From an uncultured delta proteobacterium (GTDB taxonomy: Bacteria > Myxococcota_A > Polyangia > Palsa-1104): a stretch of 64,000 nucleotides of DNA. The stretch is from assembly GCA_963785725.1 (NCBI GenBank), contig CAWAWS010000014.1, positions 32,001 through 96,000 of the forward strand, read 5' to 3'. The notes below the pieces were generated by a model. The model was not told the origin of the DNA and searched no databases. It worked only from the letters and a program-made list of their open reading frames with translations. Positions within the stretch are counted from its first letter, which is position 1. Each line of letters opens with the position of its first letter. This document shows, piece after piece, positions 1 through 64,000 of the stretch. Made by a program: the position numbers and the translations under genes.

Positions 1-20
1 GCCCCACTAGGAGGGGATTT

Positions 21-275
21 ATGACCATCAAGGGAGCTGTCGTCGCGTCTGCAGTTGCTGGTATGTTCGCCGCCGCCGTGCCCGCCGTCGCTCACGCGAA
101 GGATGCCGGCAAGGTCAAGTGCTCGGGCACCAACAGCTGCAAGGGCAAGGGCGCCTGCAAGAGCGCCGCGAGCTCGTGTAAGGGTATGAACGAGTGCAAG
201 GGCAAGGGCTGGAACGAAATGTCCTCCGCCGATTGCACGAAGAAGGGCGGCACCGTCGTCACCGACGCGAAGTAA
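21..275 (+). CDS. Secreted Cys-rich RiPP precursor, bufferin BufA2-like (MNIO substrate)
   Basis: Signal peptide ending AHA|K; six Cys with repeated N-x-CKG(KG) motifs; GGAGGGG RBS at 10-16; directly upstream of DUF692 and DUF2063 genes. Confidence 0.85.
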   Translation: MTIKGAVVASAVAGMFAAAVPAVAHAKDAGKVKCSGTNSCKGKGACKSAASSCKGMNECKGKGWNEMSSADCTKKGGTVVTDAK

Positions 276-283
276 ATGCTGAT

Positions 284-324
284 GCCGTCAGCCGCGCGCG
301 GCTCGGTCGTGGGCGGCTGACGGC
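284..324 (+). terminator. 12-bp GC stem-loop between precursor and MNIO gene (partial terminator or RNA-stabilising hairpin)
   Basis: GCCGTCAGCCGC (284-295) pairs perfectly with GCGGCTGACGGC (313-324); only a short TTT follows. Confidence 0.6.
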
Positions 325-343
325 CGTTTCACCCAAATAAACC

Positions 344-1183
344 ATGCTGAATCTCCCCTATATCGGCCACGGCCTCGGGTTGCGGACGCCGCATTACACG
401 ACGATCGTCGACGACAAGCCGGCGGTGGATTGGTTCGAGGTCATCAGCGAGAACTTCATGGTCGCCGGTGGCAATCCTCGCCGCGTCCTGCGTGCGGTAC
501 GCGAGAATCATCCGGTCGTGCTGCACGGCGTGTCGCTGTCGATCGGCTCGGTCGATCCGCTCGATGCGCGCTATCTCGACGAGCTGGCGCAGCTGGCGCA
601 CGAAGTCGAGCCGGCGTGGGTGTCCGATCATTTGTGCTGGACCCGCGTCGGCGGCCACCAATCGCACGACCTCTTGCCGCTGCCGTACACGGAAGAGGCG
701 CTGGCGCACGTCGCCGATCGCATCTTGCGCGTCCAGGACAAGCTCAAGCGCCAGATCTTGATCGAGAACGTCTCCAGTTACGTCACTTTTACGCAAAGTA
801 CGATGACCGAGTGGGAGTTCTGCGCGGCGCTGGTCGAGCGCGCCGATTGCGGCCTCTTGCTCGACGTCAACAACGTCTTCGTCAGCGCCTTCAATCACGG
901 CTTCGACGCGCGCGACTTCATCGACGGCATTCCGCGCGGCCGCGTCGGCCAAGTCCACCTCGCGGGCCACTCCGACTGCGGCACGCACCTGCTCGACACG
1001 CACGATCACGCGGTCTGCGACGGCGTGTGGCAGCTCTACCGCCGCGTGCTCGAGCGCTTCGGCCGCGTGTCGACGCTCGTCGAGTGGGACGATTCGATTC
1101 CGCCGTTCGCCGAGCTGCAGGCCGAGTCGAAGAAGGCGGCCGAGCTCGAACGCCAAGTCTTGGGTGACGTCGTTGCTGCGTGA
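344..1183 (+). CDS. DUF692 multinuclear non-heme iron oxidase (MNIO, BufB-like)
   Basis: Motifs GLGLR, FEVISENF, LHGVSLSIG, SDHLCW, IENVSSY, LLLDVNN, HLAGH, LDTH, VEWD. Confidence 0.95.
   Translation: MLNLPYIGHGLGLRTPHYTTIVDDKPAVDWFEVISENFMVAGGNPRRVLRAVRENHPVVLHGVSLSIGSVDPLDARYLDELAQLAHEVEPAWVSDHLCWTRVGGHQSHDLLPLPYTEEALAHVADRILRVQDKLKRQILIENVSSYVTFTQSTMTEWEFCAALVERADCGLLLDVNNVFVSAFNHGFDARDFIDGIPRGRVGQVHLAGHSDCGTHLLDTHDHAVCDGVWQLYRRVLERFGRVSTLVEWDDSIPPFAELQAESKKAAELERQVLGDVVAA
777..797. promoter_or_regulatory. NrtR-type operator inside the DUF692 gene
   Basis: GTTACGTCACTTTTACGCAAA; GT-N7-AC core; encoded by rare codons AGT TAC GTC ACT TTT ACG CAA AGT. Confidence 0.6.
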
Positions 1184-2090
1184 GACCGAGCAGCTGTTCT
1201 GGAAGCTGATCAGCGCGCCCGAAGGCGTCGCGTCGGCTTTGCGTCAAGATGACAATAAGTCGCTCGTGCTCGGCGACGTCTTGCGCGGCGACGAGCGGCT
1301 CGATGCGGTCGAGCGGCTCGACATTTACGCCAACATGTACTTCTACCGGCTGCTCGACATCTTGCGCGCCGATTACGAGGCGGTGTTGGCGGCGGTCGGC
1401 GACACGGCCTTTCACAACCTCGTCACCGACTATCTGCTCGTGTGTCCGTCGCAGCATCCGTCGGTGCGCAACGTCGGGCAGCGCCTGCCGCAGTTCCTCG
1501 ACGGTCACGCGCTCGGCATCGAGCGGCCGTGGCTGGGCGAATTGGCGCGGCTCGAGCGCGCGCGGCTCGAAGTGTTCGACGGGCCCGACGCCGAGACGCT
1601 CGTGCTCGACGAGCTGCGCACGTTGGCGCCGGAAGCGTTCGTCACGCTGAAGCTGCCGCTCATTCCCAACCGAATTCGCGTAGAAGCGACCCACGCCGTC
1701 GACGACTTCTGGCGCGCCGTCGAAGCCCGAACGTCGGCGAGCAGTGAAGATGGCGCGTCGGCGAGCGGTGAAGATGGCGCCGTCGCGAGCGGTGAAGATG
1801 GCGCGTCGGCGAGCGGTGAAGATGGCGCGTCGGCGAGCAGGGAAGTCGCGCTGACCGCACCCACCGCCGAGGCGCGCGTCATGCTCGTCTGGCGTCACGA
1901 GCTGCTCGTATTTCACCGACCGCTCGAGCCGCTCGAGGATGCGGCGCTGGCGCGCGCCGCCGCCGGCGCGACGTTCGGCGCCGTGTGCGATCTCGTCAGC
2001 GAGCACATGTCGATGGAAGAGGCCGGCCCCTTCGCGTTCCAGCTGCTCGCGCGTTGGGTGCAAGACGGCCTGATCGCGCGCTCGCCGTAG
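1164..2090 (+). CDS. DUF2063 (BufC/HvfC-like) MNIO partner protein
   Basis: ERLDIYANMYFYRLLDIL and ELARLERAR motifs; overlaps the end of the DUF692 gene. Confidence 0.88.
   Translation: MTSLLRETEQLFWKLISAPEGVASALRQDDNKSLVLGDVLRGDERLDAVERLDIYANMYFYRLLDILRADYEAVLAAVGDTAFHNLVTDYLLVCPSQHPSVRNVGQRLPQFLDGHALGIERPWLGELARLERARLEVFDGPDAETLVLDELRTLAPEAFVTLKLPLIPNRIRVEATHAVDDFWRAVEARTSASSEDGASASGEDGAVASGEDGASASGEDGASASREVALTAPTAEARVMLVWRHELLVFHRPLEPLEDAALARAAAGATFGAVCDLVSEHMSMEEAGPFAFQLLARWVQDGLIARSP
1238..1258. promoter_or_regulatory. NrtR-type operator inside the DUF2063 gene
   Basis: TTTGCGTCAAGATGACAATAA followed by GTCG; the ACAATAAGTCG end is identical to the three intergenic sites. Confidence 0.65.
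1731..1845 (+). repeat. In-frame 24-bp tandem repeat (about 4.8 units) encoding ASASGEDG
   Basis: Unit GCGTCGGCGAGCGGTGAAGATGGC or close variants at 1731, 1755, 1779, 1803, partial at 1827. Confidence 0.95.
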
Positions 2091-2110
2091 TTACGTCGTT
2101 CGGACAATAA
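2090..2110. promoter_or_regulatory. NrtR operator upstream of nrtR
   Basis: GTTACGTCGTTCGGACAATAA; GT-N7-AC core; intergenic. Confidence 0.7.
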
Positions 2111-2220
2111 GTCGCCGACAAATTCGGCGAACGTGCACGGCCGTCGTCGTGACGGCGTTTCGCACGATCCGTTGCCGGCGATTGCGGATTTCTCGCGTGA
2201 CCTGTGCGAGCATACACGCG

Positions 2221-2949
2221 ATGGATCCGACAGAATCGGGACCGAGATCACGTCAGAATGACGGAACCGAGCGCGTCGTCGCCGGTTACCAGCGCGGCCG
2301 CGGCGAGGCGCACGGGGCGCGCGGCTCGCGCGAGGCGATGGGTGTGGCCGTCGATCTGGCCATTTTCACCGTGCAGGAGCAGCGGCTCGAGCTGCTGCTC
2401 ATTCGCATGAAGCGCGAGCCCTTCACCGGCAAGTGGGCGCTGCCGGGCGGCCGCATTCGCGGCAACGAGACCGTCGAAGCGGCGGCCGAGCGCGAGCTGC
2501 GCGAGAAGACCGGCCTGCGCGACGTCTACTTGGAGCAGCTGTATACGTTCTCGGAGCCGTTCCGCGATCCCGACGCGCGCTGCATCTCCGTCGGACACAT
2601 GGCGCTCATTCGCGGCGACGTGCAGCTGTCGACGACCGACAAATACACGGGAATCGGCTGGTTTCCGCTGGCCAAGCTGCCGCCGCTGGCCTTCGATCAC
2701 GAGCAGATCGCCAAGTATGCGGCCAAGCGCCTGCGCGCCAAGCTGGAGTACACCGACGTGGCGCGCAATCTCTTGGAGAAGACGTTCACGCTCGGCGAGC
2801 TGCAGCGGCTGTACGAGACGATCTTGGGCACGAAGCTCGACGCCCGTAACTTCCAGCGGCGCGCGCAAGCGATCGGGCTCGTCAAGGATACCGGGCGCGT
2901 GCGGCGCGGGCAGGCCTATCGACCGGCGCGCCTCTTCCGGTTCGCTTGA
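2221..2949 (+). CDS. nrtR: NrtR-family Nudix + winged-helix transcriptional regulator (start 2221 or 2338)
   Basis: VAVDLAIF, WALPGG, Nudix box ERELREKTGL, LEQLYTF, RDP, LAFDH, FTLGELQRLYETILG, NFQR, RPARLFRF; next to NAD salvage genes. Confidence 0.92.
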   Translation: MDPTESGPRSRQNDGTERVVAGYQRGRGEAHGARGSREAMGVAVDLAIFTVQEQRLELLLIRMKREPFTGKWALPGGRIRGNETVEAAAERELREKTGLRDVYLEQLYTFSEPFRDPDARCISVGHMALIRGDVQLSTTDKYTGIGWFPLAKLPPLAFDHEQIAKYAAKRLRAKLEYTDVARNLLEKTFTLGELQRLYETILGTKLDARNFQRRAQAIGLVKDTGRVRRGQAYRPARLFRFA

Positions 2950-2955
2950 CGATAC

Positions 2956-2976
2956 TTATTGTCACTCTTACAATAA
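2956..2976. promoter_or_regulatory. NrtR operator upstream of pncA
   Basis: ACTTATTGT-CACTCTT-ACAATAAGT with perfect 9-bp arms (2954-2978). Confidence 0.85.
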
Positions 2977-2994
2977 GTCGCACGAGGTAACAGC

Positions 2995-3570
2995 ATGCGG
3001 ATCGACTCGCACAGCGACGCCCTGATCATCGTGGATCTGCAGCCGGACTTCATGCCCGGCGGCGCGCTGGCCGTGGCCGAAGGCGATCGCGTGGCCGCGC
3101 CAATCGCCCAGCTGGCGCGCCGTTTCTCGACGGTGATCGCGACGCAGGACTGGCATCCGGCGGGGCACGTGTCGTTCGTCGAGCGCGGCGGGCCGTGGCC
3201 GATTCACTGCCGCGCCGGCAGCCCGGGCGCGGCCTTGCACGAGCTGCTGCCGGACGAGCTGGTTACGTCAATTCTACGTAAAGGTACGCGCCTCGACGTC
3301 GACTCTTACAGCGCGTTCGCCGAGAACGACGGCGCCAGCACCGGCCTGGGCGCGTTCTTGCGCGCGCGCGGCGTCTCGCGCGTGTTCGTGTGCGGCTTGG
3401 CGCGCGACTTCTGCGTGCGCGCGACGGCCGTCGACGGCGCTGCCGAAAAGCTCGAGGTCTACGTGCTCGACGACCTGACGCGCGCCGTCGACCCGGCCTC
3501 ACGCGCGCGCGTCGACGCCGAGCTGACGAGCCACGGGGTGCGCGTCATCGACAGCGGCGTGCTGCAGTGA
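2995..3570 (+). CDS. pncA: Nicotinamidase/pyrazinamidase
   Basis: IVDLQPDF, TQDWHP, WPIHC, LRKG, DSYSAF, GLARDFCV. Confidence 0.95.
   Translation: MRIDSHSDALIIVDLQPDFMPGGALAVAEGDRVAAPIAQLARRFSTVIATQDWHPAGHVSFVERGGPWPIHCRAGSPGAALHELLPDELVTSILRKGTRLDVDSYSAFAENDGASTGLGAFLRARGVSRVFVCGLARDFCVRATAVDGAAEKLEVYVLDDLTRAVDPASRARVDAELTSHGVRVIDSGVLQ
3262..3282. promoter_or_regulatory. NrtR-type operator inside pncA
   Basis: G-TTACGT-CAATTCT-ACGTAA-A with perfect 6-bp arms; rare codons GTT ACG TCA ATT CTA CGT AAA GGT. Confidence 0.7.
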
Positions 3571-3679
3571 GCGCGCGGTCGACGGTCAGCCTGCGCGACG
3601 ACGCGCGAGCTCTTACGGCGCCGCGCGTTTGCGGCGGGTTTTCTATGGGTACAGGCACAGGTAACGGCGCGGAGACGAC

Positions 3680-5101
3680 ATGAGCTTGGATACGTTGACG
3701 GTCGATGCCTATCAGCTGACGACGCTCATCGCGCATGCCGACGCCGGGCGGGCGGCGGCCTTGGTCGAGATGGCGTTCTTCTTCCGTAAGATGCCGCGCC
3801 ACCGTAACTTCGTGCTCTTTTGCGGGCTGCGCTCGCTGCTCGAGCATGCGGCGGCGATGCAGCTCGACGACGGCGACCTGCAGGCGCTGCTCGACGATCC
3901 GCTGATCGGCCCGCCGTTGCGTGAGCGGCCGCAACTGTTGGCGCAGCTGCGCGCGCTCGACGGCTTCGCAGGCGAGATCGACGCCATCCCCGAAGGCACG
4001 CCGGCGTTCGCGGGCCCGTCGCTGCGCAGCGACGGCCAGCCGTTTCTCGTCGGGGAGACGCGCATCGGGATTTATACGCCGCTGTTGCAGGTGCGGACGG
4101 ATCTCTTGCGCGCGAAGCTGATCGAGACGCCGTGGCTCGGGCGCATCAATCACATGAGCATGGTGGCGTCGAAGGCGGCGCGCATCGTGCTGGCGGCGGC
4201 GGGCAAGCCGGTGCTCGAGTTCGGCGCGCGGCGCACGCATCCGGCCGCCGCCGTCGACGCCACCTATTCCGCGTATCTGGCGGGCTGCGCCGCGTCGTCG
4301 AACCTGGCGGCGCTGCGCCGCTACGGCGTGCCGGTGCAGGGCACGATGGACCATTTTTACGTGCAGTCGTCGGAGCACGTCGGCGAGCAGTGGCCGGACA
4401 GCGAGCGCGAGGCGTTCGCGCGCTTCTTCAGCGTTTTCCCGCGCAACTCGACGATGCTCGTCGACACTTACGAGACCGAGCTCGGCATTCGTCACGCCGT
4501 CGAGGCGACGGGCGGCAAGCTGACCGGCGTGCGCCTCGACTCCAACGTCACGCCGGCGACGGTGGCGCGCGCGCGCCAGCTGCTCGCCGAGCTCGGCGCG
4601 CCGCAGGCGAAGATCATCGTCAGCGACGGGCTCGACGAGGAGCGCGTGGCTGGGCTCAGCAGCGGCGTCGACGGCTTCGGCGTGGGCGAGAACATCACCT
4701 GCTCGCCCGACGCGGCCGCGGGCGTCGGCGCGGTCGCCAAGCTCACCGTCAACGGCTACGGAAAGCTGACGATGAAGCTGGCGCGCGGCACGGGAAAAGC
4801 GACACTTCCCGGCCGCTTGCAAGTCTACCGCTTCAGCGATCACGATCTGGTGGCGCTCGCCGATGAGGCGGTTCCGTCGGGCGGGCGGGCGCTCTTGCAG
4901 CCGGTGTGGCGCGGTCGTCAGGCGCTGCCGCAGCCGAAGCTGCCGGCGAGCCGCGAGTACGCGCAGGCCGAGATCGCCGCGCTGCCGGCGCCGTTGCGCG
5001 CGCTGGCGACGCCGGCGCCGGGCGCCGCGCCGCTGTGGCCGCTCGTCGCCAGCGACGGCTTGGCCGCGCAAGTCGAGCGCTTCATGACCGCGACGGTATG
5101 A
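3680..5101 (+). CDS. pncB: Nicotinate phosphoribosyltransferase
   Basis: DAYQLT, FFFRK, EFGARR, GTMDH, LVDTY, VRLDS, SDGLDE, GFGVG. Confidence 0.9.
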   Translation: MSLDTLTVDAYQLTTLIAHADAGRAAALVEMAFFFRKMPRHRNFVLFCGLRSLLEHAAAMQLDDGDLQALLDDPLIGPPLRERPQLLAQLRALDGFAGEIDAIPEGTPAFAGPSLRSDGQPFLVGETRIGIYTPLLQVRTDLLRAKLIETPWLGRINHMSMVASKAARIVLAAAGKPVLEFGARRTHPAAAVDATYSAYLAGCAASSNLAALRRYGVPVQGTMDHFYVQSSEHVGEQWPDSEREAFARFFSVFPRNSTMLVDTYETELGIRHAVEATGGKLTGVRLDSNVTPATVARARQLLAELGAPQAKIIVSDGLDEERVAGLSSGVDGFGVGENITCSPDAAAGVGAVAKLTVNGYGKLTMKLARGTGKATLPGRLQVYRFSDHDLVALADEAVPSGGRALLQPVWRGRQALPQPKLPASREYAQAEIAALPAPLRALATPAPGAAPLWPLVASDGLAAQVERFMTATV

Positions 5102-5123
5102 GGATGGACGAGCGTCTGAAATG

Positions 5124-5144
5124 GTTACGTCATATGTACAATAA
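5124..5144. promoter_or_regulatory. NrtR operator upstream of nadE
   Basis: GTTACGTCATATGTACAATAA, ending 12 nt before the nadE ATG. Confidence 0.8.
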
Positions 5145-5156
5145 GTCGAGGCAGCG

Positions 5157-7043
5157 ATGAGGCTCATCCGAATCGCGCTGGGCAACGTCAACACCACCGT
5201 CGGCGCCGTGCGGTCGAACGTCGATCGCGCCGTCGAGCTCGCGCACGCCGCGGCCAAGGACAACGCGACGCTGGTGGCGTTCCCCGAGCAGCTCGTCTCC
5301 GGCTACGCGCCCGAGGATTTGGTGCAGTGGCGCAGCTTCGTCGACGCGCAGTGGGTCGAGCTCGAGCGCTTCGCGGCGGCGACGAAGGCGCTCGGCTGCG
5401 TGCTCGTGCCGGGCGTGACCGTGGCGCGCGGCGACGGCGTCTACAACTGCGCCGCGCTCGTGCATCGCGGCCGCATCTACGGCTTGGTGCCGAAGGAAAA
5501 GCTGCCCACCTACAACGTCTTTTACGAGGGGCGCACGTTCTCGCGCGGCGTTCCCGGCCTGCACGACCAACTGCACGGCGTCCCGTTCGGCGATCTCGTG
5601 TTCGACCTCGACTTCGGCTGCCTCGCGCTCGAGGTGTGCGAGGACATCTGGTCGCCCGACGGTCCGATGCGCCGGCGCTGCTACGCGGGCGCCGAGCTCG
5701 TCGTCAACATCAGCGCGTCGCCGTACCGACTCGGCGTCTACGACACGCGGCGCGAGATGATCTCGACCCGCGCCGGCGACAACCAATGCGTCGTCGCCTA
5801 CGCGACGCTCGTCGGCGCCAACGACGGGCTCATCTTCGACGGCGGCGGCTTCATCGCGCAGAACGGCCGGCTCGTGCACTCGGCGCCGCGCTTCGTCGAA
5901 GGCATCACGGCGGCGACGGTCGATCTCGATCGCACGGCGCGGCTGCGGCGCGAGATCACGACCTGGCGCACCGATCAGGCGACGTTCGCGGCCAGCGCGC
6001 CGGCGATACTTCATGTCAAAGTGACGGAACCAACGAGCGGCCGCGAGGCGCTGCGTTATCCGGCGCCGCCGCAGCAGAGCTTCTTCCTGCCTGCACCCGA
6101 TCAGCCGCGCTCGCGTCGCGCCGAGTTCTGCAACGAGCTGCTCGACGCGCTGGCGCTGGGCGTCGGCGACTACTTCGAGAAGACCGGCGGCGTTCAAGAC
6201 GATCGGCGTGGCGCTGTCGGGTGGGCGCGACTCGCTGCTCGTGCTCATCATCGCGCATCGCTGGGCGCGTGCGCAGCGGGCGCGAAGCCGCGCGACGTCC
6301 TGCGCGCGTTCTTCATGCCGTCGCGCTTCTCGTCGGCGGAGACGCGCTTGGCGGCGGAGGTGGCGGCGCGCGAGCTCGACGTGCCGCTGCAGATCGTGGC
6401 TGTCGACGAGTCGTTCGCGCAGGAGCTGGCCGCCGTCGAGCAGATGCTGCAGCCGGGCGAGAAGCTGACGCCGATGGCGCGGCAGAACGCTGCAGGCGCG
6501 CGTGCGCGCCGAGCGCATGTGGAATTGGTCGAACTGCGCGGCCGGGCTGTTCTTGCAGACGCGCAACATGAGCGAGAAGGCGGTCGGCTACACGCACCAT
6601 CGGCGGCGACGGCGAGGGCGCGCTGGCGGTGATCGCGAACCTGCCGAAGACGGTCGTCAACTACCTGCTCGACTATCTTGTACGAAGACATAACTGGGAA
6701 GGCATTCGACTGACGCTGGTCAAGCCCGCTTCGGCCGAGCTCGCGGACGACATGGAGGACGAGAAGGATCTGATGCCGTTCCCCGTGCTCGACGCCTGCT
6801 TCGCGCTCTACGCCGGCGAGAAGATGGCGCCCGAGCGAGGTGGAGATGGCGCTCGTGGCGATGTTCCCCGAGCACGCGCCGGAGACGCTGCGCGCGTGGA
6901 CGACGAAGTTCGCGCGGCTGTTCACGCAGTCGATTTACAAGTGGGTGCAGGCGCCGCTGTCGCTGCACGTCGGCAACCTCGACCTCGATCGCGAGCGCGC
7001 GCTGCAGCTGCCGGTCGTGCAGCGCACGGAGTGGCAGAAGTAG
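5157..7043 (+). CDS. nadE: Glutamine-dependent NAD+ synthetase; frame broken by about 5 indels near 6190, 6275, 6490, 6595 and 6835 (probably sequencing errors)
   Basis: Nitrilase-like domain (FPE, KEKLPTY, VCEDIW) then synthetase motifs LSGGRDS, NMSEKAVGY, PASAEL and IYKWVQAP found in successive frames. Confidence 0.9.
6010..6030. promoter_or_regulatory. NrtR-type operator inside nadE (reverse orientation)
   Basis: Reverse complement GTTCCGTCACTTTGACATGAA(GT) resembles the 777 site; rare codons ATA CTT CAT GTC AAA. Confidence 0.55.
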
Positions 7044-7140
7044 GCTTTTACGTAGGTTGTCGCTATCGCGTCGCCGAATGTGCCAGAAATTGTCGGGGAT
7101 CGCACGGTCGCCGTGGATGTGGCGTGGCACAGTACGGGAA

Positions 7141-7731
7141 ATGTCGGAACTGTTCCGTGCCCGCGCGGGCGTCGTGCACTCGCTCATGAACGTGCTGAAC
7201 AAGCAGCCGACGGAGAAGACGCAACAGCTGCTGACGAAGCTGAGCGGCGGGCCTGTCGACAAGATTGTGCGCCTGCCCGGAATCGGCTGGGTCGACGAGG
7301 CCGACTTCATGGGCATCATCGACGTCTGCCATCGCGAGCTCGGCGATATCGAATATTCGCGCGTCATTCACGCGGCCAGCATGGTGATGTTGAAGACCGG
7401 CATCGTGCGCGCGGCGCGGGCGGCGTCGGATGTGTTCGTCAAAGCCAGCGTCGGCGGCTACGCGCGCTGGACACCGCGCATCTGGAACCTCTGTTTCCAA
7501 GGGCTGCAGCTCGAATATGTCGATCGCACGGACGATACGATCCGCATGCATCTGAAGCAGCCGCCGGCGGGGAGGTTCACGCGGTCGATCGTGCTCGGCG
7601 CGGCGGGGATCGTGCAGTCGGTGTTTACGCTGGCGAAAAAGCCGGGCACGGTGACGCCGGCGCCGTTCCGCGAGCGCGACGAGCGCGTCGTCCTGCTGCT
7701 GCAGAAGGAATCGATCGCGCGCAGCGCGTGA
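7141..7731 (+). CDS. Hypothetical protein, possibly DUF2378/TIGR02265-like
   Basis: GC-biased ORF with an architecture similar to 21034-21621; start uncertain. Confidence 0.55.
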   Translation: MSELFRARAGVVHSLMNVLNKQPTEKTQQLLTKLSGGPVDKIVRLPGIGWVDEADFMGIIDVCHRELGDIEYSRVIHAASMVMLKTGIVRAARAASDVFVKASVGGYARWTPRIWNLCFQGLQLEYVDRTDDTIRMHLKQPPAGRFTRSIVLGAAGIVQSVFTLAKKPGTVTPAPFRERDERVVLLLQKESIARSA

Positions 7732-7749
7732 AAACCGCGGATTAATCGG

Positions 7750-8715
7750 TTAGTACGGGTTGCGAACCCAGCGGTGCGGGCGGAGCGCGGCCAGCGTCTC
7801 GGGCGATAGCGGGCCTTCGTCGCCGACGGCGGTGTTCTCGTCGACTTGCGCCGCCGAGCGCATGCCCGGGATGACCGTCGTGACGGCCGGGCTCGATAGG
7901 CAGTAGCGAAGCGCGCCGCGCGCCATCGTCTGGGCCGCGCCTTCGACGATCGGCCGCATCGCCTCGACGCGGCGCACGGTCTCGCCGAGCAGCTTGCCGC
8001 CGAAATATTGCGCGCGGAAATCGCCGGCGGGAAACGTGGTGTCATCGCGCAGCTTGCCGGTGAGGCTGCCTTCGTCGAACGGGACGCGCGCCAAGACGCC
8101 GACGCCGTGCTCGACGCAGGCCGGGAAGAGCTCGTCCTCGGGCGACTGATCGAAGATGTTGTGGAAGACCTGCAGCGCGTCGACGCGGCCCGATTTGACG
8201 ACGCGCACGGCCGATCTCGGGTCATGCGAGTTGATGGAGATGCCGATGAGCCCGATCTTGCCCGCCTGGCGCAGCTTGTCGACGGCGCCGAACCACTCGT
8301 CGTCGTCGGTCCAAGCGTCGGCCCACACGTGCAGCTGTAGGAGCTCGATGCGCTCGAGGCCGAGGTTGGCGAGGCTCTTGTCGGTGCACTCGACGATCCA
8401 CGCCGCCGGGAAGAAGTCGCGCAGCGGCGAGCCCGGTTTCGCCGGCCATTGATAGGATTTCGGCGGCACTTTGGTGGCGACGTGCAGCCGGTCTTTGTGC
8501 GCGCGCGCGAATTCGCCGACGAGCTTTTCCGAGTGGCCGTCGCCGTAAACGAGCGCGGTGTCGACGAAGTTGACGCCGTGATCGAAGGCGCGGGCGAGCG
8601 CCGAGCGCGCGTCGTCGTCGCGGCGACCACCCCACATGCCGCCGCCGATGGCCCACGAGCCGAAGCCGACGACGGAGATTTCGGGACCGTTCTTGCCGAG
8701 CTTGCGATAGCGCAT
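7750..8715 (-). CDS. Aldo/keto reductase
   Basis: MRYRKLG, GFGSWAIGG, DTALVYGDG, ATKV, LLQLH, VIPG. Confidence 0.93.
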   Translation of the reverse strand: MRYRKLGKNGPEISVVGFGSWAIGGGMWGGRRDDDARSALARAFDHGVNFVDTALVYGDGHSEKLVGEFARAHKDRLHVATKVPPKSYQWPAKPGSPLRDFFPAAWIVECTDKSLANLGLERIELLQLHVWADAWTDDDEWFGAVDKLRQAGKIGLIGISINSHDPRSAVRVVKSGRVDALQVFHNIFDQSPEDELFPACVEHGVGVLARVPFDEGSLTGKLRDDTTFPAGDFRAQYFGGKLLGETVRRVEAMRPIVEGAAQTMARGALRYCLSSPAVTTVIPGMRSAAQVDENTAVGDEGPLSPETLAALRPHRWVRNPY

Positions 8716-8802
8716 GCCGACAGCTAATCGCGATTCGGGCGCACACGCAATCGCGCGCGAAACGAAATTCAAATCGCGTAATAACCGGTTTATTGTGCGC
8801 GC

Positions 8803-10587
8803 ATGAAGCGACTCGCGCTCTTCGTCATCCTCGTCGGCGCCGTGCCAGCGGCCGCCGCGCCGACGCCTACGGCGACGGGAACTTCGCCGGCGGCGGCATT
8901 CTTACGGCTGTATAACTCGATTTATACCGGCCTTTATCGGACGGCGAGCGAGGCGTCGTGGATCGCGTCGACCGACGTGGGTGACGCGCATGAAGCGGCG
9001 CGCACGGCGGCGAATACGGCGGCGGCGGTGTTCGGCGGCGATCGCGCCGTCATCGACGCGGCGCGCGCCTTCCTCGCCAATCGCGCGGCGTTGCCGCCGA
9101 TGGAAGCGCGCGAGCTCGACAAGATCCTGCTCGGCGCCGCCGAAGGGCCGGGCACGATTCCGACGGTGACGGCGGCGCGCGTCGCGGCCGAGTCGCGCCA
9201 GGCGTCGGTCATGGACGGGTATACCTTCCATCTCGACGGCAAACCGGCGAGCGCCAACGATATCGACAATGTGCTGCAGCACTCCAAAGATTTGCAGAAG
9301 CGGCGCGAAGCCTGGGAAGCGTCGAAAGAGATTGGGAAGCCGCTGAAACCGGGTCTGGTGCAGCTGCAAAAGCTGCGTAATCAGGTCGCGCGCGAAATGA
9401 AACATACCGGTTATTTCGCGCTCCAAGTGGCCGACTACGATATGACCGACGCCGAGATGATGAAGCTGCTCGACGGCTTCGTCGCCGATACGCGGCCGCT
9501 CTATCGCAAGCTGCACGCCTGGGTTCGCGCGTCGTTGGCCGAGCGCTATCATCAGCCGATTCCCAAATTGATTCCGGCACATTGGATCAACAATCGGTGG
9601 TCGCAAGAGTGGGACGGGATGGTCGACGGCGCGGTCGATTTGGATCCGCTCTTCAAAGACAAGAAGCCGGAGTGGATCGTGCAGACGGCGGAGCGGTTTT
9701 ATACGTCGATGGGATTCCCGGCGCTGTCGAAATCGTTTTGGGAGAAATCGGATCTATATGCATTACCGGCGGACTCCAAGCGCCACAAGAACGCGCATGC
9801 GTCGGCCTGGCATATCGATCTCGATCAGGACGTGCGCTCGTTGATGAGCGTGACGGCGGATTCGCAGTGGTTCTTCACGGCCCATCATGAATTGGGTCAT
9901 ATCTATTATTTCTTGTCCTATTCACGGCCGGAAGTTCCGCCGATTCTGCGGCAGGGATTGTGTCGCGCGATGCACGAGGCGGTCGGCGATCTGGCGTCGA
10001 TCGCGGCCAAGCAGCCGACGTATCTGCAAGCCGTGGGCGTGCTGCCGAAGGGGCAAAAGCTCGATCAGCAGAAGCAGCTGCTCGACGAGGCGCTGACGTC
10101 GGCGATCCCGTTCGTCGCCTGGTCGGCGGGGACGATCGCGCACTTCGAGCACGATCTATACGAGAAGGATTTACCGCCGAGTGAATGGCAGAAGCGTTGG
10201 TGGAAATATGTGGCCGAGTTCCAAGGCGTGGCGCCGCCGTCGGAGCGGCCGGCCGATGGCTGCGACGCGTGCACGAAGACGCATATCAACGATAACCCGG
10301 CGGCCTATTACCAATATGCGATCGCGGCGGTCATCAAATATCAATTACACGATCATATTTGCCGCGTGATTCTGCATACCGATCCGCATTCGTGCAGCTA
10401 TTACGGACATAAAGAGGTCGGCGATTTCTTGCGCTCGATATTGCAGCTGGGCGCGACGCGGCCGTGGCGCGAGGTCATCGCGGAAGCGACGGGCGAGCCG
10501 CTGTCGACGCGCGCGCTGATGGAGTATTTCAAGCCGCTCGATGGCTGGCTCGACGAGCAGCTGAAGGGTAAGCCGATCGGCTGGTAA
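8803..10587 (+). CDS. Secreted M2 metallopeptidase (ACE-like peptidyl-dipeptidase A)
   Basis: Signal peptide; IPAHW, HASAW, HHELGH and HEAVGD zinc motifs. Confidence 0.93.
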   Translation: MKRLALFVILVGAVPAAAAPTPTATGTSPAAAFLRLYNSIYTGLYRTASEASWIASTDVGDAHEAARTAANTAAAVFGGDRAVIDAARAFLANRAALPPMEARELDKILLGAAEGPGTIPTVTAARVAAESRQASVMDGYTFHLDGKPASANDIDNVLQHSKDLQKRREAWEASKEIGKPLKPGLVQLQKLRNQVAREMKHTGYFALQVADYDMTDAEMMKLLDGFVADTRPLYRKLHAWVRASLAERYHQPIPKLIPAHWINNRWSQEWDGMVDGAVDLDPLFKDKKPEWIVQTAERFYTSMGFPALSKSFWEKSDLYALPADSKRHKNAHASAWHIDLDQDVRSLMSVTADSQWFFTAHHELGHIYYFLSYSRPEVPPILRQGLCRAMHEAVGDLASIAAKQPTYLQAVGVLPKGQKLDQQKQLLDEALTSAIPFVAWSAGTIAHFEHDLYEKDLPPSEWQKRWWKYVAEFQGVAPPSERPADGCDACTKTHINDNPAAYYQYAIAAVIKYQLHDHICRVILHTDPHSCSYYGHKEVGDFLRSILQLGATRPWREVIAEATGEPLSTRALMEYFKPLDGWLDEQLKGKPIGW

Positions 10588-10588
10588 G

Positions 10589-10608
10589 AAGTAAACGCCC
10601 GTTTACTT
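10589..10608. repeat. AT-rich palindrome, copy 1
   Basis: AAGTAAAC-GCCC-GTTTACTT, immediately after the M2 peptidase stop. Confidence 0.75.
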
Positions 10609-10668
10609 GCTCGTCGTTCGCGTGTTGATTCGATTCGAAATGAGCTGAGCTGCGTGGGTTTCCTGGCG

Positions 10669-11151
10669 TTAGGCGTGATGCGGGCGAGACGGCGGGGCGC
10701 GCATGCCGGCGACCCGCCGCGACGGCGCGGCCGCGGGCGCGTCGTGACCGTCGGCGCCGAGCCAGCCGCCGACGAGCAGGAGCGCGACGCTGCCGAGCAC
10801 GAGCGCGAACGGCACCGCCGCGAAAGTCGTCGCGCCGGCGTGCAGACGAACGACGGCGCTGGCCGTGGCGACGACGACGGCGGCGGTCAATAACGCGAAG
10901 CTCACGCCGGAGGCTCGCCAAGCGCTCGATCGTCGAGGCAGCGCCAGCCAATCGATGAACGCCGGCAACGCCACGAGCGCGCCGGCGATGGCGCCGGCGA
11001 ACGCGAGCAGGAATGCGACCTCGCTCCAGATGATATCGCCGGTAATCAGGCGTACTAAATCGAATATGGGCGTAAGTACTAGCAAGAATGTAGGAAAAGA
11101 GATGGACATCGGGTGAAGCGGTTGTCCGATTGGCGGCGATTGGTGACGCAT
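10669..11151 (-). CDS. DUF2231-like membrane protein
   Basis: GQPLHPMSISFP, four hydrophobic helices, GGWLG. Confidence 0.7.
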   Translation of the reverse strand: MRHQSPPIGQPLHPMSISFPTFLLVLTPIFDLVRLITGDIIWSEVAFLLAFAGAIAGALVALPAFIDWLALPRRSSAWRASGVSFALLTAAVVVATASAVVRLHAGATTFAAVPFALVLGSVALLLVGGWLGADGHDAPAAAPSRRVAGMRAPPSRPHHA

Positions 11152-11314
11152 GCAACGTATACACAGCAAGCGACGGGCCAGGCGGGGATGCTCAAGCGTC
11201 ACCGAGCGTAACAGCCGGCAAATGCTGCGCGCCGCTCGCGTGAGAGTGTAGGTCAACGTCCCGCCGATGTAAGTACGGCGTAACCTCGCGAGCCCGCGGC
11301 TTGACGGCACCGAC

Positions 11315-11809
11315 GTGGCGCGGTACTCACGGCGCATGTTGCTCCAACGCGTCACCGATAAATTGCGGACCGGCCTCAACGAGGTGCTGACCTCGTCTTA
11401 TGGCGATCAATTCAAGCCTGTGAAGCTTTTGCGCGAAGTGCTGGCGACGGCGAATGACCTGAGCGGTCGGCCGATCTGCGCGCAGTCGGAATTGGAGGAG
11501 CGCCGGCACACGGCGATCGTCGAGACGGCCGTCAAGCGGGAGCCGGCGCCGGTCATGCTCTATTTCGACGGCAAAGATCACCGCACCAAGAACAAGATGG
11601 AAGAGCTGCTGAATGCGAAGGATATTCCCTTCAAGCTGCTCGACTTGACGGACGACGAAGCCACGCGCTCGTGGGCGACGACGCAGGCCAAGCAGCTCGA
11701 GTTTCCGCTGTTGTTCATCGCCGGCGAGCCGGTCGGCGGTCTGCACGAATTGACCGCGCTCGACGTCAACGGCGAGCTGATTCCGCGCGTATTCGGCACC
11801 GCTCGTTAA
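11315..11809 (+). CDS. Glutaredoxin-fold protein without a CxxC motif
   Basis: FPLLFIAGEPVGGLHEL..LD..GEL resembles the glutaredoxin C-terminus. Confidence 0.65.
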   Translation: MARYSRRMLLQRVTDKLRTGLNEVLTSSYGDQFKPVKLLREVLATANDLSGRPICAQSELEERRHTAIVETAVKREPAPVMLYFDGKDHRTKNKMEELLNAKDIPFKLLDLTDDEATRSWATTQAKQLEFPLLFIAGEPVGGLHELTALDVNGELIPRVFGTAR

Positions 11810-11839
11810 TTCGTTTTCCACGCGCGAGGCGTGTCGCCA

Positions 11840-12676
11840 ATGGCGCATTTGCAGCTCGTTCGCAAGGACGACGTCTCCAGCTTTCGCAAGATCGCCATCG
11901 GCACTTGGCGTACGGCGTACGATCCGTCGGTCTATGGAACGATCGAGCTGCGAATGGAATCGGCCATTCGCTATATCCACGAATTCCGCGAGAAGACCGG
12001 CAAGAAGCTGACCGTTTCGCATTTGTTGGCGAAAGCGGCGGCGATGGTCTTGCTCGAATGTCCCGACGCCAACGCGCTGCTGCGCTGGAATCGCGTTTAT
12101 CTGCGCCAGCGAATCGGCATTTTCTTTCAAGTCGTATTGACCGATGAAGGCGCCGGTAAGGCCGATTTGTCGGGCGCGACGCTCTATGACGTCGAAAAGA
12201 AGTCGCTGAGCGAGATTTACGACGAGTTCAACGACAAAGTGGCGGCGGTTCGGGCGCGTAAAGATCCGGCGCTGGAGAGGTCGCGGCAGACGTTCTTGGG
12301 TATTCCTTATCTCGCTTTGAACTTCGTCCTGCGGCTGATCTCGTTTCTCTCGTATACGCTCAACCTCGATCTATCCCGCTTCGGCTTACCGCGCGATCCG
12401 TTCGGCAGCATGATGATTACGAATATCGGGACGCTGGGATTGGATACGGCGTTCGTCCCATTGGTTCCTTATTCGCGCGTGCCGATCTTGTTGGCGGTGG
12501 GCGCGGTCAAGGACGAGCCGATCGTCGATCATCACGGGCAATTGGCGGTGGGAAAGCTGATGCGCGTGAACGCGACGTTCGATCACCGATTCATCGATGG
12601 CTTTCATGCGTCGGTCATGGCGCGTGTATTGCGAGAGTGGATCGAAAACCCCTACGAGCACTTCGATAAAATATGA
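11840..12676 (+). CDS. Stand-alone 2-oxoacid dehydrogenase E2-type acyltransferase catalytic domain
   Basis: ITNIGTLG and TFDHRFIDG catalytic motif; no lipoyl or E3-binding domain. Confidence 0.85.
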   Translation: MAHLQLVRKDDVSSFRKIAIGTWRTAYDPSVYGTIELRMESAIRYIHEFREKTGKKLTVSHLLAKAAAMVLLECPDANALLRWNRVYLRQRIGIFFQVVLTDEGAGKADLSGATLYDVEKKSLSEIYDEFNDKVAAVRARKDPALERSRQTFLGIPYLALNFVLRLISFLSYTLNLDLSRFGLPRDPFGSMMITNIGTLGLDTAFVPLVPYSRVPILLAVGAVKDEPIVDHHGQLAVGKLMRVNATFDHRFIDGFHASVMARVLREWIENPYEHFDKI

Positions 12677-14064
12677 AACTCATTTCAATGACCGCGAAAC
12701 GAATCGGATTGGGGTTCATGGCCGTGGCGCTCATGGGCGCGGGCGGCGATGACGGCATGTCGGCGCGGCTGCTCGGCAAGGCGATGAGCGAAGGGCGCGC
12801 GCTCGGCATCGCGCAGTCGCTGTCCGACGGCGTCGGCGCGCGGCCGGCCGGCTCGCCGGGCGCGGCGCGCGCGGTGCAGTGGGCGGTGCAGGAGATGAAG
12901 GCGCTGGGGTTCAAGAACGTGCATACCGAGGCGGTGAAGGTGCCGCATTGGGTGCGCGGCGAGGCGTCGGCGGAGCTGATTTCGCCGGCCAGTCAGCCGT
13001 TGGCGCTGACGGCGCTCGGGCCCAGCGTGGCGACGGAGGGTGACGGCATTACGGCGGACGTCATCGAAGTGCGCAGCTTCGACGAGCTGAAGCAGCTGGG
13101 CGACGCGGCGAAGGGCAAGATCGTGCTCTTTCAGCACGACATGAAGCGCAGCCACGGCTTCGAGGAATATGGGCACGCGGTCGGGCTGCGCGCGCTCGGC
13201 GCGTCGGCGGCGGCGAAGGCGGGCGCGCTGGCGGCGTTGGTGCGGTCGGCGGGTACGGGGAATTATCGGCTGCCGCACGCAGGCGCGCTGCGCTACGACC
13301 CGGCGGTGCCGAAGATTCCGACGGCGGCGTTGAGCGTCGAGGATGCCGAGATGATCCATCGGCTGCTGGCGACGGGGCAGAAGGTGCGGATGAAGCTGAA
13401 GCTGACGTCGCATATGGAAGGCGAGGTCGATTCGGCGAATGTCGTGGGCGAAATTCCCGGGCGCGAGAAGCCGCAAGAGATCGTGCTGCTGGGCGCGCAT
13501 TTGGATTCGTGGGACTTGGCGACGGGCGCGATCGACGACGCGGCCGGCTGCGCGATCGTGATGGACGCGGCGCGCTTGGCGGGCGCGGTCGGGCGCGCGC
13601 CGAAGCGGACGTTGCGCGTCGTGCTCTTCATGAACGAGGAGATGGGGCTGTCGGGCGCCAAGGCGTATGCCGAGAAGCACGCGGGCGAGCTCGGCAAGCA
13701 CGTCGCGGCGATCGAGATCGACTCCGGTGAAGGGCGGGCGACGGGGTTTGGCGCGATCGGCGGCGCGGCGGCGGTGACGCTGTTGAAGCGGCTGACGGCG
13801 CCGCTGGCGACGATCGGCGTGACGCAGGTCGTGCCGTCGGAGGAGGCGGGCGCGGATTTGACGCCGCTGGCGGGGAAGGTGCCGCTGTTCTCGCTGGAGC
13901 AGGATATGGAGTCGTATTTCGATTGGCATCATACGGCGGCGGATACGTTCGATAAGATCGACCCGCTCGATATCGCGGTGGATACGGCGGCGGTGGCGGT
14001 GGTCGTGTATGGGCTGGCGGACGGGAACGAGGTGTTGCCAATGAGCACGCCGTCCAAGCGGTAA
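12673..14064 (+). CDS. Secreted M28 peptidase (carboxypeptidase Q-like)
   Basis: GAHLDSWD, GAIDDAAG, NEEMGL, HHTAADT. Confidence 0.92.
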   Translation: MKLISMTAKRIGLGFMAVALMGAGGDDGMSARLLGKAMSEGRALGIAQSLSDGVGARPAGSPGAARAVQWAVQEMKALGFKNVHTEAVKVPHWVRGEASAELISPASQPLALTALGPSVATEGDGITADVIEVRSFDELKQLGDAAKGKIVLFQHDMKRSHGFEEYGHAVGLRALGASAAAKAGALAALVRSAGTGNYRLPHAGALRYDPAVPKIPTAALSVEDAEMIHRLLATGQKVRMKLKLTSHMEGEVDSANVVGEIPGREKPQEIVLLGAHLDSWDLATGAIDDAAGCAIVMDAARLAGAVGRAPKRTLRVVLFMNEEMGLSGAKAYAEKHAGELGKHVAAIEIDSGEGRATGFGAIGGAAAVTLLKRLTAPLATIGVTQVVPSEEAGADLTPLAGKVPLFSLEQDMESYFDWHHTAADTFDKIDPLDIAVDTAAVAVVVYGLADGNEVLPMSTPSKR

Positions 14065-14090
14065 CGCGGCGGCGGTCGCCGGCGCGGCGG

Positions 14091-14112
14091 TAAGTAAACA
14101 GCCGTTTACTTA
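14091..14112. repeat. AT-rich palindrome, copy 2
   Basis: TAAGTAAAC-AGCC-GTTTACTTA, shortly after the M28 peptidase stop. Confidence 0.75.
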
Positions 14113-14160
14113 GCTGCGGCCGGCGCTCCGGAGCTTCCGTCGGGCCGGACATCGGTTGAT

Positions 14161-14247
14161 CGCGCAACGGCGTGATTGGTTTATCGCGGGCTCGGTCTCG
14201 AAGCGCCGACGTTCGCCCCCAATTGCAGCGCAAGAAACGAGCACGGC
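14161..14247 (-). repeat. Interspersed repeat, copy A
   Basis: 14194-14247 is the reverse complement of 14932-14985 (52/54 identical); also aligns with 30025-30072. Confidence 0.9.
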
Positions 14248-14802
14248 TTAGAAGCGCGCGTGCGTGAGGGCGGCGAGGAGCGCAGCTCCGAACATGAGGC
14301 CGGCGGCGAATGCCGTGACGATGGCGCGCAGCGCGGGGGCGGCGGTCGTCGGGAGCGTGAAGTCGACGGTGTGGATGCGGGCGGCGTCGGCGTCGACGAG
14401 CAGGACGCCGTCGACGGCGAACGCGCAGCGATATTCGAGCATCTGGCGGCGCGTCGCGGGCGCGGCGATGTCGGGCGCGACTTGGCCGGTCTTGACCTCG
14501 GCGACGTAGCGGCGGCGGCGGCGCGTGACCACGAAGTCGGCGCGCAGCTGCACCGGCTGCTCGTCGCCGCCGACGCGGACGGTCCAGGTCGTGACCGCCT
14601 GGCGCGCGTCGATGCGATAGCCGGCGCGCGCCAACAGCTTCTCGGCGCGGACTTCGCCGGCCGCCGCGTGCGCCGCCTGCGAGCGCAGCCGCCAACGCAG
14701 CGCCGCCCCGCGCCACCACAGCCGCGCCGTCTGCAGCGCGGCCAGACCCACGCCCGCCGTCGCCAGCACGATCCACGACTCGCGCGGCAGCGTCGGCAAC
14801 AT
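14248..14802 (-). CDS. Membrane-anchored PD-(D/E)XK nuclease-fold protein
   Basis: GEVRAE...RADFVV...AEVKTG...RRQMLEY; hydrophobic helices at both ends. Confidence 0.7.
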   Translation of the reverse strand: MLPTLPRESWIVLATAGVGLAALQTARLWWRGAALRWRLRSQAAHAAAGEVRAEKLLARAGYRIDARQAVTTWTVRVGGDEQPVQLRADFVVTRRRRRYVAEVKTGQVAPDIAAPATRRQMLEYRCAFAVDGVLLVDADAARIHTVDFTLPTTAAPALRAIVTAFAAGLMFGAALLAALTHARF

Positions 14803-14931
14803 CAGCGCGGCGCCGCCCCCGTCGTCAGAACGCGCAACGTCGCCGTCGTCCGCCCGTCTTCGTCATCCGCCGGAGCTCCGTCGCGATCGAGCCGCAGCCG
14901 CGCCATCCGCGAATCTTACCTGACGCTGACT

Positions 14932-14998
14932 GCCGTGCTCGTTTCTTGCGCCGCGATTGGGGGCGAACGTCGGCGCTTCGAGACCAAGCGCCCGTCGC
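14932..14998 (+). repeat. Interspersed repeat, copy B
   Basis: GCCGTGCTCGTTTCTTGCGCCGCGATTGGGGGCGAACGTCGGCGCTTCGAGACC. Confidence 0.9.
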
Positions 14999-15001
14999 GC
15001 C

Positions 15002-16786
15002 CTACGCAACCGCCTTCGGCGCAATCAGCGGCGGCGAAAACTCCAGCGCGACCGTCTCGCCCGCCGCCCGCATCTCCACCGTCTGAATCTCCGGCCACGA
15101 ATCCTGACACGCCGCCTCCGACATCGGCTGCGACACCAGCCGCTCCAGATTGCGCGACAAATGCCGCGCCCCCAGCCGCGCGTTGTACCCTGTGTCCACC
15201 AACAGCTCCAACACCGCCTCGCCGTAAGCGATCCGCTTGCCGCGTCGATCCCAGCGCTCCTCTTCTTCCTTCATCATCTTGCGCGCGATCGCCAACAGAT
15301 CCTCGCGCAGGAAGTTGCGAAACGGCACCAGATCATCGATGCGATTGACGAACTCCGACGGCAGCGTCTTCAACAAATAGTCGAGCACGCGCTTGGCGCT
15401 CGGCTCTCCCGGCGACAGCGCCTTGGCGAACCCGAGCTGCGAGTTCTCGTCCGCCCACAGCTCGCGCCCCAGGTTCGACGTCATCGCGATCACGCACTGC
15501 GAGAAGTCGACGCGCTTGCCTTTGCCGTCGGTGAGCACGCCTTCGTCGAACAGCTGCAGGAACAGCCGAAGACAATTGGGATGCGCCTTCTCCACTTCGT
15601 CGAACAGGATCACGCAGTGGCCGAGCTTCGCCACCGCGCCCGTCAGGTGGCCCTCCTCGCCGTAGCCGAGATAGCCGGGCGGCGAGCCGATCATCTTCGA
15701 ATACTCGTGCTGCTCCATGTATTCGCTCATGTCGAGGCGCACCAAGCGGTTCAGATCGCCGTACAAGACCTGCGCGAGCCCTTTGGCCAGCTCGGTCTTG
15801 CCGACGCCCGATGGTCCCAAAAACAGGAACACGCCGTCGGGACGCTGCGGCTTGCGATCGAGCTGCAGCTTCGTCACGCGCATGCGCCGCGCCACCGCCG
15901 ACACCGCCTCCGGCTGCCCGAGCACGCGCTCCGACAGCGCCGACTCGAGCCCGCGCAGCCGCGGCCGATCCCACAACAGCGCCGCCTCGACGTGCGTGCG
16001 CGCCGCTTCGCGCACCTCGACCGGATCGACGTTGGTCTGCCCGTGCACGAGCGCGTGCGCGCAGGCGTCGTCGAGCAGCCGCACCGACGAGCCCGGCGGG
16101 CGATAGGGGATCGTATGATGCCCGGCCGCCGTCACCGCCTCGTCGACGGCAACATCATCGATGACGACGTGATGATGCGCTTCGAGCGACCGCGCCGCGT
16201 CTTGCACGACCTGCCGCAGATACGTGCCCGCCAGCTCCTCGACGTACAACAGCGAGGTGCGCCGCGAATAGAGCGAGTCGCCGGCCAGCTTGGTCTCGTA
16301 TTCCTTCGGAATCGTCGTCAACACCGCGCGCAGCGTCCCTTGCGCCAACAGCGGCCGCAGACACGCCGTCATATCGTTCACCAGCGGCGTCGCGCCCGGC
16401 TGTCCCGACAAGAGGTGCAGATCGTCGACGACCAGGATCGTCTTCGGCAGCCGTGACACTTGCACCAGCGTGTCCGTCAGCGCCGCCGTGCCGATTTTGC
16501 CCAGCACCACCGACGTCAAAATCTGCCCCAAATCGAGCTGCGCGAACGTGTACTCGGCCAGCGCCGGAATCTTTCCGTCGAGCGCCGCCCGCGCCAAGCC
16601 GCGCACGAGCCCGGTTTTCCCGCAGCCCGACTCCGCCAGCACGAGCACGACCGGGTCGTTTCGCCGCAGTAAAATGCGGGTCATTCGTTCCATCGGTATT
16701 TCGCGCCCGTAAACTGGCGAGGGTGCGTTGGCCAGGAGCGCGGCGTCCCAAGGAATGAGGTACGGAATCGCCGAGACAGCACTCAT
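15002..16786 (-). CDS. ClpA/ClpB-family double AAA+ ATPase lacking N-terminal and middle domains
   Basis: AESGCGKT / VVDDLH (NBD1); GPSGVGKT, GSPPGYLG, FDEVEKAHP, EFVNRID and GARHL (NBD2). Confidence 0.9.
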   Translation of the reverse strand: MSAVSAIPYLIPWDAALLANAPSPVYGREIPMERMTRILLRRNDPVVLVLAESGCGKTGLVRGLARAALDGKIPALAEYTFAQLDLGQILTSVVLGKIGTAALTDTLVQVSRLPKTILVVDDLHLLSGQPGATPLVNDMTACLRPLLAQGTLRAVLTTIPKEYETKLAGDSLYSRRTSLLYVEELAGTYLRQVVQDAARSLEAHHHVVIDDVAVDEAVTAAGHHTIPYRPPGSSVRLLDDACAHALVHGQTNVDPVEVREAARTHVEAALLWDRPRLRGLESALSERVLGQPEAVSAVARRMRVTKLQLDRKPQRPDGVFLFLGPSGVGKTELAKGLAQVLYGDLNRLVRLDMSEYMEQHEYSKMIGSPPGYLGYGEEGHLTGAVAKLGHCVILFDEVEKAHPNCLRLFLQLFDEGVLTDGKGKRVDFSQCVIAMTSNLGRELWADENSQLGFAKALSPGEPSAKRVLDYLLKTLPSEFVNRIDDLVPFRNFLREDLLAIARKMMKEEEERWDRRGKRIAYGEAVLELLVDTGYNARLGARHLSRNLERLVSQPMSEAACQDSWPEIQTVEMRAAGETVALEFSPPLIAPKAVA

Positions 16787-16806
16787 TGTCTCTCGATTGT
16801 ACTATA

Positions 16807-17691
16807 GTGAAGGCAGTGCGTTGGACCGCGTTGGTCTCGATCGTGGTGTGGCTCTGCCCCGCAATCGCCGCCGCTGCCGGAGTCGTCCTCGGCAACGATC
16901 ACGAGCCCGACGCCAAGGAAACGATCGAAGCCGCGCGCCAATCGGCGCCCGATTTCTCCTACGCCGACCTGGAATCGCCCGACGCGCCCGAGCAGCTGCG
17001 CCACGCCGACGTCATCCTCGCCGTCGGCGCGCGTGCGTTGACGATGGCGCGCACCGTCGCGCCCGAGCGTCCGATCGTCTACGCGATGGTGCCCGCGGCC
17101 GACGTGACGCCGGCCAAGACGGTGACGGGCGTGGCGATGGAAGTGGCGCCGTTCGTCCTCTTCGCGCAGTGGAAGCAGATTCGTTTCGACGGTCTGCGCA
17201 TCGGCGTCGTCTACGATCCGAAGGTGTCCGGCGCCGCGCTCGCCGACGCCAACAAAGCCGCCGCCGCGCTCGGCCTGACGCTGGTGACGCGGCCAGTGTC
17301 CGACCCGAGCCAAGTCCTGAAGGCGCTCGCCGAGCTGGCGCCGCAGATCGACGTCCTGTGGCTCGTGCCCGATCGCAAGCTCTTCGACGACGCCAGCGCC
17401 AAGAGCGTCGTCGCCTTCGCGCTCGAGAAGAAGCTGGCGCTGCTCGGCTTCGCCGACACGATCACGGCGGCGGGCGCGCTGGTGTCGCTGTCGCCCGACG
17501 GCAAAGACAGCGGCCGGCGCGCGGCGCGCATGGCCGTCGGCATCGCCAGCCGGCCCGCCGATCAGCGGCTGCCGCTGCCGCCGTTGGCGACGAGCCCGGG
17601 TGCGCTCACGATCAACGCCAAGACGGCGCAGCTCATCGGCCTCGAGATCCCGGAAGCGCTGCTGCACAAAGCGCGCAAAGTCTACCGTTAG
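16807..17691 (+). CDS. ABC-type substrate-binding protein
   Basis: Signal peptide; IGVVYDP, DVLWLVPD and TINAKTAQLIGLEIP typical of ABC_sub_bind proteins. Confidence 0.8.
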   Translation: MKAVRWTALVSIVVWLCPAIAAAAGVVLGNDHEPDAKETIEAARQSAPDFSYADLESPDAPEQLRHADVILAVGARALTMARTVAPERPIVYAMVPAADVTPAKTVTGVAMEVAPFVLFAQWKQIRFDGLRIGVVYDPKVSGAALADANKAAAALGLTLVTRPVSDPSQVLKALAELAPQIDVLWLVPDRKLFDDASAKSVVAFALEKKLALLGFADTITAAGALVSLSPDGKDSGRRAARMAVGIASRPADQRLPLPPLATSPGALTINAKTAQLIGLEIPEALLHKARKVYR

Positions 17692-17794
17692 CTGTCCCAG
17701 CCGTTCGCTCGCTTGCCGATCGGCCGAGCGTTTGCTCGTCTGCTTGACGTCTCCTCTCGTCGACGTATTTCCAGTGGCACGAGGAGGCGACACT

Positions 17795-18262
17795 ATGGTT
17801 CTCAGCCATGACAAAGTCATCGAGGAGCTCAACGAGCTCATCCGCTTCGACTACGACGCCATCGGGGCCTACGACACGGCCATCGCCGGCATTCACGAGT
17901 CGTCGGCGCGCGAGCCGTTGATCCTGTTTCGCGCCGATCACGAGCGCCATATCGTCGAGCTGTCGGCGATCGTCCGCCGCCTCGGCGCCGAGCCGGTCGA
18001 CAAGCCCGACTTCAAAGGCCTGGCGCGCAAGACGATGACCAAAGTGGCCGAATTGGGCGGCACCGAGCTCATCTTGAAGGCGATGCACTCCAACGAGCGC
18101 GTCCTCGTCAGGGCCTACCTGCACCATCAGTCGCTCGATTTCCCGGCCGATATCGCGCAGCTCGTGCACGACAACTTCTTGGACGAAGAGCGCCACCTCG
18201 CGTGGCTCGAGTCGGCACTGCAGTCGCGCATTTGGGAGACCGGCGCCTGGCCGATGCCTTAG
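17795..18262 (+). CDS. Ferritin-like domain protein (DUF2383-like)
   Basis: LNELIRFDYDAIGAY, DHERHI, DEERH; GAGGAGG RBS upstream. Confidence 0.85.
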   Translation: MVLSHDKVIEELNELIRFDYDAIGAYDTAIAGIHESSAREPLILFRADHERHIVELSAIVRRLGAEPVDKPDFKGLARKTMTKVAELGGTELILKAMHSNERVLVRAYLHHQSLDFPADIAQLVHDNFLDEERHLAWLESALQSRIWETGAWPMP

Positions 18263-18931
18263 CTACGCCGGGAAGCCGCGCGCGCCCAGCAGCGGCACGA
18301 AGATGCAGCCGCCTTGGCGCGTGATCGAGATGCCGCGCGCCGTGCGCCTGACGACGCGCAGCGACTGCAGCGCGCCCGGGCCCACGGGCGCGACCAAGCG
18401 TCCGAACGGGCCCAGCTGCGCCATCAGCTCATCGGGCACGGCCGGCGTCGCGGCGGCGACGAGGATGGCGTCATAAGGCGCTTCGTTGGGCAGGCCGACC
18501 GAGCCGTCGCCGTCGACGACATGCACGTTGCCGTAGCCGAGCGCCGTCAACAGCCAGCGCGCGCGCCGCGCCAGCTCGGGGATGCGCTCGACGGTGAACA
18601 CCTCGCGCACCAGACGCCCGAGCAGCGCCGCCTGATAACCGGAGCCGGTGCCGACCTCGAGGACGCGCTCATCGCCGTCGAGCTCGAGCAGCTCGGTCAT
18701 CCAGCCGACGACGAACGGCTGCGAAATCGTCTGCTGAAAGCCGATCGGCAGCGGCCGATCTTCGTACGCGAACGGCCGCATCGGCGCCGGCACGAACATG
18801 TGCCGCGGCAGCGACGCCATCGCCGCCAGCACGCGCACGTCGCGAATGCCGCGTGCCGCCACTTGCGCCTCCACCATGACCCGCGCCGCCCGTTGTTCCA
18901 CGAGAGCAAATATGGTGCCGATTCGCTGCAC
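18263..18931 (-). CDS. pcm: Protein-L-isoaspartate O-methyltransferase (start uncertain)
   Basis: QTISQP, LEVGTGSGYQAA, APYDAI, FVPL. Confidence 0.93.
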   Translation of the reverse strand: MQRIGTIFALVEQRAARVMVEAQVAARGIRDVRVLAAMASLPRHMFVPAPMRPFAYEDRPLPIGFQQTISQPFVVGWMTELLELDGDERVLEVGTGSGYQAALLGRLVREVFTVERIPELARRARWLLTALGYGNVHVVDGDGSVGLPNEAPYDAILVAAATPAVPDELMAQLGPFGRLVAPVGPGALQSLRVVRRTARGISITRQGGCIFVPLLGARGFPA

Positions 18932-18963
18932 ATGCAGCGTCAGTCGTCACGCCAAGCGCAACT

Positions 18964-19656
18964 TCAGTCGTTCTTGGCGCAGCGAAAGCCGATGTCGCCG
19001 TCGCGATAGTCGGGTGGGAACGCCAGGCGGTTGCTGGCGCGCGGCAGGCCGAACATCGAGCAGCAGGCGCCGCCGCGCACGACGCGACGGTCGCCGCGCC
19101 GCGGCCCTTTCGGGTTCGTCCGCGGCGCATGGCGGTAATAGCGCGCGTCGTACCAGTCGGCGACCCACTCCCAGACGTTGCCGGCCAAGTCGTGCAGCTC
19201 GCCGCCGTAGCTGCCGACGACGACGGGCTTGCCGGGGTTGCGCGGGCAGCGGCCTTCGCCGTCGAAGTTGCCGAAGTTGCCACGCGTGCAGTCGGGCTCG
19301 TCGCCCCACGGGAAGATGCGCCCGTCCGTGCCGCGCGCCGCGCGCTCCCACTCGGCTTCGGTCGGCAAACGCTCGTGCGCATAGTGGCAGTAGGCGTTGG
19401 CGTCGTTCCAGCTGACGTTCGTCACCGGCAGCCGCACGTCCGCGACGTCGGCTGCGCCCGGCTGCGGCTTACAGGCGCCGGCCGCGACGCACTGTGCATA
19501 TTCGCCGCGCGTCACCTCGTCCCGATCGAGGTAAAACGGCGCCACCACGACGGTTCGGCGCGGCTGCTCGTCGGCTTCGTCGCCGCCGCCCATGACGAAC
19601 GGGCCGCCCGCGACCTTCACCAGCAGCAAGAAAAGGGAGAATGCCAGCCGATCCAC
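18964..19656 (-). CDS. SUMF1/formylglycine-generating enzyme domain protein
   Basis: RLPTEAEWERAARG, DLAGNVWEW, GFRCA. Confidence 0.9.
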   Translation of the reverse strand: MDRLAFSLFLLLVKVAGGPFVMGGGDEADEQPRRTVVVAPFYLDRDEVTRGEYAQCVAAGACKPQPGAADVADVRLPVTNVSWNDANAYCHYAHERLPTEAEWERAARGTDGRIFPWGDEPDCTRGNFGNFDGEGRCPRNPGKPVVVGSYGGELHDLAGNVWEWVADWYDARYYRHAPRTNPKGPRRGDRRVVRGGACCSMFGLPRASNRLAFPPDYRDGDIGFRCAKND

Positions 19657-19687
19657 GGTAGAATCTATAGTCGAAAGGGACAAACCC

Positions 19688-20041
19688 ATGAAGCCGTCCA
19701 TTCGCAATACGGGCCTCGCCTTCTTGCTTCTCGGCGCCGGTCTCGTCGCTTGGGGCTTCGTCGGTCTCATCCCGAGCCCGACGTTCATCGGCGGCGGCGC
19801 CGCGGTCGCGCTCACCGGCATCGGCCTCTTCTTCCGCGCTCGCATCGCCCATCGCGCCGGCCTCGTCTTGTCGACGATCGCCACCGGCTGCGGCGGCTAC
19901 AGCCTCTACCACGCCGTCTATCCGACGATGTCGTCGCACCTCGCCGTCGCCAAAGCCGGCATCTTGACCGCCGTCGGCCTGTATCTGCTGGTGTCGCTGG
20001 TCTGGGTTCGCCCGCATTTTCGTCGCGACACCAAAGTCTGA
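19688..20041 (+). CDS. Small four-helix membrane protein
   Basis: Four hydrophobic segments; GC3-biased codons. Confidence 0.7.
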   Translation: MKPSIRNTGLAFLLLGAGLVAWGFVGLIPSPTFIGGGAAVALTGIGLFFRARIAHRAGLVLSTIATGCGGYSLYHAVYPTMSSHLAVAKAGILTAVGLYLLVSLVWVRPHFRRDTKV

Positions 20042-20107
20042 TTTCGCCGGCGGCGCCCGCAGCGTGCGCGTCGTCTCCAACTCCACGAATGACGTGAATC
20101 TCCGGCG

Positions 20108-20929
20108 ATGACGCGGGTCATCGTCGTCATTGCGCTCGCGATCGTCGTCCTCTTGGCGCTGCTGCTGTTGTGGGCGCGCTCGCTGTTCCACGAGCCGAAC
20201 GCCCGCCGCATCGGCTCGCTCGTCGACGAATTGCACGCGCGCTCGATCGTCGCCGTCTTCGCGCACCCCGACGACGAGATCAAGGTCTGCGGCCTGCTCG
20301 CCGACGCCGGCGGGCGCCACGACGTCACCGCCCGCATCATCAGCGCCGCGCAGGGCGACGGCGGCATCGTCTCCGCCGAATTCCTGCGCGCCGACCTGCC
20401 GCGCGTGCGCGCCGCCGAGCTGCGCCGGCACGCCGCGCTGCTCGGCGTGCGTGACGTCGACGTCTGGCCCTATCGCGACGGCCACGTCGCCGCCGCGCCC
20501 GCCGGCGAGCTCGAGGCGCGCATCGTCGATCGCTTGCGAACCTGGCAGCCGGACGTCGTCCTCACGTTCGATCCCGCCGGCGGCTTCTCGGCCCATCCCG
20601 ACCACGTGCGCATCGGCGCGGCCACGCGCGACGCCTTCTGCGCCGTCGGCCACGACGCACAGCCGCCACGCTGGCTCGTCTACATCTTGGCCCCGCGCGG
20701 CGCGGCCCGCGTGTTCGGCGGCGCGCGCGGCCGTCACGTCGCCGCCGTCGAGCCGGCACCTCAATTGGCCGTGCACGTCGATCCGGCGCAGCAGATTCGC
20801 GGCTGGGACACGCACCGCTCGCAGCGCGACTACATTCGCCGCAACGCCCACGTGCCCGCCTGGCTGCTGTTCCGCCTCTCCGACGACGAGCTCTACGTCG
20901 CCTACGAACGCAGCCAAGTCTGCAAGTAG
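20108..20929 (+). CDS. PIG-L/LmbE-family deacetylase with an N-terminal anchor
   Basis: AHPDDE and HPDH motifs. Confidence 0.9.
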   Translation: MTRVIVVIALAIVVLLALLLLWARSLFHEPNARRIGSLVDELHARSIVAVFAHPDDEIKVCGLLADAGGRHDVTARIISAAQGDGGIVSAEFLRADLPRVRAAELRRHAALLGVRDVDVWPYRDGHVAAAPAGELEARIVDRLRTWQPDVVLTFDPAGGFSAHPDHVRIGAATRDAFCAVGHDAQPPRWLVYILAPRGAARVFGGARGRHVAAVEPAPQLAVHVDPAQQIRGWDTHRSQRDYIRRNAHVPAWLLFRLSDDELYVAYERSQVCK

Positions 20930-21033
20930 CCGATGTTGGTTATGATTTAGCGACATGTCAGACGTGTGACAGGAGTGCTAAAGTCGTGCGCTCTTGGCCC
21001 GATGTAACTCATGCAGTGGGCGAGGCGGGGTTG

Positions 21034-21621
21034 ATGCAAGTCGCAGCGGGGGAGATTCCGGAAGCCAAGGCGGCCGGCTTCGTGACGGTGACCACGGTCC
21101 TGCGCGAAATGTTGGGGCCGGACAAGTTCGCGCACGTCGTCAGCAAGCTGCCGTCGCCGACGGCGGCGCTGGTGAAGACGCCGCCGTTGCCGCTGCAGTG
21201 GATTCCCTGCGATCGCTACGCCGAGCTGGTCTCGACGGCGCTGACGCACGGCTTCGGCGGCGACGAAGAGCAGCTCATCGAAATGGGCCGGCGCGCGTTC
21301 TTTCACGACTTGAAGACGCTCTATCGACTGTTCGTGCGGCTGCGCTCGCCGGCGTGGGTCATCGAGCGCGGCTCGAAGCTGTGGCTCACTTACAATCGCA
21401 ACAACGGCCTCTTGCACACGAAGCAGATCGGCGATCGGCAGTGCCAGGTCACGTACGAAAAAGTGTGCGCCATCTATCCCGGCTTTTGGTCCTATCAGCG
21501 CGGCTGCTTGCTCGCCGTCGTCAAGGCGACCGGCTATCCGAACGCGACGGTGTCGTTCACGAGCGGCGGCAACACCAGCGGCGACCGCACGCTCGCGATC
21601 GACTGGGGCGAGAAAGTCTAA
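21034..21621 (+). CDS. Hypothetical protein, possibly DUF2378/TIGR02265-like
   Basis: PPLPLQWIP, EMGRR and SPAWVIER resemble a myxobacterial family; start uncertain. Confidence 0.6.
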   Translation: MQVAAGEIPEAKAAGFVTVTTVLREMLGPDKFAHVVSKLPSPTAALVKTPPLPLQWIPCDRYAELVSTALTHGFGGDEEQLIEMGRRAFFHDLKTLYRLFVRLRSPAWVIERGSKLWLTYNRNNGLLHTKQIGDRQCQVTYEKVCAIYPGFWSYQRGCLLAVVKATGYPNATVSFTSGGNTSGDRTLAIDWGEKV

Positions 21622-22268
21622 GGCGCGGGTGCGACGGTGATGCGCGGCCAATCGACGGCGTGCGCGTAATACGCCGCTTCGCCGCCGACGAACGCCGCCG
21701 GATGGCCCGCGAACCCGACGCGCACCGTCGAGTCCGTATAGTTGTGCCGTCCCGCTTGCGTGATCTCGGGGCCGTCGGCCCGTAAGGCATCGGCGCTCTT
21801 GCCGCTCGGGCGGACGATGGCGATGTGGCCGGGCTTGTCGTCGCGGTGGTTGCGATAGACGACGACCACGAATTGGCCGCGATTGGCCGCCGCCTGCGCC
21901 GCCGCGCCGTCGGCGAGCGCGTGCCAGCCCGCTTGCGCGCCTGCGCCGCCGAGCCAGTCGTGCTGGGCGTTGGCGAGCAGCACTTGACTATGCTCGGGCG
22001 GCCGCAAAATGTAGATGCCGAGCCGCTCGGCGATGGCGGCGACGAAGGCGCTGCAGTGCGTGTGGACGCCGGTGCCGTGCTCCGGCTTGCCGTCGGGGAT
22101 GCCGGTGCGCCAGTCGACGTGCTGCTCGGCCGGCCAATGCTGCTCGACGTGCGCGCCGTCGAGCACGGCGAGCAGCTTGCGCGCGTCGGGCGGCAACTCC
22201 GCGGCGCGCGCCGGCGCGGCCAAGCCGACGGCGAGCGAGACGACTGCGAGAACGACCGATCTCGTCAC
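21618..22268 (-). CDS. Secreted protein with a papain-like (CHAP/NlpC-type) Cys-His pattern
   Basis: Signal peptide; THCSAFV, KPGHIAIV, ITQAG. Confidence 0.65.
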   Translation of the reverse strand: MTRSVVLAVVSLAVGLAAPARAAELPPDARKLLAVLDGAHVEQHWPAEQHVDWRTGIPDGKPEHGTGVHTHCSAFVAAIAERLGIYILRPPEHSQVLLANAQHDWLGGAGAQAGWHALADGAAAQAAANRGQFVVVVYRNHRDDKPGHIAIVRPSGKSADALRADGPEITQAGRHNYTDSTVRVGFAGHPAAFVGGEAAYYAHAVDWPRITVAPAP

Positions 22269-22550
22269 GCGCGTACCCTCGCACGCTGCGGCCCTGGGCG
22301 CGCCCGACGAGCGGCGCTGCGGATCGGTGCGTCGTCCTTCGCGATTGCGCAGCTGCGGCCGATTGTCGCTTGGTCGACTGTCGCCTAAATGAGACAGCAT
22401 GTGTCGGCGTCGGTCTGGGACGGCGCTAGTTTGGGCTGATCGGCCATTTCCCGGCATTTTAGCGCTGATTTTGCGAAAAAAGCAGTGACGCGCGATTGAC
22501 TGTCACGCGACGTCGATCTTCAATCGCCCACTTCAAGGGGAGAAATATCA

Positions 22551-23015
22551 ATGAAGCTCGCTCGTGCTGCGCTCGTGTTTGCTGCGTTCTCGACTGTCGC
22601 TGCTTGCGCCGGAAGCAACGCCGCCGTCATGTCCGATCAAGAGATCGGCAGCTTCGGGACCAAGTCGTTCGAGGCGTCGAAGCCCAAAGTGTTCGCCGCC
22701 GCCATCGGCGCGTTGAAGGCGCAGGGCTATCAGATCGCGTCGCAGAACGAGGAGAAGGGCACGATCTTGACGGCGCGCAAGGTCATCCGCGCGGTGGCCG
22801 TGGGTAACGCGTATCAGGCGACGGCCGTCGACGTCACGCGCCAATATTTCCTGCAGCTCAACCACACGGGCGGGCAGACGGTCGTCGTCGCGCGGCCGAG
22901 CGTCTACCAAGGCGAGGCCGATCTCTCGGCGCAAAAGGTGTGGGATCTCGAGGGTCCCGTCGGCGAGCGCGTGCTCTGGAACAGCCTGTTCAAGCAGATC
23001 AGCGAGCTCTTGTAG
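22551..23015 (+). CDS. Lipoprotein, hypothetical
   Basis: Lipobox VAAC; AGGGGAG RBS. Confidence 0.8.
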   Translation: MKLARAALVFAAFSTVAACAGSNAAVMSDQEIGSFGTKSFEASKPKVFAAAIGALKAQGYQIASQNEEKGTILTARKVIRAVAVGNAYQATAVDVTRQYFLQLNHTGGQTVVVARPSVYQGEADLSAQKVWDLEGPVGERVLWNSLFKQISELL

Positions 23016-23018
23016 ACG

Positions 23019-23357
23019 GTGGGCGCGTCGTTCGCGGGCACGAAATTCGGCGAAGCGGCCTATGTCGTCAAGAGCGGCGCGCGCGCGAGCCTGCTCTTTT
23101 GCGACGCCATCCAGAATTCGCGACCGGGCCGCGGCGTCAACGGCTTCATGTTCAAGCTCATGGGCTTCACCGGCGACGAGCTGAAGGCCCCGCCGTTCTA
23201 CGAGCTGCGCGCGGTCAGCGACGAAGCGGCCCTCGCGCGCGACCTCTGGCGGCTCGCCGACACGCCGGCGTTGACGCGCCTCATTCCCAGCCACGGGCTC
23301 GTCGTCGACCGCGATGCCGCGGCCGCGCTGCGCACCGCCGTCAACCGATATTACTGA
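23019..23357 (+). pseudogene. C-terminal remnant of a metallo-beta-lactamase-fold protein
   Basis: LLFCDAI and RLIPSHG are C-terminal MBL-fold motifs; N-terminal half and RBS absent. Confidence 0.5.
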
Positions 23358-23367
23358 AGTAACTGCT

Positions 23368-24072
23368 TCAGTGTTTGCTGCCGCTGTCGTCGTCGTCGGT
23401 GTGGCCGTGGCGCGCGCGGCCGAGGACGCCCTCGAGCTCCTGCAGTATCTCGTCCGACAGCAGCGTGTTCGCGTTGGCCGCCTGCGTCTCGGCGCGCAAG
23501 GCTTCGGTCGCGCGCGCGTGCCGCCGCACGTCGGCGGGCGAGCGCGCGGCGCGGCGTGCGCGGCGCCGGCGCTCCCGACGTCGCGACCACAAGCGGCCGA
23601 AGAGCGACCACGCGCGCGCGCCGTCGAGCGGCGCGATCGGCAGCAGATTGAACGCCATCGTGAGCGCGTTGGGCGCGATGAACACGCCGAGCAGCTCGCG
23701 TAAGAATCGATCGGAAGGCGCGCCGCCGAGCGCGACGATCGTCAGCGCGGCGACGAGCAAGAGCGCTTGGCCGAGCACGCCGCCCCAGGCGATGACCGAG
23801 CGCTGCAACGGCGTGACGTTGCCGCGATAGCTGCATTCGCCGCCGAAGGCGTGCAGATCGATGGCCACGACTTTCAGGCGATAGCGCGTCACCAAGAGCG
23901 CGTGTCCCAGCTCGTGCACGAGGATCATGAGCGCGAAGCCGAGCCACGCGCCGGGCTCGAATTGGCCGCGGCTGAAAAAGAGCGCGCCGAGGATGAGCGA
24001 CGCGTGGAGCCGCACGGGCGCGCCGCGATAGCGGCCGAGCGTCCACGTGCTCCATGATGTTCGGTTCGACAT
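23368..24072 (-). CDS. Site-2 (M50) intramembrane metalloprotease
   Basis: HELGH and FNLLPIAPLDG. Confidence 0.9.
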   Translation of the reverse strand: MSNRTSWSTWTLGRYRGAPVRLHASLILGALFFSRGQFEPGAWLGFALMILVHELGHALLVTRYRLKVVAIDLHAFGGECSYRGNVTPLQRSVIAWGGVLGQALLLVAALTIVALGGAPSDRFLRELLGVFIAPNALTMAFNLLPIAPLDGARAWSLFGRLWSRRRERRRRARRAARSPADVRRHARATEALRAETQAANANTLLSDEILQELEGVLGRARHGHTDDDDSGSKH

Positions 24073-24244
24073 TGGTGTGGCTCGCCGGCGACGTCAGTCG
24101 GCCGTACGCGATCAGTGCCCGAATTCGCGCGCGAACGACATCGCCTCGTCGCGCGATGTCTCCGACGAGAGACATGCCGGACGTCGATCGCGGCTGCGCC
24201 CCGTGCAATGAATAACGGCTCGGCGCACGCGTCAGGCTGCAACG

Positions 24245-24709
24245 ATGTGGCGAGCGCTGTCCGCAGCCATTCTGAGCGCGGCGATGGCGACGGGCTGCGC
24301 GCACAGTCCGCAGCCCGAGGATTCCGGAGTGCCCTGCCTGAGCTTTCGGCGCGAAGGTCGGCACACCCGCTATTTTCTCGGTGACGCGACCGCCTCGTCG
24401 GCCGACGTCGACCGGGCGATGGCGAGAGTCCCGCGCGCCGCGGCGGCCGAAGCGCGTCGCGGCCGCCTGAGCGCGGCCGCGGCCGCAACCGGCATGGCCG
24501 CCCACGGGCTCACCTTCCTCGTCGGCGCGCCTCTGCTGCTGAGCAGCCACTCGACGGCGCAAACGGATGCGGGCGCGGCGCTGATGACCGCGTTCCCCCT
24601 CGGCTTCGTGGCGATCAGCGTCCTCCTCGAGGAATCGGGTCGTGCACGCCGGGAAGCGATCGACCGGTTCAACGCCGCTTCCGACGACAGCGGGCGCTGC
24701 CCGCCTTGA
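24245..24709 (+). CDS. Hypothetical lipoprotein/membrane protein
   Basis: Lipobox-like ATGC and two hydrophobic helices. Confidence 0.55.
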   Translation: MWRALSAAILSAAMATGCAHSPQPEDSGVPCLSFRREGRHTRYFLGDATASSADVDRAMARVPRAAAAEARRGRLSAAAAATGMAAHGLTFLVGAPLLLSSHSTAQTDAGAALMTAFPLGFVAISVLLEESGRARREAIDRFNAASDDSGRCPP

Positions 24710-24741
24710 CGCGATCGCAGACTATTCGACGAGCGACACCG

Positions 24742-25137
24742 CTACTTCGCGCGCTTCAGCCGCGCATTCTGACGCGCACGCCACAGCGGACGCAGCATCA
24801 GCGACAAGCCGAGCAAGGAGCCGACGACGCCTTGCAGCGAGCTGCGATCGGCCGCGTCGACCGAATCGGAGGCGTGCGCCGCGGCGAACCCGAATCCGGC
24901 CAAGAACAGGAGCATGCCCACGACGAACAGGATGGTCCACGGCGCGGACCCTTTGGGCAGACGATGGAGCGCGACACCGACGGCGGCCGAGAGCAGCGCG
25001 GCGACCGAGCAGGGCAGCGCCACCACGACGTTGGGATGATGGGGAGCACCGGAATCGGCGTAACAGCAGACCAACGCGACGACGAGCCAGAAGAGCGCCC
25101 CCAGACAAATGACGGCGGCCAACAGCGACTTCAGCAT
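24742..25137 (-). CDS. Hypothetical membrane protein
   Basis: Four hydrophobic helices; start uncertain. Confidence 0.45.
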   Translation of the reverse strand: MLKSLLAAVICLGALFWLVVALVCCYADSGAPHHPNVVVALPCSVAALLSAAVGVALHRLPKGSAPWTILFVVGMLLFLAGFGFAAAHASDSVDAADRSSLQGVVGSLLGLSLMLRPLWRARQNARLKRAK

Positions 25138-25566
25138 CACCAGCTGGTCTAACACGTCCGCCGGTGGCGCTCTCGCGACGATGATCACCCGGCTTCGAAG
25201 CCTTCCCATCCGCTCGGCCGGGTTTCTCGCGGGCGCGTCGAACCCGAGCGCCTCCGGTCTCGGTCCGACGAGCGATGCGTCATGCCGCAGCGACGGAGCA
25301 ACCCGGTCGAGAATCGGCCGTACTGAAGAAGCGCTCGGCGATCGCGAGGCCGGGCAAGCACGTCAGCGCGCGAAGATGGCGCATCCGACGCGACGACGAA
25401 GGTCGCATCAGGCGACAAAACGCGTGCCGCCACGGCGCTTGCGACTGGTCGACCGAGTCGGCTTTCTCGTCGGGCGACACCGCCTCGGGCGCGAAGCCGA
25501 CGCGCGAATAAGGCAGCGAGCCGATGGTCGCTGCAGTCGCTGTGCGCAAATGGCAGCGGAAGAGAG

Positions 25567-26070
25567 GTGAGCATGGGCACGACCAATCGCCTCGCGTTCC
25601 TGACGCTCCTCATGGTCACGACCGCGCATCCGGCCAGCGCTGCACCCACCGATTGCGCGCCGTTGCCCTTGCCGTTGGCGCTGCCGTTGGCGGCAACGCC
25701 TTGCTGCCCGTGCGCCTGCGAGCTAGCCGAGCTGCAGGCCCGAGAGCGCGCGGCGCGCGAGATGCTTGCGGTGGGCCTGACGGTCTTGGTGCCGGCCTAC
25801 ATCGCCGGAACGGCCTACGCGTTTTCGCTGCCGGGCAGCGTGCGCGCGGTCGATAGTCTGCCCATCTTCGGGGCGCTCGCCGCCGGCGCGCGCGACACCA
25901 GGCGCGACAACCATTCGGCGCTCTTCTTTTCCAGCGGCGCGCAGTTCATCGGCGCCTTCATGACCGTGCTGGCAGCGGTCGAGTTGGCGAACGTCCACGA
26001 GCGGCGCTGGCAGTTCGACGTCGCTGCCGGCCCGGGCTCGGCCCAGCTGTCGGCGCAGCTGCACTGGTGA
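25567..26070 (+). CDS. Hypothetical exported/membrane protein
   Basis: Signal peptide, PCCPCAC motif, hydrophobic helices, terminal Trp; GAGAGG RBS-like sequence. Confidence 0.6.
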   Translation: MSMGTTNRLAFLTLLMVTTAHPASAAPTDCAPLPLPLALPLAATPCCPCACELAELQARERAAREMLAVGLTVLVPAYIAGTAYAFSLPGSVRAVDSLPIFGALAAGARDTRRDNHSALFFSSGAQFIGAFMTVLAAVELANVHERRWQFDVAAGPGSAQLSAQLHW

Positions 26071-26147
26071 AGAGCCATCCGCGCCGCACGGGTTGCGGCA
26101 AATGAGCGTCCGCTCTGGCGCAAAGCTGCGGCGGTGGTGGCGCCTGG

Positions 26148-26640
26148 CTAGTCGCCGGGATGGTAGGCGATGCGCCAGCCTTTGTTCAGCGTCAGCCCTT
26201 CCATCGGCAGCTCCCGCGGGTCGTTGGACAGGTGGCGCTCGGCCAATCCGCTCGTGGGCGTGGCGTCCTTCGCTTTGATCAGGAACCAGCCACCGTGTCG
26301 CCAGTCATCGGTGAGGCGAACGAACAGCGTGTCGTCGTCAATGACGCAGGCGAAGCCGCCGACGAATGTCTCTTCGAAGTCGCAGTCGTAGAGGTTGCTC
26401 ACCCGCGTCACGCCATTCGGGCTGCGCGCCAGCGCCGCTTCGGCTTCGTGGATTCGCAGGTCGGCGCTGGCGAGCGTCGGTCTGGAGATCGCCAGCCACA
26501 GATTGACGCCCAAGAAGAGCAGCGCGAAGAACAGCGTGGGAATCAGGGGCACTGCGAGCACGGCCCACACCCACCGCGGCACCGGCTTCAGCGGCGCTCC
26601 GTCAGGCTTGGGGGCAATCGACCACGGCAACAGGCTCATC
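26148..26640 (-). CDS. Hypothetical single-pass membrane protein
   Basis: GAGGGAG RBS; one TM helix. Confidence 0.5.
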
Positions 26641-26857
26641 GAGCTCCCTCGCGTGTAAATCCGAACCGTGTCAACGAGCGCGGAGCGTGTCAATGGGCCT
26701 GAGCGGTCGGACGGCGCGCGCTACGCCGGTTTTTGGCGCAGATACATCTCCACATCCGAACGACAAAAGAGCAGCTGCCGCCAGGCGGGACGCCGAGCTG
26801 ATCATCGTCAGGTCGTCGCTGCGTCGATTCGATGTCCGCAACGACGGACGCTTTCCG

Positions 26858-27028
26858 CTAACTCATGAATCCGGGTCCTCGGTCGCTTTCGCCGCGTGCC
26901 GTCTCGGCTATGAACGCGTCGATCTCCGCGTCGGCTGCGGCAAGCAGGCTCTCGGGCACGACGTTGCGGACCACCAGGTAACCTTCAGACGCGAACTCGC
27001 GAAGGCGCTCGCTCGTCAGCCAACGCAT
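26858..27028 (-). pseudogene. N-terminal fragment of a phytanoyl-CoA dioxygenase-family gene
   Basis: LTSERLREFASEGYLVVRNVVP is a typical PhyH N-terminus; stops after about 56 aa. Confidence 0.6.
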
Positions 27029-27280
27029 GCAGCCGAGCATGTGGCCGACGCCAGCTCCGCGCAACCGCTTGCCTGTCCCGCTCAGCCTTGAGAGCGTCGC
27101 CAGCAGTCGTCGACGCCGGGCCCCGCAGATTGGACAAGCAGCGCCTTCAGGAAGCTGCCTCAAGAGTCAGAGCGCTTCAGGAGTCTTTAGGCAAAGCCTC
27201 CGGCTGTCCGGCTGCCGGATCTTGTCCGGCTGCCGAATCGAAATCCGCCGCAACTACCCGAATCCGCGTAGCCGCTCGCG

Positions 27281-27296
27281 TGGCACGCGCTGTGCT
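27281..27296 (+). promoter_or_regulatory. Putative sigma54 (-24/-12) promoter of radC
   Basis: TGGCACGCGCTGTGCT versus consensus TGGCAC-N5-TTGC(A/T). Confidence 0.55.
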
Positions 27297-27308
27297 GAGC
27301 CTCGCCGC

Positions 27309-27947
27309 ATGTCCGCTCAGGCCACGATCATTCCGGCGACGCTGCCCGACCAGTGCAACGACATCGAGCTGTTGGCGCTGACGCTCGGCCATCTGTCGCC
27401 GCGACGTGCGGCGCGCCTCCTGTCGCGCTTCGGCGGCGTGCACGGCCTGGCGCAGGCGTCGTTCGATGAGCTTGAGCGCGAGCGCGTGCCGCAAGCGCGC
27501 GCCCGTCAGCTGCAAGCGGCGCTCGAGCTCGGCCGGCGCACGATCGATCGACCGCTACGTCGCGGCGTGCCGATGACGAACGGCACCGCGGTCGTGGACT
27601 TCCTCAACGGCCGGCTGGCGCCGCGCGAGCAAGAGGAGCTGCACGTCATTGGCGTCGACATTCGCCTGCAGGTCATGACGCACTTCGTGGCCGCGGTCGG
27701 GTCGTCGTCGGAGGTGCAGGTCGACGCGCGCGACGTCTTCCGCCCGCTCGTGCGTCACAACGTCTACGGCTGCCTCATCGCGCACAACCATCCGTCGGGC
27801 GATCCGGCGCCGAGCGACGAGGACAAGAAGCTGACGCGCCGGTTGGCGGCGGCCGGCGAGCTCATCGGCGTCAAGCTGCTCGATCACGTCATCATTTCCA
27901 GCGGTGGCCACTACAGCTTCGCGGCCATGGGCTGGCGGCGCGAATGA
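27309..27947 (+). CDS. radC: RadC/JAB-domain protein
   Basis: LLSRFGG, AALELGRR, AHNHPSGDPAPSDED, LLDHVII. Confidence 0.93.
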   Translation: MSAQATIIPATLPDQCNDIELLALTLGHLSPRRAARLLSRFGGVHGLAQASFDELERERVPQARARQLQAALELGRRTIDRPLRRGVPMTNGTAVVDFLNGRLAPREQEELHVIGVDIRLQVMTHFVAAVGSSSEVQVDARDVFRPLVRHNVYGCLIAHNHPSGDPAPSDEDKKLTRRLAAAGELIGVKLLDHVIISSGGHYSFAAMGWRRE

Positions 27948-27995
27948 CGAGGAATTTGGATCACCGGACGGCGTTGTATAAGCTAGCCCCGACGG

Positions 27996-28970
27996 ATGAC
28001 ATATCGCTCTGCCATCGCCGCTTTGGTCGGCATGTTCTTGTCGATCGCGGCGAGCAGCGTCGTCTATGCGCAGGAAGACTTCCCCGGCGCACGCGCGCTC
28101 GGCATGGGCGAAGCGCAGCGCGCGACCGCGACCGGCGCCGAGGCGATCATGCTCAACCCCGCCGGCATGTCGCTCAACAAGCAGTACGTCATCGAGGCGA
28201 TGTACGGCATCAAGATCGAGGACGTCGGCAACAACGTCCACGTCTCGCTCGCCGACTCGGTCAGCTCCAAAGTCGCCGCCGGCCTGTTCTACGACTACAT
28301 CAACGAGAAGCCCAAGATCGGCTTCGATTGGGCGGGCGGCACCGTTCCGTCGGACACGATCACGCGCAGCGGCAGCGTCGTGGGGCTCTCGCTGTCGATT
28401 CCGCTCGGCGACTACTTCCTCATCGGCGCGACGGCGAAATATCTGCACATGAGCACGGTCGCGCCGCTGCCGAAGGGCACGGTGCCGTCGTCGCTGACGC
28501 TCGATGCCGTCAACGGCGTCACCTTCGACGTCGGCCTGATCGTCAAGCTGGGCACGAAGTTCAACATCGGCGTCATCGGCTACAACTTGTGGGACCACGG
28601 CAGCCGCGAGACGCCGTTGTCGCTCGGCGGCGGCTTGGCCTACATCCCGATCCCCAACTTGACGATCAACTTCGACGCCGTCATCAACTTCACCGGCTAC
28701 CAAAGCTACAAGTACGACAGCACCACCGGCAAAGTGTCGCTCGATCAGAAGACGACGGGACGGCTCGGGCCCGGGCTCGAATGGGCCATCGCGCAGAAGG
28801 TGCCGGTGCGCATCGGTCTCGTCTGGGATTCGGGCTTGCCTGCGACTTACCTCACGGCCGGTCTCGGCTATATGGGGCAGACGTTCGGCATCGATCTCGG
28901 CTATCGCGCGAAGGTGCAAGGCGGAATCGAGAACTTCCTCATGCTCGGCCTGCGTATCGTCGTCAACTGA
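27996..28970 (+). CDS. Outer-membrane beta-barrel protein
   Basis: Signal peptide; GARALGMGEA..A and NPAG; amphipathic beta strands. Confidence 0.75.
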   Translation: MTYRSAIAALVGMFLSIAASSVVYAQEDFPGARALGMGEAQRATATGAEAIMLNPAGMSLNKQYVIEAMYGIKIEDVGNNVHVSLADSVSSKVAAGLFYDYINEKPKIGFDWAGGTVPSDTITRSGSVVGLSLSIPLGDYFLIGATAKYLHMSTVAPLPKGTVPSSLTLDAVNGVTFDVGLIVKLGTKFNIGVIGYNLWDHGSRETPLSLGGGLAYIPIPNLTINFDAVINFTGYQSYKYDSTTGKVSLDQKTTGRLGPGLEWAIAQKVPVRIGLVWDSGLPATYLTAGLGYMGQTFGIDLGYRAKVQGGIENFLMLGLRIVVN

Positions 28971-29036
28971 CATGCGCCGCGGGAACTCGCGGCCGTCGCG
29001 GGACTCTAAGCATCCATGGGCGGTTCGCCGCTCGCC

Positions 29037-29624
<588 letters not shown>

Positions 29625-29631
29625 GTTTACA

Positions 29632-30000
29632 ATGGGATTCGTGGACCACGCACAGGCGACCGAGCTGTTCAGCGCCTATTGGGACCAGGAGCTCGGTCCC
29701 GAAGAGCGGGCCACGCTCGAAGAGCACCTGACGTCGTGCGTCGTCTGCCGGCGCGATTATCAGACGTTCAAGAAGGCGCTGGGCGCGGTCGGGACGCTCG
29801 ACAAGCAGCTGGCGCCGCCCGATTTCGCCGACGCCGTGCGCTCGCGGATTCGCAAGCGCTCGCACGGCCGCTTCTTCACGCCGCGGCGGATGGTCGAGCG
29901 CATCCCGTACGAGCTGTTCTCGCTGGTGATGCTCGGCCTCATCCTCGCGATCTATGTCGTGATTCAGCTGTCGCAGCCAGGTCATTTGCAGCTTCCCTGA
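29632..30000 (+). CDS. Zinc-binding (ZAS/zf-HC2) anti-sigma factor
   Basis: HLTSCVVC motif, C-terminal TM helix, directly after the ECF gene. Confidence 0.88.
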   Translation: MGFVDHAQATELFSAYWDQELGPEERATLEEHLTSCVVCRRDYQTFKKALGAVGTLDKQLAPPDFADAVRSRIRKRSHGRFFTPRRMVERIPYELFSLVMLGLILAIYVVIQLSQPGHLQLP

Positions 30001-30024
30001 TCTGACCTTTGCGCTGGCTGCCAT

Positions 30025-30072
30025 GGGGCGAACGTCGGCGCTACGAGACTGCGCCCGTCATAAACCAACCAC
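30025..30072 (+). repeat. Interspersed repeat, copy C
   Basis: GGGGCGAACGTCGGCGCTACGAGACTGCGCCCGTCATAAACCAACCAC aligns with copies A and B. Confidence 0.8.
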
Positions 30073-30362
30073 CGCTTTGCTGCGCCTGTGACCGTGTAAC
30101 CCACTTACCCGGTCTAAAACGTTAGATGGTTACTTGGTTGCACGCGGCGCGGCCGGTTCCTCGCTCGCGCGGGCCGTCGACGATAGTCGACGTGCCGGCA
30201 CCGCGCTCCCACGCGCCTCCGGCGCAAGACGACCACCCCGACCAGTCGAATCGCGAAGCGGCCAGTCGACCGCAGACCTCGCGTCGAGCCGTGGACCGCG
30301 TTTTCGCGTGCGCCCGCTCATTGACCGGGAGGTTTACCGCTGGCTCATTGGTAATCATAGCG

Positions 30363-31493
30363 ATGCGATTTGCAGCGATTGGCTCAATCCTTTGCATCAG
30401 CGGCCTCGCCGCGGGCGATACGGCCGTTCCGGCTGCTCCGAGCGCGAGCGCGAGCACGAACACGAACGCCGCGAGCGAGACCGCGGCCAAGGCGCCGGCA
30501 CGACCGCTCGATCTAACGGGCGCGCCCAAAGCGGACGCCGCTTTCCGTCGCTGGGTCAAAGCGTGGGCCGCCGACAGGAAGGGCTCACTCTCGCGTTGGG
30601 GCTGGGCGCAGCTCGACGACGATGCCAAGCCTGAGCGCTTCGCCATCGTTTGCGGGGACGAGGATTCCGACGAGCAGACGCTGCTCCTCGAGGACGAGCC
30701 CGGCCGCCGCTGGTCGATCGCCAGCACGATGGACGGCCGCAACAGCTGCGCGGGCGAAGAGAAGCCGACGTGGCAACGCGACGCGCCGACCGAGCTCGAG
30801 CTTCGCGACGCGTATCACGGCGGCGCGGACGCGCGCTGGGTCGCGCTGCGCCACGGCGAGCCGGCGATTGTGCGCTTCGAGTCGGACGTGCAGCATTTCC
30901 ACGGCGAGTCCGACTGCTTCGACGACGTGCTCGACTTCGATCGTCTCGAGCGGCAATACAGGACCTGCGCGCTCGATCCGAAGGAGGAGGGTGCCGTCCT
31001 GCAGACGAGCGACGCGCGCTCGGCGCTCTTCGTCATCGACGGCGCCGCGGGCCGCTATCGGCAGCGTTCGGGCGACGGCGACGTGCCCGACTTCGACGTC
31101 AGCGTGCGCAGCGCGAGCAAGCGGCTCATGGTCGAGGCCAAGCTGACGCGGCCGGCGCGCGTCGACGAGTCGTTCGAAGTGTGGACAGTCGGCGCAGCGG
31201 GCAAGTCGCTGGCGTGGTCGGCGCGTTGGGATGGCGCGCGTTGGCAGCTTGCCGGCCTCGTGCGTGCGCCGCGCGAGCTGCCGCCGATCGGGGGTGACGC
31301 GAGCCGCTTCATGCTGCCGATCGTGCGCCGCCAGGACGCCGAACAGGCGAACGAGGATACGACGCCGTTGACGCTCGTGGCGGTCTCGTCCGACGGCAAG
31401 ACGCGCGTGGCCACGAGCGAGCTCAAGACGCAAAACGTCGCGACCTTGGGCCAAGCGATGACGCCGGTGTCGCTCGACGCGAAGTCGCAATAG
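30363..31493 (+). CDS. Hypothetical exported protein
   Basis: Signal peptide, Ala/Ser/Thr linker, long GC3-biased ORF. Confidence 0.65.
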   Translation: MRFAAIGSILCISGLAAGDTAVPAAPSASASTNTNAASETAAKAPARPLDLTGAPKADAAFRRWVKAWAADRKGSLSRWGWAQLDDDAKPERFAIVCGDEDSDEQTLLLEDEPGRRWSIASTMDGRNSCAGEEKPTWQRDAPTELELRDAYHGGADARWVALRHGEPAIVRFESDVQHFHGESDCFDDVLDFDRLERQYRTCALDPKEEGAVLQTSDARSALFVIDGAAGRYRQRSGDGDVPDFDVSVRSASKRLMVEAKLTRPARVDESFEVWTVGAAGKSLAWSARWDGARWQLAGLVRAPRELPPIGGDASRFMLPIVRRQDAEQANEDTTPLTLVAVSSDGKTRVATSELKTQNVATLGQAMTPVSLDAKSQ

Positions 31494-31670
31494 CGCCCGT
31501 TACGATCGATGCCGCTCGTCGTCAATCCGCCGATCGCAGCACGCCGAACGCTCGGTGCTGCGCGAGCTTCAGCGCGATCGCGGCGATCGCGAGCTCACGA
31601 CACGCGTGAACACCCGCTCGCGCGACGGCGTCGCGCGAGCGGTTCACGACTGGCGCTGCGCGACGAACGG

Positions 31671-31889
31671 CTATTGTGGCGCGTTGAAGAAGAGCGTGAT
31701 GGCGAGGCAGTGAAACGCCTCGTCGCTCGACTGCGTGACGATCTTATCGACGATTTGCACGCCCGGATGCGCCGACAGCCACTGCGTAATCTTCTCGCCC
31801 AGCTGGTCGCGCTCTTGCGCCATCGTCGCTGAAAACACCTTCACCCCGTTGAAGGGATGATTGTTCGAACCGCTCTGTGACGCTGCCAT
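31671..31889 (-). CDS. Small conserved myxobacterial-type protein
   Basis: GVKVFSATMAQER...VTQSSDEAFHCLAITLF; AGGAG RBS. Confidence 0.8.
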   Translation of the reverse strand: MAASQSGSNNHPFNGVKVFSATMAQERDQLGEKITQWLSAHPGVQIVDKIVTQSSDEAFHCLAITLFFNAPQ

Positions 31890-31904
31890 ATGACTTCGGT
31901 GCTC

Positions 31905-33236
31905 CTACGCGCTGGTCGCGCTCGTGGTCGTGTTCTCCCCCCCGGCTCGATAATCCGTGATGATCTGCTGCACTTCGTCTTCCGTGAGCAGATGATCCGT
32001 CGCCTTTGCGACGCCCAGAATCTGTTTCACCAGCTGCGTCTCCGGCTCGATCTGCCGTTTACGCAGCCAGTAGATGACGTTCGATTCGCCGCTCATGTGG
32101 CCGATCTCGATCTCCTGCTCGCGACCGAACAGGCCCGCCGGCACGCCGGAGTAGATGCGGTCGGCCAAGAACGAGTGGCCCTTCTTCTCGGCCTTGATGA
32201 TGGCCGCCGCGTGCACGCCCGTCGCCGTGCGAAACGCATCGGCGCCAATGAGCGGATAGTTGTAGGGAACCGAGACCTGCGTCGCCTTGGCCACGAGCCG
32301 ACACAGCTGCAACAGCTTCGTCAGATCGTGATCGGGCAGCTCGCCGAGGAGCTTCAAGTTCATCAGCACCTGGTCGAGCGACGCGTTGCCGACGCGCTCG
32401 CCGATGCCGAGCATGGTGCCGTGCGCGCGATCGGCGCCGCACTCGAGCGCGATGATGGTGTTGGTGACGCCGAGACCGCGATCGTTGTGCCCGTGCCAGT
32501 CGATGCCGACCTTGACGCCCATCGACGCGACGAAGTTCTTGGTCCACTGGATCAAGTTCTTGATGCCGTCGGGCGTGGCGTGACCGACGGTGTCGCACAA
32601 GCACAGCCGCTGCACGCCGTGCTCGATGGCGTTGCGGAACAGCGTCGCCAACATCTCCGGCCGCGCCCGCGTCGTGTCCTCGGTGACGTAGGTGCACGGC
32701 AAGCCGTTCTGCACCGCGAGGTCGATCGCCTCCGACGACTTCTTGAGCATGCCGTCGAGCGTCCAATCCTCGGCATACAGGCGAATCGGCGACGAGCCGA
32801 TGAACGCCATGACCTCGATCGGCGTCCCCAAGCGCTGCGAGATCTCGACGATGGGCTTGATGTCGTTGACGTGCGTGCGCGCCGCCGCCGCCGGCTTGAT
32901 GCGCAGCTTGCTGTCGCGGATCTCGCGCGCGATCTCGTAGACGTCCTCTTGCGCGCGCTTGCCGGCGCCGGGCAGCCCGATGTCCATGTAGTCGATGCCG
33001 ACATCGTTCATGAGGTGAACGATCTTCAGCTTGTCGTCGATCTTGGGGTCGACCACGGACGGACACTGCACGCCATCGCGCAGCGTCTCGTCGAAGAACG
33101 AGATCTTGTGCTTGAAGAGCGACCCGGCGCGCCGTTCGAGCGCGTTCCAGTCGTAGATGATGTCGCTCTCCGTGAAATCCGCAGGCGACTTCGAAAGGAC
33201 GCTCTTGTCGCCCGTGCCCATCCCGTTCTCCTTCAA
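31905..33236 (-). CDS. LeuA/homocitrate-synthase-family (DRE-TIM) enzyme without the regulatory domain
   Basis: DETLRDG, CDTVG, HGHNDRG, GIGERVGN, GVHAAA. Confidence 0.9.
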   Translation of the reverse strand: MKENGMGTGDKSVLSKSPADFTESDIIYDWNALERRAGSLFKHKISFFDETLRDGVQCPSVVDPKIDDKLKIVHLMNDVGIDYMDIGLPGAGKRAQEDVYEIAREIRDSKLRIKPAAAARTHVNDIKPIVEISQRLGTPIEVMAFIGSSPIRLYAEDWTLDGMLKKSSEAIDLAVQNGLPCTYVTEDTTRARPEMLATLFRNAIEHGVQRLCLCDTVGHATPDGIKNLIQWTKNFVASMGVKVGIDWHGHNDRGLGVTNTIIALECGADRAHGTMLGIGERVGNASLDQVLMNLKLLGELPDHDLTKLLQLCRLVAKATQVSVPYNYPLIGADAFRTATGVHAAAIIKAEKKGHSFLADRIYSGVPAGLFGREQEIEIGHMSGESNVIYWLRKRQIEPETQLVKQILGVAKATDHLLTEDEVQQIITDYRAGGENTTTSATSA

Positions 33237-33245
33237 TCGCGCCGC

Positions 33246-34441
<1,196 letters not shown>

Positions 34442-34465
34442 CTCGATCTCTCCTAAAATGTAGCA

Positions 34466-36460
<1,995 letters not shown>

Positions 36461-36482
36461 GACGTTTCTCGCGCTATATATA

Positions 36483-37154
36483 ATGACCGTGAGCGTCCCG
36501 AGTCCAGTGATCGTGTTGGATTTCGACGGCACGGTAACCGAGAAGGACGTCGGCGACGAGGTGTGCGATCGCTTTGCTCCGCCCGCGTGGCGCGACATCG
36601 ACGCCGCATGGGTACGTAATGAAATCTCGCTACCCGAGGCGCAACGGCGAATGTGGGCGTTGGCGCGCGCCGAGCGTCACGAAGCGCTGGCCTACGCGCA
36701 CGAAATCGGCCATTTGCGCCGCGGCCTCGACGAGCTGATGACGAGCTGCGTCGCGCGCGGCTCCGAGCTGTGGCTGGCGTCGGGCGGCTTCGACTTTTAC
36801 ATCGAGGGCATCTTGGGCGCGCGGCTCGACCGCTTCAGCCGCGTCTATTGCAACCGCGCCCACTTCGCCAACGGCAACATCGCCGTCGAGTTCCCGCACA
36901 CCGCCATCGCCTGCGCCCGCTGCGCCGTCTGCAAAGGCAACGTCTGCGACGCGGCACGCGCCGGCGCCGGCGGCATGTTGCGACCGGTCGTCTTCATCGG
37001 CGACGGCTCGAGCGACCGCTGCGCCATCGGCCGCGCCGACCGGCTGTTCGCCGTGCGCGACTCGATCTTGGCGCGCACGTGCGACGAGCGCGGCGCCGCC
37101 TACACGCCGTTCGACGGGCTCGATGAAGTGACCGCCGCCCTCGCTCTCAGCTAA
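36483..37154 (+). CDS. HAD-IB phosphatase (MtnX-like)
   Basis: DFDGT, ASGG, CK, IGDGSSD. Confidence 0.88.
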   Translation: MTVSVPSPVIVLDFDGTVTEKDVGDEVCDRFAPPAWRDIDAAWVRNEISLPEAQRRMWALARAERHEALAYAHEIGHLRRGLDELMTSCVARGSELWLASGGFDFYIEGILGARLDRFSRVYCNRAHFANGNIAVEFPHTAIACARCAVCKGNVCDAARAGAGGMLRPVVFIGDGSSDRCAIGRADRLFAVRDSILARTCDERGAAYTPFDGLDEVTAALALS

Positions 37155-37169
37155 CTTATATCAACAAGT

Positions 37170-38288
37170 TTACATCGAGCAGTCGGTCTCGGTGCAGGTT
37201 TGCTTCGTCGGGTCGCAGCTGAGGCCGCTCGCGCATTCGCCGTCGGCGTCGACGCTGCAGCTGCCGCCGAGGCCCTTTTGGTACGTGCAGGCGCCGTTGT
37301 TGCACCATAAGCCGGCGGCGCAGGCAACGCTCGGGCTGCAGGTGCGACCGGGGCCGGCGACGGTCGGGCCGAGCGCGGCGCAGACGCTGTTGGTGCACGT
37401 TTGGTCGGTGGGGCAGCCGCTGCCGAAGCCGGTGGTGTCGACGGCGCAGGCGCGACCGATGTCGGACCACGCGGCGCACGCGCCGTTGACGCACGTCAGG
37501 CCGTCTTTGCACTCGTCGACGCCGGCGCAGGCGCCGCCGCTGCCGACGCGCGCGGCGCACACCTGCTTCGCGCTGCAGCCGAGCCCGTCGGCGCACGGCG
37601 GCAAGCCGGTGCCGCAGGCTTGTCCGACGGCGAGGCGCGGCGCCGTGACGCACTTGCCGCCGACGCAGGCGAGCGAGAAGGCGCATTGCGTGTCGTCGCT
37701 GCACTTGCCGCCGGCTTCGACGAGCAGCTTGCACGTGCTGGTCATTTCGTCGCAGTAGTGGACGGTCGGATCGCACTCGGTCGACGCATCGGATTGAGTG
37801 TTGAGGCAGCTGTTGCCGGTCGGGGCATACGCGACGCAGTTGCCGCCGCAGCCGATCGGTCCCTGGAGACAGGCGCCGCCGAGGCATTGCACGTCGTCGA
37901 CGCAGGCCTCACCGGACCCGAGCTTGGGCTCGACGATGGCGTGGCAATAGCGGAAGACGTCGGCGTTCGCTTGGTCGACGTTGCACGGCAGACTGTCGAG
38001 CTCGTCGAGGCAGCGTTGCGCGCGGCCGCCGTGGAAGGCGATGGTGTTGTTGGCGAGCGCGGTGTCGATGTCGAGATTGGTGCTCGTCGTCGTGCCGAGC
38101 GGCGGCGCGGCCGGGCATTGCGCGGTCTCGCTGGCGCCGAGCAGGCCGCAGCGGATGACGTAGTCGCAGTAGCGGTTGGCGAGCTGGTCGCGGAAGTCGT
38201 CGTAGCTGGAGGGACCGCCGCAGCCGCCGGCGAGCACGAGCGCGAGGCAGCCGAGCCCCCAATGACGACGATGGCCACGCGCGGTCAT
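37170..38288 (-). CDS. Cys-rich repeat lipoprotein
   Basis: Lipobox-like AGGC; repeated G-x-x-C...C..GL.C..G.C units. Confidence 0.85.
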   Translation of the reverse strand: MTARGHRRHWGLGCLALVLAGGCGGPSSYDDFRDQLANRYCDYVIRCGLLGASETAQCPAAPPLGTTTSTNLDIDTALANNTIAFHGGRAQRCLDELDSLPCNVDQANADVFRYCHAIVEPKLGSGEACVDDVQCLGGACLQGPIGCGGNCVAYAPTGNSCLNTQSDASTECDPTVHYCDEMTSTCKLLVEAGGKCSDDTQCAFSLACVGGKCVTAPRLAVGQACGTGLPPCADGLGCSAKQVCAARVGSGGACAGVDECKDGLTCVNGACAAWSDIGRACAVDTTGFGSGCPTDQTCTNSVCAALGPTVAGPGRTCSPSVACAAGLWCNNGACTYQKGLGGSCSVDADGECASGLSCDPTKQTCTETDCSM

Positions 38289-38333
38289 GCCGACAGGGTC
38301 GATCGCGCGCTCGCCAAACGCAAGTGAGGTCCG

Positions 38334-41300
38334 CTACACGCTGACCGACAAACCCAGCGATTGGCGCGCGGCCAGGTAGGTGTCGCCGAGCGCGAAGTCG
38401 ATGAGGTCGTTCTCGGCGCCGGGCGCGCCGGCGGCCATGACGATGCGCACGGCGACGGCGAGGTCGTTGCACAAGACGAGGCCGATGCGGTCGGCCGTGC
38501 GGGCGATGGCGCGGGCGTAGCGCGAGAGGTTGAGCGTCGCCTGCGAGCCGGCCAACACGCGCTCGCACAGCGGCGCCACGTCGCGCACGAGCGTGGGCGC
38601 GGCGGCGCTGATTTGCGCGCGTAATTTCGCGATCTCGCCGTCGCTGTCGTCGACGCGCAGGGACGGCGTGGCCAGCGTCAGCGTCGCCAGCAGCGTCTGC
38701 TTGAGCTGGCGCGCCGGCAGGGCGCCGACGGCGGCGCGGCCGGGCAAGAGGAACGCCAGCGCGCGACCGATGCGGAAGGCGAGCGCCGTCGTGTCGCCGA
38801 GCGCCAGCGCCTGCGGGCCGGCCAGCAGGATGGGCGGCCGCGCGGCGCCGACGTGCGTGTCGGACGCGAAGTCGCCGCGACGATAGACCGGCGGCGCGGC
38901 CACGCCCAGCTGATGCGCGCAGTAGCCGAGCACGCGGCCGAACGACAGCGGCAGCAAGTTGGCGTCGAGCGCGTCGTCGGGCTTGACGCCGAGCGCGGCG
39001 AAGTCGAACGGCGGCTGCCACACGGCGAAGATGCGCGCGAACAGCTGCGACAGATCGCGATCGTCTTCGGGATGGCGCAGCTTGTCGATCCAGGCCGAGC
39101 TGTCGTGAATCGGCGATTGCGCGCGCACCAAGAAGCGTGGGCGATGCCGCTTCAGGTAAGCGTTCGACGTCTCCGAGCCGGCGCCGCGCACGGCCAAGGC
39201 CGCGGCGATGGCGTAGGCGGCGTCCCAGCGCTCGCCGTCGTGGTGCAGCTTGAACAGCGCGCGGCCGGGCTCGGGATCGTCGGGCGTCAGCCGCCACGAC
39301 TCGCGCAGCGCCTGCGACGCCGCTTCCCAGGCGCGCGGATCGTCGGACAACAGGCGCGCCAAGGCGTCGCGCGGCCGCGGATCGTCGGGCGCCAGCTTGG
39401 CCGCGATCTCGTACGCCACCTTCGCCGAGGCTTTGTCGTCGAGGCGCGTGCGGTAGAGCTCGGCCAGCTGCGACCACAACGTCAACGCGCGCTCGACGCT
39501 GTAGGCCTCGTTCAGCCGATGGATGAGCTTGCGATATTGCCGCTCGAGCCGCCGGAAATCGCCGGCGCGCGTGGCCGCCGCCTCGAACGCGGCCAGCGCC
39601 TCTTTGCGCGTCGGCTGCGCGTCGAGCACGTGGGTCAAATGATCGAGCGCGCGCGCGTCGTCGCCGGACGCGACGGCGATGCGGCCGGCGTAATCGTGCG
39701 CGTCGACGTGATCGCGGTCGATGTCGAAGGCGGCGCGCAGCGCGGCCGTCGCGGCGTCGAGGTGCGCCGGACCGCTGCGAAACAGCGCCCAGCCGTACAG
39801 CGCGTGATAGTCGGCCTGATCGGGCGCGACGGCGAGGGCGCGCTCGATGAGCGTGCGCGCGCCGTTGACGTCGCCGGCGGCGAGCTGCGACTTGGCCTTT
39901 TGCGCCAGCAGATCGGCGTCGATGGCTTGCGAAGGCGCGTTCGTCTTCGCCCGCTGCCCGAGCTCGGCGTCGTAGGCGGCGCGCGTGTCCTTCGACGACA
40001 GCGTCTCCAGCGCCGTGCGCCACAGCTGATGCAGCTCCTCGACGCGGGCGTGATCGGGGCCGAGATCGACCTCGCTGAAGCGCTCGAGGCGAAACTTGCG
40101 CGTCCGATCGGCATAGGCGGTCGCGATCTGCGCCGCCGTCGCCTGGCGCTCGACGCCGAGCACTTGATAGTGGTCGCGCCCTTGCGTCGCCAAGTAGGCG
40201 TGCAGCACCTCGGCGCGCAATTCGTCGACCGCGGCGCGCTCGACCAGCGGCGCCAGCGGCGCCAGCGACGGCGACGACGTCTTGGCCCGCGGCGGCGGCA
40301 TCTCGACGACGCCCGACACGTCGTCGGCATCGAGCTCGAGCGGCACCGCCTCTTCGGCGCCGGGGACAGCCGGCGCGCCCGGCACGCGCACTTCCGACGG
40401 CTCGTCGCCGAACAGCTGATCGTACAGGTCGCGATCGGGCGGCCGCGCCGACGATTCGGCGGGCGCGCCGATCGGCAGGTTCTCGAGCGCGAACGGGTCG
40501 GTCTTGTCGCCGCCATGCTGCGGCTCGCGTCGTTCGCCCGCCGCGGGCGCGATCTCGGCCATGCCGCAGGCGAGGAGCGCGTCGACCTGCACCATGAGCG
40601 GCGTCGGATCGGCGACGACGAGCAGCTCCTCCAACAGCGGCCGCCGCTGCAGCGCCGTAAGGCCACGATCGCCGAAGACATGCACGAACGCGTCGCGATA
40701 ACGCTCGGCGCGCGCCGTCAACGCGATGCGGCCGCGCACTTTGGCCAGCGTCTGCGCGATCTCGTCGACGTGCGCCGTCTTGCTGAGGCCGGCGAACACC
40801 AGCCGCGGCGCTTCCACCGGCGTCTGCAGCGACGTCGGCGGCGTCACGCCCGGCTGAAACATCCAGTCGCCGTCGCGCCAGCGCAGCACGTTGGTCACTT
40901 TGGCGCGCATCTGCGCGCCCAGCTGCTTCATGAGGTCGGCGTCGGTCAGCCAGCCGAGCTCGACCATCGCCTGCCCGAGCCGCTCTTGCGACTCTTGCGC
41001 GCGCTTCAACGCCTGCTGATGCCGCTCTTCGTCGATGATCCCGCGCGCGATGAGGAAGTGGCCGAGCGTCTCGTTGCGCAGGTTCGACGTCACCGACACC
41101 GGCACGCCATGCACGAGCGCGATGTCCTTCTTGACCTTGCCGCGCTGTAACGTGAGCAGGCCGGCGGCGCGCTTTTCGTACAGCTCGAGCAGGAGGCGCG
41201 GCGGCGCGCGCTCGGCCATCGAGCCCGAGGCCGCCGTCGCCGGCACCGGCCGCGGCCCCGTCGGCGTCACGTCCGGCCGCATCGGCCGAATCGCCGCGAT

Positions 41301-41714
41301 GGTGACCGAGCTGTCCTTCTTCGGCGGCACGCCCACCATCTTGCGAATCGCCTGCAGCATCTCCTTCACCTGGAACGGCTTGGAGAAGAAGATCGCGCCC
41401 GTCTCCGTCTGCAGACGATTGATGGTCGACTGATCTTTGTAGATGGCGCTGGTGACGATGAGCGGCACCTTCTCGCCGTGCTTGTGCTTGCGCAGCTCTT
41501 TGGTGAACTGGAAGCCGTCGACGCGCGGCATCAACAAGTCGCTGATGACCAGATCGTACGGCCCCTTATCGAGCTGCTCGAGCCCCTCTTTGCCGTCGGA
41601 GGCGAGCACGACCTCGGGCGAACGCCCGGCCAGCGTCGGCTCGTGCGTCAACAGCTGCTCGAGGATGCGACGGATATGCTTGTCGTCCTCGACGACCAGG
41701 ATGCGGAGAGCCAC
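38334..41714 (-). CDS. Response regulator with DUF4388-like, degenerate J and TPR domains
   Basis: REC (VVEDD, SDLLMP, KPF); ETLGHFL/ERLGQAMV; HYQVLGV with no HPD; TPR array. Confidence 0.85.
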   Translation of the reverse strand: MALRILVVEDDKHIRRILEQLLTHEPTLAGRSPEVVLASDGKEGLEQLDKGPYDLVISDLLMPRVDGFQFTKELRKHKHGEKVPLIVTSAIYKDQSTINRLQTETGAIFFSKPFQVKEMLQAIRKMVGVPPKKDSSVTIAAIRPMRPDVTPTGPRPVPATAASGSMAERAPPRLLLELYEKRAAGLLTLQRGKVKKDIALVHGVPVSVTSNLRNETLGHFLIARGIIDEERHQQALKRAQESQERLGQAMVELGWLTDADLMKQLGAQMRAKVTNVLRWRDGDWMFQPGVTPPTSLQTPVEAPRLVFAGLSKTAHVDEIAQTLAKVRGRIALTARAERYRDAFVHVFGDRGLTALQRRPLLEELLVVADPTPLMVQVDALLACGMAEIAPAAGERREPQHGGDKTDPFALENLPIGAPAESSARPPDRDLYDQLFGDEPSEVRVPGAPAVPGAEEAVPLELDADDVSGVVEMPPPRAKTSSPSLAPLAPLVERAAVDELRAEVLHAYLATQGRDHYQVLGVERQATAAQIATAYADRTRKFRLERFSEVDLGPDHARVEELHQLWRTALETLSSKDTRAAYDAELGQRAKTNAPSQAIDADLLAQKAKSQLAAGDVNGARTLIERALAVAPDQADYHALYGWALFRSGPAHLDAATAALRAAFDIDRDHVDAHDYAGRIAVASGDDARALDHLTHVLDAQPTRKEALAAFEAAATRAGDFRRLERQYRKLIHRLNEAYSVERALTLWSQLAELYRTRLDDKASAKVAYEIAAKLAPDDPRPRDALARLLSDDPRAWEAASQALRESWRLTPDDPEPGRALFKLHHDGERWDAAYAIAAALAVRGAGSETSNAYLKRHRPRFLVRAQSPIHDSSAWIDKLRHPEDDRDLSQLFARIFAVWQPPFDFAALGVKPDDALDANLLPLSFGRVLGYCAHQLGVAAPPVYRRGDFASDTHVGAARPPILLAGPQALALGDTTALAFRIGRALAFLLPGRAAVGALPARQLKQTLLATLTLATPSLRVDDSDGEIAKLRAQISAAAPTLVRDVAPLCERVLAGSQATLNLSRYARAIARTADRIGLVLCNDLAVAVRIVMAAGAPGAENDLIDFALGDTYLAARQSLGLSVSV

Positions 41715-41744
41715 GCAATCCCAATTTTATCACGATCGCGCCGT

Positions 41745-43812
<2,068 letters not shown>

Positions 43813-43813
<1 letters not shown>

Positions 43814-44073
43814 CAGTATTCGTCGCCGTCGCAGCCGCCGCCGGGACGGTTCGACTGCTTGCACGGGTCGAACACGGCCTCTTTGGCCTCGCGACCGTCG
43901 CCGCGGATCATGCCGAGCGAAAACTGCTTCTCGACGCGACCGTCGCCTGGGGTCGGCGTCGGCGAGCCGGCGGCGCGCAGGCACAGGTCGCCGCAGCGCT
44001 CACGCACTTCGCCGACGCGCTCCAGCGTCTCCAGGCGCGCCCCGCATTCGCATCGGTATTCGTAGATCGGCAT
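43813..44073 (-). CDS. FmdB-family zinc-ribbon protein
   Basis: [11 protein letters not shown]. Confidence 0.85.
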
Positions 44074-44104
44074 CGAGCAATTGTGCGCTGCAACCTGGCG
44101 CCGG

Positions 44105-44983
44105 TCAAAGCGTCGCGAGCAGCTCGTGGGCCCGCGCGTCGTCGGGACGGAGCTGCAAATAGCGGGTCAAATGCGTGCGCGCGGCGTCGTGCTCGCCGTC
44201 GCGGGCGCAGGCGACGCCCAAGTTGTAGTGCGCGTCGGCGAACTCGGGACAGCTCGAGACCACGCGATACCACTCCATGCGCGCCAAGGCCCGCTCGCCG
44301 ATGTCGTCGAGCAGGTTGCCGAGGTTGTAGCGCGCCTCGGGCTGCTCGGGATCGAGCGCCAGCGCCTTTTCGTAGTGCTCGCGCCCTTCGCCGCGTTCGC
44401 CGCGCCGATAAAGCAGGTTGCCCAAGTTGGTGTGCGCCGCGGCCAGCGCCGGATCGCCGGCCAGCGCCTGCCGATAGGCCGTCAATGCCGCCTCTTCGTC
44501 GCCGCGCGCTTCGGCGGCGCCGCCTTCGATGAACCAGCCCCACGGGCTGTCGGCCAGCGTCGTCGCCGCCGTCTCGGCTTTGGGCGGCGTCGGCGCGGCC
44601 AGCTCCGCGACCTGGCCTTCCAACTCCTCGATGGCGAAGTCCATCACCAGCTGGCCCGACAGCGGCTCGAACGCGGCCGTGCCGTCGCTGACGAGCAGCT
44701 TCTCGCCGTCGGAGCGGACGCGCAGCCGCGCCAGCGGACGATCGATGCCCGGCCACTGCGCGCGCAGCGCCTCCAAGTTCTTGCGCGCCCGCTGCAAGGT
44801 CACGCCGCGATCGAGCAGCTCCTTGGCCGTGCGCACGCCGACGAGATCTTGGAACGTGTAGACCGTGCGTCCGCCCGAGCGCTCCGACGGACCGACGACG
44901 CCCGTCTGCGCCCAATAACGCACGCGCGACTCGGAGATGCCGACGATCTGCGCCACGTCGCGCGATGTGTACATCTGCTTCAT
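44105..44983 (-). CDS. MerR-type HTH + TPR protein
   Basis: YTSRDVAQ...VRYW...YTFQDL; C-terminal TPRs (AHTNLG, ARYNLG, AHYNLG). Confidence 0.87.
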   Translation of the reverse strand: MKQMYTSRDVAQIVGISESRVRYWAQTGVVGPSERSGGRTVYTFQDLVGVRTAKELLDRGVTLQRARKNLEALRAQWPGIDRPLARLRVRSDGEKLLVSDGTAAFEPLSGQLVMDFAIEELEGQVAELAAPTPPKAETAATTLADSPWGWFIEGGAAEARGDEEAALTAYRQALAGDPALAAAHTNLGNLLYRRGERGEGREHYEKALALDPEQPEARYNLGNLLDDIGERALARMEWYRVVSSCPEFADAHYNLGVACARDGEHDAARTHLTRYLQLRPDDARAHELLATL

Positions 44984-45426
44984 TCGTCGACGTCGACGTC
45001 GAGGTAGATGAGCGTTCCCGCCGCGCGGACGCGCACTTCGCCGGCGCGGACTTTGACTGGTCCGTCGCACAGGCGCTGCGCTTCGCGCTCGGCCAGCTTC
45101 TGCACGCGACGCAGCATGCGCGCGTCGTCGCCGATGAGCTGCGCCAGGTGCTCGGTCATGCGCACGTCGCACGGGTCGCGCACCAGCTGCGCCAGCTCGG
45201 CGACGTCGATCGTGACCATCGTCGAGCCGAAGTAGCGCTGCGCGGCCGTCGGCGAGGCGGCGCGCTTGCCCTCGGACAAAATGCGCGCGCGATCGAGCAC
45301 GAGATCGATGGCGGCGACGGACAAGCGCTCGCGGACTTCGCGCTCGAACAAGGTGACACGCTCGGCGCGCGCCATCGGCTTCTTGGTCAGGAGCGCATCG
45401 AGATCGCGCGCGAGCTGCGGCTTCAT
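44980..45426 (-). CDS. Hypothetical protein
   Basis: ATGA overlaps with both neighbours. Confidence 0.7.
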   Translation of the reverse strand: MKPQLARDLDALLTKKPMARAERVTLFEREVRERLSVAAIDLVLDRARILSEGKRAASPTAAQRYFGSTMVTIDVAELAQLVRDPCDVRMTEHLAQLIGDDARMLRRVQKLAEREAQRLCDGPVKVRAGEVRVRAAGTLIYLDVDVDE

Positions 45427-47060
45427 GGAGAGCCGAGCGTACTCGGATCGGCGAGGTGATCGCAATTTAACGACGGCATCGAAAGCAGCTGCCGCGCGCG
45501 TGCCAACGCCGTCTCACGCGCGACGCCGATCGCGCAGGCCTGATGCGCGGCGAGGAACGCTTGCCAGGCGGCGAAGCGCAGCGTCTGCGGCTCGTCGAGC
45601 GCGATCGTCACCGGCACGACGACGGCCTCTTTCGCCAACGCGCGGTCGAGGTCGAGATCGTATTGCACGACGCGCGGCTCACGTGAGACGAGCTGCGCGG
45701 TCACGACATCGCGCGGCCCGAGCAGCGGCGCCAGCTGCGGCTGCTCGTGCACGCGCTCGTCGCGATAGCCGGGATAGGCCAAGAAGTGGCGATGCACGAC
45801 GTCGAGATCCGGCCGCCGGCCTTCGACCGCCGTCAGATACCACAGGCCGAAGATGGTCTGGAAGTCGCTGGTGACGACGAGCGCGCGCGGCGGCGCGGCG
45901 TCGAGGAAGCGGCCGAGCGTGGCGCTGGTGTCGCCGAAGCCGGCGCGCGACCAGCGCGCAAAGCCGCTGCCGCCGCCGATGACGACGCTGACGACGAGCG
46001 CGCCCGCGACGACGCGAGCCGCGCGCGGTCGCTGCGCCGCGGCCGCGATGACGGCCGGCAGCGCGCACGCCAACGCCGCCAGCAGCGCCACGGCCGCTTC
46101 GAGGTAGCCGTAGGCGTCGGGATTGGCGGGATCGAAGCCGACCAGCGCCGGCGTCGCGGCATCGGCGAGCGCGGCGGCGAGCAAGAGGAGCGCCAGCCGC
46201 ACGCGACCGAGGCGCATGAGCACGTACGCGCCGCCGAGCGCCGCCAGCGCGCCGACGAGCCACAGCTCGGCCGCGAGCGCGCCGGCCACGCCCGCGATGT
46301 CGGTCGCCTGCCCGCGCGCCACCGCTTTTTGGAACGCGCGCGCGCTGACGGTCCAAAAGAGGCGCGCGAACGTCGTCGGCGCGCCCCAGTTCACGAGCGG
46401 ATGACGCGCGGCGCGCAGCGGCAAATAACACCACATGGCGAGGCCCAGCGTGGCGACGGCGAGCGCGCGCAGGCTCGTCCGCGCGCCGACGCCGGTCGCG
46501 AACAGCAGCGCCGCCGGCACGACGAACGTCAGCGCCAACAGGTGATGATTCGACAGCGCCAGGCCGGCCGCGAGCGCCGCCGTGTAGACGCGCCGGCGGT
46601 CGCCGGTCTCGTCATAGCGCGCCAATTCGTAGGCCGCCGTGACGACGAGCAGCGCCGACAGCGCGTAGACCTCGGGGCGAACGGCTTGGAAGGCGGCGGC
46701 ATACGAGAGCGCGAACAGGAGGCCGGCCGCGGCGCCGAGGACGTCGTCGATGCGCGCGTCCGATTGCGCCGGCAGCCGCGCACGTCGCGCCACGAGCGCG
46801 CCGAGGCGCGTCGTCTGCGCCGCCGCCGCCGCGCCCGCCAACGCCGACGCCAAGCCGACGCGCAGCGCGACCGATCCGAAGGGCATGAGCGCGCAGGCAC
46901 GCCCGAGCAGCGACGGCAGCGGATGGCCGGGTGGATGCGCGACGCCGAGCCCGAACGCCGCCGCCGCCAACTCCGACGAGTCGAGCCAATAGACATCGGG
47001 CGCCAACCCGGCGACGTAAAAGACGAACGCGACCAGGAAGACGAGGAGCGGCGCCGTTAT
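45423..47060 (-). CDS. DUF2723/TMEM260-family membrane glycosyltransferase (GT-C fold); apparent ATA start
   Basis: DSSEL, GVAHPPGHPL, EVYAL, SNHH, YLPLRA, NWG. Confidence 0.85.
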   Translation of the reverse strand: MTAPLLVFLVAFVFYVAGLAPDVYWLDSSELAAAAFGLGVAHPPGHPLPSLLGRACALMPFGSVALRVGLASALAGAAAAAQTTRLGALVARRARLPAQSDARIDDVLGAAAGLLFALSYAAAFQAVRPEVYALSALLVVTAAYELARYDETGDRRRVYTAALAAGLALSNHHLLALTFVVPAALLFATGVGARTSLRALAVATLGLAMWCYLPLRAARHPLVNWGAPTTFARLFWTVSARAFQKAVARGQATDIAGVAGALAAELWLVGALAALGGAYVLMRLGRVRLALLLLAAALADAATPALVGFDPANPDAYGYLEAAVALLAALACALPAVIAAAAQRPRAARVVAGALVVSVVIGGGSGFARWSRAGFGDTSATLGRFLDAAPPRALVVTSDFQTIFGLWYLTAVEGRRPDLDVVHRHFLAYPGYRDERVHEQPQLAPLLGPRDVVTAQLVSREPRVVQYDLDLDRALAKEAVVVPVTIALDEPQTLRFAAWQAFLAAHQACAIGVARETALARARQLLSMPSLNCDHLADPSTLGSP

Positions 47061-47584
47061 TCGAGCTCGTTTTGCGTGAACAGCCCCGAGCCGCCCTGCA
47101 CGCCGTCGTTGGTGCCGGCACAGCTGCGCTGGAAGGTCGAGTAGATGCCGTTGCCGTTGAAGTCGCCCTGCGCGGTCATGTACGAGGTGGCCGACGTGAA
47201 GACGCCGCTCGACGTGTAGGCATACGAAAAATATTGCGGATCTTGGACCATGAAGTCGAGCGCCACCCAGCCGCCCTGCTTCCACTCGGTCGGCTGCGAC
47301 TGATATTTCGTGCCGGCGTTGGCGGTGATGACGGAGAGCGCGGGCACGGCCGGCGCGTTCGTCGGGAACTGGCGGTTCTGGATCGAGCCGTTGATGTCGG
47401 CGTGCTCACCGACGTAATAGGCGACGGCGCCGTCGTACATTTTGCGAATGTTCATCAGCGCCTCGGCGGTCTTGGAGCGGCGCGTGTACTTGATGAAGCT
47501 GGGGATGGCGACGGCAGCCAGCACTCCGATGATCGCGACGACGATCATGAGCTCGATGAGGGTGAAGGCGCGAACTTTGCGCAT
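47057..47584 (-). CDS. Type IV pilin-like protein
   Basis: MRKVRA|FTLIELMIVVAIIGVLAAVAIP prepilin motif. Confidence 0.93.
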   Translation of the reverse strand: MRKVRAFTLIELMIVVAIIGVLAAVAIPSFIKYTRRSKTAEALMNIRKMYDGAVAYYVGEHADINGSIQNRQFPTNAPAVPALSVITANAGTKYQSQPTEWKQGGWVALDFMVQDPQYFSYAYTSSGVFTSATSYMTAQGDFNGNGIYSTFQRSCAGTNDGVQGGSGLFTQNELE

Positions 47585-47590
47585 GAGTTT

Positions 47591-47620
47591 ATTGTAAACC
47601 GAATTACACGAAAAATGCAA
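47591..47620 (-). promoter_or_regulatory. sigma70-type promoter of the pilin gene (probably leaderless)
   Basis: TTGCAT-18 nt-TACAAT-6 nt-ATG on the minus strand. Confidence 0.55.
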
Positions 47621-47626
47621 ATATCG

Positions 47627-48481
47627 TCATTGAATCATGACGAAGCGGCCGTCCGGGCCTTCGCCGGCGAGCGCGCGGCTGTTGCCGGCCGAGTCGAGCA
47701 GCGTGATGGCGCGGATGCCTTTGCCGGCCTCGACGTCGAAGACGCCGGCGACGGCACGCTTGCGCTCCTCGACCGACATCGTGTCCCAGCGGCCGTCGAT
47801 GATGGTGGCGGTGAGCGAGCCGCCGCCGGTGCGGCCGTTGCCGAGCTGCAGCGTGCCGGCGACGTCGCTCAGGTCGTAGGTCGACGACGTGTCGCGCGCC
47901 GACAGCCAAATCGAGACGCCGGCGGCGATGAGGCCGACGACCGCCAGCGCCGCCGCGATGCCCATGCGATTGCCGGGCGCGTGCTCGACCTTGGGAATGC
48001 GCGTCGTCGGCACCGCCGCTTCCGGCCCTTGCGCCGCCGTCTCGGCCTCGCGCAGCATCTGCTGGTGCTCGTCTTCGGCCTTCTGCTCGGCCACGAGCGC
48101 CGTCATCTGGTCGATCGCCCGCTGAAAGTCGGCGCGCTGAATGCCGAGCTGGTCGCGCAGCTTGACCTGCTCGCCGCGCGGAATCGCCGTCAGCGCCTGC
48201 GGCATACGCACCGGCACGCCCAGCTCTTTTTCGTAGGCCTTGAAGACCAACAGCGGCGGCGCCACCTCTTCGGCGCTCAATCCCGGCTGCGCGACCAAGA
48301 TCTTCCACACCGGATCGAGGCGGAACTCGCCCTCGCGCCATAGCTCGCCGAACGCGGAGTCAATGACCCCACGCACAGTTTTACTATCGACGACTTGGCA
48401 CACGCGGCTCTTCTCCAAGCACATCATCAGGGCGTCGATCAGCACCCTGCGCTTGGCCGCGACCGCCTCGGCAGACTCCAT
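47627..48481 (-). CDS. Hypothetical single-pass membrane protein
   Basis: GC3-biased ORF with one TM helix. Confidence 0.7.
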   Translation of the reverse strand: MESAEAVAAKRRVLIDALMMCLEKSRVCQVVDSKTVRGVIDSAFGELWREGEFRLDPVWKILVAQPGLSAEEVAPPLLVFKAYEKELGVPVRMPQALTAIPRGEQVKLRDQLGIQRADFQRAIDQMTALVAEQKAEDEHQQMLREAETAAQGPEAAVPTTRIPKVEHAPGNRMGIAAALAVVGLIAAGVSIWLSARDTSSTYDLSDVAGTLQLGNGRTGGGSLTATIIDGRWDTMSVEERKRAVAGVFDVEAGKGIRAITLLDSAGNSRALAGEGPDGRFVMIQ

Positions 48482-48540
48482 CCGGGCAGATCATCGCCCT
48501 TGTCAGATTGGGTTGTCAATTTGTGGTAACGTCGCGAACC

Positions 48541-50050
<1,510 letters not shown>

Positions 50051-50053
50051 CCG

Positions 50054-51007
50054 GTGCGCATCCTCGTCGTCATGGATCCGGTCGAGCACCTCAATCCCGA
50101 AGGCGACACGACGCTGGTGCTGATCGAGGAGATGCATCGCCGCGGCCACACGGTCGAAGTGTGCATCGGCGAAGACTTGGAGCTCGAGCGCGGTGAAGCG
50201 GCGGCGGTGGTCTCGACGGTGACGGCGGTCGATCGCGGCGGCTTCCCGTGCATCAAGCTCGAAGGCGGCCATTGGCGTCAGATCGGCGACTACGACTCGG
50301 TCTGGATGCGCAAAGATCCGCCGTTCGACCAGGCCTATTATTTTTACACGCTGATCCTCGAGCAGGCGCGCGGCAAGACGCTGCTCGTCAACGATCCGCG
50401 CGGTCTGCGCGACGCCAACGAGAAGCTCTATATCTTCAACTTCCCGTCGCTGATTCCGCCGACGCGGGTGACGCAGTCGCTGGCCCGGCTGCGCGACTTC
50501 TTGGACGCGCAAGGCGGTCAGATGATCGTCAAGCCGCTCGACCAGTTCGGCGGCGGCGGCGTCTTTCACGTGCGCCGCGACGATCGCAACACGAACTCGA
50601 TCTTGGAGTCGGTGTCGGACGGCGGCAAGCGGCTGGTGATGGCGCAGGCCTATTTGCCCGACGTGCGCCGCGGCGACAAGCGGATCCTGTTGCTCGATGG
50701 TGAGCCGATCGGCGCCGTCCTGCGCGTGCCGCGCGACGACGAGACGCGCTCCAACCTGCACGTCGGCGGCACAGCGGTGCAGACGACGCTCGACGATCGC
50801 GAGCGCGAGATCTGCGCGACCATCGGCCCCAAGCTGCGCGCCGACGGGCTCTACTTCGTCGGCATCGACGTCATCGGCGGCATGCTCACCGAAGTGAACG
50901 TCACCTCGCCGACGGGCATGCAAGAGATCGATCGGCTCGAGAGCTGTAGGCTGGAGACGCGCGTCGTCGACTGGCTCGAAGAGCGCGCGCGGACGATCCG
51001 GCAGTGA
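50054..51007 (+). CDS. gshB: Glutathione synthetase
   Basis: MRKDPP, NEKL, KPL, GDKRILL, RSNLHVGG, EVNVTSPTG. Confidence 0.95.
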   Translation: MRILVVMDPVEHLNPEGDTTLVLIEEMHRRGHTVEVCIGEDLELERGEAAAVVSTVTAVDRGGFPCIKLEGGHWRQIGDYDSVWMRKDPPFDQAYYFYTLILEQARGKTLLVNDPRGLRDANEKLYIFNFPSLIPPTRVTQSLARLRDFLDAQGGQMIVKPLDQFGGGGVFHVRRDDRNTNSILESVSDGGKRLVMAQAYLPDVRRGDKRILLLDGEPIGAVLRVPRDDETRSNLHVGGTAVQTTLDDREREICATIGPKLRADGLYFVGIDVIGGMLTEVNVTSPTGMQEIDRLESCRLETRVVDWLEERARTIRQ

Positions 51008-52854
51008 CCGCGCCACCAGCCGAAAGCGGCAGCGACGCGCGCAATCGCTACGAGCGGTGGCTGCCGTTGTTGTGGCTGGCGCTGGCGTTCCTCGTGCTCG
51101 GGCCGACGCTGCGGACGCCGGCGCAGTTCGCGTCGTCCTACGATTGGCGGCTGTTCGAGACCTGGATCGAAGCGGGGCGGCGCTCGCTCGTCTGGTACCA
51201 CCAGTTTCCGCTGTGGAACCCGTGGACGTGCGGCGGTCAGGTCTATCTCGCCAACCCGCAGTCGTTGGTCGCCACGCCAACCTTCGCGCTCATCGTCGTC
51301 TTCGGCACGGCGCTCGGCATCAAGCTGATGCTCGTCGCCTATCACTTCTGCGCCTTCGACGGTGAGTATCGCCTCGCGCGCGACTACGGCCTCAGCATCG
51401 CCGCGTCGATCTTCGCCGCCATCCTCTTCGGCTGCGGCGGCTGGCTGGCGCTGCATTACGCCGAAGGCCACGCCACGTTCCTCGGTGCCACGCTCTTTCC
51501 CTACGCGATGTTCTTCTATCGCAAGAGCGTGCAAGCCTCGTCGCCGCCGAGCGAGCAGCGGCCGATCGCCTGGGAATGGACGCTGCCGCTCGGCGCCATC
51601 GCCGCTTGGATCGTCGGCGACGGCGGCACGTCGACGCCGCCGATGTGCATGGTCATCCTGGCGACGCTGGCGACGATCGAAGCCGTGCGCCGCCGCTCCT
51701 TGCGCCCGTTTGCGCCGCTGGTCGTGGCCGGCGCGGTCGCGTTCGCCGTCGGCGCCGTGCGCGTCTTGCCGGCGCTCGAGTTCGCGCTCGACCACCCGCG
51801 CCACCTCTTCGAGACCGACGCCAATACGCCCTGGTTCATGATCCACAACGCTTACACCTGGAAGGGGATCGAGCCGGTCGCCGGCAAGCGCTATTGGTTC
51901 CACGAGTATGGCTGGCGCTTGCCGTGGCTGACGATCCCCTTGTGGCTGTGGGCGGTCGTCGTCAAGCGCGCGCGGCCGCTGTGGATCTTCGTGCTCGTCG
52001 GTGGCGCCATCGTCGCCGGCAGCTTGTGGCCGTTCGGTCCGTGGTGGCTGTTGCATCAGCTGCCGATCTTTCGCGATCTGCGCGTGCCGTCGCGCTACCA
52101 GATCTTCTTCGCCATCGGCTTCCCGCTCTTGTGCGCCTTCGCGCTCGACGATTTACGCGCGCGCGCCTCCGGCTTGGCCGGCGCCAAGCGCTGGCTGCCG
52201 TGGCTGACGGCGATCGTCATCGTGGTCGCGCTGGGCGACGCCTTGTCGTTCGATTGGGAGCGCTGGGGCAAAGTCTTCGACAACAAGAGCGCGCTGGCGA
52301 CGCAAGACACGCCGTTCTATCAGCTCGTCGGCGAGTGGCGCTCGATGATGGCCAACGTCTTCGCCAACCACGGCGCCATCGGCTGCGACGAGGAAGCGCC
52401 GCTGCAGCGCGCGCTCGTGCTCGACGAGGGGCCGAATTTCGCGCAAGCGCGCGTCGACACCGAAGGCGCGGTCACCGCCAACGGGCACGTCGACATCGTC
52501 GGCAAGCCGAACGAGAGCGGCCGCGTGCTCGCCGTGCGCTGGACGCCGAACCGCGTCGAAGCCGACGTCGACCTGAGCGTGCCCGCCGCCGTCAGCGTCA
52601 ACGAGAACTGGAACGAGCACTGGCGCGCGCAAATGGACGGCGTGCCCATCGAGATGGTCCGCGTCGGCCCGAAGTTGGCGCGCGATCACGATGGCGGCCG
52701 CTTGGGCGCGCGCGTTCCCGCGGCCGGCAAGCACACCATCGTCTTCTATTATCGCCCGCGCTCGTTCGTCGTCGGCGCGGTCTTGAGCCTGCTCGCCATT
52801 CCGCTCGCCATCGCCGCCTGGTTCGTCTTGCGGCGCCGTCGCCGAGCGGCTTAG
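51004..52854 (+). CDS. YfhO-like polytopic membrane protein (GT-C-like)
   Basis: FPLWNPWTCGG..LANPQ, LRVPSRY, many TM helices, C-terminal YRP. Confidence 0.72.
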   Translation: MTAPPAESGSDARNRYERWLPLLWLALAFLVLGPTLRTPAQFASSYDWRLFETWIEAGRRSLVWYHQFPLWNPWTCGGQVYLANPQSLVATPTFALIVVFGTALGIKLMLVAYHFCAFDGEYRLARDYGLSIAASIFAAILFGCGGWLALHYAEGHATFLGATLFPYAMFFYRKSVQASSPPSEQRPIAWEWTLPLGAIAAWIVGDGGTSTPPMCMVILATLATIEAVRRRSLRPFAPLVVAGAVAFAVGAVRVLPALEFALDHPRHLFETDANTPWFMIHNAYTWKGIEPVAGKRYWFHEYGWRLPWLTIPLWLWAVVVKRARPLWIFVLVGGAIVAGSLWPFGPWWLLHQLPIFRDLRVPSRYQIFFAIGFPLLCAFALDDLRARASGLAGAKRWLPWLTAIVIVVALGDALSFDWERWGKVFDNKSALATQDTPFYQLVGEWRSMMANVFANHGAIGCDEEAPLQRALVLDEGPNFAQARVDTEGAVTANGHVDIVGKPNESGRVLAVRWTPNRVEADVDLSVPAAVSVNENWNEHWRAQMDGVPIEMVRVGPKLARDHDGGRLGARVPAAGKHTIVFYYRPRSFVVGAVLSLLAIPLAIAAWFVLRRRRRAA

Positions 52855-52856
52855 CG

Positions 52857-53219
52857 TTATCGTTCGGTCGGCAAGCCGCGGCTGAGCCAGTCGCGCCAGC
52901 CGCCGATGAGCGAAAACACGTTCTTGTAGCCCATGCGACGGATGGAATCGCCGGCCAGGATCGAGCGGAAACCGCCGCCGCAGTACAAGATCAGCTCGCT
53001 GTCTTTGTCGGGCACTTTGGCGACGATGTCGCGCTCGATGACGCCCTTGCCGATGTGCTCGGCGCCGGGCACGTGGCCGGCGCGGAATTCATCGTCTTCG
53101 CGCACGTCGATCACCCGCGCGCCGGCGCGGCGCCGCTCTTCGAGCGCCTCGATGCCGATCTCGCGAACACGCGCTTTGGCCTCGTCGACCAAAATCACGA
53201 ACTCTTTCGAATGATCCAT
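52857..53219 (-). CDS. Single-domain rhodanese/sulfurtransferase
   Basis: DVRE, GHVPGA, YCGGGFRS, LIGG. Confidence 0.92.
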   Translation of the reverse strand: MDHSKEFVILVDEAKARVREIGIEALEERRRAGARVIDVREDDEFRAGHVPGAEHIGKGVIERDIVAKVPDKDSELILYCGGGFRSILAGDSIRRMGYKNVFSLIGGWRDWLSRGLPTER

Positions 53220-53239
53220 TCGATCGATATACTCCCGAG

Positions 53240-54340
53240 ATGACGCCCCTGACACTGGAATTTCTGGAGAAGCTTCCCAAGACCGATCTGCACTGTCACC
53301 TCGATGGCAGCCTTCGCGTGGCGACGATTCTCGATCTCGCCGACAAGCAGAAGGTCAAGTTGCCGGCCGATAACGCCGACGCGCTGTTCAAGCACATCTA
53401 TGCCGGCGAGCGCTGTAAGTCGCTCGACGACTATTTGAAGGCGTTCGACATCACGCTCTCGGTGCTGCAGACCGAGGAGTCGCTCTATCGCGTCGCTTAC
53501 GAATTGGCCGAGGATTGCGCGCGCGAGAACGTGCGTTATCTCGAGGTTCGCTATTCGCCGATGCTGCACACGCAGCGTGGCCTCAAGCTGGCGCCGATCG
53601 TCGAGAGCGTCATTCAGGGGCTGCGCGCCGGCGAGCGCGACTTCGGCGTGCGCTCGGGCGTCATCTTGTGCGGCATTCGCTCGATCGATCCGGCGATGTC
53701 GCTGCGCATGGCCGAGCTGTGCGTCGCGTTCAAGAACCGCGGCGTCGTGGCCTTCGATCTGGCCGGCGCCGAATACAATTACCCGGCGAAAGATCACAAG
53801 CAGGCGTTCCAGCTCATCCTCGACAACAACGTCAACTGCACGGCGCACGCGGGTGAAGCGTACGGGCCGGAGTCGATCGCGCAGGCGATTCACTATTGCG
53901 GCGCGCATCGCATCGGCCACGGGACGCGGCTGCGCGAGAACGGCGACCTCCTCAACTACTTCAACGATCACCGCATCCCGCTCGAGATCTGCCTGTCGTC
54001 GAACATTCAGACGCGCGCGGCGCCGGATTTGGCGTCGCATCCGCTGCCGTTCTTCTTCACCTACGGCTTGCGCGTGACGATCAACACCGACAATCGCCTG
54101 GTGACCGATACGACGGTGTCCAAGGAGCTGTTGCTGGCGCATCAGCAGTACGGCTTCTCGCTCGACGACATCAAGGAGCTCATCATCAGCGGCTTCAAGT
54201 CGGCGTTCTTGCCCTATCGCGAGAAGGCGGATCTGCTGAAGAAAGTGACGCAGGAGCTGTCGCTCATGGTCGAGCCGACCGAGACGCGCAAGAGCCCGCC
54301 GCCGCCGGCCGTCACGGCCGCCGCCAAGCCCGTCAGTTAA
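53240..54340 (+). CDS. add: Adenosine deaminase
   Basis: DLHCHLDGS, HAGE, RIGHG, CLSSN, NTDN. Confidence 0.93.
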   Translation: MTPLTLEFLEKLPKTDLHCHLDGSLRVATILDLADKQKVKLPADNADALFKHIYAGERCKSLDDYLKAFDITLSVLQTEESLYRVAYELAEDCARENVRYLEVRYSPMLHTQRGLKLAPIVESVIQGLRAGERDFGVRSGVILCGIRSIDPAMSLRMAELCVAFKNRGVVAFDLAGAEYNYPAKDHKQAFQLILDNNVNCTAHAGEAYGPESIAQAIHYCGAHRIGHGTRLRENGDLLNYFNDHRIPLEICLSSNIQTRAAPDLASHPLPFFFTYGLRVTINTDNRLVTDTTVSKELLLAHQQYGFSLDDIKELIISGFKSAFLPYREKADLLKKVTQELSLMVEPTETRKSPPPPAVTAAAKPVS

Positions 54341-54449
54341 CGCAACACGTCGCTCACCCCACATTCGCCCTAAGGCAATCAGGGTTGCCTCGATCCCGAT
54401 CGCCGCGTTACCATTCGTGGGCCGATAACCCGGCGATGGTGTCGCACAC

Positions 54450-55211
54450 GTGATCGACAGCTACCTCAAGATGATCTGGAACTTCTGCTCGCGCATGACC
54501 CTGTCGACGCAGGATGCGCGCGAGGCGACGTTCGAGACCTTCGAGCGCGCCGCGCAGAGCGGCCATCCTCCTGCGGATCCGAAGGAATTGGAGCTGTGGC
54601 TGCTCAAGATCGCGGCCCACGTCATCGAGAAGCGGCTGCCGCCGACGCCGGAAGTCGACTTCGATCTGCTCGACGAGACGCTGCGCTCGGACGCCACGCG
54701 CACGCACGAAGTCTCGTCGCTGACGACGCCCGAGCGCGAGTTTTTGCTGTGGGAGCTGAAGCAAGGCTGCATGACGGCGGTCATCAACTGTCTGTCGCCG
54801 GGCGAGCGCGTGGCCTTCGTCATGTCGTCGGTGATGAGCAAGACCGACGAGGACGCCGCCAAGGCGCTCGGCATCAAGCTGTCGGCGTTCAAGGTCCGTC
54901 TGTCGCGCGCGCGCAAGAAGATCGGCGACTACTTGGCGCCACGCTGCGAGCACGTCGATCCGCGTAATCCTTGTCATTGTCCGTCGCGCATCGGCATCGC
55001 GCTCGCCAAAGGCTTCATCGCGCCGCCGCAGACGTCGGTGGTGCAGCTGCGCGTGCCGCAGCGGCCGTTCGATCAAGAGATCAAGTCGCGCGATTCGAAC
55101 CGGATCTTTCAGACGCTGCCGGAGCCGGAAGTGCCGGCTGAGCTGGTCGAGCAGCTGCGACAGGCGGCGGCGACCGGCGCGTGGACCCCGAAGGCCGTCG
55201 CCAAGAAGTAG
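54450..55211 (+). CDS. ECF sigma factor with a Cys-rich C-terminal extension
   Basis: Region 2 (DAREAT, WLLKIA), region 4 (FKVRLSRAR), tail CEHVDPRNPCHC. Confidence 0.82.
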   Translation: MIDSYLKMIWNFCSRMTLSTQDAREATFETFERAAQSGHPPADPKELELWLLKIAAHVIEKRLPPTPEVDFDLLDETLRSDATRTHEVSSLTTPEREFLLWELKQGCMTAVINCLSPGERVAFVMSSVMSKTDEDAAKALGIKLSAFKVRLSRARKKIGDYLAPRCEHVDPRNPCHCPSRIGIALAKGFIAPPQTSVVQLRVPQRPFDQEIKSRDSNRIFQTLPEPEVPAELVEQLRQAAATGAWTPKAVAKK

Positions 55212-56428
55212 CGCGCTCGTCTTCCGCGCGCCTCGCCGGAATCGTCGCTGCCGCCGCGCTGTTCGCGGTCGCGCCGCGTGCCGCGTGGGCGCAGATCGCG
55301 CGCGGCTCGACCGTCGTGACGCACACGGCGTGGGCCTCGTGCGCCGGCGACGGCATGGCGCCGCCGCTCGAGCGCGCGGGCGCGGCCGTGCCCTACTCGG
55401 CGCAGCTGTCGGCGTTCGTCGAAGGCTGGGGCGTGCCCTATTCCGGTCGCGACGTGCGGCTCACCGATCTCGACGCCGTCGACGGCAGCAACGTCTACTT
55501 GGCCACCGCGCGCCTCGCCGCCTGCGGACAGCTGCACACCGGCTGGGGCGCGTTCGCGTGGAACTTCGGCTACGAGCCCTACGCGGTCGACGAAGCGGGG
55601 CAGCCCGATCACCGCGAATGGGGACGGCTGACGGCGGCCGAGGTCGGTCTCGCGCCCTTCCGTTGGCTCGTGCTCTCGATCGGCGTGCGTAAAGTCGCCT
55701 TCAGCTTCGGTCACGACGAGCCGGTGGAGATGTTGGAGCTGCCGGTGCGCCCCTATATTTCGCAGTCGGTGGCGCCCGATCGGCGGCTCGGCCTCACCAT
55801 CGACGACGACTTCGGCGTCGCCCACGTCGTCATCGGCCTCTACGAAGGCAACCGCGATCTCTCGATCACCACCCAAGGCGGCTTCCTGTTGGCGGCGCGC
55901 CTCGTCGCCGAGCCGCTCGGTCCCGTCGGCAACACGGTCTCGACGGTGTTCGACCCCGAGTATTGGCGGCCGCGACCGCGCTTCGCCTTCAACGCGTCGA
56001 TCTTGCTGCAATTCGCCGACGGCAACACCACTTACGCGCTGGCGGCCGACGGCGTCTTTCACTGGGGGCCGATCGGCCTCGCGGGCGAGTTCATCTACAG
56101 CTCGGGCACGACCGTGGAGGCGCCGACGCGCTTGGCGCTGCGGCCGGCGCCGCTGCGCGACGGCTTGTACATCGAGGCGGTGGCGATGCTGTGGCGTCCC
56201 TGGATCGAGCTGTCGGCGCGCTACGACTGGATGAACAACGCCGGACAGGCGGGGCAGCAGTTCCACGCCTTCACCGCCGGGGCGACGGTCTATGCGGTGA
56301 AGCAGTATTTGCGGCTGCAAGCGCTCTACACGCACAAGCTGCACTTCGACCTCTTGCCCAATCGCCCCGACATTCAAGACGACGTGCTCCTGTTCGCGGC
56401 GTCGCTGGCGCTCGAGAAGAACTTCTAA
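55181..56428 (+). CDS. Porin-like outer-membrane beta-barrel (start uncertain)
   Basis: Signal peptide ending AWA|Q, beta-strand pattern, terminal Phe. Confidence 0.72.
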   Translation: MDPEGRRQEVARSSSARLAGIVAAAALFAVAPRAAWAQIARGSTVVTHTAWASCAGDGMAPPLERAGAAVPYSAQLSAFVEGWGVPYSGRDVRLTDLDAVDGSNVYLATARLAACGQLHTGWGAFAWNFGYEPYAVDEAGQPDHREWGRLTAAEVGLAPFRWLVLSIGVRKVAFSFGHDEPVEMLELPVRPYISQSVAPDRRLGLTIDDDFGVAHVVIGLYEGNRDLSITTQGGFLLAARLVAEPLGPVGNTVSTVFDPEYWRPRPRFAFNASILLQFADGNTTYALAADGVFHWGPIGLAGEFIYSSGTTVEAPTRLALRPAPLRDGLYIEAVAMLWRPWIELSARYDWMNNAGQAGQQFHAFTAGATVYAVKQYLRLQALYTHKLHFDLLPNRPDIQDDVLLFAASLALEKNF

Positions 56429-56503
56429 CCGCGCGTAAGTGGCCGGCCGCCTAGGGGTCTGATAGCGTAAACGGTCGCGGCCAACCGGCCGAATGAGGAG
56501 GCC

Positions 56504-59089
56504 GTGGGCCACGTCGTCGGCATCGATCTCGGCACCACGAACTCGCTGTGCGCGTGCATGCGCGGCGAGCGGCCCGAGATCATCGTCAACGCGGCCGGGC
56601 AGCGGCTGACGCCGTCGGTGGTCGGGCTCGATCGCGCGGGCCGCTTGCACGTCGGCGAGTCGGCGCGGCATCAGCGGCTGGCGCTGCCGGAGCGGACGGC
56701 GGCCGAGTTCAAGCGGCTCATGGGCTCGACGACGAAGCTGCGGCTCGGCGACCGCGAATACTCGCCCGAGGAGCTGTCGGCGCTCGTGCTGCGGCAGCTC
56801 AAAGAGGACGCCGAGCGCCACTTGGGCGCGCCCGTCACCGAAGCCGTCATCACGGTGCCGGCCTACTTCACCGACGCGCAGCGCCGCGCGACGAAGGAGG
56901 CGGGCGAGCTGGCCGGCTTCGCCGTCGTCGAGCGCATCTTGAACGAGCCGACGGCGGCGGCGCTGGCCTACGGGCTCGATCACCTGGACGCCGAGCAGCT
57001 GGTCCTCGTCTACGACTTGGGCGGCGGCACGTTCGACGTCAGCGTGCTCGAGCTGTTCCAAGGCGTGCTCGACGTCAAGGCGGCGGCCGGGAACAACCAC
57101 CTCGGCGGCGGCGACTTCGATCGCCTCGTCGCCGAGTGGCTGGCGAGCGAGTTCGCGGCGGCGCACGGCGTCGACCTGCGCGGCGATCCGCTGGCGCTCC
57201 TGCGACTTCGCGTCGCCGCCGAGGAGGCGAAGCGCGAGCTGTCGACGCAGCTGTCGACGATCGTGCGCCTGCCGTTCGTGGCCGTGCGCGCGGGCGAGCC
57301 GCTGTCGCTGGAGCTGGAGCTGACGCGCGACCAGCTGGAGCAGCTCATCGGGCCGCTGGTGCGCTCGACGCTGCAGCCGCTGGCGCTGGCGCTGCGCGAC
57401 GCCAAGCTCGATCGCGGCCGCATCAGCGACATCGTGCTCGTCGGCGGCAGCGCGCGCATTCCGCTGGTGCGCCGGCTGCTCGGCGAATACTTCGGCAAGG
57501 AGCCGCGCGCGGGCGTGCATCCCGACGAAGCCATCGCGCTCGGCGCCGCCGTGCAAGCGGGCTTGAAAGCGGGCGCGACGTCGTCTGCCATCTCGGGCGC
57601 GCGCGGCATCATGATCACCGACGTCAGCCCGTTCACGCTCGGCGTCGAGGTCTCGTCGAGCCGCGCCGGCGGCATCTTCTCGCCCATTATCCCGCGCAAC
57701 TCGACGGTGCCGATCGCACGCACCGAGGTCTATTCGACGACCGCCGCCGACCAGCGCGTCGTCGACATCAAGGTCTACCAAGGCGAAGCGCGGCTGACGC
57801 GTGACAACACCTTGCTCGCCAGCTACAGCATCGACGGCATTCCGCCCGCGCCGGCTGGTCACGAGAAGGTCGCCATCACCTTCACCTACGACTTGAACGG
57901 CATCTTGAACGTGCGCACCAAGATCGTGTCGACGGGCAAAGAGGCGCAGCTCGTCGTCCTCGAGCCGGCGCGCGCGATGACGCAGGCGATGGCGCGGCAG
58001 CGGCTGGAGCGCGAGTGGGCGCCGAGCGACCGGGAGGCGGCGCTGCTCGAGGTGGTGCGTCGTCCCCGCCACTTCGACGCGCATTATCGGCTGGCCGAGG
58101 CGCACTTCGCGGCCGGCGACGACGCGGCGGCAATCGCAGCCGTGACGACGGCGCTGGCGCTCGGCGGCGACGGCGACGGCAACGCGCGGCGGCTCCTGGC
58201 GCGCGCCTACGATCGCGCCGGTCGCGCCGACGACGCCGAGCGCACGCTGCGCCAGCTCGTCGCCGGCGCGCCCGAAGACGCGGCGGCGCGCGACGACTTG
58301 GCGACGCACTTCGTGACCCGCGGCCGGCTCGACGACGCGCTGGTGCAGTTGGAAGAGGCGGCGCGGCTGGCGCCTGGCGACCCGCGCTGGCGGCGCCAGC
58401 TCGCCGAGCTCTACCGTCGCCAGCGTCTGCTGCCGCAAGCGCGCGCGGCGCTGGCCGCGGCGTTGACGTTGGCGCCCGACGACGCCGCCGTCGCGGCCGA
58501 GCTGCGCGCGTTCGTGCGCGAGGGCGCGGCCGACCCGACCGACGTCGCGCCGGCAATCGGCAAGCTGGGCGTGCTCGGCTGGAGCGCGGTCGGCGGCGCC
58601 GTGTCGCCGCTCGAAGCCGTAGCCGTCGCCGGTCGCGGCCAGCTCGTGTGCAGCGGCAACTTGGGCGCGCTCGGTCGCGAAGCGGCGATGGTGGCGTTCT
58701 CGTGCTTGAAGCTGCTGGCGTCGACGTGGCAGCTGGACGCGCGCATCGCCACGCATGACCTGCACTTGCACTTCGGCGACAGCGACATCGGCAAAGATGG
58801 TCCGTCGGCGGGCTTGGCGCTGTGGTTGGCGGCGGCGTCGGCGCTCATGCAGCGGCCGCTGCGGGCGCAGCTGGCGGCGACGGGCGAGCTGACGCTGCAC
58901 GGCGACGTCAAAGCGGTCGGCGGCGTGCACGAAAAGCTGGTCGCGGCGCGGCTGGCGGGTGTGCGCACGGTGCTGATGCCGCGGCGCAACGCCAACGCGC
59001 TCGGGAAGCTGCCGGCGGAAGTGACGGCCAAGCTCCAGATCGTGCTCGTCGACTCGGTCACGGAGGCGCTGGCGCACGCGCTGGCGTGA
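56504..59089 (+). CDS. Hsp70-TPR-Lon protease (S16) fusion protein
   Basis: Hsp70 motifs GIDLGTTNS, TVPAYF, EPTAAA, DLGGGTFD, VGGSARIP and DLNGIL; TPR-like helices; Lon motifs DLHLH, KDGPSAG, TGELTL, VGGVHEK. Confidence 0.93.
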   Translation: MGHVVGIDLGTTNSLCACMRGERPEIIVNAAGQRLTPSVVGLDRAGRLHVGESARHQRLALPERTAAEFKRLMGSTTKLRLGDREYSPEELSALVLRQLKEDAERHLGAPVTEAVITVPAYFTDAQRRATKEAGELAGFAVVERILNEPTAAALAYGLDHLDAEQLVLVYDLGGGTFDVSVLELFQGVLDVKAAAGNNHLGGGDFDRLVAEWLASEFAAAHGVDLRGDPLALLRLRVAAEEAKRELSTQLSTIVRLPFVAVRAGEPLSLELELTRDQLEQLIGPLVRSTLQPLALALRDAKLDRGRISDIVLVGGSARIPLVRRLLGEYFGKEPRAGVHPDEAIALGAAVQAGLKAGATSSAISGARGIMITDVSPFTLGVEVSSSRAGGIFSPIIPRNSTVPIARTEVYSTTAADQRVVDIKVYQGEARLTRDNTLLASYSIDGIPPAPAGHEKVAITFTYDLNGILNVRTKIVSTGKEAQLVVLEPARAMTQAMARQRLEREWAPSDREAALLEVVRRPRHFDAHYRLAEAHFAAGDDAAAIAAVTTALALGGDGDGNARRLLARAYDRAGRADDAERTLRQLVAGAPEDAAARDDLATHFVTRGRLDDALVQLEEAARLAPGDPRWRRQLAELYRRQRLLPQARAALAAALTLAPDDAAVAAELRAFVREGAADPTDVAPAIGKLGVLGWSAVGGAVSPLEAVAVAGRGQLVCSGNLGALGREAAMVAFSCLKLLASTWQLDARIATHDLHLHFGDSDIGKDGPSAGLALWLAAASALMQRPLRAQLAATGELTLHGDVKAVGGVHEKLVAARLAGVRTVLMPRRNANALGKLPAEVTAKLQIVLVDSVTEALAHALA

Positions 59090-59101
59090 CGGCGCGACGC
59101 G

Positions 59102-61438
59102 ATGGCCGATCCGACGAGCTTCTACCAGATCTTGGGCGTGGCGCGCGACGCCGACGAGCGGGCGATCAAGACCGCCTACTTCACGCTGGTGCGCAAGCAT
59201 CCGCCGGAGACGCACGCCGTCGAGTTTCAGCGGCTGCGCGAGGCCTACGAGATCTTGTCCAACCCCGAGTCGCGCGCCGAATACGACGCCGTGCCGCAAT
59301 ACGACGCGCATGGCGCGCACGTCGCGGCCAAGCTGCAGGCGGCGACCGAGGCCATCGACGGCGGCGACTGGCCGCGCGCGCAGGCCGAGCTGACCGCCGT
59401 GCTCGACGAGAAGCCCGATCTGCACTTCGCGCGCGATCTATTGGGCATGGCGTTCTTGAACGCGCATCGGCCGGCGGACGCGATGCGCGAGTTCGCCCGC
59501 TTGACCAGCGAGCAGCCACACCATGCCGCCTATCGGCTGCATCAGGGTTACGCGCACTACGCGCAGAATCAGTATCCGCCGGCGCTCGACTGTTATCGCC
59601 AAGCGAGCGCGCTCGATCCGAGCGACGCGCGCGCGCTCGTCGCCAGCGCCGACTGTCTGGTGGCGCTCAAGCAGTACGAGCCGGCGCTGGCGGAGCTCGA
59701 TCGCGCCATCGCGCTCGATGTCACCGTCGATCTGCAGGACTTCGTGTTCCTCATGCGGCGCGTGCAGATTCAGCTCCTGCGCGGCCGCACCGACTTGGCC
59801 GACGCCGAGCTCGACCGCATCGCCGGCGCGCTGCCCGACGACGCCGAGACGCGGAAGTATGTCGCCACGCGGCTGGCCTCGCTGGCGTCGGATCTGTTCG
59901 CGCTCAAGCGCTCCGCCGACGCCAATCGCCTGCTGGCGCGCTGTCGGACGCTCGATCCGTCGCGTAAATCGATGGCCTACACGTTTCCGGCGCGCACGCG
60001 GCTCGGCATCGCGGCGCTGCCGCCGTCGTCGCGCGATTGGCTCGCCGAGCAGGCGCACACGCGGTCGCGCGGCCTATTGCGACAGAATGCCAAGGTCGCG
60101 CCGATCGTCTGGCTCGTCGTCGCGCTCGGGCTGCAGCTGCTGGCGCTGTCGTCGGCGTTCGACGGCGGCGAAGTGTGGAGCTGGCCGCGCAGCCTGGCGA
60201 TGCTGGCGCTGTTGCTGACGGCGCCGCTCGTGCTCGCGTGGTCGATCCGCCGGCTCGTGCACGTCATGCGCAGTCCTTACGGGCGCTATACGATCGTGCA
60301 TCCCTGTCACGTGCTGCAGGTCGACATCGACGACGTCACCGTGTGGCCGCTGGTGAATCTGCACGACGTGGCGCTGACCCATCAGACGTCGAACGGCAGC
60401 TATTCGCACACGCTTTGTAAGCTGAATTTCGCAGGCGCCAGCTGTCAGATCGTCGTGCGCGGGCAACAGCAGGCGATCGATTGGGCCGATGTCGTGCTCG
60501 AGCAGCGCCGCAAAGTGCTCGACCTGCTCGGCATGGGCCTGTTGGAAGCGGAGGAGGGGTTCGACATCGTGCCGCCGGCGCTGCTGCAGCCGTCGCCGCC
60601 GCACGCGTCGTCGCGGCCGGCCGGGCGTGAAGCCGCGCTCGCGTATGCGCTCGCCGTCGTCCTCGGCGCGGCGACGTTCGCGCTGGCGCTGAAGGTCAAC
60701 GGCGGCGCGCCCGAGCGGCAGGCGTGGCGCACCGTCGCCGACAGCGGCAACGCGGCGCGGCTGCGCGGCTACCTCGAGGCCTATCCCGACGGGCCGCACG
60801 GCGACGCGGCGCGCGCGGCGCTGCGTGCGGTCTACGCGCGGACGATCGTTCGGCTGCGCGAGTCGGCGCCGGGCCGGACGACGCTCGGCGGCGCGCTCGT
60901 CGCGGCGCTGGAGACGCTGGCGCGGCACGAGGGCGCGCCGGTGCGGCTCGTCGTCACGCCGACGATCGCGCTCGCCGGCGCCACGCAGCCGGGGCTGGTC
61001 GCGCCGGCGGCGGCGTTCGGCGACGCGGCGCTGCGCAATCGCGCGCTCATGCTGCGCGGCCGGCTGCGCGCGCTCTTGGCGGAGGTCGTCGGGCCGGGCA
61101 CGATCGAGCTCGGCCACGATGACGGAGACGACCGCCAGGGCGCGCCGCTGACGTTCGCGCTCGACTATGGCGTGCGGCCGACGGACGCGCTCTATCACAC
61201 GAAGTCGGGGCTGCCGCGGAGCTTCTGCGGGCTCGAATTCGCGTTCACGCTGACGATGACGGACGATCGCGGACGCGAGATCTACCGCCTGCAGCAGACG
61301 TCGCGGCAGTCGGTTACGGATGTCACGCGGCTGCCGGCGGTCGCCGAGGACGATCTGCTCGTCTACGACCGCATGATGCAAGCGGCGTTCGTCGAGCTGC
61401 TCGATCGGCTGCGCGTCGAGCTGCAGCTCCCGCGCTGA
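59102..61438 (+). CDS. Membrane-anchored J-domain + TPR protein with a non-canonical J motif
   Basis: FYQILGV...IKTAYFTLVRKHPPE...FQRLREAYEILS...RAEYD; TPRs; three hydrophobic helices. Confidence 0.88.
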   Translation: MADPTSFYQILGVARDADERAIKTAYFTLVRKHPPETHAVEFQRLREAYEILSNPESRAEYDAVPQYDAHGAHVAAKLQAATEAIDGGDWPRAQAELTAVLDEKPDLHFARDLLGMAFLNAHRPADAMREFARLTSEQPHHAAYRLHQGYAHYAQNQYPPALDCYRQASALDPSDARALVASADCLVALKQYEPALAELDRAIALDVTVDLQDFVFLMRRVQIQLLRGRTDLADAELDRIAGALPDDAETRKYVATRLASLASDLFALKRSADANRLLARCRTLDPSRKSMAYTFPARTRLGIAALPPSSRDWLAEQAHTRSRGLLRQNAKVAPIVWLVVALGLQLLALSSAFDGGEVWSWPRSLAMLALLLTAPLVLAWSIRRLVHVMRSPYGRYTIVHPCHVLQVDIDDVTVWPLVNLHDVALTHQTSNGSYSHTLCKLNFAGASCQIVVRGQQQAIDWADVVLEQRRKVLDLLGMGLLEAEEGFDIVPPALLQPSPPHASSRPAGREAALAYALAVVLGAATFALALKVNGGAPERQAWRTVADSGNAARLRGYLEAYPDGPHGDAARAALRAVYARTIVRLRESAPGRTTLGGALVAALETLARHEGAPVRLVVTPTIALAGATQPGLVAPAAAFGDAALRNRALMLRGRLRALLAEVVGPGTIELGHDDGDDRQGAPLTFALDYGVRPTDALYHTKSGLPRSFCGLEFAFTLTMTDDRGREIYRLQQTSRQSVTDVTRLPAVAEDDLLVYDRMMQAAFVELLDRLRVELQLPR

Positions 61439-61450
61439 ACGAGCCGCCTT

Positions 61451-61627
61451 CTACTCGCGCGGCGTCGCGAACTTGAGCGTCGGCGGGGATTGCGAGTCGA
61501 AGTTGGCTTCGATCGACTCGACCGAGATCACCGTCGTGCCTTCGCACTGCGGGCAATCCTCGATCCCATCCGTCGTCGCGGGCCGGGGCGGCTCGAACAG
61601 GAAGCGGCATTTCGTGCATCGCTCCAT
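61451..61627 (-). CDS. 58-aa CxxC...CxxC zinc-ribbon microprotein
   Basis: MERCTKC...DCPQC; fills the intergenic gap; too short to appear as its own entry in the ORF track. Confidence 0.6.
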   Translation of the reverse strand: MERCTKCRFLFEPPRPATTDGIEDCPQCEGTTVISVESIEANFDSQSPPTLKFATPRE

Positions 61628-61695
61628 AGTGACGAAATAGACACGAGGAGCATCGCGACAAGGCGCCGATGTAAGTGTGACGAAGCGGGGAATGC

Positions 61696-62871
61696 CTAGG
61701 CGTCGGCGCGGGCGAGGGCTTGCTGCAGGTCGCCGATGAGATCGTCGACGTGCTCGATGCCGACGCTGATGCGCACGAGGCCGTCGCTGATGCCGAGCTT
61801 CTGGCGGTTCGCGGGCGGGATCGACGCGTGCGTCATGATCGCCGGATGCTCGATGAGCGACTCGACGCCGCCCAGCGACTCGGCGCAGGCGAAGATCTGC
61901 GTCGAGCGCAGCATCGTGCGCGCGCGCTCGAGCGCCGACTGCTTGCCGTCCTTGAGCACGAACGTGATCATGCCGCCGGGGCCGCGCATCTGCTTCTGCG
62001 CCAGCGCGAACTGCGGATGCGACTCGAGGCCGGGATAGATGATCTTGGCCACCGCCTCGTGGCCCTGCAGCCAATTGGCGACCTTCTGCGCGTTGGCGAC
62101 GTGACGTTCCATGCGCACGTGCAGCGTCTTGGTACCGCGCAGTACCATGAAGCAGTCCATCGGCCCGGGCACGGCGCCGATGGCGTTCTGCAGGAACGAC
62201 AGGCGCTCGTAGACTTCGTCGTCGCGCGTGAGCACGGCGCCGCCGACGACATCGGCGTGGCCGTTCAGATATTTCGTCGTCGAGTGCACGACCATGGTCG
62301 CGCCCAGATCCAACGGACGCTGCAGCATCGGCGTCAGGAACGTGTTGTCGACGGCCAGCCAGACTTTGTGCTTCTTGCAGACTTCGGCGACGGCGGCGAT
62401 GTCGCACAGCTTCAACAGCGGATTCGTCGGCGTCTCGACCCAGACGAGCTTCGTCGTCGGCCGCATCGCCTGCGCGAAGGCGTTGGGATCGGTCGGGTCG
62501 ACGTAGCTGACCTCGATGCCCATCTGCTTCATGACGCGCTCGAAGATGCGATACGTGCCGCCGTACAAATCGTCACCGGCGACGACGTGATCGCCGGCGC
62601 GCAGCATGTGGAAGATGGTGGTCGTCGCGGCGCAGCCCGAGGAAAAGGCGAGGCCGTAGCGCGCGCCTTCGAGCGCGGCCAGGTTGCCTTCGAGCGCCTG
62701 GCGCGTCGGGTTTTGCGTGCGCGAGTATTCGTAGCCTTTGTGCTCGCCGGGACCGGCCTGCACGTAGGTCGACGTCATGTAAACCGGCGTCGAGATCGCG
62801 CCCGTCGTCGGATCGGGCGCCTGACCGGCGTGGATGGCGAGCGTCTCTAAGTGCGTCGACTTGGTGTTCAT
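61696..62871 (-). CDS. Cystathionine gamma-lyase/synthase
   Basis: YSRTQNPT, ETPTNP, DNTF, HSTTKY (PLP Lys), AESLGG. Confidence 0.93.
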   Translation of the reverse strand: MNTKSTHLETLAIHAGQAPDPTTGAISTPVYMTSTYVQAGPGEHKGYEYSRTQNPTRQALEGNLAALEGARYGLAFSSGCAATTTIFHMLRAGDHVVAGDDLYGGTYRIFERVMKQMGIEVSYVDPTDPNAFAQAMRPTTKLVWVETPTNPLLKLCDIAAVAEVCKKHKVWLAVDNTFLTPMLQRPLDLGATMVVHSTTKYLNGHADVVGGAVLTRDDEVYERLSFLQNAIGAVPGPMDCFMVLRGTKTLHVRMERHVANAQKVANWLQGHEAVAKIIYPGLESHPQFALAQKQMRGPGGMITFVLKDGKQSALERARTMLRSTQIFACAESLGGVESLIEHPAIMTHASIPPANRQKLGISDGLVRISVGIEHVDDLIGDLQQALARADA

Positions 62872-62886
62872 CGCTGATTCCTAGTG

Positions 62887-64000
62887 TTAGGCGCGCTTCG
62901 ACGCCAGGTATTCGATCAGATCGATCTTCGTGATGACGCCGACCATCTCGTCGCGCTCGAGCACGCAGACCAGCTTGGCGTCGTTGAAGATGTTGCGCAG
63001 CAAGCGAATCTTCGTCTGCGGTGTGACGGTCGCGTAGTCGGCTTCGACCAATTCGTCGACGGGCACATCCATCGAGCCCGGGTTCTTCAGCAGATAATTC
63101 AGCAGATCGATCTCGCTGACGAGGCCGGCCAAGCGACCGTTGTCGTCGAGCACCGGGACTTGCGAGATGCCGTGCTCTTTCATGAGCACGATGACCTGGC
63201 GCAGCGTGTCGCCGCGCTTGGCGCCGATGATGGCGCGCTGGCGCTGCTTGTGCGCGAGCAGATCGCGGACGGTGCCGAGCGGATCTTCCTCGTCGAGGAA
63301 GCCGTTGGAGCGCATCCACTCGTCGTCGAAGATCTTCGACAGGTACTTCTGCGCCGAGTCGGGCAAAAGGACGACGATGTTCTTCTTCTCGTCGCCGAGC
63401 TGCTCGGCGTATTTGATGGCGCCGGCGACGGCGGCGCCCGACGAGCCGCCGCAGAAGATGCCTTCTTGGCGCACGATCTCGCGCGTCATCAAGAAGCACT
63501 CTTTGTCATCGACGCGCATGATGCTGTCGACGATGCCGAGGTTCATCGTGCCGGGCAAAAAGTCCTCGCCGATGCCTTCGACGTAGTACGAGAACGGCTT
63601 CGTCATGCGGCCGGTCTTGACGTACTCGTAATAGAGCGAGCCGATGGGATCGATGCCGACGCACTGAAAGCCGGGCTTCTTCTCCTTGAAGAACTTGCCG
63701 CAGCCGGAGATGGTGCCGCCGGTGCCCATGCCGGCGACGAAGACGTCGATCTCGCCGCCGGTCTGCTCCCACATCTCCGGCGCGGTCGAGACGTAGTGCG
63801 CCTCGGGATTGGCCGGGTTGTAATATTGGTTCGAGTGGAAGCTGTTGGGCGTCTCTTTGACGAGGCGCTTGGTGACTTCGTAGTAGCTGCGCGGATCTTC
63901 GGGCTCGACGGCGGTCGGGCAGATGACGACCTTGGCGCCGAACGCGCGCAACGACGCGATCTTCTCGACCGACATCTTGTCGGGCATGACGAAGATGCAC
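62887..64000 (-). CDS. Cystathionine beta-synthase with C-terminal CBS domains (5' end outside the window)
   Basis: GMGTGGT, VEGIG, GGSSG, LPDS..KYLSK, CBS pair. Confidence 0.92.
   Translation of the reverse strand, partial: CIFVMPDKMSVEKIASLRAFGAKVVICPTAVEPEDPRSYYEVTKRLVKETPNSFHSNQYYNPANPEAHYVSTAPEMWEQTGGEIDVFVAGMGTGGTISGCGKFFKEKKPGFQCVGIDPIGSLYYEYVKTGRMTKPFSYYVEGIGEDFLPGTMNLGIVDSIMRVDDKECFLMTREIVRQEGIFCGGSSGAAVAGAIKYAEQLGDEKKNIVVLLPDSAQKYLSKIFDDEWMRSNGFLDEEDPLGTVRDLLAHKQRQRAIIGAKRGDTLRQVIVLMKEHGISQVPVLDDNGRLAGLVSEIDLLNYLLKNPGSMDVPVDELVEADYATVTPQTKIRLLRNIFNDAKLVCVLERDEMVGVITKIDLIEYLASKRA

Follow-up and report, generated by a model that had tools for sequence, protein, structure and literature searches.

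The genome of an uncultured soil delta proteobacterium (Myxococcota_A; Polyangia; Palsa-1104) carries an NrtR-type palindrome that, judging from the genomes compared, seems to be single at the NAD-recycling promoter in most more distant relatives and to have been multiplied in the source genus, where its copies likely gather the repressor NrtR across whole chromosome regions rather than at one promoter. The window, i.e., the whole stretch of DNA that was analysed, comprises 64,000 nucleotides (CAWAWS010000014.1, positions 32,001 to 96,000 of the forward strand, assembly GCA_963785725.1), and motif scans covered the 8.9 Mb of the source genome, which is 88% complete.

The sites lie in and around a run of co-directional genes on the forward strand, which starts with a bufA2-type bufferin precursor gene (21..275; NF050166 above cut-off), bufB, coding for the MNIO bufferin maturase (344..1183; NF050167, PF05114), and a bufC-like DUF2063 gene (1164..2090; PF09836). 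Next come a methyltransferase-gene remnant, the 3′ end of a lost gene (2215..2273; blastn and tblastx matches to the relatives G001, G002, and G003), and nrtR (2338..2949; PF21906, PF00293). Immediately 3′ of nrtR stand the NAD salvage genes pncA for nicotinamidase (2995..3570; PF00857, with NF008623 below cut-off), pncB for nicotinate phosphoribosyltransferase (3680..5101; PF04095) and nadE for glutamine-dependent NAD synthetase (5157..7043), in which the frameshifts seen past 6190 are likely long-read assembly errors. The same nrtR-#pncA-pncB layout, with an operator on promoter elements, appears in Table 1 of PMC2330246.

All seven 21-mers listed in the preliminary description were found letter for letter, that at 6010 on the reverse strand. 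Each is a palindrome with a GT-N7-AC core, and the extension ACAATAAGTCG was borne out for the copies at 1238, 2090, 2956, and 5124, the complete motif measuring about 27 bp. Four copies are indeed inside coding sequence, namely in bufB (777..797, codons 144-153, with rare AGT and ACT codons), bufC (1238..1258), pncA (3262..3282), and nadE (6010..6030, reverse-strand reading). The others abut the bufC stop codon (2090..2110, where relatives have a 460-aa methyltransferase gene), precede pncA (2956..2976) or occupy the pncB-nadE gap (5124..5144), and the window holds an additional eighth, weaker site of 17 bits inside the methyltransferase remnant (2247..2267), with a homologous site in G002. 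Site 777 is present in G001, G002, and G004, lost in G003 and absent from G010 and G012. The position of site 1238 is shared by 4/4 genus relatives (13.7-23.7 bits), the bufC peptide being remodelled there to SALRQDDNKS in the source genome. Site 3262 lies 304-306 bp from the site at 2956 in 5/5 genus genomes, G012 having a weak copy, and site 6010 keeps its position in 4/4 genus relatives and is absent from 4/4 aligned sister-genus genomes. Site 5124 has no counterpart in G001, G002, and G004 (G003 is not covered here), and these three relatives carry an internal site in pncB.

When a matrix was derived from 13 sites that lie outside the window, the seven window sites came out as the best seven non-training matches in 8.9 Mb, a test that is independent for the four intragenic sites only, the 13 sites having been selected via a matrix of three window sites. 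With a matrix from 40 related-genome sites, themselves selected with a source-genome matrix, the genome gave 25 matches of at least 19 bits and the reversed genome 0. Of these 25 strong sites, 20 have another within 5 kb, whereas 20,000 random placements gave 0.65 such sites on average and never more than 8; 21 of the 25 sit in three regions. In a codon-null check with an intergenic-only matrix, 11 matches in predicted coding sequence reached at least 16 bits, whereas 12 synonymous resamplings averaged 0.33, and the four intragenic window sites each have a P of 1.1e-4 or less. Chance or codon artefact is rejected on the reversed genome, synonymous resampling and random placement.

The codons in the intragenic copies have a usage of 1-2%, and the suggestion made earlier that their rare A/T-ending codons reflect selection on the DNA gains support from synonymous resampling, cross-genome codon conservation and residue changes. 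Inside sites, A/T-ending codons are identical to those of genus relatives in 59 of 83 comparisons (outside, in 148 of 461), and the same comparison with sister genera gives 4 of 25 inside and 34 of 172 outside, these comparisons not being mutually independent. Rare site codons are kept between species at about 75% protein identity. Moreover, at the bufB, bufC, nadE, and BatA sites no synonymous recoding of the sister-genus peptides attains 19 bits, and the intragenic sites required amino-acid changes, non-conservative ones among them. Rare codons, conservation and amino-acid changes together make the DNA sequence of the intragenic copies itself appear to be under selection.

By its sequence context, site 2956 is the only classical operator among the window sites. 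This predicted primary NrtR operator, on which the local cloud of sites is centred, covers the spacer and -10 hexamer of a sigma-70-like promoter of pncA-pncB-nadE (TTGACG-17-TACAAT; 2946..2974, forward strand) that is conserved family-wide, the operator being kept in 8/8 family relatives shown, and it is the single strong site of the nrtR-pncA locus in sister genera. The expectation that NrtR sites lie at promoters thus holds for intergenic site 2956 and fails for intergenic sites 2090 and 5124, which are without a promoter match (score 7/12 at 5124). Throughout the genome only site 2956 has such a match, the remaining 24 strong sites all scoring below 9/12 on the sigma-70 consensus, the sole sigma class scored; in relatives' loci 7 of 113 sites match, each being the 2956-equivalent. 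According to PMC2330246, described NrtR sites lie on the promoter or between promoter and start codon and are at most tandem, and RegPrecise counts 96 sites in 28 proteobacterial regulons, or 3.4 each (PMC5343134), whereas in the source genome the strong sites number 25, of which 14 are intragenic and one is at a promoter, and form three clouds. No description of such an NrtR site cloud was found in the open-access literature, supplements aside.

The preliminary description placed the array at the NAD locus; the array is real, but its confinement to that locus did not stand, as two equally strong remote clouds exist. The three site-rich regions are the nrtR-pncA home locus, a MoxR-DUF58-BatA locus and an origin-proximal MurU-ligA-ubiD region. 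The remote regions hold 14 of the 21 clustered sites, without any promoter-overlapping site or NAD-salvage gene, and their sites occupy unrelated genes and convergent gaps, one cloud being 43-54 kb from dnaA. Home and BatA clouds recur in 5/5 genus genomes and the origin-proximal cloud in 4/5, and individual sites turn over among these genomes while the regions persist. The home cloud is roughly symmetric about the operator (up to about 6 kb) and heedless of operon borders: it spans -2.2 to +3.1 kb in the source genome, -5.6 to +5.9 kb in G002 (12 sites, 58 kb scanned) and -4.1 to +5.2 kb in G004 (14 sites, 54 kb scanned), extending in relatives into convergent aldo-keto reductase and peptidase genes, and G010 has only 1 site in 49 kb. 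Among 13 loci of a metagenome scan, one (L049) comes close, with the operator, a pncA site and an nrtR-internal site.

Several identities of the remote clouds were rejected. An ancestral regulon is contradicted by five sister-genus genomes, in which no site of at least 12 bits was found at BatA (1.8-5.1 kb), and whole-genome pattern lists outside the genus contained no such remote cluster. A second NrtR is not indicated, the 88%-complete genome giving one family match only. Clusters of parS are palindromes that lie inside genes regardless of gene function, and the clouds share with them clustered palindromes, some within genes, regardless of gene function; however, the motif departs from the canonical parS consensus and is linked to an NrtR promoter, and the genome's canonical parS-type sites are elsewhere, beside dnaA (C19, 123.7 kb; C16, 16.1 kb). 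A scan for dif-like sequences gave no match. As a separate observation, there is a weak hint of NAD(H) use among the genes that host sites (ligA, Ugd, SDRs, menaquinone genes).

NrtR counts 203 aa from its likely start, and PF00293 and PF21906 score above cut-off, giving an N-terminal Nudix domain fused to the NrtR winged helix. The Nudix box, RELREKTGL, is degenerate, with one glutamate replaced by Lys57, a degeneracy that is common in the family, if not universal. The 21-bp GT-N7-AC palindrome, the Nudix and winged-helix fusion and the degenerate box all resemble the NrtR regulons described in PMC2330246. The best solved relatives are AraR and SoNrtR, and the fold of a sister-genus homologue matches both. 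The NrtR type of the motif is supported, since the GT-N7-AC palindrome is kept between nrtR and pncA family-wide and the genome has a single NrtR_WHD match; we infer that NrtR is the binder. Whether it senses ADP-ribose is doubtful from its residues. Compared with the SoNrtR pocket residues given in PMC4666351, the pocket His is retained along with the equivalents of Lys76 and Arg95, but Arg41 is replaced by Met24 and Arg98 by Asp79, and Tyr10/Phe15 have no counterpart, so that the effector pocket differs from that of described NrtR; the replacements are common to the source and single-site sister genera. The protein is also without the 11-residue C-terminal tail of sister genera, which is missing in 56 of 119 homologues, these being the closest ones; a monomer model was of low confidence and uninformative on the role of the tail.

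The reading we put first, at somewhat less than an even chance, is that an operator and a patch of auxiliary sites concentrate NrtR. The conserved 2956 site would serve as an ordinary operator for pncA-pncB-nadE, and the other copies would bind more NrtR dimers, keeping the repressor concentrated across about 5-12 kb and acting, by analogy with lacO2, as auxiliary operators via looping or fast re-binding. Local copy number would matter more than each copy's position, which would account for site turnover alongside region persistence. The remote patches may serve as reservoirs or make contact with the home patch, and the history likely ran from a single operator (as in G010) through weak flanks about 350 bp to each side (G012) to the clouds of the genus.

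The lac and gal systems have one or two auxiliary operators and a tetramer or HU-aided loop. The likeness is an extra operator that lies within the first of the regulated genes and some hundreds of bases from the main one (site 3262, at +306 bp); here, in contrast, 7-13 sites extend across as much as 12 kb, remote clouds exist as well, and NrtR is known only as a dimer. In favour of the auxiliary-site reading, the extra sites flank the promoter operator in the home cloud, but not so in the two remote clouds, and an auxiliary role alone leaves the 14 remote sites unexplained. Looping needs dimer-dimer contact, whereas characterised NrtR proteins are dimers (PMC4666351, PMC6800001); without cooperativity, extra sites lower operator occupancy instead of raising it; and the spacings have no common helical phase, no fixed phase or tandem spacing being found among the sites.

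It is possible, though clearly on the improbable side, that a Polyangia lineage evolved chromosome hubs encoded in the sequence, several unrelated repressors (NrtR, a GntR/FadR type, an ARG-box-type binder and probable TetR types) having each written tens of operators into 5-30-kb domains that they fold together. Such domains would include remote ones without a regulated promoter, paid for in codon and residue changes, and might correspond, in bacteria, to the homotypic site clusters of eukaryotes. Other regulator motifs also form multi-block clouds in the source genome, a GntR-type cloud among these. Clouds as a general genus-only trait can be rejected, G012 having 31 GntR-type sites, and from genome to genome the clouds of one motif do not grow or shrink along with those of another.

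The multi-block clouds of other motifs also favour a related and slightly less probable explanation, in which NrtR, in common with other repressors of the lineage, was recruited as a bridging protein and the three clouds are held together or compacted as chromosome anchors. The remote clouds match the home cloud in strength, recur in the genus and lie in unrelated genes and convergent gaps. The precedent (PMC5110547) is GalR, a metabolic repressor with many non-promoter operators by unrelated genes (89 of 165 away from promoters) and a proposed role in shaping and anchoring the chromosome. GalR sites are, however, dispersed around the chromosome, whereas those of the source genome are strong, tightly clustered and, unlike GalR's, shown to be conserved at codon and residue expense. 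Against anchoring, a working-type operator lies at the centre of the home cloud, NrtR oligomers larger than a dimer are not known, and the G002 coordinates give no sign that the clouds are placed symmetrically on the two arms of the chromosome.

Elongation roadblocks in the buf-nrtR-pncA-pncB-nadE run, giving nrtR autoregulation and graded repression, seem improbable. Four sites do lie 5′ of nrtR in the co-directional run, relatives add sites upstream of bufA, and the lone operator of outgroups sits downstream of nrtR and thus allows no nrtR autoregulation. The model would be the stoperators of cluster A mycobacteriophages, likewise more than 20 repressor sites away from promoters, but these, in a phage genome, are asymmetric 13-mers that point in the direction of transcription and depend on their orientation (PMC9283540). 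The source-genome sites are palindromes in a bacterial chromosome, evenly distributed along host genes and without orientation bias (mixed half-site order 5:5 in the source genome and 30:28 in relatives), and sites occur equally in other transcription units and convergent gene ends. Roadblock tests with PhoB were negative (PMC9934606). Because the cloud crosses operon borders, occupies convergent gaps and is unbiased in orientation, roadblocks alone fit poorly, and the home-cloud layout favours auxiliary or anchoring sites over them.

Decoy titration is a touch more doubtful still: about 25-50 extra sites would absorb NrtR and set a repression threshold for the essential nadE operon, perhaps substituting for effector control. 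The many strong sites without a promoter, the replaced ADP-ribose phosphate contacts and the tail lost in the closest homologues would suit it, but titration needs no clustering and the pocket changes occur in single-site sister genera too. A non-adaptive ratchet, in which concentrated repressor shields binding-improving mismatches from repair and sites accumulate without benefit, is quite improbable. Several unrelated motifs make clouds in one lineage, the regulator gene sits at the middle of the home cloud, and interference of factors with repair is reported in eukaryotes; yet scores are bimodal with few intermediates, no halo of weak sites was found around the cloud, rare codons are kept across species, non-conservative residue changes are tolerated, and MutL, found in 4/5 genus genomes, also speaks against loss of mismatch repair as the cause. 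Least probable by far is that the motif is an RNA hairpin or the target of another protein, despite remote clouds without an nrtR link and the predicted nature of NrtR binding, since it is identical to the conserved nrtR-pncA operator, family genomes without detected NrtR give 0-5 strand matches, near control, and 58 of 95 intragenic sites in relatives are mixed half-sites that would pair poorly.

The function of intragenic transcription factor sites in bacteria is debated, and most of those of PhoB in E. coli were found to be inert, but also unconserved (PMC9934606). In the present case, the intragenic sites are those of a well-studied repressor family, and they combine strength and clustering with conservation despite codon bias and protein sequence. 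Natural stages exist for comparison, from one site through few weak flanks to full clouds, and the question can be tested directly, using a small protein and DNA of defined sequence. Should the remote clouds be contact points, site multiplication alone would turn local metabolic repressors into chromosome organisers.

All seven 21-mers that the preliminary description had aligned (777, 1238, 2090, 2956, 3262, 5124 and, in reverse, 6010) were found in the window as written, together with an eighth, weak site at 2247, and a matrix scan of the 64 kb returned no further position scoring 9 bits. The NrtR-type motif spans about 27 bp around an invariant GT-N7-AC core, with half-sites of two types, TTATTGTC and GTTRCGTC. 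With a matrix built on 13 sites outside the window, the seven were the top non-training matches genome-wide, a test that is partly circular for the three intergenic sites. A second matrix, derived from 40 sites of relatives, gave 25 sites of at least 19 bits in the source genome (47 contigs, 8.9 Mb, G+C 68%) and none in the reversed genome. A similar density genome-wide, which would have spoken against a special organization, was not what emerged: 21 of these 25 strong sites are concentrated in three regions, or clouds, of seven sites each. The first is the home cloud, around nrtR-pncA-pncB-nadE in the window (contig C14, 32001–96000); the second (contig C7, 589.8–593.0 kb) lies among genes for a glycoside hydrolase, BatA/vWA, DUF58 and MoxR proteins; and the third (contig C19, 156.6–167.9 kb) lies among PP2C, nucleotidyltransferase, GNAT, Ugd and eut genes, 43–54 kb away from dnaA. 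By their centers, 14 of the 25 are intragenic, five lie in convergent gaps, five in tandem gaps and one in a divergent gap. Three parS-type sites also occur at C19 123.7 kb, 10 kb from dnaA, one of them within a gene start, and one perfect parS-type site at 16.1 kb of contig C16.

The clouds are shared by the genus. An IUPAC pattern found 32 sites in the source genome (4 in the control), 48 (2) in G001, 16 (6) in G003 and 54 (4) in G004, and a near-identical pattern gave 35 strand hits (control 3) in G002 and only 4–15 (control 5–13) in G010, G011, G013 and G014. The loci of most matches in relatives were fetched and mapped onto the source genome; sites lie in the home and BatA regions of 5/5 genus genomes, of which 4/5 also have them in the origin-proximal region, with minor clusters common to subsets. 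The home cloud is roughly symmetric around the operator at 2956; in G002 it runs from -5.6 to +5.9 kb, with 12 sites in the 58 kb scanned, and in G004 from -4.1 to +5.2 kb, with 14 sites in 54 kb. It also reaches convergent and upstream genes. In G001, G002 and G004 the cloud includes sites within an angiotensin-converting-enzyme-like M2 peptidase gene (window 8803–10587), which has none in the source genome, and a XerD-like recombinase gene, named from its N-terminus, has an internal site in three genus genomes (G003, locus L069, 2592; G002, L035, 7965; G001, L081, 698).

The intragenic copies appear to be under selection at the level of the DNA itself. Third-position G+C is 0.89 in the source genome, and these sites employ codons at 1–2% usage. 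Against a codon-resampled null, where the preliminary description expected them to stand out, 11 coding matches of at least 16 bits were observed in predicted coding sequence for 0.33 expected; given the peptide, P was at most 1.1e-4 for 13/13 intragenic sites tested, which were picked after the fact. The bufC, pncA and nadE sites occupy the same codons in 4/4 genus relatives, some copies being weak, and the bufB site in 3/4. In six genes, with pairs that are non-independent, identical A/T-ending codons made up 59/83 inside sites vs. 148/461 outside in genus comparisons, with no such excess (4/25 vs. 34/172) in sister-genus comparisons. From sister-genus peptides, synonymous change cannot reach 19 bits at bufB, bufC, nadE and three BatA sites; it can at pncA. 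Other sites are lineage-specific, e.g., in pncB, ligA, ubiX and the peptidase gene.

Site 2956 appears to be the one true operator among the window sites. It covers TTGACG-17-TACAAT, the sole sigma-70-like promoter found in window 1–7800, and the closing bases of nrtR form the -35 element of this promoter. In 8/8 relatives shown, the operator and the position of the promoter are kept, with a weaker -10 hexamer in G012, and a promoter match of at least 9 accompanies this site alone (1/25 in the source genome; 7/113 in the loci of relatives, each time at this very site). The order matches the known layout nrtR-#pncA-pncB given in PMC2330246. In G010, G013 and G014 the operator is the single site of the locus, and in G012 it is joined by weak copies at -364, +352 and +2082; at a different locus, G010 has a tandem site pair upstream of two genes. 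The co-directional run comprises bufA2, bufB, a bufC-like DUF2063 gene, nrtR, pncA, pncB and nadE. The nrtR start is most likely 2338, which fits orthologues of 208–209 residues; G001–G004 and G010 have a gene for a 460-residue methyltransferase between bufC and nrtR, and its 3′ end matches window 2215–2273. nadE, a single gene of 624–640 residues in most relatives, is broken at 6190–6830 by several single-base differences in the source assembly, apparent frameshifts that are not in short-read contigs from related soil organisms. The bufferin-type cluster (21–2090) leads straight into nrtR, as in G010 and G012, an arrangement that may tie NAD salvage to metal-stress expression. bufC contains about four tandem 27-bp units (1735–1840; peptide ASASGEDG-like) and is some 30–40 residues longer than its orthologues.

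The encoded protein is the sole NrtR_WHD match in the source genome; its public homologues are labeled Polyangia, and AraR and SoNrtR are its nearest solved relatives. Helix and wing motifs are common across the family, consistent with one DNA motif. Aligned to the SoNrtR residues given in PMC4666351, Lys76 is kept, Arg41 is replaced by Met and Arg98 by Asp, and Tyr10 and Phe15 lack counterparts, so that the effector, in sister genera as well, may be other than ADP-ribose. Among 119 homologues, 56 stop directly after the last wing strand like the window protein, 54 carry a C-terminal tail and 9 were unscorable; across the genomes checked, absence of the tail goes along with membership of the cloud-bearing genus, as a co-occurrence only. 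More distant NrtR proteins (about 50% identical, with an intact EE in the Nudix box) are encoded in G032 and G038, flanked by an SPFH/Band 7 gene pair on one side and a SIR2-like gene on the other (L019, 6857–11144; L020), loci with no match to the window motif.

We infer that NrtR binds the cloud sites. Our preferred reading, held tentatively and at somewhat under even chances, is that the cloud gathers repressor around its operator: the home cloud would raise NrtR concentration about 2956, and the remote clouds would serve as its reservoirs or partners. Against it, two in three clustered sites are not near a promoter that an operator covers, site spacings are not phased, and the known NrtRs, as described in PMC4666351 and PMC6800001, are dimers. 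A purely architectural role in the chromosome is unlikely but the most credible of the rivals. An elongation roadblock is improbable, as the sites, unlike the stoperators described in PMC9283540, show no orientation bias, spread evenly over genes and also occupy convergent gaps. Titration of the regulator by decoy sites is a little harder still to credit. A mutational ratchet is very improbable, since site scores are bimodal with no halo of weak sites and the sites have been conserved long; that a different protein binds them we scarcely credit.

The NrtR regulons described in PMC5343134 average 3.4 sites, and the NrtR sites described in PMC2330246 all lie within regulatory regions. GalR, as presented in PMC5110547, is the closest architectural precedent; for PhoB, according to PMC9934606, many sites within genes are inert and lack conservation, whereas those of the window are conserved. 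We found no description of NrtR site clouds in the open-access literature. The feature is real: a known operator type in an unusual, conserved regional organization.

Other motifs form clouds in the same genome. GntR/FadR-type TGGTT-N-AACCA occurs at 162 sites in five blocks, often as 21-bp tandems (among them C7 356–390 and 421–436 kb, C39 304–316 kb and C33 40–64 kb), and is abundant in G012 too. TGTGC-N4-GCACA, which we take to be ARG-box-like, has 76 sites at C7 453–540 kb with 21-bp tandem spacing, surrounding argB/argC-like genes and carried by unrelated genes as well; it gave 5–25 strand hits in genus genomes and 0–2 in the other 16 searched, and no ArgR family match was found in the 88%-complete source genome. 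GTCAA-N5-TTGAC occurs at 96 sites, many of them in arrays with 21-bp tandem spacing that lie at the ends of genes, close to acyl-CoA genes (C4 192–197 kb, C29 26–32 kb, C6 118–120 kb and others), and TGATA-N10-TATCA, of the GTGATAG-N8-CTATCAC type, at 29 sites around a TetR-like gene (C39 656–664 kb, C33 208–209 kb), including an array spaced 90 bp. Given these clouds, NrtR appears to be one among several regulators of this organism with multiplied sites.

Follow-up and report, generated by a model that had tools for sequence, protein, structure and literature searches.

An Hsp70–TPR–Lon fusion gene predicted to derive from a conserved myxobacterial operon with an HscC-like Hsp70, a motor-less Lon peptidase, and a membrane J protein

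Organization of the fusion gene

The window analyzed here, a stretch of 64,000 nucleotides, contains a gene for a protein of 861 amino acids (56,504–59,089; GTG start) that joins an Hsp70, a block of TPRs, and a Lon peptidase domain, and corresponds to genes 1 and 2 of the operon described below; all features discussed lie on the forward strand. An earlier note on this DNA had reported a single uninterrupted reading frame with this domain content, which was borne out by the lack of an internal stop codon between 56,504 and 59,089 and by the matches of the protein to the Pfam families HSP70 (E = 1e-163), several TPR families (residues 517–668), and Lon_C (residues 680–860; E = 3e-45). No AAA family of Pfam or NCBIfam matched the fusion protein, in agreement with the claim that it lacks an AAA+ ring.

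Alignment to DnaK and HscC of E. coli places the nucleotide-binding domain (NBD) at residues 1–358 (56,504–57,577), followed by the interdomain linker IMITD (residues 369–373) and the SBD-beta (residues 374–486) with an L1,2 insertion of the HscC type (together 57,608–57,961). The last element of the Hsp70 is helix A of the lid (residues 490–505; 57,971–58,018), as judged from an AlphaFold2 model and a comparison of the junctions. It is followed by the TPR block (residues 511–672; 58,034–58,519), which is homologous to approximately residues 11–165 of the standalone TPR-Lon proteins and from which their central TPR block (approximately 185 residues) has been deleted in register, and by a Lon peptidase domain of the S16 type (residues 683–861; 58,550–59,086). 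The catalytic residues predicted from the dyad motif, Ser768 (KDGPSAG; codon at 58,805–58,807) and Lys811 (codon at 58,934–58,936), are located where the earlier note had placed them, and the K-12 record agrees with its statement that the dyad of E. coli Lon (S679/K722) has the same spacing of 43 residues.

The AlphaFold2 model of the fusion protein (alignment of 56 rows; pLDDT 86, pTM 0.71) comprises the NBD, the SBD-beta, helix A, ten TPR helices (residues 510–672), and the P-domain of Lon; its best Foldseek matches are structures of DnaK in the ATP state. The view that TPRs occupy the place of the lid holds for most of the lid but not for helix A, which is retained in the model. The junction between Hsp70 and TPRs is indeed present, but because of the retention of helix A, it is located at approximately 58,019–58,033 rather than at 57,960.

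Apparent fusions can result from errors, and in one locus (L059), which we rejected as a fusion, the read-through is caused by frameshifts in the linker; moreover, a close and intact split form exists (P0243). In the case of the window, however, contigs from run X3, which belongs to another study, extend across both junctions. The first junction is covered without gaps by contigs of related strains from run X3 (57,879–58,224), run X1 (57,930–58,174; a different study than run X3, and possibly the sample from which the window was derived), and run X5 (57,850–58,119), and the second by a contig from run X3 that contains three gap letters (58,388–58,666). The same fusion with an identical junction is present in P0001 (82%) and P0002 (72%), which, together with the further fusion types described below, provide the independent homologs that a genuine fusion should have, and the GC3 is even across the domains of the gene (0.92–0.95). 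The bridging contigs and the presence of the fusion in P0001 and P0002 indicate that the gene is not an assembly artefact, and the probability that a chimera explains it is negligible.

The adjacent J-domain protein

The next gene, which starts 12 nucleotides after the fusion gene (59,102–61,438) and had been overlooked in the earlier note, encodes a J-domain membrane protein of 778 amino acids. Pfam, a structural model, and hydropathy assign to it a J-domain (residues 7–62), TPRs (residues 72–284), and two transmembrane segments (residues 332–350 and 364–382), followed by a beta-rich domain (residues 395–478), a third transmembrane segment (residues 512–530), and a C-terminal domain that is predicted to be extracytoplasmic from the topology suggested by hydropathy. 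The J-domain scores above the cut-off of Pfam DnaJ, and its helices are recognizable in the predicted model. It matches the J-domain of DjlB weakly (E = 3e-5) and that of DjlC not at all. The loop of the J-domain reads H-P-P-E (59,198–59,209); when it is aligned to the H-P-E-T of DjlB and DjlC, the triad is P-P-E. A triad of P-P-[ED] is present in 35 of 35 sequences, and since the usual histidine of the HPD motif is replaced in each of them, a stimulation of the ATPase by the J-domain is not assured. Fold searches with the model of the J protein returned TPR proteins only, and there are no matches in Pfam to its domains other than the J-domain and the TPRs. The beta-rich domain is possibly PH-like; an Atlas search yielded PH-like clusters at 0.84, which we consider a lead only.

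An HscC-like Hsp70

The residues required for ATPase activity and allostery of DnaK are retained in the Hsp70 of the fusion protein, as documented by the alignment to DnaK and HscC of E. coli. Residues D8, K70, P119, and D124 of the fusion correspond to D8, K70, P143, and D148 of DnaK; R127, K131, R144, E148, and T176 correspond to R151, K155, R167, E171, and T199; and V420, I422, and V424 in the pocket of the SBD match V436, I438, and V440. Features shared with HscC are the deletion of DnaK residues 76–101, which according to the available text of PMC8215388 is found also in many DnaKs, the deletion of the D211 loop, and the L1,2 insertion (4–8 residues in HscC). By contrast, the stretch with the GrpE signature (DnaK residues 290–295), which is deleted in HscC, is present in the window and in locus L032.

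E. coli HscC joins the Hsp70 family of the fusion with maximal support (SH-aLRT 100), but on a branch that was flagged as long. The Hsp70 of the fusion is 40% identical to HscC and 39% identical to DnaK, with the higher bit score to DnaK, and fails to reach either of the NCBIfam cut-offs for DnaK (570 vs. 648 and 566 vs. 823 bits). The family stands apart from DnaK-type sequences, and the lid of the fusion ends after helix A. On the basis of these sequence comparisons, the Hsp70 is best described as HscC-like, which does not imply membership in HscC. The branch of the Hsp70 is longer in the window (0.16) than in P0002 (0.04), which could reflect relaxed selection.

In the split form, a linker of low complexity connects helix A of the Hsp70 to a short bundle of helices that ends with L..F[ED]L. 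The tail motif L..F.L is invariant in all 28 sequences compared, and the net charge of the last 12 residues ranges from −2 to −5.

A family of TPR-Lon proteins without AAA+ module

A search with residues 480–861 of the fusion protein yielded 138 matches. Among the best 120, which were examined, 94 are TPR-Lon proteins without an AAA module and 26 are ordinary Lon proteases; an Hsp70 is carried by only three of the 94, whereas the other 91 are standalone proteins of 479–577 amino acids. Neither a Walker A pattern nor an AAA family of Pfam was found in any of the 94 proteins. In this family, the loss of the motor therefore preceded the fusion, and the dyad was retained. The notion of the earlier note that an Hsp70 had replaced the motor within a lon gene therefore has to be abandoned, because the AAA-less TPR-Lon already existed as a separate gene; the fusion of Lon with Hsp70 is a rare and derived state.

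In the tree, the peptidase domains of the TPR-Lon proteins are separated from LonA as a clade of their own (SH-aLRT 100) on a long branch. Both the serine and the lysine of the dyad are intact in all 126 aligned members of the family; this alignment left out all matches of the profile search with at least 800 amino acids (the search was swamped by long TPR proteins), one ordinary Lon, one protein with a triple Lon_C, and one protein without a Lon motif. The dyad residues are spaced by 43 residues in all 87 sequences that could be parsed among the 94, and a proline precedes the serine in KDGPSAG, as in LonA. The Lon domain of the fusion is 37% identical to E. coli Lon, and the fusion remains far below the NCBIfam cut-off for lon (147.8 vs. 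608 bits). Residues D759, S701, H809, and A792 around the active site are changes relative to LonA that are invariant in the family, which suggests an altered specificity.

The Lon domains of loci L030 and L032 are 91% identical, compared with 72–85% for their TPR blocks. Among the best-supported strain variants of the fused Lon domain that were listed, 12 are silent and four replace an amino acid; the dN/dS ratio of the domain (0.30–0.50) is indicative only, because such estimates are unreliable at a GC3 above 0.9. The genome of the window encodes also three full-length Lon ORFs and several Hsp70s of the DnaK type. Four family loci were found among 80 in a metagenome scan (12 of 64 parts), and the Lon-like matches in phage records reach just 35–38%.

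Conservation and distribution of the operon

In Myxococcota, the operon comprises the genes of an HscC-like Hsp70, a TPR-Lon without AAA+ module, and a J protein with three transmembrane segments, in this order, which is shown by 30 family genome loci, nearly all of them from this phylum. In 50 of the 54 distinct loci (61 loci in total), the Lon and J genes are direct neighbors; the Lon gene is absent from three of the remaining loci, and one could not be judged. The Hsp70 gene is located upstream in 48 of the 49 loci with sufficient room; the exception is L053, which encodes a TPR-Lon and a J protein without an adjacent Hsp70. Since 36 of the 54 distinct loci had been found with the Lon query, a second order was searched with the J protein only. 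The J gene is present in 28 of 201 genomes of that order, and the Lon gene sits between the Hsp70 and J genes in all 20 of the J-positive genomes that were examined. In the order of the window itself, 11 of 39 genomes possess the J gene, seven of them together with the Lon gene, and in a sample of the phylum, six of 401 genomes match the J protein, three of them closely.

The operons of L214, L229, and L231 consist of Hsp70 and J genes without a Lon gene, and their Hsp70s retain the tail motif; a further genome of the window's order has the J gene but no family-level match to Lon. In such operons, the Lon gene is dispensable. A fourth gene, whose product has a transmembrane segment and helical repeats, follows in 33 of the 54 distinct loci; it has no match in Pfam or PADLOC and was not found in the genome of the window. 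A gene for an ECF sigma factor upstream of the operon was rejected as a core component, as only close relatives have it next to the operon. A scan for promoters and terminators gave results at chance level.

Split operons occur also in cultured strains of Corallococcus (L040 and L045). The genes are split in all four genomes of the same genus as the window, and the housekeeping genes that flank these loci are found also around the operon of the window, which indicates that the fusion in the window is derived. The gene arose by natural fusion of genes 1 and 2 of an operon that is conserved in myxobacteria.

Repeated fusion and a putative docking site

Fusions are rare (four among the 120 Hsp70 matches listed) and fall into four types. 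The first is represented by the window, P0001, and P0002; the second by P0091 (locus L114), which is followed by the J gene and the fourth gene; the third by P0267, whose cluster has five members from three sources; and the last by P0364, a partial sequence from one contig. The Lon tree requires four changes, and a single origin was rejected (p-AU 0.0016, with a bootstrap that had not fully settled). A quick tree of Hsp70 with four fused sequences gave a p-AU of 0.022 for a single origin, which had not been rejected when Hsp70 was first tested with three fused sequences (p-AU 0.113).

The four types differ in the parts of the TPR array that are retained, but in all of them the Hsp70 ends shortly after its helix A, and the acidic bundle at the C-terminal end of the lid is deleted in each of them. 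Among 121 standalone TPR-Lon proteins examined, 102 could be parsed (several of the other 19 are truncated), and 98 of these start with a basic pair (KR type); as read from the junctions, the pair is missing in all six fused proteins. The mere loss of a stop codon would have spared the lid bundle, yet all four types have deleted it, so they are not the simplest possible fusions. The joint loss of the tail and the basic pair suggests that the acidic tail of the Hsp70 and the basic pair of the TPR-Lon dock onto each other in the split operons. However, the tail is retained also in Lon-less operons and hence cannot serve solely as a dock for Lon; possibly, it is no more than the bundle of the lid. 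The functional coupling of Hsp70 and protease that the earlier note had proposed is supported by both the conservation of the operon and the repeated fusion.

Possible function of the operon

We consider the chances about even that the operon encodes a protease that is coupled to an Hsp70, is recruited to the membrane, and cuts selected client proteins. The J protein would reside in the inner membrane, stimulate the HscC-like Hsp70, and bring it selected clients, which would then be cut by the TPR-Lon. In the split form, the TPR-Lon would dock on the acidic tail of the Hsp70, and the fusion would be a covalent substitute for this contact. Binding to the Hsp70 may expose extended segments that are accessible to the motor-less Lon site, in which case cutting should be limited rather than processive. 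Only a small group of membrane-associated proteins would serve as clients, among them possibly the J protein or the product of the fourth gene; such a narrow substrate range is favored by the altered residues near the active site and by the three full-length Lon ORFs that the same genome encodes. According to the available text of PMC9569914, isolated P-domains of Lon often adopt inactive conformations, which would permit a partner to act as a gate. HscC works with membrane-anchored DjlB/DjlC and has been proposed to act on membrane proteins (PMC8215388, available text). Observations that weigh against the model are the Lon-less operons, locus L053, the missing histidine of the J-domain, the p-AU of 0.113, the rarity of the fusions, the long Hsp70 branch of the window, and the frequently inactive conformations of isolated P-domains.

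The main alternative, although unlikely, is that the operon is a switch for defense or regulated cell death, in which the lidless Hsp70 and the J protein would sense phage proteins or envelope damage and Lon would activate an effector by a single cut, as in DnaK-caspase/EACC1 modules and CalpL. The available text of PMC12642450 reports fusions of protease-EACC1 modules with lidless DnaK-like domains, CalpL is described as a Lon protease that is switched on by its own sensor domain (10.1101/2024.05.08.593097, available text), and PilZ-DnaK fusions bring about the death of M. xanthus cells (PMC10313047, available text). Such a role would fit the patchy distribution of the J gene in both orders and the presence of a type I RM system, a type IV restriction enzyme, and a reverse transcriptase next to some loci of the Corallococcus type. 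By contrast, no toxic effector is recognizable (the fourth gene is unmatched in the databases searched and missing from the window's genome), the operons of the window's family are embedded among housekeeping genes with stable synteny, and the sequences are conserved rather than fast-changing. Only 13 of 112 flanking ORFs match PADLOC at 1e-10, and several of these matches are generic (kinase, deaminase, HTH).

A general quality control of membrane proteins is distinctly improbable. It would resemble CHIP-like triage, with Hsp70 in the role of the AAA+ unfoldase and a hexameric Lon ring that degrades many misfolded clients. Isolated P-domains of Lon can crystallize as hexamers (PMC9569914, available text), eukaryotic TPR co-chaperones of the CHIP type bind the C-terminus of Hsp70 (10.1101/2021.10.18.464838, available text), and the pocket of the SBD resembles that of DnaK. 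However, the genome is already equipped with full-length Lon and DnaK-type Hsp70s, and the altered active-site region points to a different specificity. Moreover, threading of substrates is not known for Hsp70. Mere co-expression, where neutral deletions would have joined genes that lie close together in the operon and the domains would act independently or the Hsp70 would merely fold its neighbors, has a similarly low probability: the fusions are rare and derived, abutting genes are easily joined by deletions, and Lon-less operons exist, but the gene order is kept across families, and all four fusion types delete the lid bundle at the same helix and have also lost the basic pair. A non-catalytic Lon domain that serves as an oligomerization scaffold, as in RadA/Sms or ComM, is very improbable. 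The domain has weak matches to the C-domain of RadA and to ChlI, but its best solved matches are P-domains of LonA (E = 1e-35 vs. 1e-5 for RadA), and the dyad is invariant throughout the family.

More tentatively, and with some doubt, the membrane-recruited protease might even represent a new class of ATP-dependent proteases, in which the Hsp70/J-protein cycle instead of an AAA+ ring selects and unfolds clients for a Lon site at the membrane. It would be a bacterial counterpart of CHIP-type triage, whose dock between TPRs and tail was exchanged for a covalent fusion on four occasions. The energy-dependent proteolysis known from bacteria is linked to AAA+ motors; by its coupling to an Hsp70, a Lon site would provide a second path that leads from a chaperone to degradation. 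What HscC-type Hsp70s and their membrane J proteins do is an open question according to the available text of PMC8215388, and a built-in protease makes it testable, as a Ser-to-Ala trap can catch clients. The fusion protein is also a one-chain reagent for the coupling of Hsp70 and Lon, and the P-P-E triad of the J-domain provides a test of whether the histidine of HPD is dispensable.

Comparison with known systems

No description of the operon or the fusion was found in the literature searched, in which subscription journals were thinly covered. The available texts of PMC7159879 (Hsp70 in conflict systems), PMC8265645 (Hsp70s of M. xanthus), and PMC10410713 (a survey of J-domains, including HPE variants) do not mention Lon in the first case and do not cover an Hsp70-Lon operon in the other two. 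The fusion and its operon fall outside LonA, DnaK, CalpL, BREX, and the EACC1 modules. With LonA, LonB, and LonC (MEROPS S16), the fusion shares the fold of the P-domain and the spacing of the Ser-Lys dyad, and with LonA also the proline before the serine, but it has TPRs instead of the AAA+ module and the N-domain of Lon. The Lon part alone matches the models of BrxL and CARF_LON; the match to BrxL is confined to the Lon_C part, and none of the 112 flanking ORFs matches a brx gene of BREX.

In CalpL, the SAVED-Lon protease of type III CRISPR systems, a Lon domain is likewise gated by a fused non-AAA domain and makes a limited regulatory cut. However, CalpL is gated by cA4 and encoded beside CalpT/CalpS, whereas the fusion has a LonA-like domain, no link to CRISPR, and no SAVED or CARF sensor domain detectable with Pfam or PADLOC. 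The modules of PMC12642450 also combine a lidless DnaK-like domain with a protease; according to its available text, where the DnaK fusions to protease-EACC1 are noted rather than tested, this protease is a cysteine (caspase-like) type accompanied by the pore-forming EACC1. The fusion carries a serine protease of the S16 type, and the conserved neighbors of the operon are the membrane J protein and the fourth gene, with no small EACC1-like gene among them. CsdK1 and CsdK2 of M. xanthus are also Hsp70s that have acquired an additional domain for a specific task, but the domain is PilZ rather than a protease, and the operon is different (PMC10313047, as far as its text is available).

The proposed model resembles the triage of Hsp70 clients by CHIP/STUB1, where a TPR adaptor on the acidic C-terminus of Hsp70 introduces the degradation function. 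CHIP, however, is a ubiquitin ligase that binds EEVD, whereas the adaptor of the operon is itself equipped with a peptidase and the helical tail ends with L..F[ED]L[DEG], so the likeness is an analogy only. HscC and its partners DjlB/DjlC (PMC8215388, available text) are likewise a specialized Hsp70 that shares both deletions and the L1,2 insertion, with a dedicated membrane J protein encoded next to it and a loop of the Glu type (HPET instead of PPET). HscC differs by the absence of a protease partner and of the GrpE-signature stretch, and in the family described here, a linker of low complexity takes the place of helix B, or the lid is missing. DjlB and DjlC lack the TPRs, the three transmembrane segments, and the His-less triad of the J protein. 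The operon is a genuine and conserved system, apparently not described before, in which an HscC-like Hsp70 and a membrane J protein are combined with a dedicated, motor-less Lon peptidase.

Genes flanking the operon

Directly upstream of the operon, the window encodes a 415-aa protein (55181-56428, + strand), an arrangement that is shared with the split-form locus L030. Pfam and NCBIfam gave no match to this protein, which looks like an outer-membrane beta-barrel when its sequence is judged by eye. The gene before it, two genes upstream of the operon, encodes an ECF-type sigma factor whose C-terminal extension is rich in Cys and His (54450-55211, + strand); the locus comparison places this gene close to the operon in near relatives only. 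Farther upstream, a sigma-54 response-regulator-like gene (48508-50050, + strand) is spread, by eye, over several frames at about 49160-49620, a layout that suggests frameshifts or assembly errors.

A fourth gene, located 3' of the J protein gene, is present at 33 of the 54 loci (L044:8909-10693 and homologues). Its product of about 590 aa, which comprises an N-terminal transmembrane segment, a beta region, and helical repeats, was matched by neither Pfam nor PADLOC. Among Corallococcus, the position 3' of this gene varies and holds a type I restriction-modification system, a type IV restriction enzyme, or a kinase (L040, L044, L047, L054, and L048). At locus L058, whose record is titled Comamonas, the operon groups by sequence within those of Corallococcus and is preceded by a retron-like reverse transcriptase; the Comamonas label may be wrong.

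Variants and other copies of the components

The usual place of TPR-Lon is occupied in the Lon-less operon at L231 by a gene encoding a 218-aa CxxC zinc-ribbon-like/TPR protein (5482-6138, - strand), to which the TPR-Lon profile gave no match. In the protein P0363 (565 aa), Lon_C was matched three times, with ChlI as the only other Pfam family.

Genome G000, apparently that of the window, also contains a DnaK-type gene directly after an ordinary lon (C6:336571-338828), an Hsp70-J pair about 7 kb from an ordinary lon (C17:159772-168985), and one Hsp70 divided between two frames (C18:24822-26349).

Three further loci (L216:7664-9541, L217:3292-6306, and L218:7445-10174) encode proteins that are distantly homologous to the J protein in its membrane part, with neither a J-domain nor an Hsp70 match nearby. 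These homologues represent an as yet unnamed membrane family.

Follow-up and report, generated by a model that had tools for sequence, protein, structure and literature searches.

A membrane J-protein with a histidine-free triad, its dedicated HscC-like Hsp70 and an unusual protease add-on in Myxococcota

The 64,000-nucleotide stretch of DNA analyzed here (the window) encodes a membrane J-protein that reads PPE where canonical J-domains read HPD, next to a gene that fuses an Hsp70 to TPRs and a Lon protease domain (Table 1). The J-protein and its Hsp70 are a real and conserved pair akin to HscC-DjlC, extended in an unusual way by a protease. The module is best read as a dedicated membrane J-protein plus an HscC-like Hsp70, similar to DjlC-HscC without being a strict member of that system. 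We found no description of the family, or of an architecture with Hsp70 in place of the AAA+ part of Lon, in the literature searched.

A 2026 review (PMC13254874) presents HPE as seemingly the sole tolerated change to HPD, calls non-HPD motifs enigmatic and leaves it unsettled if departures of other kinds arose by accident or through selection. Bacterial DnaK derivatives are called largely unexplored in PMC13580251. The present family offers a direct test of the HPD rule, combining a His-free triad, strong purifying selection and a co-inherited Hsp70 that differs at contacted residues. If the PPE J-domain stimulates, the two proteins would form a natural orthogonal J/Hsp70 pair and the rule would change. 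The module also points to a protease architecture in which Hsp70, rather than an AAA+ ring, supplies the Lon domain with substrate. The operon is present in cultured strains of Corallococcus, which opens it to genetics.

Table 1. Features of the J-protein gene and the preceding fusion gene, in window coordinates
Feature	Position	Strand	Basis
Partner gene, Hsp70-TPR-Lon_C fusion, 861 aa (P0002)	56504..59089	+	Pfam; junctions bridged by other runs' contigs
HscC-like Hsp70 (residues 1-505), catalytic residues retained, C-terminal lid bundle gone	56504..58018	+	
TPR block of fusion; unfused relatives have about 190 aa more	58052..58513	+	Pfam, comparison
Lon protease domain without AAA+ module	58541..59083	+	Pfam Lon_C E 2.8e-45
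Lon dyad, Ser768	58805-58807	+	
Lon dyad, Lys811	58934-58936	+	
Membrane J-TPR protein (P0001), 778 aa	59102..61438	+	ORF, Pfam, AlphaFold2 mean pLDDT 90.5
J-domain, residues 7-62, DjlB/DjlC-like short loop	59120..59287	+	Pfam DnaJ E 1.9e-14
PPE triad, residues 34-36, at HPD position	59201..59209	+	Alignment; modelled contacts Hsp70 T372, P403, N464
TPR solenoid, residues 72-284	59315..59953	+	Pfam, AlphaFold2, Foldseek
PH-fold domain, residues 322-480, hairpin after first strand, predicted cytoplasmic	60065..60541	+	VIA-align
Predicted TM hairpin, TM1 332-352, TM2 364-384	60095..60253	+	Hydropathy, AlphaFold2, homologs
Predicted TM3, residues 512-532	60635..60697	+	Hydropathy, AlphaFold2; 47/59 homologs at KD>=1.5
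Helical stalk with YLxxYPxG, residues 536-587, predicted periplasmic	60707..60862	+	Y557 invariant; AlphaFold2
HpaA/LptE/CsgG-like alpha/beta domain, residues 614-777, predicted periplasmic	60941..61432	+	VIA-align, Foldseek

The J-domain and its triad

A first-pass annotation of the window had described the open reading frame, the 12-nt gap before it, the register of LVRKHPPE, the TPRs, three membrane helices and a YLEAYPDG motif. Open reading frame, Pfam and hydropathy analyses and a 62-homolog alignment confirmed all of these. The start codon lies 12 nt past the stop of the 861-aa Hsp70-TPR-Lon_C gene, Pfam DnaJ scores 53.9 bits against a cut-off of 27.8, and the AlphaFold2 model of the J-domain has four helices. 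LVRKHPPE occupies residues 29-36. We aligned 69 close homologs, 7 rows of which have no J-domain; among the remaining 62, the HPD motif is missing, with P (52), S (9) or N (1) in the His column. His33 falls in the Tyr column, where homologs have F, Y, H or C (His in 8 of 62). Given this spread in the preceding column, the triad reads PPE, and the His seen in LVRKHPPE stands in the Tyr position.

PPE might have been a change unique to the window gene, a possibility ruled out by the His-free triad found across the family. Close homologs that are named come from Polyangia and other Myxococcota. To define the wider family we took the best 150 matches of a profile search over 1.84 billion representatives, excluding proteins longer than 1300 aa. 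Its 109 J-domains carry PPE (76), PPD (10), SPE (10), TPE (6) and HPD (one) among other triads, and His is missing in 108. PPE is thus the mark of a very large J-TPR family, and the Lon gene is absent beside most distant members. Among the matches listed, many have the full architecture and many are J-TPR proteins with other C-termini. Three such xPE J-TPR proteins, P0256 (a Hint match), P0071 (weak) and P0247, carry Hint or TcaA NTF2-like domains. Foldseek with the whole window protein returned TPR matches only, and leads from Atlas searches all stayed below 0.9.

The J-domain aligns without gaps to E. coli DjlC (33% identity over 45 aa). It has the short helix II-III loop xPETxPxxF, reading PPETHPEEF here and HPETDPQGF in E. 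coli DjlB/DjlC; DnaJ is without this loop. Rough dN/dS values of 0-0.19 in 8 pairs show the His-free J-domain to be under purifying selection, as judged from sequence comparison. We also examined F27, a Lys-to-Phe change in helix II that makes the tightest contacts in the complex model described below, as a unique mark of insulation. It is not specific, because an HPD-type myxobacterial J family carries Phe as well.

The partner Hsp70 and its inheritance

The partner Hsp70 retains D8, K70, R151, E171 and T199, together with the HPD-contact residues R167, Q378 and P419 (DnaK numbers). Overall it resembles HscC no more closely (42% identity) than E. coli DnaK (46%). Against the list of HscC features in section 12 of PMC8215388, the deletion of DnaK 76-101 is present, with 2 of 26 columns filled as in HscC, and both DnaKs of the same genome are without it; the review, in the part available, describes this deletion as common to many non-proteobacterial DnaKs. 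The insertion of 4-8 residues in loop L1,2 is also there: the loop has 13 residues in the window Hsp70, as in HscC, and 17 in most relatives, against 9 for DnaK. The GrpE signature loop, absent on that list, is present here, as loop 282-300 has DnaK length. The cleft salt bridge R56-E264 is lost and the equivalent of K55-E267 is present, a retention that the same part of the review allows for some HscCs. Like HscC, the protein has T at the position of DnaK L392 and T/S at D477. A short 204-217 loop was discarded as a special mark, since the DnaKs of the same genome have the same loop.

The L392 position follows the J-domain motif. Beside xPE J-domains it is HscC-like (T in 44, V in 6 and A in 1 of 51 readable Hsp70s), and beside HPD J-domains it is L in 12 of 12. 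This covariation of linker and motif is a single split on the tree, not a series of independent events. A quick Hsp70 tree places the partner outside the DnaK clade, at an unresolved fork with the long-branched E. coli HscC. Two further Hsp70s deserve mention. The first, encoded at L091:1580-3169 beside an xPE J-protein, is very long-branched and carries H in place of R167 and R in place of Q378. Myxobacteria also have a second dedicated pair (L115, L123-L147; in the source genome C18:24457-26349), in which an HPD J-protein with YF in helix II precedes a short Hsp70 of about 530 aa with an LLLLD linker.

We modelled the J-TPR region (residues 1-290) with its own Hsp70 (1-508) and ATP, as the first-pass annotation had proposed. 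The model scored 0.63, and the best of three controls, none of which used DnaK as a rival partner, scored 0.00; agreement between runs reaches 36% of contacts or more, with a partner pLDDT of at least 79. The mark used is reached by 116 of 157 solved pairs and 2 of 215 mismatched pairs. In the model the J-domain sits at the canonical Hsp70 site. The result supports canonical J-Hsp70 docking as a prediction, and since the DnaK-DnaJ structure is solved, the pass may reflect memory of that complex and show likeness only.

A dedicated pair should be inherited together, and this expectation held. The full-length J-protein occurs in 13 of 61 genomes. The partner Hsp70 type occurs in 12 of these 13 and in none of the other 48, the exception being a genome 51% complete; we scored at most 21 Hsp70 candidates in each genome, many of the genomes are incomplete, and related ones do not count as independent. 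No HPD J-gene accompanies the operon at the loci surveyed. The genome's sole GrpE match lies on another contig beside DnaK-DnaJ, so the annotated lack of GrpE in the window, though true, says little.

The proposed likeness to HscC-DjlC proved apt. With E. coli HscC-DjlB/DjlC the module shares the short-loop J-domain, the acidic E in the triad, membrane anchoring and an adjacent specialized Hsp70, which itself has the lobe-I deletion, the L1,2 insertion and the residues at L392 and D477. Unlike DjlB/DjlC, which have HPE and a tail anchor, the J-protein has PPE, TPRs, three TM helices, and PH and periplasmic domains. The Lon protease partner and the retained GrpE-signature loop also set the module apart from HscC-DjlB/DjlC.

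The Lon domain, the fusion and the membrane module

The window Lon_C domain has the Ser-Lys dyad, which is intact at 42 of 42 Lon-bearing loci, and rough dN/dS values of 0.07-0.21 in 5 pairs point to constraint. It is preceded by Hsp70 and TPRs rather than an AAA+ module, and TIGR00763 reaches 147.8 bits against a cut-off of 608. NCBIfam and PADLOC matches of the fusion are confined to the Lon domain, the PADLOC match being BrxL. A Lon_C dyad on a non-Lon module recalls the motor-less Lon-domain proteases CalpL, SepM and the BrxL-type Lon domain. Unlike these, the present protein has no SAVED/CARF or PDZ domain and no CRISPR or BREX context, and is TPR-linked and Hsp70-paired or -fused.

At the 24 GTDB loci (23 plus L058), Hsp70, TPR-Lon and J genes stand in this order in 15. 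Lon and J lie at a contig end in 2, bringing the loci with Lon in between to 17; Hsp70 and J occur without Lon in 3, J is alone in 3, and one locus is cut. Lon immediately precedes J in 25 of 80 metagenome loci. Another 20 of the 80 have a shorter xPE J-protein beside Hsp70 with no Lon match, which suggests that protease coupling is an add-on, and the weakest matches in the set are HPD proteins. The clade of L040, L044 and L045 has Hsp70 and J with no Lon neighbor, and an orthologue was absent from the two of its genomes that were searched. At the metagenome locus L073, neither Hsp70 nor Lon lies beside the J gene. The J genes at L046, L047 and L049 are not orphans, as each genome has a related Hsp70 and Lon pair elsewhere, and one has a second complete operon.

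The "Hsp70-Lon enzyme" of the first-pass annotation therefore stands in part: a Lon-type protease is linked in most relatives, and the fusion itself is rare and one clade lacks the Lon gene. Most relatives have separate Hsp70 and TPR-Lon genes, which rules out the fusion as the normal form; it is derived and rare, present in four records only (the window, P0083, P0084 and L085). In the window fusion the lid bundle of Hsp70 is gone, together with some 190 aa of TPRs. L085 is a second type of 1048 aa, lidless with those TPRs present, so that both full-length types are lidless. Trees put the L085 fusion apart but do not reject a single clade of fusions, with p-AU values of 0.54 (Hsp70) and 0.064 (J). 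All 8 other family members with a TPR-Lon region match its TPR part alone. A Rickettsia felis plasmid gene annotated as a Lon/S16 protease (rows H4, H5) likewise matches the TPR part of the query, and TPR-Lon fusions may thus exist elsewhere.

Hydrophobic peaks of the J-protein lie at residues 332-350, 364-382 and 512-530, and KD>=1.5 is reached at the three helices in 58, 58 and 47 of 59 aligned homologs. A single C-terminal tail anchor is absent; the protein instead has its three hydrophobic helices inside the chain, followed by a C-terminal region of 246 aa with YLEAYPDG at residue 557. AlphaFold2 gives residues 296-778 a mean pLDDT of 90.8. The best PH-type match is the TFIIH Tfb1 PH domain (VIA-align Z 8.9, rmsd 3.6, 92 aligned), with many other PH/PTB rows. 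The outer domain matches HpaA (Z 9.5, rmsd 4.2, 142 aligned), with Cj1090c and LptE matching too and HpaA, LptE, CsgG and PelC among its Foldseek rows. Both matches have modest Z values, and function does not follow from a common fold. Folds of the HpaA/LptE type are typical of envelope lipoproteins.

The PH match starts before TM1 and resumes after TM2, which suggests that the hairpin is inserted and places the PH domain on the J/TPR side. Mean K+R counts in 59 homologs fall from 2.6 ahead of TM1 to 1.1 within the hairpin loop; they are 4.6 past TM2, 3.6 ahead of TM3 and 2.4 beyond it. Together with the PH placement, they support by prediction the topology annotated earlier, with J and TPRs inside and the C-terminus outside; the PH fold is predicted inside and the HpaA/LptE fold outside. 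In 9 of 10 genomes fetched (from 17 further matches in 400) the membrane module also exists apart from any J-domain, and in P0217 and P0223 it is joined to an HPD J-domain. L059-L067 encode such stand-alone proteins with a TM-PH-TM-YP-LptE-like module, and we saw no common neighbors beside them.

In 14 loci a fourth gene, for a predicted membrane TPR protein, follows the operon; none was found in the source genome. Examples are L052:10292-12040 and L079:9379-11121, of about 580 aa, with a hydrophobic N-terminus in some, a beta-rich part and TPRs. P0180 and P0201 are fusions of its product with the J-protein family; in P0180 it stands after TM3.

Proposed function and alternatives

We propose that the predicted three-pass inner-membrane J-protein would fire its Hsp70 at the membrane through the PPE J-domain. 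The Hsp70 would seize a specific client associated with the membrane and hand it over to the TPR-Lon protease domain, and the outer domain, PH domain and TPRs would choose client or site. The core would be J-protein plus Hsp70, with a motor-less Lon added in most membrane-type members and sometimes fused in exchange for the lid. In the source genome the fusion would hard-wire protease to chaperone, TPR-Lon occupying the former place of the lid. That the J-protein binds its partner Hsp70 selectively is very probable, and the altered motif may insulate the pair from DnaK, as suggested in the first-pass annotation. The J-domain, lacking His, probably also stimulates the Hsp70 ATPase, and the balance tips modestly toward Hsp70 feeding Lon, whose AAA+ motor it likely replaces. 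The full reading, in which the co-inherited J-protein drives only its own HscC-like Hsp70 and thereby feeds a specific client to motor-less TPR-Lon, has about an even chance of being right. No conserved client gene was found near the operon at the loci surveyed.

The same layout, with a single outer domain on TM3, could instead make the J-protein a sensor. Its outer domain would register an envelope cue and switch the J-domain on across the membrane, and Hsp70-Lon would cleave a regulator or kill the cell. The outer parts are the least constrained (rough dN/dS 0.26-0.68, with 0.26-0.52 for the outer domain, vs 0-0.19 for the J-domain) and exchangeable, P0180 having the fourth-gene domain there instead, but these values are still below 1 and compatible with relaxed constraint. 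The window, L033, L034, L037 and L077 have an ECF sigma gene upstream of the operon, but it is adjacent in close kin only, and the 185 neighbor genes at 25 loci include no conserved anti-sigma, effector or regulator gene. That the membrane module occurs alone, without J, also speaks against sensing, and J-domains are not known to be gated across a membrane. In CalpL-CalpT-CalpS, a Lon that lacks the motor is activated by a signal (bioRxiv 10.1101/2024.05.08.593097). On balance we consider the sensor unlikely. A specific version, in which a ligand at the LptE-like outer domain exposes the His-free J-domain and the private Hsp70, replacing the Lon AAA+ ring, has one inner-membrane target cleaved, is likewise doubtful. 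With no defense-island signal, effector or anti-sigma gene found at the loci surveyed, the phage, toxin or other named envelope trigger suggested earlier is unsupported. A role in anti-phage defense altogether is very unlikely. The patchy distribution (13 of 61 genomes), the use of Lon domains in BrxL and CalpL and the type I R-M genes downstream of the operon at 2 of 4 Corallococcus loci (L053, L054) would suit it, but PADLOC on 137 representative neighbors at 25 loci (L058, at 56% GC, was left out of the neighbor scan) gave that R-M pair as its only convincing match. The rest are generic (kinase, deaminase, methylase, OmpA/MotB), so the expected proximity to defense islands did not materialize. 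In addition, the window locus, flanked by adenosine deaminase, ECF sigma, metB and CBS genes, is syntenic with congeners and with housekeeping genes across genus and family, and 80% coverage of the J-TPR query is reached by none of the plasmid records. The GTPase conflict systems that contain Hsp70 (Kaur et al. 2020, PMC7159879) occur in multicellular bacteria and likewise combine it with partners fused to DnaJ or TPRs, but their GTPases, FNIII proteins and GrpE were not seen here, and Lon goes unmentioned in the available part of that paper.

A different challenge concerns the triad. Replacing His (QPD) abolishes stimulation in the systems tested, and HPE alone is known to be tolerated (PMC8215388, PMC13254874). 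His33 of DnaJ bonds the DnaK linker and is needed in those systems (PMC8215388), a bond that proline is unable to form. The PPE domain might act as Pam16 does, binding Hsp70 to tether or restrain it while leaving hydrolysis unstimulated, an option that the 2026 review leaves open for altered motifs (PMC13254874). With type IV (pseudo) J-proteins such as Pam16 and DNAJB13 the present protein shares a clear J-fold and a non-conservative HPD change; unlike them, it belongs to a large family that is under purifying selection and whose own Hsp70, inherited along with it, also differs in the linker. The P-[ED] half of the triad and the Hsp70 contacts are retained, the Hsp70 catalytic residues are intact, and no HPD J-gene comes with the operon. 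We regard the tether, to which the known need for His lends some weight, as improbable. Lastly, the fusion could be an assembly artefact or a decaying operon, since apparent frameshifts occur elsewhere in the assembly (48508-50050) and the fusion lineage has long branches, its outer domain being 21% identical to the family vs 44% for an unfused congener. P0083 and P0084 have a junction identical to that of the window, and contigs of runs X1 and X3, from two studies, span it without gaps, which largely rules out the artefact. Moreover, 30 of the 40 listed differences fall at third codon positions and 1 at a second. Artefact and decay taken together are a highly improbable account, and we retain the dedicated J-protein/Hsp70 pair with its protease as the preferred reading.

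Several minor features of the assembly and the neighborhood were recorded. A sigma-54 response regulator is split over several frames at 48508-50050, suggesting indel errors in the assembly, and a DnaK-like gene on contig C18 is in two pieces. A promoter and terminator scan at the operon found no more than chance level. The ECF sigma gene (54450-55211) has a Cys-rich C-terminal extension. At 55181-56428 lies a gene for a 415-aa protein with no Pfam match, which is also upstream of Hsp70 in the congeners L033 and L034; it ends in Phe, as outer-membrane barrels do. In Corallococcus (L052-L055), a 165-aa membrane protein is encoded directly before Hsp70, and an AAA_33 and Thg1 pair lies upstream of Hsp70 at 3 of the 4 loci.
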